DNA from: a virus
Taxonomy: Duplodnaviria; Caudoviricetes
DNA: 36,052 nt
Virus record (IMG/VR): IMGVR_UViG_3300020599_000015
Span: 1 to 36,052 of that record
Reading direction: 5' to 3' (one strand)
The stretch's first letter is position 1; the number at the start of each line of letters is the position of its first letter. The notes under the pieces are model-generated. The model was not told the DNA's origin and did no database searches. It saw only the letters and a list, made by a program, of their open reading frames with translations. This document shows, piece after piece, positions 1 through 36,052 of this stretch. A program made the position numbers and the translations under genes.

Positions 1-291
1 AATCAATGTCGTGCCGCCGATTGCTGCTTCCAGCCAGTCGAGTGTGCGCAGCGTATCGTCGCTGTTGGAGTGGTGCTGGCCGACTTCTGTCCAGTATTGC
101 GCGGCGGCGGCCTTGAAAGTGAGGGGCTTTCGGGCGTCGAATTGCAAGGCCTTTACGCGCTCGCGCTCGGCTTCCTCGAATTTTTCTGCCTCGCGCTTCG
201 ACGTGCATCCAGTAGAGCCTGAAAATCTCTGGCGTCGATAACGGAAGTCGTAGCTGTAGACCGACTGACCGGGGCGCTTGAAGACCGACAT
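1..291 (-). CDS. int: Tyrosine integrase, N-terminal part (partial, not in ORF track)
   Basis: ATG at 291 after GGAGG; reads MSVFKRPGQSVYSYDFRYRRQRFSGSTGCTSKREAEKFEE...LTFKAAAAQYW, a typical arm-binding N-terminus; open to the window edge. Confidence 0.85.
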   Translation of the reverse strand, partial: MSVFKRPGQSVYSYDFRYRRQRFSGSTGCTSKREAEKFEEAERERVKALQFDARKPLTFKAAAAQYWTEVGQHHSNSDDTLRTLDWLEAAIGGTTLI

Positions 292-467
292 CTGCGGGCC
301 TCCCTGAATTCCGCAAGATCGCTCGGGTCATAGCGGCGTGTTTCACGTTTCGACCCGAGGCCGATATTGATGTATTTGATGGCGCCTGCGCAAGTGAGTG
401 AGCGGAGCTGCTTTTCCGAAATGCTCAATTCCTTGGCGGCTTCTGCCGGTGTGAGGAGCCTGCTCAT
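153..467 (-). CDS. xis: Excisionase-like HTH_17 protein
   Basis: ATG 467 after GGAGG; MSRLLTPAEAAKELSISEKQLRSL...RRYDPSDLAEF; immediately upstream of and overlapping int. Confidence 0.85.
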   Translation of the reverse strand: MSRLLTPAEAAKELSISEKQLRSLTCAGAIKYINIGLGSKRETRRYDPSDLAEFREARRCRSSSAPVSRSTATTSVIDARDFQALLDARRSARQKNSRKPSASA

Positions 468-535
468 TTCGTTGCCTCCAGCCCAAGGCTTTTCAGGAGA
501 TTGGCGCTGTCGGCCCAATTTGCGTGGCCGGTCAC

Positions 536-560
536 GGAACAACCCTCCGGGTGAATCGTT
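536..560 (+). promoter_or_regulatory. sigma-EcfG/RpoE2-type promoter
   Basis: GGAAC-N16-CGTT (536-540, 557-560), 22 nt upstream of the DUF982 start. Confidence 0.7.
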
Positions 561-582
561 GCGGATCGGAAAGGAGGCCGAC

Positions 583-837
583 ATGGCCGACACATCCGCC
601 TGGTGGGACAAGCCCACGAACGTTTTCGTGACCGACAACACGATAGTTGCCGTCACGCGCCTCGGCCGTGCGGTCGAGTTGCTGCTGGGTGATTGGCCGG
701 GCGACGGTCCAGCCTATCTGGAGGCGCGGAAAGCGGCGCTGGAAGCCTATTCGAACCCCGACGATGCTGGAGCGCAGGCCAAGGCCCAAGAAGCTTTTGC
801 GGAAGCCGCGCGGGAGGCCGGGATACTGGCCGATTGA
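583..837 (+). CDS. DUF982 family protein (moron)
   Basis: AGGAGG RBS; WWDKPTNV...AVELLLGDWP..GPAY..AF.EAAREAGIL pattern typical of rhizobial DUF982. Confidence 0.8.
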   Translation: MADTSAWWDKPTNVFVTDNTIVAVTRLGRAVELLLGDWPGDGPAYLEARKAALEAYSNPDDAGAQAKAQEAFAEAAREAGILAD

Positions 838-844
838 TGGGGTG

Positions 845-1054
845 CTAGTCATCCTGTCGCCCCTCCGTGAGTGCGGCGCGGCCGGCAGGGGTGATGCGAT
901 ATCCCTTGCCCGTTCCAAGATACCGGACGAGCCCATTTATGAGGTAGAAAGCTAGATCATCGTCGGCCTTACTCGGTTCAACGCCAGCCCAAATGCCCGG
1001 CTTGCGGATAAGAGCTGTCAGTTCTGATTTTTGGCGGCCTGTCAGCTTAGCCAT
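845..1054 (-). CDS. Small phage protein, winged-helix-like C-terminus
   Basis: MAKLTGRQKSEL...GLV....YRITPAGRAAL; start overlaps the upstream gene. Confidence 0.65.
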   Translation of the reverse strand: MAKLTGRQKSELTALIRKPGIWAGVEPSKADDDLAFYLINGLVRYLGTGKGYRITPAGRAALTEGRQDD

Positions 1055-1229
1055 CCCGAGCCTCCAGAGCTTTGTGAGCGGCGATAAGCAGGGCGATGGC
1101 GGGGCTCGCGGCGCGCCCATCTGGCTCCGCCTCTCCATGGAGTGTTGATGCGCGGCCATCCTCAAAGCCTCTGCGATAAGCAGCCTCGCGGCGGCGGCGC
1201 TGGGATTCGGTGTTGGAGGTCTCAGCCAT
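1047..1229 (-). CDS. Hypothetical phage protein
   Basis: MAETSNTESQ...AYRRGFEDG; overlapping start/stop within the leftward operon. Confidence 0.55.
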   Translation of the reverse strand: MAETSNTESQRRRREAAYRRGFEDGRASTLHGEAEPDGRAASPAIALLIAAHKALEARDG

Positions 1230-1566
1230 TGCCGGCAGCCTCCGCCATTTCCAGATCGAGCGCGGCGAGGATCGCGCGCACTGCCTTGGCGCGCTCCTCT
1301 TCGGCCCTGCGTTTCTGGTTGGGATTGGTTCTGGGATCGTAGATGTCGGCCAGGGCGCGCAGCATTCTGGCGGTGGCGCGTGCATCCAGTTCGGCCAGTT
1401 CCGTAGCCCACACGCCCATGCCGACGATCACGAAACTGGCGCCGGTGGTGCCGATCTCCTTCGCGCCGACCTCGGTTGCGGCCAGCAGCACGGCATGAAC
1501 CGACGCCCTGATGGCCTGGTTCTGCGCCTCGGGGAGCGTGCGGACGGGTTTGCGGGGATCGCTCAT
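1222..1566 (-). CDS. Hypothetical phage protein
   Basis: 114-aa ORF with ATGA coupling to the upstream gene. Confidence 0.7.
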   Translation of the reverse strand: MSDPRKPVRTLPEAQNQAIRASVHAVLLAATEVGAKEIGTTGASFVIVGMGVWATELAELDARATARMLRALADIYDPRTNPNQKRRAEEERAKAVRAILAALDLEMAEAAGNG

Positions 1567-1739
1567 GGCTGCACGCCGATCCAGATCAGGGCCGCGCCCG
1601 TGAGGGCGATGCAGACCAGAAGGCCGAGGAGCCGTTTCTTTTCGCGGGAGAGGACAGGCCGCAGCAGCGGGCCGGCCTCGACGTAGTCGCGCGGCGGCTG
1701 GCGGTGCAGAATGGGCGGGAGGTCGCGGTGCTCGCTCAT
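1563..1739 (-). CDS. Small membrane protein
   Basis: MSEHRDLPP...KKRLLGLLVCIALTGAALIWIGVQP; C-terminal TM segment; ATGA overlaps at both ends. Confidence 0.65.
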   Translation of the reverse strand: MSEHRDLPPILHRQPPRDYVEAGPLLRPVLSREKKRLLGLLVCIALTGAALIWIGVQP

Positions 1740-2047
1740 GACCGGCCCTCGGCTTTGGCGATGGCAGCGTTCAGGCGCTCTTGTACGCCCCAAACGTAAT
1801 CGTCATCACCTCGGCATCCGCAAAGGCTTTCCGCCAGCTTCGCAAGATCGACGCATTCCTTCGCAACCACAAGAAGATCAGGCGCAGCGGCGATAAGGCG
1901 TGCTTCTGCCTCTCCTAGGCTAGGGTAGACGACGATCTCGTCGCCCGTCGCAACCTTGGCGGGATCGTTTGTTTCGACGCCCCATTCTCCCTTGAAGCCG
2001 GCGCTCTCGTATGCGCGCCATTCCGGCGTGTGCTTGATCTCGCTCAT
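1736..2047 (-). CDS. Conserved phage early hypothetical protein
   Basis: KHTPEW...EARLIAAAPDLL...AAIAKAEG motif common in temperate phage early genes. Confidence 0.8.
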   Translation of the reverse strand: MSEIKHTPEWRAYESAGFKGEWGVETNDPAKVATGDEIVVYPSLGEAEARLIAAAPDLLVVAKECVDLAKLAESLCGCRGDDDYVWGVQERLNAAIAKAEGRS

Positions 2048-2130
2048 GCCAGCACCGGGAGCCAGATGGCGGCGGCGGCGAGGAAGGACGCCATGGCCAG
2101 GCCGGAAATCATGTCCTCAAGGAGTTCCAT
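2044..2130 (-). CDS. 28-aa hydrophobic peptide (not in ORF track)
   Basis: MELLEDMISGLAMASFLAAAAIWLPVLA; TGATG overlap with the HNH stop and ATGA overlap with the next gene. Confidence 0.6.
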   Translation of the reverse strand: MELLEDMISGLAMASFLAAAAIWLPVLA

Positions 2131-2468
2131 CAGCGTTGCTCCAGGTTGCGGGAGTTCTGGAACGGGCGGGACTGGAGGCGGTGATTGCCCTCCGGCTTCG
2201 GCCATGTTCCGAGATGCTTGGCGCGCATGCGCTCGGCCTTGCTGATCGCAGGGCGGTCAAAGCGATGCGTCTTGATGGCGTGGCACTTCTTGTGTGCCGG
2301 CCGCAGATTGTCGTCGCTGTCATCCCGGGTGAGAGCCCATGGAATGACGTGCTCGATCTCCCACGCCTGGGTGCGGGTTATCCTGCCTTTGCAGATGTGG
2401 CAGCGATGGCTGGCGGCATCGAGAATGCGTTCACGGTCTTTGCGGGAGAAGCGCTTGCGGGAGGTCAT
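2130..2468 (-). CDS. HNH endonuclease
   Basis: CHIC...EHVIP...DDNLRPAHKKCH. Confidence 0.88.
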   Translation of the reverse strand: MTSRKRFSRKDRERILDAASHRCHICKGRITRTQAWEIEHVIPWALTRDDSDDNLRPAHKKCHAIKTHRFDRPAISKAERMRAKHLGTWPKPEGNHRLQSRPFQNSRNLEQR

Positions 2469-2620
2469 TGAACGCTCCCGATCTGTGAACAGCGGGAACA
2501 ATCTCCGATTTGGAAGGACTTCCTGCCGCAACCGTGCGTCGATTGGCGATGCCGAGTCGCGTTCCCGCGCGACTCGGCACCTGGCATCCCCTTATGACCA
2601 CAACACAAGGAGACGATTTG

Positions 2621-2983
2621 ATGAGAATGTCCGGTTTTGAAATCGAGGATATATGGGCGCCGTCGCGAGAGCCCTTCATTCGAGCCAAGGTCGCGCTGCA
2701 CTTCGAAGACGACTCTTTCGGGGGAGATATGCCCGTCGGCCCCTCGATCAGGGTGGATGTGGCAATCAAACATGACGGCACCGCCACGTACGAAAGACTT
2801 GAGACGGAACTCCTAGCTGCCGCGCGCGATCTTCTGAAATTGGCCATTCAAAAGACCGACGCTCAATCGCCTTCAGCCATTCGGAAAGAAGTTGAAATTT
2901 CCAACCAGGAAGAGGATGCGCGTCGGCAAGAAATAATTGACGCTGCCGTGGCGGAAGAGATGAAAAGTCTGCAACAGACCTGA
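2621..2983 (+). CDS. Hypothetical protein (moron, opposite strand to its operon)
   Basis: AAGGAG RBS; 120 aa; similar to the moron at 26523-26837. Confidence 0.7.
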   Translation: MRMSGFEIEDIWAPSREPFIRAKVALHFEDDSFGGDMPVGPSIRVDVAIKHDGTATYERLETELLAAARDLLKLAIQKTDAQSPSAIRKEVEISNQEEDARRQEIIDAAVAEEMKSLQQT

Positions 2984-3278
2984 CTGTTGCGCCCAGCCAG
3001 ATCGTCAGCGCCTCGTCGGGGGCGCTTTCGAATATCTCGACGACAACTGGCCCGGTTCGTCCATTGCCTGTCATAATGCCGTGCAGGGCTTCTCGCTCTG
3101 CCGTATTCAGATTCCGCCATTTCTGGATGCCGTAGAGCCCGAACAGAATGCCTCTCGGGGCATGGGCCTGCTTGCGGCCGACCGAAAACCCGCAATCCTC
3201 CAGCAGTGCAACGGCACGGCTCTCGGCAACGAAATCACCGGCGTCGGAGAAGGTGAGGCGGATTGCCGAAATCGGCAT
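2766..3278 (-). CDS. Conserved phage hypothetical protein, first gene of the PL operon; C-terminus probably read-through into the moron
   Basis: GFSVG...APRGILFG..IQKWRNL..ER.ALHG.MTG.GR.GPV motif; GGAG RBS. Confidence 0.6.
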   Translation of the reverse strand: MPISAIRLTFSDAGDFVAESRAVALLEDCGFSVGRKQAHAPRGILFGLYGIQKWRNLNTAEREALHGIMTGNGRTGPVVVEIFESAPDEALTIWLGATVRSVADFSSLPPRQRQLFLADAHPLPGWKFQLLSEWLKAIERRSFEWPISEDRARQLGVPSQVFRTWRCRHV

Positions 3279-3309
3279 GGGTGAAACTCCATCGCGGGAA
3301 TGCGATGGG

Positions 3310-3366
3310 ATATGAAAATGCACGCAAATGCGTTCATGTCAAGGAAATGAACGAATATTCGTTTAT
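3310..3366 (-). promoter_or_regulatory. PL promoter with two operators (OL)
   Basis: Minus strand TTGACA(3342-3337)-N16-CATTTT; imperfect palindromes ATGCACGCAAATGCGTTCAT (3318-3337) and ATGAACGAATATTCGTTTAT (3347-3366). Confidence 0.75.
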
Positions 3367-3460
3367 CCGCTTTGCCGCAGGGGCTTCCGCCGCCATCTGC
3401 CTGTCTAGACTCGGCCACTTCACTCTGCTTGGCTTTTTCAGGGCATGGCGGGAGGCTGGC

Positions 3461-3931
3461 GTGAGCTGGAAGCGATACGGGGAGGCGGGCTCAATGCCTC
3501 CGGGGAATTGGGTGAAGGCAACGGCAGTTGAGGAGGTTTACGGCTTAAAATATCGACAGGCTAATGTGCGTGCATTTTGCACCGCGGTTGCTATGGCTGA
3601 ACGAAAGGGGTTGCATTATGGCTTGGCCCTGGCGCCACAGCCTGACAATCCCGATGACCCTTCTGCCATTGCGATCCTGGGACAGGCATTCGAGAAGCGG
3701 TGGTTTCGCTCTGAGCGATTGCGTGAGTGGCACATAGGCTATGTGCGACGACAATTGGCGAAAGAGATTTATGAGGAGTTTCTCTCGAAAAGCATTCCCA
3801 TAGCAAGCCAGCTTCGGAATATCTATGAAAGCGGAAGATATATCGAAATCAACTATTTCGTCCTCGCCCCTCCCGGCAACAGCTTCAGTAGTCGCGTCAG
3901 GCAAGGGCGAACCAAGCGAAGGGAAGAATAA
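3461..3931 (+). CDS. HIRAN-domain protein (immunity-region moron)
   Basis: GTG after GGAGG; V.GL.YR...L.PQPDNPDDPSAIAI...HIGYVRRQLA matches HIRAN motifs. Confidence 0.75.
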   Translation: MSWKRYGEAGSMPPGNWVKATAVEEVYGLKYRQANVRAFCTAVAMAERKGLHYGLALAPQPDNPDDPSAIAILGQAFEKRWFRSERLREWHIGYVRRQLAKEIYEEFLSKSIPIASQLRNIYESGRYIEINYFVLAPPGNSFSSRVRQGRTKRREE

Positions 3932-4015
3932 AATTACGGCTTCTTGACCGCACTTTCGTTCGGTGCTTTCATGAACGAAAAGGGAACGGGCGGGGCATGG
4001 AAGAGCTTGAAGATA

Positions 4016-4378
4016 TTATCCGTCTGTGGTCCCGTCTGCCGCTTCATCGGCGCTTGGCGGCCTTAGAGCGGGCTCGGTATCTGCTTCGGAGCGAAGGTAG
4101 TCTATTAACTTTTGACGAGTCTCCGGCTTCATCTGGGATGCCAAACGTAGCAACTCCTCAAAATCAGCAGTCATAGGGGATCCGGTGATGATGTAGGTGG
4201 GGCTGACTCTGAGTGTATTCAGCAGCTTTATGAGTTTTTCGGCAGTCGGCCCGCGGCTGTTTGGTGCAATTAGCTGGTTGACATAATTTGGACCAAGTCC
4301 CGCATCCAGGCTGATAGCCCTGAGGGACCGGCCGTCGTTTTGTATGGCTTCGATAAGCCGCTCACGCCACTTTTCCAT
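4016..4378 (-). CDS. CI-like XRE repressor without an S24 peptidase domain
   Basis: MEKWRERLIEAI..GRSLRAISLDAGLGPNYVNQLI...PT.EKLIKL HTH; divergent from cro. Confidence 0.85.
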   Translation of the reverse strand: MEKWRERLIEAIQNDGRSLRAISLDAGLGPNYVNQLIAPNSRGPTAEKLIKLLNTLRVSPTYIITGSPMTADFEELLRLASQMKPETRQKLIDYLRSEADTEPALRPPSADEAADGTTDG

Positions 4379-4396
4379 GGTCAATGAACTAGCACG

Positions 4397-4463
4397 ACGA
4401 ACGCATCTGCGTGTAAACGAAGTTGCGGGTGCTTGACGTAACCGCAAATGCGTGCATTTTAAT
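4397..4463 (+). promoter_or_regulatory. OR operators (three) and PR promoter
   Basis: ACGCA-tc-TGCGT (4401-4412), ACGAA-gt-TGCGG (4417-4428), CCGCA-aa-TGCGT (4442-4453); TTGACG(4433)-N16-CATTTT. Confidence 0.75.
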
Positions 4464-4467
4464 TTGC

Positions 4468-4698
4468 ATGTGCAATCTCCTTTCAGAAATCGAGCGGTTT
4501 CTTTGTGAGACCGGAATGGGCGAATATCGGTTCGGCCTCCTTGCTGCGAAGAATGGGCGCCTCATTGAGCGAATGCGGGCTTCCGGCAGGAATGGCAGGC
4601 CGGGACGGGTATGGCCGGAGACGGAGGATAAGATTCGGCGCTTCATGGCCGAGGAGAGGGAGCGCCGATCCTTGGTAGTAAAGGAGGCAGCCGAATGA
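4468..4698 (+). CDS. Cro-like repressor
   Basis: LLSEIERFLCETGMGEYRFGLLAAKNGRLIERMR...T.DKIRRFM, a typical alphaproteobacterial prophage Cro. Confidence 0.85.
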   Translation: MCNLLSEIERFLCETGMGEYRFGLLAAKNGRLIERMRASGRNGRPGRVWPETEDKIRRFMAEERERRSLVVKEAAE

Positions 4699-4893
4699 AT
4701 TCGCCAGCCTTCGACCACGCTATTGCAGATCACGGCCTTACCGCTGTGCGCCGGATGAGCGCCGCCGGGGTTCCGATCCTGCCGCACCCACCAGTTCTTG
4801 TCCGTTGCTGTATACAGAGTGCAGCGGACGTTTCCGTGCCGGGCGAGGGTGTTCCCTCCCGCCCATCGTCCGGCACGGCTCCCGATTTCCTGA

Positions 4894-4971
4894 CGCAGGG
4901 TAGCGCAGCAGCGGAAGCGCGCGCGGCTCATAACCGCGAGGTCGCCGGTTCGACTCCGGCCCCTGCAACCA
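4894..4971 (+). tRNA. tRNA-Met(CAT), initiator-like but atypical
   Basis: Full cloverleaf: acceptor CGCAGGG/CCCTGCA with C1xA72, D stem GCGC/GCGC, anticodon stem CGCGG/CCGCG with loop CTCATAA, T arm GCCGG-TTCGACT-CCGGC, encoded CCA. Confidence 0.92.
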
Positions 4972-5198
4972 ATTCCGTAGCGAAAGCCTCCGAGGACAAC
5001 GGTCGGATCAGCGCCACGATGGGCGGCCCGATGGCGGGAGAGGTGAGTAGGGATAGCGATGCGGCTGATCGCCAGCGGCCCTCGCTTTCCGGCTTTACTG
5101 GCGACGATGACGGACGGGATGTTGAAGCCGCTGGTGGAGCAGCGTCCGTCATCACCAATTCCCCATCGGCCTTGACCGGGGCCGAGACCGCGCAGGCT

Positions 5199-5450
5199 AT
5201 GCCCCACCGCCTTCCCGAGCCTGCCGGCGCAGTCACCTTCTCCGACGCCACGATGTTCATCCTCAGTCTGATCGCTGCCCATGAGGGCAGGCCGGCCGGT
5301 GACATCGTGGCTGAGCTTGTTGCCGCCGCCGGTGAAGCCATCGGCCTTTCCCCCTTGCTGACGCATCCCGCGAGCGAGATCGGCGACCTTGCCGGTCTGC
5401 CGAACTACGCGCGGCGCGCCGCCAACCGCTATCGGAGTGGTGTGCCATGA
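5199..5450 (+). CDS. Hypothetical protein (probable real part of ORF 4695-5450)
   Basis: Protein-like only after ATG 5199 (VTFSDATMFILSLIAAHEGRPAGDIVAELV); the upstream part overlaps the tRNA and hairpins. Confidence 0.45.
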   Translation: MPHRLPEPAGAVTFSDATMFILSLIAAHEGRPAGDIVAELVAAAGEAIGLSPLLTHPASEIGDLAGLPNYARRAANRYRSGVP

Positions 5451-5575
5451 GTGCATTTGCCTGCGGGCCTCCGTGAGGAAGTAACGCCCGCACACTGAAC
5501 AATCTGAACCGGTCCCTCCATGGGATTTTTCGGCGGTTTGTCCCGCCGCAGGATTTTTGTTGCCGCGAGACAGCC

Positions 5576-6049
5576 ATGACGCCAGCGCAATTGCAGCTTC
5601 TCAAGCATGCCCAGAACGAAATCATCAGCCTGTGCGGCGGCCTCGATGCCGTGGCTGCGCGCGTCAACTATGGCCGCAGTACGGTCGGCCGCTGGTCTGA
5701 TGTCGGCCATCCAGCGCTGATGCCCTATCCCGCCATCGTGACGCTGGAGGCGGTCGAAGGCGTGCCGCCGGTGATGACTGCCGCCATGGCGGCGATAGCG
5801 GGCGGACGGTTCGTTTCGGACAGTTCCGGGGCGGCCGGCAAGTGCATCATGAGCGCGTTTGCAGAGACCTTCGTGGCTTCCGGCGAGCTTACCGGCGCAT
5901 TCGCCGCCGCCATATCTGACGGCAAGCTCACCCCGAATGAGATTTCCAGCCTCGATCAGCTGCTCGCGGATCTGATCCGCAAAATGACTGCCGGTCGCAC
6001 TTCGCTGGCCGAGGCGCGCGCCGCCGGCGGGCTCAAGGTGGCGTCGTAA
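5576..6049 (+). CDS. CII-like phage regulatory protein
   Basis: CGGLDAVAARVNYGRSTVGRW...MP...I..LE...P.MT; DGKLTPNE; position downstream of cro. Confidence 0.75.
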   Translation: MTPAQLQLLKHAQNEIISLCGGLDAVAARVNYGRSTVGRWSDVGHPALMPYPAIVTLEAVEGVPPVMTAAMAAIAGGRFVSDSSGAAGKCIMSAFAETFVASGELTGAFAAAISDGKLTPNEISSLDQLLADLIRKMTAGRTSLAEARAAGGLKVAS

Positions 6050-6303
6050 TGCGCTCCATCCACGATATGATCGCCGGCCAAAATGCGCCGATCTCTCCCG
6101 AGGCGGACCCTCGGGGCTTCGCCCTGGCCGATCTCGACCGCGCCGAATGCCGCTTTCCGGTGGGTGAGCGTGCCGGCCGCGTGATGTTCTGTGGCGCGGC
6201 AGTGGACGCCTGGATGCCGGGATTTCCCCATGGCTGCTATTGCTCCCACCATCGTGCCTATCTGCGCGGACAGCCCAATGTGCAGCAAGAGGAACTGGCG
6301 TGA
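6049..6303 (+). CDS. GcrA C-terminal-domain-only protein
   Basis: L.DL...ECRFPVG....MFCGA....YCSHH matches the Cys/His C-terminal domain of GcrA; no N-terminal HTH. Confidence 0.75.
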   Translation: MRSIHDMIAGQNAPISPEADPRGFALADLDRAECRFPVGERAGRVMFCGAAVDAWMPGFPHGCYCSHHRAYLRGQPNVQQEELA

Positions 6304-6623
6304 TGGCTGCCGCCGCCATCACTGTTTCCCTGCGCGTGCCGCCGAAGGTCTATCAGCGCCTGCACGAGTTCGCGAAGGCGCGCGGATACACCGCTACGGC
6401 CTATGCCCATCTGCTGTTCGAGGCGGCATTTGCCGCGCGCGTGGGCCAGGAGCGCGGTGACCCGATAACCGACGCCGAGCTTGATGAGCAGGTTCGGCTG
6501 GTTTTCGCCTGCGCGGGGCAGGGCGACACCAGTGCGATTTCCAAAGCGACCGGCCTGCCTGAACCGCGTGTGATGCGGATTCTCGATGCACTTCGCGAGC
6601 GGAAGCGGGGTTTTCGCAGATGA
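6303..6623 (+). CDS. Ribbon-helix-helix-like DNA-binding protein
   Basis: ITVSLRVPPKVYQRLHEFAKARGYT; TGATG coupling. Confidence 0.65.
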   Translation: MAAAAITVSLRVPPKVYQRLHEFAKARGYTATAYAHLLFEAAFAARVGQERGDPITDAELDEQVRLVFACAGQGDTSAISKATGLPEPRVMRILDALRERKRGFRR

Positions 6624-7891
6624 CCGAGCTCCTACCTCATCCGCTGGCCGAGTTGTTTCCGATGCTGCCCGAACAAGAGGTTCGGCAGCTTGCCGATGAC
6701 ATCGTGACCTTCGGGCAGCGTGTGCCGATCGTGTTGCTTGACGGCAAGATACTTGATGGGCGCAACCGCTATGCCGCATGCCGGTTCGCGAATGTCGAGC
6801 CCGTCACGGCTGAATATGACGGTGACGATCCGCTAAATTTCGTCCTGTCGCACAACCTGCATCGCCGCCACCTGACCGAAAGCCAGAGGGCTCTGGTCGC
6901 GGCAAAGATCGTCGATTGGGAAAACGGTCTGAACCAGCATACCGCAGGGCCTGCAAATTTGCAGACCCGCGAAGCGGCACGAAAGCTTTCGATATCCGAG
7001 CGCGCCGTTGCCGCGGCTAAACGCATCCATGAGCATGGCGCCGCCGAACTGGTCGAGGCCATCCGCGACGGGCGCGTATCCGTGCATGCCGGCGAAGCGC
7101 TTTCGGCGCTTGCCGTGGAGGAACAACGCAAGGTGCTGGAGCGCGAGGAGCGCGATGTCATCCAGCGCGCCAAGGAAATCCGCGCGGAGAAACAGAAGCT
7201 TCGCCATACGGTGCGGCTGGCGCATCTCGACATGGTTGCCGAAGTCGGCGCCCCTGCCGCGCCGGGGGAGGTGGCCAAGCTCTATCCGGTGATCTATGCG
7301 GACCCGCCTTGGCGGTTTGCCGTCCGCTCCGAAACCACGGGCCGGGAAAAGAGCGCCGAGAACCATTATCCGACGATGCCGACCGAGGAGATTTGCGGCC
7401 TGCTGGCCAATCTCGGCGGCGTTGCGGCGCGCGATGCCGTGCTGTTCCTGTGGGCAACCAACCCGATGCTGCTCGACGGCCTGCGCGTACTTCAGGCGTG
7501 GGGCTTCACCTATGTGCACCACTGGGTGTGGGACAAGGAAGTTGCCGGCACCGGCTATTGGGGCAGGGACCGGCACGAACTGTTGCTGGTCGGCCGGCGT
7601 GGAGATGTGCCGGCGCCACTGCCGGGCACCCAGCCCGAAACCGTCTACCGCGAGCGCAAGGGCCGGCATTCGGCCAAGCCCGATTTCTTCGCCGAGCAGA
7701 TCGAACGGCTTTATCCGGGCATTTCCAAGATCGAACTGTTCTGCCGCTCACCGCGTCCCGGCTGGGATGTGTGGGGGTTCGAGGCGGGTGATGACGGTGG
7801 CAAACCTGAGGAGCCGGCCAGCCCGCCACGCAAGTCGGGCAAGCGCGAGCCTCGCCAGAAATCAGATCAACAACCGGAGGCATCTCCATGA
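6620..7891 (+). CDS. ParB-like N-terminal domain fused to MT-A70 family N6-adenine methyltransferase
   Basis: HPLAELFP...PIVLLDGKILDGRNRY (ParB-like); IYADPPW, HSAKP, IELFCR (MT-A70). Confidence 0.9.
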   Translation: MTELLPHPLAELFPMLPEQEVRQLADDIVTFGQRVPIVLLDGKILDGRNRYAACRFANVEPVTAEYDGDDPLNFVLSHNLHRRHLTESQRALVAAKIVDWENGLNQHTAGPANLQTREAARKLSISERAVAAAKRIHEHGAAELVEAIRDGRVSVHAGEALSALAVEEQRKVLEREERDVIQRAKEIRAEKQKLRHTVRLAHLDMVAEVGAPAAPGEVAKLYPVIYADPPWRFAVRSETTGREKSAENHYPTMPTEEICGLLANLGGVAARDAVLFLWATNPMLLDGLRVLQAWGFTYVHHWVWDKEVAGTGYWGRDRHELLLVGRRGDVPAPLPGTQPETVYRERKGRHSAKPDFFAEQIERLYPGISKIELFCRSPRPGWDVWGFEAGDDGGKPEEPASPPRKSGKREPRQKSDQQPEASP

Positions 7892-8997
7892 AAATGCAGA
7901 CAACTGCCGGCCAGCTTGTGGCCGGGCTTCGCCAGTTTCGCGGCATCATCCAGAAGCGCAACACCATTCCCGTGCTGGGCATGGTGCGCTTCAGGGGGGG
8001 GCACCTGACGGGCACGGATCTCGACAGGGAGCTGACGGTAGCCCTGCCGACCATCGGCGCCATGGAGGGTGAGGCCGTGGTGGATTACTTCGGCCTCGCC
8101 GCGCTCGCCGGCTGCATCGATCGCGACGAAGACCTGACGCTGACCGAGGCAGAACATCTGGCGACGGTTTCCTTCAACGGGTCCGAATATCGCATGGCAT
8201 CATGCGCCGCGGGCGACTTTCCTGATTTTCGCGCGGTGGAAGGCGTGCGCACCGCCACCGACAATCTCGGCCTGATCGCGGCGATGCGAAGGGTGCACTT
8301 TGCAATCTCGACCGAGGAAACCCGCTATTACCTGAACGGTGCGGCGCTTCTGAATGGCCCCGATGGTGCAATCATCGTGGCGACGGATGGTCATCGCCTT
8401 GCGATGATGCCCCTGGAAGCCATGCCGGAGGGCGCGGCCGGCAGCATCATTCCACGCGACACCGTGCACTGGCTGTGCGCCAACAGGCGGGAGCCGGAAT
8501 CGATCCTGTTCGATGGCGACGCAGGAAAAGACGCAACTGCGGCCAACGCACGCTTCGACTTGCCGGGCGGCGTGACGCTGTCCACAAAGCTGATCGACGG
8601 CACCTATCCCGATGTTTTCCGGGTCATTCCGCGCGAGCCTCAGCCTATGCTCACGATGGACCGGGAGCGGCTTCTGCGCGTGCTGAGGCGCATGCGGGAA
8701 TTCGGGTCTGGCGTCGGTCGGGGCCTCAAGCTCGGCTGTGATGGCGAGTCCCTGACCCTGCATCTGGTCTGTCCTTTCAACTACCGCTCAGCCACCGAAA
8801 AGATGCCGCTGGAACAGGGGAGGGCCAAGCCCTTCGAAGCCGGTTTCAATGTCGACTATCTGATTTCGGCATTGTCCGAGTTGCGCGGCGACGAGGTGAC
8901 CTTTGCGCCGGATCGCGGCGAGGCGGCCGGCTCGCCCTGCCTGATCACCTCGACGGACGACAGCCTGCGCATCGTGCAGATGCCCATGCGGGTGTAG
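7888..8997 (+). CDS. dnaN: DNA polymerase III beta sliding clamp homolog
   Basis: KRNTIPVLG, GTDLD, AISTEETRYYLNG, VATDGHRLA, KLIDGTYPD, GFNVDYL, C-terminal MPMRV; 369 aa. Confidence 0.92.
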   Translation: MKMQTTAGQLVAGLRQFRGIIQKRNTIPVLGMVRFRGGHLTGTDLDRELTVALPTIGAMEGEAVVDYFGLAALAGCIDRDEDLTLTEAEHLATVSFNGSEYRMASCAAGDFPDFRAVEGVRTATDNLGLIAAMRRVHFAISTEETRYYLNGAALLNGPDGAIIVATDGHRLAMMPLEAMPEGAAGSIIPRDTVHWLCANRREPESILFDGDAGKDATAANARFDLPGGVTLSTKLIDGTYPDVFRVIPREPQPMLTMDRERLLRVLRRMREFGSGVGRGLKLGCDGESLTLHLVCPFNYRSATEKMPLEQGRAKPFEAGFNVDYLISALSELRGDEVTFAPDRGEAAGSPCLITSTDDSLRIVQMPMRV

Positions 8998-9007
8998 GGG
9001 CGCTGCA

Positions 9008-9301
9008 TTGACCGACACCATGTTCCCCATCATCCGGCAGGTGCATGACGCGGACGGCGATGCCGCCCGCGCGCGGGTTCTGCTCGCCATGCCGGACGTG
9101 CTGGTGCTCAAATATGCCCACACCCTCGCCGAGGCCTGCGAAAAGGCCCGGTTCCACGGCGGTGCGGAGTTCATCCTGCGCCGGGTGACGGTGATGCGCG
9201 CCACGCGCACGGCGGAAGGGCTATTGCCGGCGCACATTGCGGATGATTTCGAGCAATTCCGCGCGGCCTTCGTGGCTTTCGCCAACGGGGGCGCGCCGTG
9301 A
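9008..9301 (+). CDS. Hypothetical phage protein
   Basis: ORF in operon; GTGA overlap with the next gene; start uncertain. Confidence 0.65.
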   Translation: MTDTMFPIIRQVHDADGDAARARVLLAMPDVLVLKYAHTLAEACEKARFHGGAEFILRRVTVMRATRTAEGLLPAHIADDFEQFRAAFVAFANGGAP

Positions 9302-9594
9302 CGTCACATTCCTTCGATCCGGATCCGATTGCTCGAGCTCTCGCGCCTACCGTACGCGAGATGCTGCTCGACGAGGTGCGCCGGCAGGCTGCGGCGGAAC
9401 GGCGGGTGCATGCCGAGGAGATCGAGGCCGAGATCATGGCGGCGAGCCGCGAGGTTGCGCGCGCCGCCGACAGGCTGGCGCAGGCACGCTTTGCCGGCGC
9501 GGCCGAGGGAAATGCACATCGGGCACTGGTGAAGGCCGCCATGGCGCTTGGTCAGACCATGCGCAAGCACGGCCGCATGCCGAAGGGGGAATGA
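9298..9594 (+). CDS. Hypothetical helical phage protein
   Basis: Coupled overlaps at both ends. Confidence 0.65.
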   Translation: MTSHSFDPDPIARALAPTVREMLLDEVRRQAAAERRVHAEEIEAEIMAASREVARAADRLAQARFAGAAEGNAHRALVKAAMALGQTMRKHGRMPKGE

Positions 9595-11735
9595 TGGTCG
9601 ACCTGTTCGGTAACGCATTGCCAGATCATCGTCCACGGTGGCGGTGTCTGCCTTGCCCCGGCTCATACCCCGCCGCCAAGGTTCCATTGCCGGTGCCACC
9701 GCCATCGAGGACGGGCAGGCGTCGCGTTCGCGTAGTCGACAGCTTTGCGGGCGGCGGTGGCGCCTCGAACGGCATTCGACTGGCATTGCAGCAGCTTTAT
9801 GCGATGGAGCTATTGCCGACCGGGCATCCGCTCGACGTCGATTTCGCGGTCAATCACGACGACGCCGCACTTTGCATGCACGCGGCGAACCATCCGGATA
9901 CGATCCATCTGCCGGCCAATGTGTGGCAGGTTTCCATGCGCGAGACGCTTGGCGACGATCTGTTCGGGCTGCTCTGGCTGTCGCCGGACTGTCGTGATCA
10001 CTCATCCGCCAAGGGCGGGCCGATCACCTCGCGAGCCGTGCGCGACCTCGCCTGGGTGGCGATCAAATGGCTGAAGGAACTGCCGGACTGGCAGCGGCCG
10101 TGGATCATCTGCCTCGAAAATGTCAGCGCGTTCGCAAAGTGGTCGCCGCTGATCGAGCGACCGGACGGCAAGGGGTTCATGCGCGATCCGGAGCGGATCG
10201 GCTGGACCTTCCACCAGTTCGTGCATGAGCTATCGCGCTTCGGCTATTCCATAGGCTGGAAAGAGATCGTTGCCTGCGAGCATGGTGATCCGACCATCCG
10301 TAAGCGCCTGAAACTGGTGGCGCGGCGCGATGGGCAGGCAGTGGTGTGGCCGGAACCGACGCATGGCGACCCGAAGTCGGATGCAGTTCTCAACGGTGAG
10401 CTCGAGCCATGGCCGGTCGCCGCCGACATCATAGACTGGTCGCTCGACTGCCCGTCGATCTTCATGACGAAGGAAGAGGGGCGGGAATACACGAGGCGGA
10501 CAGGCAAGCGTGTCATCCGGCCGTTGGCCGCAAAGACCGATGCGCGGCTCGCCTATGGCGTGAAGCGGCATGTGATCGACGCGGGCGACGATGCCTTCGT
10601 CGTAACCTGCAACCATGCCGGCGATGGTTTTCGCGGGCAGGCGATGGGCGAGCCGTTCGCAACGGTGACGCGCGCACGCGATGCGCACGGGCTCGTCCTT
10701 CCTCACGTTGCGGTGTTTCGCGGCGATAGCACCGGCAAATCGGTCGGGGAGCCGCTGCCGACGCCAACAGCGAACAGCTTCATCAAGCGACCGGGCGGTG
10801 CTACGCCCATCGGGGTCTGCGAAGCTTCGGCGGTGCCTTTCATCAGCCGGGGCCAGCATGGCGGGGGCAATCGTCCGGCGACAGAACCATTGCACACCGT
10901 GGCTGCATCGGATGGCGACCAGAACCAGATAGTCGTTCCCTATCTCGTCCCGCGCTATGGCGAGCGCGAGGGGCAGGAGCCGCGCAGCGTCGGCATAGAC
11001 CGGCCTGCACCGACGCCCGTGCCGGATGGCAACCAGGGCAGCCTGGCGGCCGTCTACCTCGCGCAGCACAATGGTGGACCGCGCGCGCCTATCGGGCGGC
11101 CGGTCGGTGAACCTCTATCCACTGCGACCGTCGAGGGATCGCAGCAGCAGATCGTCGCCGCCTCGATGCTGTCGCTCAAAGGCAGCGAGCGCCGCGACGG
11201 ATCGTGCAGGGATGCGCATCCTGCTGTCTGTGCCAGTGGCCAGCATTCGGCCGTGGTCACGTTGCCGCTGATGACCGCGTACTATGGCAGCGGCGACGGC
11301 TTCCGGGTCGACCAACCGTCATGGGCAGCTACGACCCATGATCGTTTCGGTCTGACAATCGCCGATGCTGCTTGTCCGCCGCTGACCGACGCACAATGGG
11401 CACGCGCCCGTCAGGTTGCCCAGTTCCTGCGGCGGCATGGTTGCTGGGACGGCGGCGAGATCGTCGCGCTTTCGATTCGCGGGACGGTGTTAGTCATTGT
11501 CGATATCGGCATGCGCATGCTGACGCCGCGTGAGCTGGCGCGGGCGCAAGGTTTTCCGGACACCTACATCCTCAATCCGATCTTCAACGGAAAACCGCTG
11601 GCGGAAACCAATCAGCGGCACAAGATCGGGAATTCGGTCTGCGAAAAGCCGGCCGCCGCCGTCATCGTCGCAAATTATCGCCCGCCGCTGGAATGGGGCG
11701 AAGCATGCGATCCGTTCATGGAGGCTGCTGAGTAA
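9591..11735 (+). CDS. C5 cytosine DNA methyltransferase with a large repetitive insert
   Basis: DSFAGGGG (motif I), SPDC (IV), ENV (VI), R.R (VIII), RMLTPRELARAQGFP, KIGNSV (X). Confidence 0.92.
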   Translation: MMVDLFGNALPDHRPRWRCLPCPGSYPAAKVPLPVPPPSRTGRRRVRVVDSFAGGGGASNGIRLALQQLYAMELLPTGHPLDVDFAVNHDDAALCMHAANHPDTIHLPANVWQVSMRETLGDDLFGLLWLSPDCRDHSSAKGGPITSRAVRDLAWVAIKWLKELPDWQRPWIICLENVSAFAKWSPLIERPDGKGFMRDPERIGWTFHQFVHELSRFGYSIGWKEIVACEHGDPTIRKRLKLVARRDGQAVVWPEPTHGDPKSDAVLNGELEPWPVAADIIDWSLDCPSIFMTKEEGREYTRRTGKRVIRPLAAKTDARLAYGVKRHVIDAGDDAFVVTCNHAGDGFRGQAMGEPFATVTRARDAHGLVLPHVAVFRGDSTGKSVGEPLPTPTANSFIKRPGGATPIGVCEASAVPFISRGQHGGGNRPATEPLHTVAASDGDQNQIVVPYLVPRYGEREGQEPRSVGIDRPAPTPVPDGNQGSLAAVYLAQHNGGPRAPIGRPVGEPLSTATVEGSQQQIVAASMLSLKGSERRDGSCRDAHPAVCASGQHSAVVTLPLMTAYYGSGDGFRVDQPSWAATTHDRFGLTIADAACPPLTDAQWARARQVAQFLRRHGCWDGGEIVALSIRGTVLVIVDIGMRMLTPRELARAQGFPDTYILNPIFNGKPLAETNQRHKIGNSVCEKPAAAVIVANYRPPLEWGEACDPFMEAAE

Positions 11736-12268
11736 TGGCTGTGTCCGATACTGCGCGCCTCGCCACCATCCGTCGCCAACTCGATGCGATCTCGCCGGGG
11801 ATATGGATGCGATCCCATGACGCGCACGGTTGCTTTGTGCTGGCGCGCGATCCCATGGGCGAGTTGTCCCCGGTGCTGCGCTTCGACGGTCGCGCCACGG
11901 ATGACGAAATCGCGCTGGTGACCGATCTGCCGGAAAACATGGCGTTCCTGATCGGTCTGGTCGACCGCGCCATAAAGGCGATGCGCCCGTCCGAACAAGG
12001 TCGCCAGCACATTGCGGAGTCGCACCACCGCGATCCGAAGGACTATGCCGCCGAATGCGCAATGAAATGCGCCGAGCCGGCATTCCGTGTCTTCCTGGAG
12101 CAGGAGCATGGGCTTGAACGCCCGCTGACCGATGAACGCGTGGCGCAGAAGGTGCGTGGGCTGCTGGGCGTGTCCAGCCGCGCCGAACTCAACGACAGGG
12201 GTCAGGCCGCCGAGCGCTGGAAGGCGCTGCGCGGCGATTTCGATGCATGGCGGAGGGCAGGGCGATGA
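11735..12268 (+). CDS. Hypothetical phage protein
   Basis: TAATG coupling; C.EPAF..FL...VR.LLGV.SRAEL motif. Confidence 0.75.
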   Translation: MAVSDTARLATIRRQLDAISPGIWMRSHDAHGCFVLARDPMGELSPVLRFDGRATDDEIALVTDLPENMAFLIGLVDRAIKAMRPSEQGRQHIAESHHRDPKDYAAECAMKCAEPAFRVFLEQEHGLERPLTDERVAQKVRGLLGVSSRAELNDRGQAAERWKALRGDFDAWRRAGR

Positions 12269-13461
12269 GCGGCCCCAGACTATCCATTATACCGGCACGT
12301 GCGGCGACCGATCCAGCGCTGAAGCCGCGCGATCTTCAGGTTCTTTGCGTTCTGGGGCGCCATACCGACGAACTCGGATGGTGCACGAAGAGCCAGGTGA
12401 AGATGGCCAACGAGATGGGCTGCGCTCGGTCTACGGTGTTCGATGCCGTCGAGCGGTTGGTCAAGGCTGGCTATCTGGAACGCTATGTGCAGGAAAGCAC
12501 GAACGGACGTGACAGCCCACATCTCTATCGCGTCATCCTCGATCCAAAGCATCCCGATCTGTCGCGCATTCCGGTGGACGATTCAGACGCGTCAGACCCC
12601 TGCCGATATACCGGCACCCCTGCCGATATATCGGCACCCCCTGCCGGTCCAGAGTCGGCACCCCCTGCCGGTCTAGGACCGGCACCTAAGAACGACCCTA
12701 TCAGAACGACCCCCTCGGAACGGGATGAGAGAGAGCGCGGACGCGAGGTCGATCGAAGGAAGATCGAAAATGCGGGATGGGCGCTGCTGAAGGATTGGCC
12801 GGGCTTCGCCGGAATGCCGAAAGAGCCGGCGTTGCGGATGTGGTGCGCGCTGTCCGACGAGGATAGGGCTGACGCGGCGCGGATGTTCCCGCACTGGCTG
12901 GCGCTGCTGAAGGCGCAGAAGAAATCCCATGTTCCGGCGCCGTCAACCTATTTCGGGCAAAGGCTGTGGGTCGACGTTCCCGAGCCGCAGGACGTGAAGC
13001 CGACATCGGTGGAGGCCAAGCCGTTCGGACCGTTGTGGATGGTTGCCAGGCTGAAGCATCTCCTCGCCGGGGCAACGATGCGGAGCGATCTGACATCGTT
13101 CGAGCGCGGTATGGTTGCCGAGGGCAGGGCGACGGAAGCCGAACTCCTGCTCGCAAAGCAGTCCAAGACCGGGTTTCCGGCTGTGAACTTCATGCACGAG
13201 CAGGCTGCCAACCGCCGCGGCGTCTCGGTTTCGCCTGCGCTGGAAGCCTTCGCATCGGCCATGGTGGCGGTGCCGGTCGGATGTGATGTCTACGACCAGT
13301 GGCGCTCTCTGCACGATCGGCTGGGTTGGCCATGGCTGCCCGATCCGGGCGGACAGCGTGTCGTGTATTTCCCGGCCGGCGGGCCGGAAGGACTTGGTGA
13401 CTTCGAAGCGGCGATACGAGGAAATGGGAATGATGGCGATCGACGTGAAGCGGCTGAATGA
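12265..13461 (+). CDS. Replication initiator with N-terminal winged HTH
   Basis: LKPRDLQVLCVLGRHTD..GWC.KSQ..MA.EMG.ARSTV..AV.RLVKAGYL; internal iterons. Confidence 0.82.
   Translation: MSGPRLSIIPARAATDPALKPRDLQVLCVLGRHTDELGWCTKSQVKMANEMGCARSTVFDAVERLVKAGYLERYVQESTNGRDSPHLYRVILDPKHPDLSRIPVDDSDASDPCRYTGTPADISAPPAGPESAPPAGLGPAPKNDPIRTTPSERDERERGREVDRRKIENAGWALLKDWPGFAGMPKEPALRMWCALSDEDRADAARMFPHWLALLKAQKKSHVPAPSTYFGQRLWVDVPEPQDVKPTSVEAKPFGPLWMVARLKHLLAGATMRSDLTSFERGMVAEGRATEAELLLAKQSKTGFPAVNFMHEQAANRRGVSVSPALEAFASAMVAVPVGCDVYDQWRSLHDRLGWPWLPDPGGQRVVYFPAGGPEGLGDFEAAIRGNGNDGDRREAAE
12596..12686. repeat. Iteron array, putative phage replication origin
   Basis: Tandem palindromic units CGGCA-CCCC(C)-TGCCG (three full, two partial) within the initiator gene. 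Confidence 0.75.
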
Positions 13462-14089
13462 GGCGGATACCATCGATCTGACCCGGTGCTATGCCGAATC
13501 AGATCGGCAAATGCAGGTCAGCCGTCGCCAGCAGACGCTTCTAGCGTCGGCCGCAATGGACGGCCAGAAGCGCTGGGCTATCATCCGCGTTGGTAATAGG
13601 CGCGAGAATGATGTGGATAAGTCCCTCTCTGCGGCGCTGGTGGAGCACTGGTTGCCTCTTCGAAAGGGTGATCGTAACGAGGGCGGCAGGCGCACCGGCG
13701 GGGCTGGATCGCCCGTCTGGGTGCTGGCTTGGCCGGGATACATGTTCGTCCGCGTGGTCGACACACCGGCATCATGGGCAGGTCTCGCCACAGTGAAGCA
13801 CGTTCGGTCCGTCCTCGGATACGATGAGCGTCCTTTGTTCATATCTGATGACAAGATATTGAGAATAAAGGCAGAATTGGCAACTCTGAAGGATGCCTCA
13901 AAGAACTCCGGTATGCTTGTTGGTGAGGGGGAAAAGGTCCGTGTGGATGACGGTCCGTTTGCGTCGTTTCCCGCTACCGTGACGAAAATCGGTGAAGGAT
14001 CACAGGAGGGGCGCGCCTGGGTCGAGGTGATGGTTTTCGGGCGCGCCGTGCCGGTTGAACTCGATCTTGCGCAACTCGCAAAGTCGTAG
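13430..14089 (+). CDS. NusG-family (NGN+KOW) late antiterminator
   Basis: WPGYMFV; GEKVRVDDGPFASF; VEVMVFGRAVPVEL; occupies the Q position before the packaging genes. Confidence 0.9.
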   Translation: MMAIDVKRLNEADTIDLTRCYAESDRQMQVSRRQQTLLASAAMDGQKRWAIIRVGNRRENDVDKSLSAALVEHWLPLRKGDRNEGGRRTGGAGSPVWVLAWPGYMFVRVVDTPASWAGLATVKHVRSVLGYDERPLFISDDKILRIKAELATLKDASKNSGMLVGEGEKVRVDDGPFASFPATVTKIGEGSQEGRAWVEVMVFGRAVPVELDLAQLAKS

Positions 14090-14222
14090 TAGCCGATTCA
14101 ACCTATCGATAGCCGACAGCGCACATTCCAGGTGAACAGTGCCATCGGCGGCCAGCCCTACCAGAGCGATTTGCTCACCGACTCAGGGCCAGTGCGAAAG
14201 CTATGCCTAAAACGTGAGAGAC

Positions 14223-14594
14223 ATGAGCAGGCTCAAGAGCCTCAAGCCGCGTGTGGGTTCACTCGCCCCGCGCATTGGTCATGCACCCGATAATGAGCGT
14301 GCCAGATCTAGGCAGCGTGATGAAAGCCAGCCGTGGCGCCAATGGTACAAGACGGCGCGTTGGCAAAAGCTTCGGTGGTGCGTGCTGGTGCGTGACCTGT
14401 TCACCTGCCGGCGTTGCAACAGGATAGAGGCAGATACATCGCAGCTTGTTGCTGACCACAAGCGCCCGCATCGCGGTGATGAGCGTCTGTTCTGGGACGA
14501 TCAGAACCTTCAGTGCCTTTGCAAGGCATGTCATGACCGGGACAAGCAGAGCGAAGAGCGGTCCAGCACGATGATGCGCGGCATCTGGGATTGA
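14223..14594 (+). CDS. HNH endonuclease (HK97 gp74-like packaging cofactor)
   Basis: CRRC...DHKRPHRGD..LFWD..NLQCLCKACHD; directly before the terminase. Confidence 0.9.
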   Translation: MSRLKSLKPRVGSLAPRIGHAPDNERARSRQRDESQPWRQWYKTARWQKLRWCVLVRDLFTCRRCNRIEADTSQLVADHKRPHRGDERLFWDDQNLQCLCKACHDRDKQSEERSSTMMRGIWD

Positions 14595-14695
14595 GCAGGC
14601 GAACGCCGGCGCGGCCCCTATGGGGGGGTGGGTCGAAAGTTCAGACCCCTCCGAGCCCTAGACCCGCGCCCCCCTCATCTAGGGATTTTTTTCTC
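14595..14695. other. Probable cos region
   Basis: Non-coding gap between HNH and TerS with G-run GGGGGGGTGGGTCGAAAG and C-run CGCGCCCCCC; exact cut site not determinable. Confidence 0.55.
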
Positions 14696-15175
14696 ATGGA
14701 ACCGGAATTTGACCTGTTCGGTGAGGTGGTTCCGCCCTGGCTTGGAAAGCGCGGGCGTCCGCCTTTCCAGCCGACTGAGAAAATACGCAACAAAGTCAAG
14801 CTGTTGCTGGCGCTCGGATGGGCAACCTCTCGCATAGCTGGTGCGGTCGGCATCTCGCCTGCGACTCTGAAGCGGTATTTTAGAGCCGAGCTGAAGGATC
14901 GCCTCTTCATGCGCGATCGCCTCGATGCCCGTCGTTTCGAGATCGCCATGGAACAGGCGAACGCCGGCAACATCACGGCGCTGCGTGAGCTCTCGGCCAT
15001 GATCGATCGTAACGACCGCATGGAGATCGAGCGCGTCATGGGATCGAGGCCGAAGGACGAGGGGTCCCCGGCGCGTGTCGGCAAGAAGGTGATCGACGAG
15101 CAGCGTGCGCACGCGGCCGACGCGGACCTGATGGCGGAACTGGAGCGTGAGGCCTCGCAAAATGCCACCCACTGA
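14696..15175 (+). CDS. Terminase small subunit
   Basis: RGRPPF.PT...HTH IAGAVGISPATLKRYF; upstream of and overlapping TerL. Confidence 0.8.
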   Translation: MEPEFDLFGEVVPPWLGKRGRPPFQPTEKIRNKVKLLLALGWATSRIAGAVGISPATLKRYFRAELKDRLFMRDRLDARRFEIAMEQANAGNITALRELSAMIDRNDRMEIERVMGSRPKDEGSPARVGKKVIDEQRAHAADADLMAELEREASQNATH

Positions 15176-16874
15176 CGCGCTGCCGCGGTTCTCATGTCCG
15201 GATTGGTGGGGGCGCATCCAGGCGGGCCAGATGCCCATGGCGGACGTGCCGCTGAACGCGGAGCGGGCGGCGAAGGCCGTCGCGTTCTTCAACCGCCTCC
15301 GGCTGCCGGATGTTCCCGGCACCCCGAGCATGGCAGAAGCGTGCGGCGAGTGGTTCCGTGAGATTCTCTGTGCCTTCCTGGCCAGTGAGGATCCGGAAAC
15401 GAAACAGCGGCTCGTGTGGGAGCTGCTGTGTATGGTCCCTAAGAAGAACTCGAAGACCACCTATGTGGCGGCGCTCGGCCTGACGGCGCTGTTCATGGAG
15501 GAAGCGCCGAACCGTCAGATGCTGATCGTCGCGCCGAGTCAGAACATCTCGGAACGATGCTTCGATCAGGCCCAGGGCATGATCCGGCTCGACGAGCGGC
15601 TGAACTCGATCTTCGCTGTCCAGGACCATCTCAAGTGCATCACCCGCCGGAAGACCGGCACGCAGCTCGACGTGAAGAGCTTCGACACATCGATCGTCAC
15701 CGGTGAAATTCCGATCCTGACGATCATCGATGAGGTGCATGAGCTCGGAAAGAAGTCCAAGGCGGCGGCCGTCATGCAGCAGATTCGCGGCGGTGGCATT
15801 ACGATGCAGGGCGGTCAGGTGCTGATGATCACTACGCAGTCGGACGAAGCGCCGGCCGGCATCTGGAAGACCGAGCTTCTGAAGGCGCGGAAGATCCGTG
15901 ACGGGCAGGGCGGTTCCGCGCCGATCATGTTGCCGGTGCTCTATGAGTTTCCACAGCATTTGCAGAAGGATCAGGATTTCTGGCGAGACAAGCGCAACTG
16001 GCCGATGCTGCTGCCGAACATCGGTCGGTCGATCGACGCCGACCGGCTGATCGCCGACTACGAGAATAACGGCCGGGCGACACCGCAGGCCGAACAGATA
16101 TGGGCCAGCCAGCATCTCAATATCGAGATCGGTGTCGGCATCGGCGACGATGGCTGGGGCGGTGCCGACTATTGGGATCTGCGCGCCGATCCGACGCTAA
16201 CATTGGATGCGCTGATTGAGCGCTCGGAGGTCGCAGTTGTCGGCGCTGATGGTGGTGGCCTGGACGATCTTTTCGGCGTCTGTGTCATCGGTCGCGAGAA
16301 GGTGACGCGCCGCTGGCTGGTCTGGTGCCATGCTTACGCGCATCCGAGAGTGTTGGTACGGCGCAAGGAGATCGCGGCGCATCTGCTCGACTTCCAGCGC
16401 GAGGGCTCACTCACTATCTGCGAGGTCTCCGAATACATCGCGGAGATCGCGTCGATCGCGGCGCGTATTCGTGATGCAGGGCTCATGCCCGAGAAAAAAG
16501 GCGTCGGGTTCGACCCGAACAACATTGCGGCCTTTGTTGATGCGCTCGCCCTGAGGGGGATCGAGGGAGAGATGCTGCATCGTCTCCGGCAGGGTCCAGC
16601 CCTGTCACCCGCTCTGTGGGGTCTGGAGCACAAGTTGAGCGACGACACGATCAGCCACGACGGTTCCGATCTGATGTCTTGGTCAGTTGGCAATGTGAAA
16701 ATCGAGGTCAAGCTCAATGGCAACATGGCGACGAAGGAAGCGGCAGGGCGGGCGAAGATCGATCCGTTCGTTGCCATGCTCTGCGCGGCGATCCTGATGA
16801 GCTGGAATCCGATAGCCGCCGGGATGGCGGTGTCGCCCTGGGATGATCCCGAATTCAGTCTGGTAGGCGCATGA
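15162..16874 (+). CDS. Terminase large subunit
   Basis: Walker A VPKKNSKTT, Walker B IIDEVH, ITTQ, nuclease GADGGGLDDL and KIDP. Confidence 0.95.
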   Translation: MPPTDALPRFSCPDWWGRIQAGQMPMADVPLNAERAAKAVAFFNRLRLPDVPGTPSMAEACGEWFREILCAFLASEDPETKQRLVWELLCMVPKKNSKTTYVAALGLTALFMEEAPNRQMLIVAPSQNISERCFDQAQGMIRLDERLNSIFAVQDHLKCITRRKTGTQLDVKSFDTSIVTGEIPILTIIDEVHELGKKSKAAAVMQQIRGGGITMQGGQVLMITTQSDEAPAGIWKTELLKARKIRDGQGGSAPIMLPVLYEFPQHLQKDQDFWRDKRNWPMLLPNIGRSIDADRLIADYENNGRATPQAEQIWASQHLNIEIGVGIGDDGWGGADYWDLRADPTLTLDALIERSEVAVVGADGGGLDDLFGVCVIGREKVTRRWLVWCHAYAHPRVLVRRKEIAAHLLDFQREGSLTICEVSEYIAEIASIAARIRDAGLMPEKKGVGFDPNNIAAFVDALALRGIEGEMLHRLRQGPALSPALWGLEHKLSDDTISHDGSDLMSWSVGNVKIEVKLNGNMATKEAAGRAKIDPFVAMLCAAILMSWNPIAAGMAVSPWDDPEFSLVGA

Positions 16875-18142
16875 AGATCGGTTTTGAAATCAGCCGTTCC
16901 ACTGGCGAACAGCGGTCGGGTAGCATCGAGAACCCCACGGTCCCGGTCTCGCAGACTGTCGAGTTCATGTCGTTCTTCGGCCTGGATTCGGTGAAGCTGC
17001 CGGCCGTCACGATTGCCAGCGCCATGACCGTTCCGGCGGTGCTGGCGGCGGTGGCGTTCCTGTCGCGCACCATGGCGACGCTGCCACTTCACGCCTATCG
17101 CGACGGGAAGGACGGCGCTACCAGGCTGACGGGCAAGACGGCGACGACGATCCACGATGCGCCGAACGATCTCATGGGATCGTTCAAGTTCCGCCAGTAT
17201 TTCTGGCAACAAGTGTTCACCGGCGGTCGAGGCCTGGCATGGATCGAGCGGAACGGCCGAGAGGTCGATGCGCTGTGGCCGATGGACCCGCGCAAGACGA
17301 CGGTGAAGCGTGTCGGGTTCGATCTCGTCTACCAGTTCGAGGGAAAATCGTATCCCTCAGCCGATGTGATCGACGTGCCGTTCATGCTGAAAGAGGATCA
17401 GGTCGGACACTACGGCCCGATACGTCTGGCTGCGAAGGCGATCCAGCTTGCGCTCGCCATGAACGATTACGGCTCGAACTTCTTCGCCGGCGGCGGCGTT
17501 CCGCCGCTGGCGCTGGTCGGGCCGCTGCCACAAGGTTCTGCCGGCCTGCAACGTGCCCTCAACGATACGAAACGGGCGATCGACGAGGCGCATGCCAGCG
17601 GCAAGAAGATCGTCCCGATCCCTCCCGGTCATAAACTGGAGCCTGTCGGCTATGAGCCGGACAAAGGCCAGATGACCGAGGCGCGCCTGTTCCAGATTCA
17701 GGAGATCGCGCGGGCGTGGCAGCTTCCACCCGCATTCCTGCAGGATCTGTCGCGCGGCACCTTCGCCAATGTCGAGCAGCAGGACCTTCATCTGGTCAAA
17801 CACCTGATCGGCCAATGGGCGAAGGCATTCGAGGATGAGGCGAACCTGAAGCTGTTCGGGCGCGGGAAGACCGGTCGATATGTCGAGCACAATCTCGACG
17901 GTCTCCAGCGCGGCGATTTCAAGAGCCGGATCGACGGCATCGCGCGGGCCATCCAGACGGCGCAGATCACGCCGAATGAGGCGCGGGCGCTGGAGAACCG
18001 GCCGCGCCACAAGAATCCGGATGCTGACGAACTGCTGGTGCAGGGCGCGACCGTGGTGCTCGGGAAGCAGCCGCTGAAGCCGGAACCGGAAAAGCCGGCC
18101 CACGACATCGACGGAGAGAAGAATGATGACGACAAAGCCTGA
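16871..18142 (+). CDS. HK97-family portal protein
   Basis: AVLAAV..LS.T.A.LP, EIARAWQLPP, ANVEQQ, TPNEARALEN. Confidence 0.95.
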   Translation: MKIGFEISRSTGEQRSGSIENPTVPVSQTVEFMSFFGLDSVKLPAVTIASAMTVPAVLAAVAFLSRTMATLPLHAYRDGKDGATRLTGKTATTIHDAPNDLMGSFKFRQYFWQQVFTGGRGLAWIERNGREVDALWPMDPRKTTVKRVGFDLVYQFEGKSYPSADVIDVPFMLKEDQVGHYGPIRLAAKAIQLALAMNDYGSNFFAGGGVPPLALVGPLPQGSAGLQRALNDTKRAIDEAHASGKKIVPIPPGHKLEPVGYEPDKGQMTEARLFQIQEIARAWQLPPAFLQDLSRGTFANVEQQDLHLVKHLIGQWAKAFEDEANLKLFGRGKTGRYVEHNLDGLQRGDFKSRIDGIARAIQTAQITPNEARALENRPRHKNPDADELLVQGATVVLGKQPLKPEPEKPAHDIDGEKNDDDKA

Positions 18143-18725
18143 TGGCGCGGAGAAGCGCTCGCTTGTCCTGCCGGTCGATCACCGCTCGGATGGTGACGGC
18201 AAGGTCACGGTGGCAGGTTATGCTGCGGTGTTCGGCGACACGGCCGACATCGGCGGATATTTCCGCGAGGTCATCGCGCGCGGCGCCTTCACCAATACGC
18301 TGCGCACGGGCGATGTGCGGGCCTATTTCGACCATGATCGCGGTCGGGTTCTCGGGCGCACGTCGTCGGGCACCTTGCGGCTCCGGGAGGATGAAAGGGG
18401 CCTCGCGGTCGAGATCGACCTGCCGGATACCTCGGACGGCCGCGATGTGAAGACGCTGATCGAGCGCGGTGATATTTCCGGCATGTCGTTCGGATTTTCC
18501 GTCCTGAAGCAGGAATGGGACGAAACCGTCGATCCGCCGACGCGGACCATCATGGAAGTCGAGCTTCGGGAGGTCAGCATCGTGTCCGAGCCGGCATATG
18601 ACGGGACGTCCATCGCGCTTCGTTCGCTCGACGAGGCGCGTAAGGAACACCGGCGCCAGCACAATGCTGCCGCCTTCGCACGCCGCAAGGCCGAAGCAGA
18701 AGCCCGGTTCCGCAACATCACCTGA
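18123..18725 (+). CDS. HK97-family prohead protease
   Basis: GYAAVFG, FDHD...LGRT, GMSFGF, EVSIVSEPAY. Confidence 0.95.
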   Translation: MMTTKPDGAEKRSLVLPVDHRSDGDGKVTVAGYAAVFGDTADIGGYFREVIARGAFTNTLRTGDVRAYFDHDRGRVLGRTSSGTLRLREDERGLAVEIDLPDTSDGRDVKTLIERGDISGMSFGFSVLKQEWDETVDPPTRTIMEVELREVSIVSEPAYDGTSIALRSLDEARKEHRRQHNAAAFARRKAEAEARFRNIT

Positions 18726-18827
18726 GATTACCCGGCACCTGCCGGAGGGCGAGGCAAGCATCCCGCTTCCCGTCTTAGCTGCCTGCTTTCGAGCGGGCTC
18801 TTTCGACATGCTCACATGGAGATCATC

Positions 18828-20093
18828 ATGAGCAAGGAACTGATTGAGAAGCGGGAAAAGCTCGTACACGACGCCCGCGAAGCTCTTGACGAGATCAAGA
18901 AGAACACCGACGAGGCGCGCGCCGCCGAACTCGAAAAGCGTCATGACGACATCATGGCCGAGTTCGACAAGGTGGATGCGCAGCTCGCCCGCGAAAAGCG
19001 CATGGCCGATGCCGAAAAGCGCCTCGAGGAGCGAGCCGCCGAGGAGCGCGCCAAGAAGCGTCCGATTGCCGGCGGCGAAGGCCGGGGCCAGGACGATGGC
19101 GAGGAGGTCACCTATCGCTCGGCTTTCCATCGCTATGTCGCGGTGGCCGGCGATATGTCGGCGCTCAGCGACGAGGAGCGGGCGGCGCTCCGTGCAGGCG
19201 TGGCGTCCAGCGAGGTTCGCGCCCAGACCACGAGCACTCCGTCCGCCGGCGGCTACACCGTCCCGACCGAACTGAGTAGCCAGATCATCAAGTCGATGAA
19301 GGCTTGGGGGCCGATGTATGACGAGGATATCTGCACGGTGATGAACACCACCGCCGGCAACCCGATCGACATCCCGACGATCGATGACACGTCGGTGCCG
19401 GTCGTTCCGCACACCGAAGCCGGCGCAGTCACCGATGATGGCGGCTCGGACGCCACCTTCGGCAAGAAGACGTTGAACGCCTATGCCTACGACACCGAAT
19501 GGGTGAAGTTCTCGTGGGAGCTGGCGCAGGATTCGATCTTCAACTTCGAGACCCTGCTCGGCGATCTGCTCGGCCAGCGCCTCGGCCGCCGCGCGAACAC
19601 CGAACTGACCGTCGGCGACGGTACCGGTGATCCGAACGGTATCGTCACCGCATCGACGAAAGGCAAGGATGCAGCGGCTGCCACTGCGGTCACCTATGAC
19701 GAGATCATCGACCTCGTCCATTCGGTCGATCCGGCCTATCGCACGTCGCCGAAGGCTCGCTTCATGTTCAACGACAAGACGCTGGGCGCGCTGCGCAAGC
19801 TGAAGGATGGCGAGGGCCGCTATATCTGGACGCAGGGCGACGTCCAGGGTGGCGTGCCGGGCAACATCCTCGGCTATCGCTACTCGGTGAACCAGGCGAT
19901 GGCTGACATTGCGACCGGCAACAAGTCGATCATCTTCGGCGACTTCGGCAAGTACTTCGTCCGCAAGGTCGGCGGCATCGTCATGTTCGTCGCCCGCGAG
20001 CGGTTCGCGCCGGACATCGGCCTCCTTGGCCTGATCCGCCTCGACGGCGAATTGGGCGATACGGCTGCCGTCAAGCATCTGCTGCAGCCCTGA
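18828..20093 (+). CDS. HK97-fold major capsid protein with delta domain
   Basis: Coiled-coil N-terminus, GGYTVP, GDGTGDPNGI, LKDGEGRYIW, FGDF. Confidence 0.95.
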   Translation: MSKELIEKREKLVHDAREALDEIKKNTDEARAAELEKRHDDIMAEFDKVDAQLAREKRMADAEKRLEERAAEERAKKRPIAGGEGRGQDDGEEVTYRSAFHRYVAVAGDMSALSDEERAALRAGVASSEVRAQTTSTPSAGGYTVPTELSSQIIKSMKAWGPMYDEDICTVMNTTAGNPIDIPTIDDTSVPVVPHTEAGAVTDDGGSDATFGKKTLNAYAYDTEWVKFSWELAQDSIFNFETLLGDLLGQRLGRRANTELTVGDGTGDPNGIVTASTKGKDAAAATAVTYDEIIDLVHSVDPAYRTSPKARFMFNDKTLGALRKLKDGEGRYIWTQGDVQGGVPGNILGYRYSVNQAMADIATGNKSIIFGDFGKYFVRKVGGIVMFVARERFAPDIGLLGLIRLDGELGDTAAVKHLLQP

Positions 20094-20101
20094 TCTAGTG
20101 G

Positions 20102-20128
20102 GCGGGGCTTCGGCCCCGCTTCCCTTCC
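20102..20128 (+). terminator. Hairpin after the capsid gene (weak intrinsic terminator or stabiliser)
   Basis: GCGGGGC-TTCG-GCCCCGC followed by TTCCCTTCC. Confidence 0.6.
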
Positions 20129-20148
20129 TCGATCCTATGGAGGTCGGA

Positions 20149-20325
20149 ATGTCCGATCAGAATACAAAGGTTTATCGCAAGCCCGGCGGCAACGAAATGG
20201 TTGTCGCATCCGGCGGCAAGATCACCGTCGAGGCGGGCGGTGCGATTATCCTGCCGACCGCAGACCCCCATATTGTCGGCGCGCTTTGGAATGACGCAGG
20301 CACTATCACTGTGAGCGCGGGCTAA
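20149..20325 (+). CDS. Small virion protein (possible head decoration)
   Basis: GGAGG RBS; LPTADP...GALWND.GT..VSAG. Confidence 0.6.
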   Translation: MSDQNTKVYRKPGGNEMVVASGGKITVEAGGAIILPTADPHIVGALWNDAGTITVSAG

Positions 20326-20519
20326 TGCTTGTCCGCCTCCTGGTCGGGCTGTCCGGCCCGGCCTATTCCCTCGGTCCCGGCGATGAGCGGGACTTCCCGC
20401 AGGACGAGGCCGTGCGCCTGATCGAAGCCGGATATGCTGTCCCGGCTTCTGATCGGGCTGTTGAGATGACGGCGAAGCTCCCGGCGCCCGAGCGTCGTGG
20501 CCGGCGTAAGAAGGACTGA
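20325..20519 (+). CDS. Small head-associated hypothetical protein
   Basis: TAATG coupling; GD.....EA.RLIEAGYA motif. Confidence 0.7.
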   Translation: MLVRLLVGLSGPAYSLGPGDERDFPQDEAVRLIEAGYAVPASDRAVEMTAKLPAPERRGRRKKD

Positions 20520-20522
20520 TCC

Positions 20523-21071
20523 ATGTGGTATCCGTCGACGGTCATAGTCGCGCCGACCACCGAGCCGGTGCCTCTGGACGAGGTAAAGGCGCAGTGCGGC
20601 ATTCTGCCTGCCGAGACGCATTTCAATGATATGCTCACTCGGTTGATCAAGGCGGCGCGCTCGCATGTCGAGCACTACTGCAACGCCCGATGGGCCGAGC
20701 AAGCGCTGGCGTGTCAGTGCGATAGCTTCCGAGATTTCGCGCGGCTGTCAGAGGGGCCGCTGAAATCGATCACATCGGTGCAATATGTCGATGCTGCCGG
20801 CGACACACAGACGCTCGACGAAGCCGTCTACGACGCGCGGAAGGACGGACTGGAGCCGTCGATCGCGCTCAAGCCGAGCCAGTCCTGGCCGGCGATCCGG
20901 CCGGGCTCTCGTATCACGCTGACGGCTGTGTTCGGCGGTGACGTTCCTGCCGAGGTGCACCACGCCATGTTGATGTTCGTCGACGATGCCTTCCACAAAC
21001 GCGAGAACGCGAAGCGCGATGACTGGACGGCTATCGATGTCCTGCTCTGCAACCATCGTCGGGGTGCATGA
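20523..21071 (+). CDS. Head-tail connector (gp6-like)
   Basis: EPVPLDEVKAQC...LI.AAR..VE.YC. Confidence 0.88.
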   Translation: MWYPSTVIVAPTTEPVPLDEVKAQCGILPAETHFNDMLTRLIKAARSHVEHYCNARWAEQALACQCDSFRDFARLSEGPLKSITSVQYVDAAGDTQTLDEAVYDARKDGLEPSIALKPSQSWPAIRPGSRITLTAVFGGDVPAEVHHAMLMFVDDAFHKRENAKRDDWTAIDVLLCNHRRGA

Positions 21072-21415
21072 TGGTCGGGTCGGGCGCGCGGACGCGGTTG
21101 ATCACCCTGTCTCGCGACGGTGAAAAGATCGGTGAGAACGAGTTCAATGAGCCGATCTATGGCAATCCGGTCAGCTTTGAACGGCTCGCATCACGGCTCG
21201 ATGCGTCGGATGGCGAGCGATTTGCGGCGGGTCAGGTCGGTTCGTTCCGGATGAGCCGTTTCGTCGTTCTCTCGGATCCGGAAACGCGCGCGGTGACGCC
21301 GGTCTACCGGCTCGACCACGAGGGTGCATCCTACAACATCGTCGGGGTGAAGGAGGTCTCGGAGGGCCGGCACCGCTTCATCGAGATCACGTCGGTTCGT
21401 GACGCCGATGGCTAA
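21068..21415 (+). CDS. Head closure / head-tail adaptor
   Basis: SDGERFAAGQ...YNIVGVKE; synteny. Confidence 0.82.
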   Translation: MMVGSGARTRLITLSRDGEKIGENEFNEPIYGNPVSFERLASRLDASDGERFAAGQVGSFRMSRFVVLSDPETRAVTPVYRLDHEGASYNIVGVKEVSEGRHRFIEITSVRDADG

Positions 21416-21854
21416 GGGCTTTTCGGTGAAGGTCGAAGGCCTGAAGGAATTGGAGCAGGCGCTCCAACAGCTGCCGAAGGCCAACGCCAAGGCAGTGCTG
21501 CGGCGAACGCTAAAGGAAGCTGGCCAGCCGGTTGCCAAGACAGCCCGCGCCCTCGCGCCTATCGAAATGGGCTATCTGCGCGAAAGTATCGATGTCGGCA
21601 CAAAGCTTTCTCGCCGGCAGTCGAAGCTTCACAAAAAGCAGTCGCCAGTGGAAGCGTTCGTCGGCCCGGGGCCTGACCCGGCAGCTCACTTGCAGGAGTT
21701 CGGCACGGGACCCGGTCACCAGACGCAACCGTTCATGCGTCCTGCATGGGACCAGCACAAGAACGAAGTCCTCGAAACAATAGCCAACCGCACTTGGCTT
21801 GAGATCGAAAAGACAGCGGCGCGACTGGCGAAGAAAGCTGCAAAGGGCAAATAA
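21408..21854 (+). CDS. HK97 gp10-family protein
   Basis: VEGLKELE, AP...G.LRESI, EFGT, QPFMRPAWD. Confidence 0.9.
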   Translation: MAKGFSVKVEGLKELEQALQQLPKANAKAVLRRTLKEAGQPVAKTARALAPIEMGYLRESIDVGTKLSRRQSKLHKKQSPVEAFVGPGPDPAAHLQEFGTGPGHQTQPFMRPAWDQHKNEVLETIANRTWLEIEKTAARLAKKAAKGK

Positions 21855-21857
21855 GCC

Positions 21858-22244
21858 ATGGAAGAACAGCTTGTGACCCTGCTGTTAGGCGCAGCCGGCG
21901 TGACAGCGCTTGTCTCTGATCGCATCCATTGGGGACGCGCGCCGCAAGGCACATCGGGTCCCTATGCCGTACTGCAGCGCATCGACGGCCTGCGCGACTA
22001 TCATACGCAAGGCGCTTCCGGATATGTCGCGAGCCGTGTTCAGATCGACATCTACAGCGAGAAGTACACCGCCACGAAGAAGACCGCCCGCGCCGTGATC
22101 GCAACGCTGTCAGGCCACAGGGGTGGGATATTCCAGGGCATTTTCCTCGATGGCGAACGAGACCTTCCCGCAGCGGACGCGGGCGATGTGAAGCATCTGT
22201 TCCGTACCTCCCTCGACTTCATGATTCATCACAAGGAGACCTGA
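21858..22244 (+). CDS. Tail completion protein (DUF3168-like)
   Basis: PQG..PY.V, RVQIDIY; synteny. Confidence 0.8.
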   Translation: MEEQLVTLLLGAAGVTALVSDRIHWGRAPQGTSGPYAVLQRIDGLRDYHTQGASGYVASRVQIDIYSEKYTATKKTARAVIATLSGHRGGIFQGIFLDGERDLPAADAGDVKHLFRTSLDFMIHHKET

Positions 22245-22246
22245 AG

Positions 22247-22942
22247 ATGGCCGAAACACAGGCATCTATCGGCTATGGTTCGTTTTTCCATATCAGCCGC
22301 GACAATGAGGCAACGTGGATCGAACTTGCTGAAGTGTTCGACATTACACCGCCCAACGATACCGTTGATGAGGTGGACGCCACCCATATGCAGTCACCGA
22401 ACCGGACTCGCGAGTTCATCCCCGGCCTGATCGATCCGGGCGAGGCATCCTTCGAGATGAACTTCATTCCGGGCTCAGCGTCCGACTTGCTTATCGGGGA
22501 GATCAAGACCGCCGGTGAGCGGGTGCGCTGCCGCGTCACCTTCCCGAACGGCGTGACGTGGAAGTTCTCTGGTTGGGTCTCGGGCTATGAACCTGCGGTC
22601 CCCACCGACGATAAGATGACGGCAACCGTGACCTGGCGCGTCACTGGCCCGACCATCTCCACCCCGGCCGCTGCCCCGGTCAATTCCGTGCTGCCGGCGA
22701 TCTCCGGCGTGGCTCAGGAGGGCCAAACCCTGACGGCATGGGAAGGTGTGTGGGCCGGCTCCCCGAGTTTCACGTTCCAGTGGGAAGCCGATGGCACGCC
22801 GATCTCTGGCGCCACCGAAAAGACCTTCGCTCCGGTCGCCGGCAATATCGGTGATGTCATCACGGTCGTGGTGACCGGCTCCAATGCCGCCGGCTCCGCC
22901 TCCGCTGAGAGCGTGGGCACGGCAGCGGTGGTGGGGGCATAA
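22247..22942 (+). CDS. Major tail tube protein with C-terminal Ig-like domain
   Basis: AAGGAG RBS; ITPP..T.DEVDATHMQSP...EFIPGLIDPGE; C-terminal PAISG.AQEGQTLT...FQW. Confidence 0.9.
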   Translation: MAETQASIGYGSFFHISRDNEATWIELAEVFDITPPNDTVDEVDATHMQSPNRTREFIPGLIDPGEASFEMNFIPGSASDLLIGEIKTAGERVRCRVTFPNGVTWKFSGWVSGYEPAVPTDDKMTATVTWRVTGPTISTPAAAPVNSVLPAISGVAQEGQTLTAWEGVWAGSPSFTFQWEADGTPISGATEKTFAPVAGNIGDVITVVVTGSNAAGSASAESVGTAAVVGA

Positions 22943-22946
22943 GCCG

Positions 22947-23306
22947 ATGGCCAATCCCCATCGCGGTTCGGTCGCCCTCCAATCTGGTGACCGCGCCTAT
23001 ACATTGTCGTTCTCGGTCAATGCGCTCTGTGAACTGGAGGCCGAACTCGACAAGCCGGTTTCCGAGATCATCGCCGAAATCCAGAACCCGAAGCAGGTGC
23101 GGATGAATTCCATCCGCGCTCTGGTCTGGGCTGCGCTGCGCGATCACCATGAGGACGTGAGCATCAAGGATGCTGGACTGATCGCGACGGATGCAGGCAT
23201 GCAGGTGTGCGTCGAGAAGATTGGCGAGGCATTCCGCCTCGCATTTCCAGGCGCGCCTAAGGCGGGCGGCAAGGAAAACCCTCGGAAGGCGGCGACGGCA
23301 GGCTAG
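22947..23306 (+). CDS. Tail assembly chaperone (gpG-like, GTA-gp10-like)
   Basis: MANPHRGSV...LSFSVNALCELE; ends near slippery G GAA AAC. Confidence 0.85.
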   Translation: MANPHRGSVALQSGDRAYTLSFSVNALCELEAELDKPVSEIIAEIQNPKQVRMNSIRALVWAALRDHHEDVSIKDAGLIATDAGMQVCVEKIGEAFRLAFPGAPKAGGKENPRKAATAG

Positions 23307-23602
23307 ACCCGCTGTCGCTGCTTAGATCGTGGGTGGAAGCCGGTCTCGACCCTTCGGGCTTCTGGCGGCTCACGCTTCGCGAAATCGGCGTCATTCTGGA
23401 AGGTGTCGCCTCCCGGCTCAAACGCGAACACAACGATCGTGCATGGCTGGCCTGGCATATCGAGGCGTTGGCGCGGCAAAAAAAGCTCCCCAAACTGAAA
23501 GACCTGACGCCCGCCGCTCCAAAAAAAGGGAAGCGGCGTCAAACGGTCGAGGAACAGATCGCCATCGCCCATAGATGGACGGCGGCCCTGACGAGGCATT
23601 GA
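23279..23602 (+). CDS. Tail assembly chaperone gpT-like segment, reached by -1 frameshift
   Basis: -1 frame open from 23279; GLDPSGFWRLTLRE motif; precedes the tape measure gene. Confidence 0.75.
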   Translation, partial: PSEGGDGRLDPLSLLRSWVEAGLDPSGFWRLTLREIGVILEGVASRLKREHNDRAWLAWHIEALARQKKLPKLKDLTPAAPKKGKRRQTVEEQIAIAHRWTAALTRH

Positions 23603-23603
23603 T

Positions 23604-25769
23604 ATGGCAGGCAGCGCAATCATCGGCTCCCTTCGCGTCGTGCTCGGGATCGACACGGCGGTCTTTGACAAGGGGCTTGCCGATGCGATGAAAAGCCTGA
23701 AGGGCATCGGAAAGTCGATGCAGTCAGTCGGCAAGAACATGTCCGGCTACCTGACTGCGCCGATTGTCGGATTCGGGGCTCTGACGGTCAAGACGGCAGG
23801 GGACTTCGAGGCGGCATTAAACCGGGTCGAGGCTGCCACCGGCGCAACAGCCGGTGAATTCAAGGCCATGCGCGATATGGCCGTGCAGCTCGGTGCCGAT
23901 ACCATTTTTTCAGCATCCGAATCCGCCGACGCCATGGAGATGCTGGCCAAGAACGGCCTGACCGCCAGCCAGATACTCGATGGTGCGGTGTCGGCCAGCA
24001 TGGCGCTTGCGGCATCCAGCGGATCCGAACTTGCCGCTGCGGCCGATGTCGCGACGGACGTGATGATGAATTTCGGCAAGGAGGCCAACGAACTTGGCGG
24101 CCTTGTCGACGGCATCACCGGCGTGCTGCTGGAATCCAAGTTCGGCTTCGATGACTATCGTCTTGCGCTTGGGCAGGCCGGTGGCGTGGCGGGAAATCTT
24201 GGGGTCGAGTTCGAGGACTTCAACGCCGTCATCGCGGTGACCAGTTCGGCTTTCGCCAGCGGGTCGGACGCCGGCACGTCATTCAAGGCTTTCCTGACCA
24301 GGCTTGTGCCTGTCTCGAAAACTGCCGCAGCGGCGATGCAGGAACTGGGGCTGGAATTCTTCAATGCCGATGGCTCCATCAAGAACATGACGGAAGTTGC
24401 CGACGAGTTGCACAAGAAGATGGGCAATCTGTCGGATCAAGACCTCAACCGGCACATGAAGGACATTTTCGGTGTAGACGCCATGCGCACGGCCATAATG
24501 CTGATGAAGCAGGGCGGCGATGGTGTGGAGGAAATGCGTGCCCGCATCAACAATGCGTCAGCTGAAGAACAGGCGGCGGCCCGCTTGAAAGGCTTTAATG
24601 GCGAGTTGGAAAAACTCTCCGGCGCCTTCGAATCCCTACAGATCGCAATCGCCGATAGCGGGCTTCTGGCCATGGTCACCAGCTTTGTGAGTAAGCTGGC
24701 GGAATGGGTGGACGTTCTGGCCGAGACGAATCCTGAAATACTCAAATGGGGCACGATTATCGCTGGTCTGACCGCTATCATCGGCCCTGTTCTCATCGCG
24801 CTTGGCGCACTTGCGGCCGCAATTGCCGCGATTGGGTTGCCTGTCACCGCAACGGTTGCAGCTATCGCAAGCATATCCGCCGCGCTGGTGGCGTTCTGGC
24901 CACAAATCCAGCAAGTCGATCAGGCACTGATGCAGTGGGCTCGGAACTTCGACCAGGCTGTCGTTTCCCTGTTCAATCAGGGCGTTCAAAAGATAAAGCA
25001 GCTCGGTCAGGAGATCGTGGCATCATTCCGGGCTCTTGCCAGCGAAATGTACCAGATCGGCGTCGATCTCATGCGCGGTCTCTGGAACGGCATCAAAAGC
25101 ATGTTCGGAACGGTCAAGGATGGTATCGCCAATATCGGTGCCGGGATACGCGATCGCTTCAAATCCATCCTCGGGATTCATTCGCCCTCGACGGTTTTCC
25201 ATGGACTTGGCGTGAACATCATCCAGGGCCTGAACAATGGCATGCAAAGTATGTCCGGTGCGGTGGCGGGTGGCGCAACATCCATCGTTGATGGCATTTC
25301 CGGAGCGTTCGATAGCCTGGGATCGTCCATCGCAGAGGCCATCAAAGGCACGAAATCGTGGAGAGATGTGGCGCTTGAGGCGATCAACTCCATAGCGCGC
25401 TCGCTTCTCTCCACCATGAACTTCGGCGGCGGATTTTTCGGATCGGTCTTCAAGGGGCTGCTTGGAGGATTGGTCGGCTTCCAGCATGGCGGGTCGTTTA
25501 CTGTCGGCGGTTCGGGCGGGACCGACAGCCAGCTTGTCGCGTTCCGTGCCTCTCCGGGAGAAATGGTCGATGTTCGAAAAGGGAACCAGGCACGGCACGG
25601 CGATGTGCAGGAAATCGTCGTTCGTGGTGTGTTTGTGGATGACGGCGGCGTGGTGAAGGGAATTGCCATGCAGGAGAGCGCCGCCGCTACCGGCAACCTC
25701 GCAAAACGTGTTCCGGCGATGGTCGAGCAGCGCACCAATACCCGCCAGACGAGGAGAACCAGACCGTAA
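23604..25769 (+). CDS. Tape measure protein (TP901-family core)
   Basis: IGSLRVVLGIDTA, Ala/Gly-rich helical repeats, GSDAGTS, LGIHSPS. Confidence 0.93.
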   Translation: MAGSAIIGSLRVVLGIDTAVFDKGLADAMKSLKGIGKSMQSVGKNMSGYLTAPIVGFGALTVKTAGDFEAALNRVEAATGATAGEFKAMRDMAVQLGADTIFSASESADAMEMLAKNGLTASQILDGAVSASMALAASSGSELAAAADVATDVMMNFGKEANELGGLVDGITGVLLESKFGFDDYRLALGQAGGVAGNLGVEFEDFNAVIAVTSSAFASGSDAGTSFKAFLTRLVPVSKTAAAAMQELGLEFFNADGSIKNMTEVADELHKKMGNLSDQDLNRHMKDIFGVDAMRTAIMLMKQGGDGVEEMRARINNASAEEQAAARLKGFNGELEKLSGAFESLQIAIADSGLLAMVTSFVSKLAEWVDVLAETNPEILKWGTIIAGLTAIIGPVLIALGALAAAIAAIGLPVTATVAAIASISAALVAFWPQIQQVDQALMQWARNFDQAVVSLFNQGVQKIKQLGQEIVASFRALASEMYQIGVDLMRGLWNGIKSMFGTVKDGIANIGAGIRDRFKSILGIHSPSTVFHGLGVNIIQGLNNGMQSMSGAVAGGATSIVDGISGAFDSLGSSIAEAIKGTKSWRDVALEAINSIARSLLSTMNFGGGFFGSVFKGLLGGLVGFQHGGSFTVGGSGGTDSQLVAFRASPGEMVDVRKGNQARHGDVQEIVVRGVFVDDGGVVKGIAMQESAAATGNLAKRVPAMVEQRTNTRQTRRTRP

Positions 25770-26503
25770 TGGCCCGCCTTCTGTCTCATCCTGTCGGGTT
25801 GCCGGTTGTTTCTCTCCAGCCGTTGAGCGGCCCGCGCGCGGTTGCATCGAGTGCGAGCCAATCCATTTCGGGATTCACCCAAACGACTGCGCTCCCGTTC
25901 GGCCTATGGCGCTGGCAGATCGTTTTCGCGGCAATGCATAAGGCTATGTTCCGGCGCTATCGCGGTTGGGTGACGGCGCTGCATGGCGGGGCGAATGCAA
26001 CGCGCTGGTTATTCTTTGACCCGGATATGATGTCGCCCCGTGACACCGGGATCGATGTCGCGCCGCATGTCGAATGGACTTCACTGGGGTATGATCAGAA
26101 TTGGTCGAATGGAATGCCGTGGTCGAACGGCCAGGGATGGGGGAAGACGCCGCCACAGGTTGCTGTTGCTGCGCCGGCTGAGCGTGATGACACCATCGTT
26201 TCCCTGAGCTCCACCTTCTGGGGGCATACGCTGGATGTGGGCGACTATCTCGGTTTCCTGCCGTTTCATATGGGCCTTTATACCGTGACGGAAGTGTTCG
26301 AGCCGGGCCGGTATCGTGTCTGGCCGCCGCTTCGCAAGGCAATCTCGGCTGACGACTTCGCAACCCTGAGACCCACTCTGGCGATGCGGCTGGAGAGCGA
26401 AGACAGCGCATCTGCCGGTCGCGGGTTGGTGGTGGCTGACGGATTGAGCGTCACCATGGTCGAAGTCCTCGACTATGACGTGCGGCAGTACTTCACTGAC
26501 TAG
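25769..26503 (+). CDS. Distal-tail-like protein
   Basis: TAATG coupling directly after the tape measure gene. Confidence 0.6.
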   Translation: MARLLSHPVGLPVVSLQPLSGPRAVASSASQSISGFTQTTALPFGLWRWQIVFAAMHKAMFRRYRGWVTALHGGANATRWLFFDPDMMSPRDTGIDVAPHVEWTSLGYDQNWSNGMPWSNGQGWGKTPPQVAVAAPAERDDTIVSLSSTFWGHTLDVGDYLGFLPFHMGLYTVTEVFEPGRYRVWPPLRKAISADDFATLRPTLAMRLESEDSASAGRGLVVADGLSVTMVEVLDYDVRQYFTD

Positions 26504-26522
26504 GAGACTGAGGGAATGAAAA

Positions 26523-26837
26523 CTATCCACTCTTCTTCAGAAGCTGTTTCGGTTGGCTTTCATGAAGTGAAGCCAGAAGATCATTTTCGGACAGCTTCGA
26601 AAGATGGCCTAGAAGCGCGCTTGCGCCTGCTAGAAGCCCGCGTTCAGCATCTTGAATCGTTGCACCGTCAAGGAGAGGCACGGCAAGTTCGAGGGTTGCG
26701 TTAGGCCCATACTCATCACCATCGATCCTTGATATTTGCACCTTAATGGTTCCGCTTACGGTGGTTTCTTGCTCGTGTTCGTGGCGCTCAAGTCCCCAGA
26801 CCGCGACATTGGTTACCCGTCTAGTCGAATAGTCCAT
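26523..26837 (-). CDS. Hypothetical protein (antisense moron in the tail operon)
   Basis: GGAGGG RBS, ATG 26837, 104 aa; similar to 2621-2983. Confidence 0.65.
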   Translation of the reverse strand: MDYSTRRVTNVAVWGLERHEHEQETTVSGTIKVQISRIDGDEYGPNATLELAVPLLDGATIQDAERGLLAGASALLGHLSKLSENDLLASLHESQPKQLLKKSG

Positions 26838-26909
26838 TTTGCCCTCCACCTTGAGGCGTGCAGTTAAGCACACCGTTTAAGGCGGAGTCGAATCCATAGG
26901 TTTCCATAG

Positions 26910-27485
26910 ATGGCAATCTTCTCCGAAGCCGATTTTGATCGGCTGGAAGCTCCCCATATTGCCCGGTGCTGGTTTGCGGAAATCGATCTGCCGGCTGGTT
27001 TGAAACGCCTGCACAACGGCGTCGGCAACATCACCGTCGGTGGCCACGAATGGCGCGGCATAACCAACCCGCTCGGCGGCCAGCTGGTCAGCGTGGCGGC
27101 GGTTGAAGATCCCCGGTTTGGCCAGGCCGCGTCGGTGGGCATCATGCTCGGCGGCATCACTGTGGAGTTCTGGCGCGAAATCAAGGGCATGGCGCGCGAG
27201 ATCGAGGGGAGGAGGTGCGATCTGTTCTGGTCGGAGTTCGATCCGGAAACCGGCGAGATCGGCATCACGCTCAAGAAGCTGTTTCCCGGGAAGATCACCG
27301 CGCCCTCGCTGCATCGGGCAGGTCCTGGCATTCGCTCGGCATCGTTCGTCATCGAAAGCATGTGGCAATCGCAGAACTATCCATTCGGCGGGCGCTGGAA
27401 CGCTTCCGATCAGGAGCGGCGCTATCCAGGAGACAAGGGCGGTCAGTTCATCGGGGTGAAGGTCATGGAGGTCTTCAACGGATGA
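26910..27485 (+). CDS. Tail tip / hub-associated protein
   Basis: RL.NG.G.I.VGG.EW.G; DQERRYPGDKG..FI motif; synteny. Confidence 0.7.
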   Translation: MAIFSEADFDRLEAPHIARCWFAEIDLPAGLKRLHNGVGNITVGGHEWRGITNPLGGQLVSVAAVEDPRFGQAASVGIMLGGITVEFWREIKGMAREIEGRRCDLFWSEFDPETGEIGITLKKLFPGKITAPSLHRAGPGIRSASFVIESMWQSQNYPFGGRWNASDQERRYPGDKGGQFIGVKVMEVFNG

Positions 27486-27886
27486 GCGACATTGCACTGG
27501 AGGCAACGCTTGCATCGTTCCTCGAGCGGTTCGAAGGAAAGTCCGTGGAATGGGGCGTCGATGATTGTTCGGCCGTGGCGCATTTGTGGTTACGGGAACT
27601 GGGGATCAACCCCGATCTGCCGCACTATTCCAGTAGAGACGAGGCGCATGCTCTCATCGAGGCGGCCGGAAGTCTCGACGCGATCTGGAGAGACAATCTG
27701 TCTCGTGCTGGTGTCTATCCACGCGCCGGCGATCCCCATCTTGGCGATGTCGGCATTGTCGACACCCGTCGTTTCGGGCAGGTCGGCGTGATTTTCGGCT
27801 CGGGCGGCATCTGCTGCTGGCGAACCGATCAGGGTTTTTTCTGGATGATCCCGCGGCGTGCGGTCGAGGTCTGGGCGGCTAGCTGA
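27482..27886 (+). CDS. NlpC/P60-like (DUF6950-type) tail protein
   Basis: EWGVDDC...GDVG motif; ATGA coupling. Confidence 0.7.
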   Translation: MSDIALEATLASFLERFEGKSVEWGVDDCSAVAHLWLRELGINPDLPHYSSRDEAHALIEAAGSLDAIWRDNLSRAGVYPRAGDPHLGDVGIVDTRRFGQVGVIFGSGGICCWRTDQGFFWMIPRRAVEVWAAS

Positions 27887-27887
27887 C

Positions 27888-30056
27888 ATGAAATTCATCA
27901 AACTGGCGCTGACCGGCTGCGTCTCGCTGCTGGCGATGACGGCACATGCCCATGCAGACTTCATCTTTACGCCCATCGCCTTCGCTCTCTTCGCCGGGCC
28001 GCTCGGCGGCGCCTTGTCTTTCGGCGCAATCTACACCGGCTTGCAGATAGCGGCATACGCGGCGGTCGTGGGGTCGCAGATGGTTCCCGCCGGTCGCGGG
28101 CAAAGGCCCAAGATCGATCCCGGCGAGATGAAGAACACGTTTCAGGAGGCCGAGACTTCCGAGTTCAATGCTGTCGGCCGTGTCAAGCTCGGGGGGCTCA
28201 AGGCATTCGGCAATACCAAGGGATCCTACATCTCGCGACTGATCTGGCACGTCAAAGGGCTGATGGTGGGCGTGGAACAATACTTTCTCGGCGGCCGTGA
28301 AATCACCGTCGAGGCGAACGGGGATGTTTCCTCGCCGCCGTGGGCATTGCAGGGAGGGTCGTGGGCCAACGTCAAGAGCAAGCCGGGCGACGGTACTGAA
28401 ACGGCATGGCCTGAATTGATTTCGGACTTTCCGTCGCTCTGGACCTCGGCGCATCGATGCCGCGGCATCTTCCAGTCGCTGGTGCGCTTCAGGGTGCCGG
28501 CGCTTTCTTCCGAGTCCGGGAACAAGAAATTCCAGAAGCTCTATCAGGGCGGGGCGCCCGATCTCGAAGTGGTCGCCCGCATAGGGCCTGTCTTCGATCC
28601 GCGCGACCCGACACAGGATGCGGACACGCCGGCAAGCTGGAAGTGGTCCGATAACGGCATCCTGTGCGCTGTTCATATCATGCGGCGCTATCCAGACCTG
28701 AAGAGTGCGGATTTCGACTGGGGATTCCTCGCAGCGGAAGCCGACCGCGCCGATATGCCCGTGGCCACAAAGGATGGGACAGAGCCGCGGTCGCGGTGCT
28801 GGGGCATATGGCCTTCCGAAAGCCAGCGCGGCGAGGTTATGCAGCAGGTTCTGGATTCCATCGGTGCGGAGGTGGTGACCAGCGAATCGGGGTTGATCCG
28901 CATTCGCCTGATCGATGACGATCCGTCCGCCGAGATCCATTTCACTGGCAAGCATATTATCGAACTCGACTGGAAATCCGGTCCGGAAGCTGTCGAGCGG
29001 CCGAATATCTGCCGGATCAAGTACTATTCGCCCGAGCGCGGCTACGACATGGGCGAAATCGACATGTCCGGCATCTCCTGGGCGCGGATCGACGATGAGG
29101 TCGCCCGCTATGGCGAAAAGCCGTTCGACGTGGAACTTCCGTTTTGTCCCTCTGCGCCTCAGGCGCAGCGCCATGCAAGGCGCCTGTTCCTGTCCGCGCG
29201 CGCCGATGCCGGCGCCATCCGCACCAATATTGCCGGCCTTGCGGCATGGGGCTGCACCTATGTCGATATCGATGACGACGATGCCGAGGAAACGATGTTG
29301 TGCCGGATTTCTCCGCCTCGCATCGATGATGAGGCCGGGCAGGTCGATATTCCCTACATCGTATGGCCCAAGGCGCTGGTCGATGAACCTTGGAACCCGG
29401 CAACGATGGAGGCCGACCCGCCCATAGAGGTGCCGGAACTACAGTACGAATCCGAGCTCGACACCCCGGCGGCACCTTCCGAGGCGTCCGTGGTTCAGTA
29501 TCCCGACAACTCGTATGAAACCCGCGTCAAGTTTGCTGCCGTGCCCGGAGGCTCCATTGCCGAGGCGGTCTACCGGACATGGCCGGGCGGCCAGCCGGCA
29601 CCGTTCCAGAGTATGACGGAATACAATGGCGGCGGAACAACCCGCTATGCCTGGGATGCTGCTGACACGACCGGCAGCCGTGCCGACTTCAAATGCCGGT
29701 TCTTCAACGATGACGACGAGGGCTCGTACTATTCGCCGCTGCTAGTTGTCGATCCGATGGAGATCGATAACACCAAGCCTGACGCGCCAAATCTTACCGT
29801 CAGCGTCAGCAATGATGGATCTGGCAACTATACGTTCAATTGCAGTACGCGGGTTACTCAGTTGCATGTTGCGCAGCTGACGTTGACAGGGGCGACCGCT
29901 TCGCAAGGGCGACCAGATGTTGCCTTGACGCGGTCGTTCACCCAGCCGGCAGCTTTTGAGCCGGTGACGGTCACGGTTAACTCCGTTGCCTACACCTCTG
30001 ACGGTACAGCCAGCGATACGGCGACATTCATCTACACGATCCCGCCACTTTCATAA
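27888..30056 (+). CDS. Tail tip / central fibre protein (gpJ-like)
   Basis: FDPRD...WKWSDN..LC, synteny, 722 aa. Confidence 0.8.
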   Translation: MKFIKLALTGCVSLLAMTAHAHADFIFTPIAFALFAGPLGGALSFGAIYTGLQIAAYAAVVGSQMVPAGRGQRPKIDPGEMKNTFQEAETSEFNAVGRVKLGGLKAFGNTKGSYISRLIWHVKGLMVGVEQYFLGGREITVEANGDVSSPPWALQGGSWANVKSKPGDGTETAWPELISDFPSLWTSAHRCRGIFQSLVRFRVPALSSESGNKKFQKLYQGGAPDLEVVARIGPVFDPRDPTQDADTPASWKWSDNGILCAVHIMRRYPDLKSADFDWGFLAAEADRADMPVATKDGTEPRSRCWGIWPSESQRGEVMQQVLDSIGAEVVTSESGLIRIRLIDDDPSAEIHFTGKHIIELDWKSGPEAVERPNICRIKYYSPERGYDMGEIDMSGISWARIDDEVARYGEKPFDVELPFCPSAPQAQRHARRLFLSARADAGAIRTNIAGLAAWGCTYVDIDDDDAEETMLCRISPPRIDDEAGQVDIPYIVWPKALVDEPWNPATMEADPPIEVPELQYESELDTPAAPSEASVVQYPDNSYETRVKFAAVPGGSIAEAVYRTWPGGQPAPFQSMTEYNGGGTTRYAWDAADTTGSRADFKCRFFNDDDEGSYYSPLLVVDPMEIDNTKPDAPNLTVSVSNDGSGNYTFNCSTRVTQLHVAQLTLTGATASQGRPDVALTRSFTQPAAFEPVTVTVNSVAYTSDGTASDTATFIYTIPPLS

Positions 30057-30090
30057 CCGGCCTCTTTTCCGACAATCTGGAGAATACACG

Positions 30091-31773
30091 ATGAGCGCAT
30101 ATACGAAGCGCGCAGCAGAAGTCTTTGCGCCGACGACTGCTGGTGGAGCGCCACGCGGTGCCGACATGGGCGAGGCTCAGACTTGGGGCACGGAGGTTGA
30201 GCGCGCCATTGATGAAGGCGCTGGCGACGTTGATGCCAAGGTCGAGGCCGAACGGCTGGCTCGTGAGCAGGCTATTGCAGATGAGATCGCCGCCCGTGAA
30301 TCTGGGGATCAAAATCTGTCTGATCGCATCGATCTGGTCGAAGGCGGCGTAGCAGTCACCTATGAGACGCGAGCTCAACTCTTTGCCGACCTCGCGCATC
30401 CGGCAGATTCCATCGCGCATGTGTATGGCGATAGCAATGAAGCCTATCGCGGGGTGTACAAGAAATCAGGCGGGTCAGGGTCTGGCTCGTGGACCCGCAT
30501 TGGGCCATTGCCGATGATAACAAATGCGGCATCTTCCTCGGTGTCCGGCCTGATGACGCCAGAGATGTTTAATAATCTGGCCCGCGCCCATATCGGCCGA
30601 GGGCCGCTGGCATCGAATGCAGACCTCAATACGATCTTGCTGCCGGGGGTTTACTTCGGCGACAATCTGTTTGCGGGAACAGGAAAGCCATCTGATTTCC
30701 CGGCTGGCGCATTTATCTTTGTCGTGGAAGCCTATGGGTTGGGCACGGCTGGGAATACATACGTAAAGCAGAATATCTACTCCATCACCGACACCAGACG
30801 GTCGTATGAGCGGCGTATCAACCAGGCGAACCCAAGTGATGTGAACGCCGTATGGCGCCGCGCGACCGCCGTGTGGCAGGGAAGCGTCACGACAGGGAGC
30901 GTCAATAGCCTCTGGCGCGATGGTCTTTATTCCGTCCTCCCGGCTGTTGCGGACATGCCTCCCGACTGGCCGTCTAATGCGGTCGGTTTGCTCCGGGTAA
31001 AGGAGTTTGGCGGGGAGGCTGGATACAGCCACCAGCGCCTATACATGAGCACCAGCTCGACCGCATATTATGAAAGGGTCATCCGATACGGGCCGTCTTC
31101 ATTCCCGGCATGGCAGCGATGGGGCATCACAGGAGGTGGCGGCGGTGGCGGGGCCACCAGATGGACTGATGGCAAATGGAATGTCATGGGTGATAGCACC
31201 ACGGAACAGCCATACTCCTACTGGTCTCATCTAGCATCCCCTCTAGGGATCATCACGCCTCGGAACTATGGTATTGGTGGGACGGCAATTGCAGAAAGAC
31301 CGTCGCTGCCGGGGTTCGAAAGCAATGCTATGTGCCAGAGATTCGGCGATATGGACTTGGACGCCGATCTGATCACCGTTCTGGGGGGCACCAACGACTG
31401 GTCAAGCAACATCGTGCTCGGCACCATGGCCAGCACTGACAACACAACGTTCTATGGTGCCTGCAAAACGCTTTTCGGTGGTCTGGTAGATCGATACCCG
31501 ACATCAACGATTGCCGTCTTCACTCCGTTCCCTCGTGCATCCATGCGGGGCGTCAACGGAAATGGTGATACAATCTATGATTTTGCTGACGTCATAAAGG
31601 ATGTTGCGCGCTGGTGCGCCATACCCTGTTGTGATCTGCTCAGTGGATCGATTTTCAAGCCGTACAATCTTGATAACAAGAACGCTCTCATGCCGGATGG
31701 CATTCATCCAAACGAAACGGGACATCTCCTTGTCTCGTTCAATCAGATGTACGGATTTCTGAATGGGCTTTGA
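30091..31773 (+). CDS. Tail fibre/spike with knob-like repeats and C-terminal SGNH/GDSL esterase
   Basis: GGAGA RBS; DLN....GVY knob-like units; Gly7 linker; GDSTT, G.GG, GGTND, DGIHPN. Confidence 0.85.
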   Translation: MSAYTKRAAEVFAPTTAGGAPRGADMGEAQTWGTEVERAIDEGAGDVDAKVEAERLAREQAIADEIAARESGDQNLSDRIDLVEGGVAVTYETRAQLFADLAHPADSIAHVYGDSNEAYRGVYKKSGGSGSGSWTRIGPLPMITNAASSSVSGLMTPEMFNNLARAHIGRGPLASNADLNTILLPGVYFGDNLFAGTGKPSDFPAGAFIFVVEAYGLGTAGNTYVKQNIYSITDTRRSYERRINQANPSDVNAVWRRATAVWQGSVTTGSVNSLWRDGLYSVLPAVADMPPDWPSNAVGLLRVKEFGGEAGYSHQRLYMSTSSTAYYERVIRYGPSSFPAWQRWGITGGGGGGGATRWTDGKWNVMGDSTTEQPYSYWSHLASPLGIITPRNYGIGGTAIAERPSLPGFESNAMCQRFGDMDLDADLITVLGGTNDWSSNIVLGTMASTDNTTFYGACKTLFGGLVDRYPTSTIAVFTPFPRASMRGVNGNGDTIYDFADVIKDVARWCAIPCCDLLSGSIFKPYNLDNKNALMPDGIHPNETGHLLVSFNQMYGFLNGL

Positions 31774-31779
31774 CGAAGA

Positions 31780-31980
31780 TTATTTAATGGCCCAGTCCGT
31801 CAGGAAGTCCCGCGTTTCTTCTTCCGTCATGGGGCGGTATTCCCAGTCGAGGCCGTCTATGGAAATCCGCCGCATGACGGGTCCGTTCTTGGATGAGCGA
31901 ATCTCATGCCAATCGTTTGGCAACTGTCCGTAAAGGAAGCAGATCGCTCGGTGTAGAGCGATTTGGATGCGCTTGATCAT
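31780..31980 (-). CDS. Small hypothetical protein (antisense moron)
   Basis: MIKRIQIALH...PVMRR....WEYRPMT.EE; convergent with the fibre gene. Confidence 0.55.
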   Translation of the reverse strand: MIKRIQIALHRAICFLYGQLPNDWHEIRSSKNGPVMRRISIDGLDWEYRPMTEEETRDFLTDWAIK

Positions 31981-32125
31981 CTCATGCCCCGCTGCGGATT
32001 TTAGATCTGACGAATAGCATAGCTGGCGCGGGCTGGCGAGCCGTCTCGATCCTGCCGATAGCGCGCCAGCCCGTGCCGTCGTAAGAACAGCCGGGGGATA
32101 ATAGCTCAACCCGGGGTGGGGGCAA

Positions 32126-32353
32126 CTATGCCGGGCGGGCACGCGCTCCGGTCCAGGCTTCGTAGATCAGCGCCAGATTCTCCGGCGTGAGCTTGATCGT
32201 ATAGCGGTATCGGGAATTGTCGTAGATCCCCGCCGCTTCGATGGACAGCCGAATCCCGCCGTGTTCCTGATCGACCTCGGCCGGATCGAGCGTCGATTTT
32301 CGGATCAGCTTTCTCTTGCCCGGCCTCTTGGCCGGCTCAACGTAGATTTCCAT
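32126..32353 (-). CDS. Hypothetical protein (antisense moron)
   Basis: AAGGA before ATG 32353; 75 aa, protein-like composition. Confidence 0.6.
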   Translation of the reverse strand: MEIYVEPAKRPGKRKLIRKSTLDPAEVDQEHGGIRLSIEAAGIYDNSRYRYTIKLTPENLALIYEAWTGARARPA

Positions 32354-32470
32354 TTCCTTGCCCCCGCAAGTTCGAAAGGGCTGGCGCACCCTTCGTTGGG
32401 GCGGAGAGTACGCCAGCAAGAGCGGTCACTGGATAGCCGCGCGGGCAGCCTAACCCAGATAATCTCTAAG

Positions 32471-32490
32471 AATGTGAAATAGCTCACATT
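32471..32490. promoter_or_regulatory. CRP-family-type palindrome
   Basis: AATGTGA-AATAGC-TCACATT, perfect 7-bp arms containing TGTGA-N6-TCACA. Confidence 0.55.
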
Positions 32491-32550
32491 TGTTCCGCAG
32501 CCAGTTTCGGGCCCAACGAAAACCGATCCAGACATCTGAAAGGACCGACC

Positions 32551-33213
32551 ATGGACCTGTCGCACGGCGACGGGCGGCTGATTATTGCCGCCTGCAAGAA
32601 GCACGGCTTGCTGCGCAACCAGTGCGCCTATGTGCTGGCCACGGCCTATCACGAGACGGCCGGCACCATGAAGCCGGTGCGCGAGACGCTGGCGAATTCC
32701 GACGCCAAGGCAAAGGAACTGCTCACCAAGGCGTGGAAGGCCGGAAAGATGAAGTGGGTGACGCGCGACTACTGGTCGGGCGGGTTCTTCGGCCGGGGAT
32801 ATGTCCAGCTTACCCATGAGGAGAATTATCGGAAGGCAGGGCAGAAGCTGGGCATCGATCTGGTCGGCAATCCGTCGAAGGCACTGGAGCCGGCCATTGC
32901 TGCCGAAATCCTCGTTCTGGGCATGCGCGACGGCTGGTTCACGGGCAAGAAGCTGTCCGACTACATCACCCTGACCAGGAGCGATTACACGTGGGCGCGC
33001 CGGATCGTGAACGGTACGGATCGGGCCGATCTCATTGCTGGCTACGCCAAGGCCTTCAACGCGCTTCTGCTGGCGGAAGGGTATGGCGTGGATCGGCAAT
33101 CCCCTTCGGCCGGGCCCGAGCCGCAGGCATCCGCGCGCCAGCCGGCGCCAGCGCGCGGCTTTTGGGCCGTCATCCTCGCAATCTTCACCAAGCTTTTCGG
33201 CAAAGGAGCCTGA
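32551..33213 (+). CDS. Endolysin, glycoside hydrolase family 19
   Basis: AYVLATAYHET...P.RE, FGRGYVQLT..ENY, ARRIVNG.DRA. Confidence 0.9.
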   Translation: MDLSHGDGRLIIAACKKHGLLRNQCAYVLATAYHETAGTMKPVRETLANSDAKAKELLTKAWKAGKMKWVTRDYWSGGFFGRGYVQLTHEENYRKAGQKLGIDLVGNPSKALEPAIAAEILVLGMRDGWFTGKKLSDYITLTRSDYTWARRIVNGTDRADLIAGYAKAFNALLLAEGYGVDRQSPSAGPEPQASARQPAPARGFWAVILAIFTKLFGKGA

Positions 33214-33214
33214 C

Positions 33215-33415
33215 ATGGGGCCCCTTCTTCGTATCGTCGCCCGCGTCGCGGCGGGTTTTCTCATCGGCCGTGGCTGGGTCAGCCTCGATACCGTCGACCA
33301 GGTGTTCAACGATCCAGCCAGTGATGCCGCATTTGAGATCATTGCAGGCGGCATCGTGTGGGTGGGCACCGAGGGCTTTTACCTGCTCGCCAAGCGCCTT
33401 GGATGGCGAACATGA
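33215..33415 (+). CDS. Holin candidate
   Basis: AAGGAG RBS; 66 aa, two hydrophobic segments, basic C-terminus AKRLGWRT. Confidence 0.7.
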   Translation: MGPLLRIVARVAAGFLIGRGWVSLDTVDQVFNDPASDAAFEIIAGGIVWVGTEGFYLLAKRLGWRT

Positions 33416-33678
33416 CCGGTCTGCTCACCGCCCTCATATCCGATGCCGGCGGCTATCTGATCGCGGCCGGCATCGGCATCCTCACCATCATCGCGACCTA
33501 CCTCCGCGGCCGTGCATCCGGCGCGCTGCGGGAACGTGACAGGCAGGCAGCGAGTGAAAGGGACAGCTATGCTGAACATATCAAGGATATCGAGCGCGCT
33601 GCCGCTGCTGGCCGTGCTGTGCGGCCTGACGATGGCGGGATGCAGTCAGACCCCAACAATCGCGACAACACGCGCTGA
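33412..33678 (+). CDS. i-spanin (Rz-like)
   Basis: N-terminal TM then helical periplasmic segment; overlapped by a lipoprotein gene. Confidence 0.7.
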   Translation: MTGLLTALISDAGGYLIAAGIGILTIIATYLRGRASGALRERDRQAASERDSYAEHIKDIERAAAAGRAVRPDDGGMQSDPNNRDNTR

Positions 33679-33787
33679 ATGCGCCGTCTGGCCGGTCGTC
33701 ACCTATTCAACCAGCAAGGATAGCGCCCAGACGGTGCTTGAGGCGAGACGGGCAAATGCAGCGAGGGACGTGTGGTGCCGGAAATAG
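33569..33787 (+). CDS. o-spanin (Rz1-like lipoprotein)
   Basis: Signal LPLLAVLCGLTMAG-C lipobox; +1 overlap with the i-spanin; two further Cys. Confidence 0.75.
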   Translation: MLNISRISSALPLLAVLCGLTMAGCSQTPTIATTRAECAVWPVVTYSTSKDSAQTVLEARRANAARDVWCRK

Positions 33788-33857
33788 CTGATGCCGTCCT
33801 GTGCGCCGGCGTGATCCTGCTGGCAATAATCCTCGTCGCCGTTGTCCGGAGGCCGCT

Positions 33858-34220
33858 TTGACCAGAGAAACAATTGCCGAGCGCCAAGTGCGGCTGGAAG
33901 AGCAGATCAAGGCGCTAGTGGCTGCCATTGCGACCCTCGTCGACCAGGGCAAGGAGGCAGCGGAAAGCCGGCGCCGTGGCTACCAGGCGCAGGAAGAAAC
34001 CCGGATCGAGATCATCAATATGAAGCACCGGCTCGACGGGCTTGAGCGCTCGGTCGAGGGGATCAAACCGACCACGGTCGAACTGGAGCGGGTGCGGGAC
34101 CGCGTCATCTTTGCCGGAAAGCTCGGACAAGGGCTTTGGACGGTTGGAAAAATGATCCTCGCTGCGGCGGCCGGCGCTGCTTCGGCCTGGTACGCGATGA
34201 CGGGCAGGCCGCCACCGTAA
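33858..34220 (+). CDS. DUF1515-like coiled-coil protein with C-terminal TM
   Basis: TTG after GGAGG; EAAESRRR.Y motif; hydrophobic C-terminus; lysis-region position. Confidence 0.65.
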   Translation: MTRETIAERQVRLEEQIKALVAAIATLVDQGKEAAESRRRGYQAQEETRIEIINMKHRLDGLERSVEGIKPTTVELERVRDRVIFAGKLGQGLWTVGKMILAAAAGAASAWYAMTGRPPP

Positions 34221-34286
34221 GATTCGTCATGTGGCTGACTCGCCTGCCAATCTTTGCTATCTGCACCTTGGCGGGCGGGCTTAAAA

Positions 34287-35363
34287 TTGAAGTATCAATC
34301 TTTCGATCAAAAAGCACGGAATCAGCGATGTGCACGGCTCAGATGGCGGCGTACCGTCCTGAGGCGAGGGAGGAAGCACGCCGCTAGTGTTGAAATCAGA
34401 ATAAGCCCCCCAGCAATATTAAGTTTTTCGAAGAACTTCAGAGAGACTATCGCATTTTTGGACCGTTTTCGCTCGGAGGCCCTTCATGAGAACGGTAAGA
34501 ATAAGAGAATTTATGTAGACTTAGTCCCGGTAAAGGAGCTTTCGGTACCGGTCGCGATAGTTCTTTCAGCAGAGTTTCACCGATGGTCTTTGATAAGGAA
34601 GACGCGCCTTAGGCCGCGCAACTCTCATCTCTGGTCTCCGGAAGTTAGAAGCCTACTGGATGATTTGGGAGTTTTTGATCTTCTTCAAATCGGAGCCGTT
34701 CGCGGACGTGACACCTGGACTGATACCGTAACGCTTACTCAGTTGGAATCTGGTGAAAGTTTTGACGGTGAGAAAATCAACGAGTTGCAAGTTCACTTTG
34801 CTCAATCGCTAGCTGGCTTTACAAGCCGCCCACAGGTTTTTGAAGGGCTGATGGAGGCTGCTGAAAACGCGATAGCTCACGCTTATCCAAGTGAATATGA
34901 ACCTGATCACCCATTTGCCGGGCATCGTTGGTGGGGCGCGAGTTGCCTTGACATGGCAGCAGGTCGCCTACGGTTCTTCATTTTCGATCAAGGCGCTGGC
35001 ATCCCGTTCACTCTTCCGAAAGGTCCACTATGGGAACGTATTCTCTCAGCTGTATCTGCAGGTACAGGAGGCCTCATTTCCGATGATGCGCACATGCTGA
35101 AAGCAGCCTTTGAAGTCGGGCGCACCAGCACAGGGCTTGAACATCGCGGACTGGGGTTGAAGCGCATGGCGGATGTTGTCCGCGGCTCTGAGACTGGGTA
35201 CCTGCGGATCATCAGTGGGCGTGCCGAAATCACGCATCATCATAATGACAGGATTGTCACGAACGGGTTGCCGTCACATATTGGTGGCACACTTATAGAG
35301 TGGAGCCTGCCGTCGGACGTTTTTACGGATAGCATCGAGGATGAAGGCCATGCGAACTATTAA
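34287..35363 (+). CDS. GHKL/HATPase-fold ATP-binding protein (start uncertain)
   Basis: N box EAAENAIAHAY, G1 FDQGAGIP, G2 TS....RGLGL, GTLIEW; no HisKA segment; N-terminal STAS-like region (IYVDL..V.ELSV). Confidence 0.8.
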   Translation: MKYQSFDQKARNQRCARLRWRRTVLRRGRKHAASVEIRISPPAILSFSKNFRETIAFLDRFRSEALHENGKNKRIYVDLVPVKELSVPVAIVLSAEFHRWSLIRKTRLRPRNSHLWSPEVRSLLDDLGVFDLLQIGAVRGRDTWTDTVTLTQLESGESFDGEKINELQVHFAQSLAGFTSRPQVFEGLMEAAENAIAHAYPSEYEPDHPFAGHRWWGASCLDMAAGRLRFFIFDQGAGIPFTLPKGPLWERILSAVSAGTGGLISDDAHMLKAAFEVGRTSTGLEHRGLGLKRMADVVRGSETGYLRIISGRAEITHHHNDRIVTNGLPSHIGGTLIEWSLPSDVFTDSIEDEGHANY

Positions 35364-35676
35364 TGTTGCAGACCTCTTCCCCTTTCCTGGAGGACGTTAC
35401 CGTAGACATGGAAAGGGAAGCGGTCAGGAGTTCCGAGAGGATTACCTTATGCCGGTTCTCAAAACCCATGACCAAGTGCGTATCGTCTTGGACGGCGCAA
35501 GTGGCTACCCCCCTTCTTTCCTGGAGGAGGCATTTGGTGGCTTGATACGAGAAGGGTTCTCGGCTGAAGAGGTTCGAAAAAGCTTACATATTGCTGCTGG
35601 TCCGGCTTTTGAGGCGTATGTACGTATGATCTGGGACTACGTAGATAAAGCGAACCGGGCCCAAGTTGGACACTGA
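35350..35676 (+). CDS. STAS-like DUF4325 protein
   Basis: GGRY...G..SGQEFRE..L...V..DG..GY..SFLEEAFGGL. Confidence 0.85.
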   Translation: MRTINVADLFPFPGGRYRRHGKGSGQEFREDYLMPVLKTHDQVRIVLDGASGYPPSFLEEAFGGLIREGFSAEEVRKSLHIAAGPAFEAYVRMIWDYVDKANRAQVGH

Positions 35677-35939
35677 CTCGATAGCATCTGTTGTTCAAAC
35701 TCTGATTGCCGCCGGCGTAGGCGCGTTACTCGCCAATTTTTTTGCGGAATTGGTGAAAGGTTACGTGCGTCGGAGCCAATTTCGTGAGGCGTCCCGCGAC
35801 GATGACTTGGCGTCTATGCTCTCGATGGTTGACCAACTCGATACCTTGGCTACCGAATACTGGACATCATCCGCGGCTGAGCTTGGCGAGCGAGACACCA
35901 TTCTAAGGGCAAAAATTGTGTCAAGGCAGCAGCACCTAC
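35666..35939 (+). pseudogene. N-terminal-TM protein interrupted by IS3
   Basis: TM IASVVQTLIAAGVGALLANFFA, then helical LATEYW; frame runs into the IS end at 35940. Confidence 0.7.
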
Positions 35940-36052
35940 TGGTCTGCCCCCTGAAAAGTGGTCCTCATTGAGTTAGGCTATTGAGCCTTGGAGAGGACTT
36001 TGGAATGCCCCAGAAGAAGCACAAGCCGGAAGAGATTGTCGCGAAGCTGCGC
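35940..36052 (+). mobile_element. IS3-family element, left end (partial)
   Basis: IRL starts TGGTCTGCCCCCTGAAAAGTGGTCC; OrfA follows. Confidence 0.88.
36005..36052 (+). CDS. IS3 transposase OrfA, N-terminus (partial)
   Basis: GAGGA RBS; MPQKKHKPEEIVAKLR. Confidence 0.85.
   Translation, partial: MPQKKHKPEEIVAKLR

Follow-up and report, generated by a model that had tools for sequence, protein, structure and literature searches.

The stretch of DNA analysed here (the window, 36,052 nucleotides) is the entire 36-kb record of a soil phage, temperate and tailed as judged from gene content by profile matches. Within the variable linker of one of its early genes, which is coupled to cro, sits an intact tRNA(CAU) gene of initiator type. 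The base pairs of this tRNA evolve by compensatory change in related phages, the tRNA is nested in a coding frame whose flanking domain is under protein-level selection, and the host initiator sequence from which it departs is invariant. By sequence comparison, the same DNA likely doubles as tRNA gene and protein-coding sequence in the window and in dozens of its relatives. The notable feature is this in-frame nesting at cro-cII across a phage family, more than the odd base pairs of the tRNA, which alone would be of modest interest.

The early region and its tRNA gene

The gene set of the phage comprises an excisionase, a cI-like repressor, a cro-position open reading frame (ORF), a CII-like activator, a GcrA-like protein, a ParB-methyltransferase, and replication, head, tail and lysis genes. 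Since the nearest named relatives of the phage methyltransferase sit in Rhizobiales genomes, and related loci occur in Mesorhizobium, Rhizobium, Pseudochrobactrum and Brucella/Ochrobactrum among others, we infer a host within the Rhizobiales. The cI-like helix-turn-helix (HTH) repressor (4016-4447, minus strand; profile matches) is divergent from a 76-aa ORF at 4468-4698 (+), which matched no Pfam or PHROG family and is therefore labelled cro by position only. A Shine-Dalgarno-like AAGGAGG (4681-4687, +) lies 7 nt 5′ of the ATG at 4695, which overlaps the upstream stop and opens the 251-aa tRNA-bearing ORF (4695-5450, +), a protein with a disordered middle and a folded C-terminus. Within this ORF, a G+C-rich hairpin (4834-4878, +) ends 15 nt 5′ of the tRNA (4894-4971, +), and a conserved, weakly ribbon-helix-helix (RHH)-like C-terminal domain (aa 178-251) occupies 5226-5447 (+). 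A 9-codon ORF (5447-5476, +) is coupled to the stop of the tRNA-bearing ORF, followed by the CII-like activator (5576-6049, +; phrog_101, E 4e-17). No sigma-70 promoter was found in a scan of 4300-5700.

Several other features of the region were recorded. The G+C hairpin has counterparts in L002 (2760-2805) and in L006 (about 893-946), a relative without the tRNA in which paired changes preserve the stem after cro, and a hairpin with z < -2 lies directly 5′ of the tRNA in 19/33 syntenic loci; it is possible that this hairpin within the coding frame is an attenuator or processing signal. A short coupled ORF with a CGPP end recurs before cII in relatives of the phage, and in L079, L300 and L406 the tRNA-bearing ORF itself terminates in the CGPP motif, which may act as a signal in DNA or RNA instead of as a peptide. 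Left of cI lie two rightward accessory ORFs, one with a weak HIRAN-domain match (3263-3931, +; E 0.004) and one with no family match (2510-2983, +). The early operon holds two DNA methyltransferase genes (6620-7891 and 9594-11735), one fused to a ParB-like domain, and accessory genes for a phrog_3364 protein and a DUF4325 STAS-like protein lie past the lysis cluster (34254-35676).

ARAGORN called a single tRNA-Met(CAT) at 4894-4971, which matches Rfam RF00005 with 58.4 bits (E 2.8e-10). Its minimum-free-energy fold is the cloverleaf, with an energy no better than that of shuffles (z -0.89). By script numbering, the acceptor end carries C1xA72, G2-C71, C3-G70, A4-U69 (4897 and 4964), A73 and an encoded CCA (4969-4971). 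The D stem has C11-G24 (4904 and 4919) next to G12-C23, closed by a 10-nt D loop with an apparent 3-nt duplication, while the anticodon arm, with the anticodon at 4929-4931, comprises C27-G43, G28-C42, C29-G41 (4924 and 4936), G30-C40, G31-C39 and C32/A38. Contigs of run X1 span the tRNA with zero differing letters, although X1 may be the source run and the match is thus not independent support. The 78-mer is identical in one other phage (L426/L429), and the closest DNA relative (X5) is about 90% alike over 4400-5653.

The CAU anticodon, A73 and cloverleaf are those of a bacterial initiator tRNA-fMet. In covariance models built from 10 fMet, 11 Ile2-type and 10 elongator-Met host genes, labelled by the criteria of PMC1635315, the tRNA scored 80.5 bits as host fMet, 61.2 as Ile2 and 57.5 as elongator Met. 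It has the 1:72 mismatch with G2-C71 and C3-G70 that marks initiators (PMC5389676), the initiator pair G12-C23 (PMC1635315), and G30-C40, which is essential in E. coli. It lacks the initiator R11:Y24, having C11-G24 where 10/10 distinct host initiators have A-U, and C29-G41 interrupts the run of three G-C pairs 29-41, 30-40 and 31-39. Host initiators carry A29-U41 in 40/40 genes and A11-U24 in 40/40 (37 genomes with such genes, 41 Rhizobiales genomes; states read from a table, with the 10 distinct genes checked by script), so that a Rhizobiales host itself does without the three G-C pairs. Alphaproteobacterial initiators of this kind have been described, and the same report states that C29-G41 and U29-A41 mutants each sustain E. 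coli deprived of its own initiator genes and that G30 is the key base among the three pairs (PMC5389676). None of the traits of the Rhizobiales-type elongator tRNA-Met (paired 1:72, U12-A23, A31-U39, A32) is present. Of the tRNA-Ile2 traits, C4-G69 and C5-G68 (PMC12514573) are replaced by A4-U69 and G5-C68, and U12-A23, G3-C70 and a paired 1:72 are absent; C29-G41 is present, and the two odd pairs are both Ile2 states, since C11-G24 and C29-G41 occur in 11/11 host Ile2-type genes.

These features lead us to class the tRNA as one that would work like an initiator, rather than as a canonical member of that class, and it probably does function in initiation. R11:Y24 and G4-C69 are reported to be minor helpers of formylation (PMC7949028, PMC9976931); without these two it may be a poor initiator. 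It differs from the nearest host initiator copy at 15/61 compared positions. An attachment-site remnant was ruled out by these differences from host fMet, together with the wholeness of the gene and its place between cro and cII.

A sequence-only reading of this DNA had described a hybrid tRNA-Met between cro and cII and proposed a variant initiator. The initiator and formylation features that it listed (C1xA72, G2-C71, C3-G70 and A73) are all present, as is C11-G24 in place of a purine11-pyrimidine24 pair, where host initiators have A11-U24. The variant-initiator proposal is supported by the best score falling on the host fMet model, by the retention of C1xA72, C3-G70, G12-C23 and G30-C40, and by covariation in relatives. 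Identical pairs in the host initiator or uncompensated drift in homologs had been named as findings that would count against it; the host has neither C11-G24 nor C29-G41, and stem changes in relatives are compensatory, which also bears out its argument, from paired stems and an encoded CCA, against decay. Its remark that C29-G41 breaks three G-C pairs holds against the E. coli rule but not as an oddity, because the host has A29-U41. As a recombined tract, the hybrid fails for the D arm, where the Ile2-like 11:24 adjoins an fMet-like 12:23, and a recombinant fMet/Ile2 tract there was ruled out; it could still apply to the anticodon arm. The location between cro and cII was correct, although the tRNA is not intergenic but in frame within ORF 4695-5450. 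This in-ORF location, A4-U69 in place of host G4-C69, the 10-nt D loop and the Ile2-type states of the odd pairs had gone unmentioned.

Covariation and in-frame nesting in related phages

Among 137 loci gathered via the neighbouring methyltransferase, some of them too short to reach the tRNA site, 24 have an upstream same-strand CAU tRNA. The window, Mesorhizobium phage vB_MseS-P1 (L002) and 16 tRNAs from the methyltransferase loci make up 18 distinct syntenic tRNAs, all of which have C3-G70, G30-C40, A72 and A73, with an unpaired 1:72, G12-C23 and A4-U69 each found in 17/18. In the 17 that were aligned, pairing was 98.2%, with two-sided change at 10/20 pairs; none of 500 shuffles reached as high a covariation, a test that kinship inflates, and pairing in slid controls was 37-52%. 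Loci retrieved through tRNA patterns, in which the patterns fixed some positions, brought the set to 26 distinct syntenic tRNAs. In these, 29:41 is U-A in 15, G-C in 8, C-G in 3 and the host A-U in none; 11:24 is A-U in 13, G-C in 10 and C-G in 3, so that R11:Y24 is kept in 23/26; and 32/38 is U/C in 20 and C/A in 6.

A metagenome scan for the pair combination of the window tRNA returned 13 stretches, the window's own record among them. Four matching loci (L426 and L429, which are one phage, L432 and L427) show synteny or have the host gene in common, and the window variant is found in three phage lineages besides its own. The tRNA of L426, equal to L429, is identical to that of the window, yet its cro and GcrA share only 67% and 42% aa identity with those of the window; L432 has an A49-U65 swap and L427 a G27-C43 swap, both compensatory, and P0002/P0003 imply a U50-A64 swap, as read from protein. 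The combination of C11-G24 and C29-G41 was also seen in unrelated viral contigs, in 7/19 distinct initiator-like C29-G41 tRNAs; an association of the two pairs across phages (7/19 vs 14/82, p 0.07) was not established. These comparisons indicate that the window variant is a selected subclade, neither decayed nor unique, and that the tRNA is very probably under selection. Two further variants were noted: an acceptor double mismatch, G1xA72 with U2xC71, recurs in distinct sequences (L022 4050-4124, L078 3785-3859 and L179 4116-4190), and a tRNA(CAU) with an initiator-like acceptor in L407 (1498-1575, minus strand; G330) has C29-G41 and C30-G40, an Ile2-like arm without G30.

The whole tRNA is in frame inside ORF 4695-5450, with the anticodon CAT read as His. 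Among the 33 homologs of this ORF, three (P0004-P0006) show, in place of the tRNA codons, a clean gap of 29 columns that preserves the frame. The tRNA is likewise absent from L006, a relative with a 90% CII, found via CII, in which a 207-aa frame is intact, and in L007 (2730-2805, equal to L158) a decayed tRNA before cII has a broken anticodon arm within a surrounding ORF whose frame is kept. The C-terminal domain was present in 26 loci (19 distinct), four of which contain the tRNA; in 26/26 the frame extends back 120-555 nt to an ATG overlapping the upstream stop, and the ORF end falls on the next start. The dN/dS of this domain is 0.14-0.41 (10 pairs), compared with about 0.4-0.5 for the N-terminus (2 comparisons) and about 1 or above for the linker (4). 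In a structure model of the 251-aa protein, high confidence was restricted to residues about 181-250, and confidence over the linker was low. Most top matches in a fold search with the domain were RHH proteins, the best of them weak (Z 4.4, rmsd 4.6 over 57 residues); its Atlas scores were below the bars, and it had no Pfam match.

The tRNA-bearing frame is stop-free across the tRNA in 32/32 syntenic loci. This open body alone means little, because the anticodon frame is the sole stop-free frame in host fMet too and is open in 76/94 other initiator-like phage tRNAs. Upstream of the tRNA, the 32 syntenic loci have a median of 101 open codons in the anticodon frame vs 20.5 and 37.5 in the other frames, and the 94 other phage tRNAs have a median of 19.5 in the anticodon frame; at least 50 such codons were found in 27/32 vs 27/94 (p 5e-8, the loci not being independent). 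The tRNA length is divisible by three in 27/32 vs 51/94, and in 4/5 copies of 76 nt a coupled ATG in the same frame lies 18-24 nt upstream. Across 33 loci, the ORF starts at an ATGA overlap in 16, most others being the Cro-like gene itself, and ends on the next start in 26; 9/11 scanned ORFs that read through from a Cro-like gene match HTH, P22_Cro or YdaS families (E 2e-13 to 0.008). The joint chance of the in-frame junctions over 16 clusters (log10 -12.6) counts related linkers as if they were independent and serves only as a rough indication. Taken together, the comparisons make it very probable that ORF 4695-5450 is translated. A coding-frame constraint as the cause of the odd pairs was ruled out, since no stop arises from the host or family states at 4:69, 11:24, 29:41 and 32/38. 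As separate observations, P0033 has an unrelated N-terminus with a window-type tRNA peptide near its end and may be a further host gene, and in vB_MseS-P1 (PP232116.1) the tRNA (L002 2988-3062) lies inside annotated gp13, with no tRNA listed there.

Possible roles of the nested tRNA

We favour, with moderate confidence, a nested spare initiator tRNA that would be cut from the early transcript and charged with methionine, and whose departures from the host likely help it to escape toxins directed at tRNA-fMet. The tRNA would be transcribed from pR as part of the early rightward transcript. Maturation of tRNAs proceeds through RNase P and 3′ trimming, which would release the mature tRNA from this transcript; it would then likely be charged, formylated and used as a spare start tRNA. 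Because the tRNA lies inside the coding frame, each transcript would give either the full-length protein or the tRNA; after excision the 5′ message would have no stop, and the cII part would be separated from cro.

Toxin escape as the reason for the departures is a more tentative proposal. The cut by VapC falls at 38/39 and depends on the stem. VapC toxins cleave tRNA-fMet in the anticodon stem-loop, reading sequence and structure (PMC7180214, PMC4705866), and AtaT requires G4G5G6:C67C68C69, a tract in which C-G flips, and not A-U, were tested (PMC7595197). A4-U69 of the window tRNA replaces the host G4-C69 within this tract. As a whole, the family deviates from the host at 29:41 and 4:69, and mostly at 32/38, with the initiator determinants retained. 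Finding host A29-U41 in 0/26 syntenic tRNAs is consistent with toxin evasion, although shared descent weakens the point, since the 29:41 states fall in few lineages of a poorly resolved tRNA tree and do not amount to 26 events; the contrast with 11/94 other phage tRNAs was not significant (p 0.12). Against escape, 1/10 non-G4 initiator-like genes in 401 Rhizobiaceae genomes has A29-U41 (G204), the window tRNA keeps the host loop C32/A38, where 20/26 relatives have U32/C38, and phages facing VapC-LT2 are reported generally to avoid encoding tRNA-fMet (PMC10264068). Five hosts of such prophages have 4-24 PIN-domain matches each, whose targeting of tRNA-fMet is putative. Escape from anticodon nucleases such as VapC, or a decoy for them, had been suggested in the sequence-only reading. 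Escape is plausible. A decoy would absorb tRNA-fMet nucleases and spare the host initiator. It would fit the retained host anticodon loop and G30-C40/G31-C39, but a decoy should copy its target, and the tRNA is unlike the host at 29:41 and 4:69, as are most relatives also at 32/38; we thus judge a decoy very unlikely.

The same reading had raised a processing element in the PR transcript, which gains weight from the location of the tRNA within the coding frame. If regulation were the main role, the nested tRNA would be a processing site that ribosome cover keeps from folding and that thinning of ribosomes opens to an RNase P cut, the split cro-cII message changing the output of Cro, the RHH protein and CII. 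The constant position within a coupled ORF chain between cro and cII speaks for this, and the same model has been proposed for selB/selC (PMC8124441). It would nevertheless not need the CAU, 1:72 mismatch, G30-C40 and A73 that are near-invariant here, and the same gene chain is retained in relatives without the tRNA, which leaves regulation unlikely as the main role. A translation-sensing lysis-lysogeny switch is likewise improbable. Ribosomes relayed from cro would traverse the initiator tRNA and hold it unfolded until host toxins depleted start tRNA and initiation fell; it would then fold and be excised, so that one step would both free an initiator resistant to toxins and cut the cro-cII message.

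The remaining explanations concern the identity or dispensability of the tRNA. A dual-purpose Met tRNA, weakly formylated owing to C11-G24 and A4-U69 and shared between initiation and elongation, would supply extra Met-tRNA in lytic growth; two minor formylation elements are indeed lost, and formylation-compromised initiators are reported to do both jobs in E. coli (PMC7949028). The major determinant, C1xA72 with G2-C71/C3-G70, is however intact, and since 23/26 relatives keep R11:Y24, a dual role could apply to one subclade only; we regard it as distinctly unlikely. Neutral cargo, acquired once, tolerated in a floppy linker and now drifting, would account for the dispensability suggested by the patchy distribution (24/137 methyltransferase loci), the absence from L006 and the decayed copy in L007/L158. 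Given compensatory stem changes, with covariation disfavouring drift, copies that are identical or differ by paired changes amid divergent flanks, and invariant initiator determinants, it is very unlikely. An AUA-reading tRNA-Ile2, with C34 turned to lysidine by TilS, would share C11-G24, C29-G41 and the 28-42 arm with host Ile2-type tRNAs (both pairs 11/11), and of the phage copies the window subclade scores highest on the Ile2 model (56-65.5 vs 43-52 bits; seven phage copies). It lacks, however, C4-G69, C5-G68, G3-C70, U12-A23 and G1-C72; host TilS, at 471-480 aa, is long enough for the acceptor-reading type I, its C-terminal domain not being found by Pfam; and AUA codons occur at 5.7 per 1000 in the phage, compared with 5.0 per 1000 for host loci. 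The chance of this identity is very small.

Comparison with known systems

In this family of temperate Rhizobiales phages, genes of at least two kinds hold a nested initiator-type tRNA, and loci with and without it form natural pairs, which makes the competition between translation and excision of a nested tRNA directly testable. Naturally occurring initiator variants (29:41 U-A, G-C and C-G; 11:24 A-U, G-C and C-G) also form a series for tests of evasion of tRNA-fMet toxins. Annotation that bars tRNA/CDS overlap loses one of the two, and the vB_MseS-P1 record lists the CDS and misses the tRNA.

With the alphaproteobacterial initiator tRNA-fMet, the window tRNA shares CAU, C1xA72, G2-C71, C3-G70, G12-C23, G30-C40, G31-C39 and A73, and like it (the au/GC/GC variant described in PMC5389676) does not have three G-C pairs; C11-G24, C29-G41, A4-U69, the 10-nt D loop and the nesting in an ORF set it apart. 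Its anticodon arm is unlike that of the host isoacceptor, as in anticodon-nuclease-evading phage tRNAs (van den Berg 2023, PMC10264068). Those described there are mostly mycobacteriophage elongators, whereas this is an initiator in a temperate phage, and any matching toxin is putative.

A search of the literature on phage initiator tRNAs and toxins, Rhizobium prophage tRNA-fMet and nested phage tRNAs, covering mainly listings of papers available without subscription, yielded no initiator tRNA nested at cro, although overlaps may be recorded in the prophage tables of PMC12429752. Lone Met/fMet(CAU) tRNA genes are on record, as annotations, in Sinorhizobium phiLM21-like prophages (PMC12429752, PMC10460002), likewise temperate Rhizobiales phages. 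The phiLM21 copy has U29-A41 and, unlike that of the window, follows NusG/HNH genes, with an anticodon frame that is not open.

The closest parallel is selC (tRNA-Sec) in selB of Alphaproteobacteria, presented as the first bacterial report of a nested tRNA and as a prediction only (Mukai 2021, PMC8124441). In both systems the whole tRNA lies in frame on the coding strand, its length is mostly a multiple of three, the ORF stop overlaps the next start, and the arrangement, known by prediction, is conserved but non-essential. Here, a conserved same-strand open frame (32/32 syntenic loci; 33 loci) and selection on the ORF, together with its coupling to neighbours, were both found. The window differs from selB/selC in being a phage with an initiator tRNA at the cro-cII switch, and in its at least two types of carrier gene, one for a Cro-like HTH protein and one for an RHH-like protein. 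It differs, too, in the position of the tRNA, which is in mid-linker and not only in a C-terminal tail, and in a carrier protein that does not handle this tRNA.
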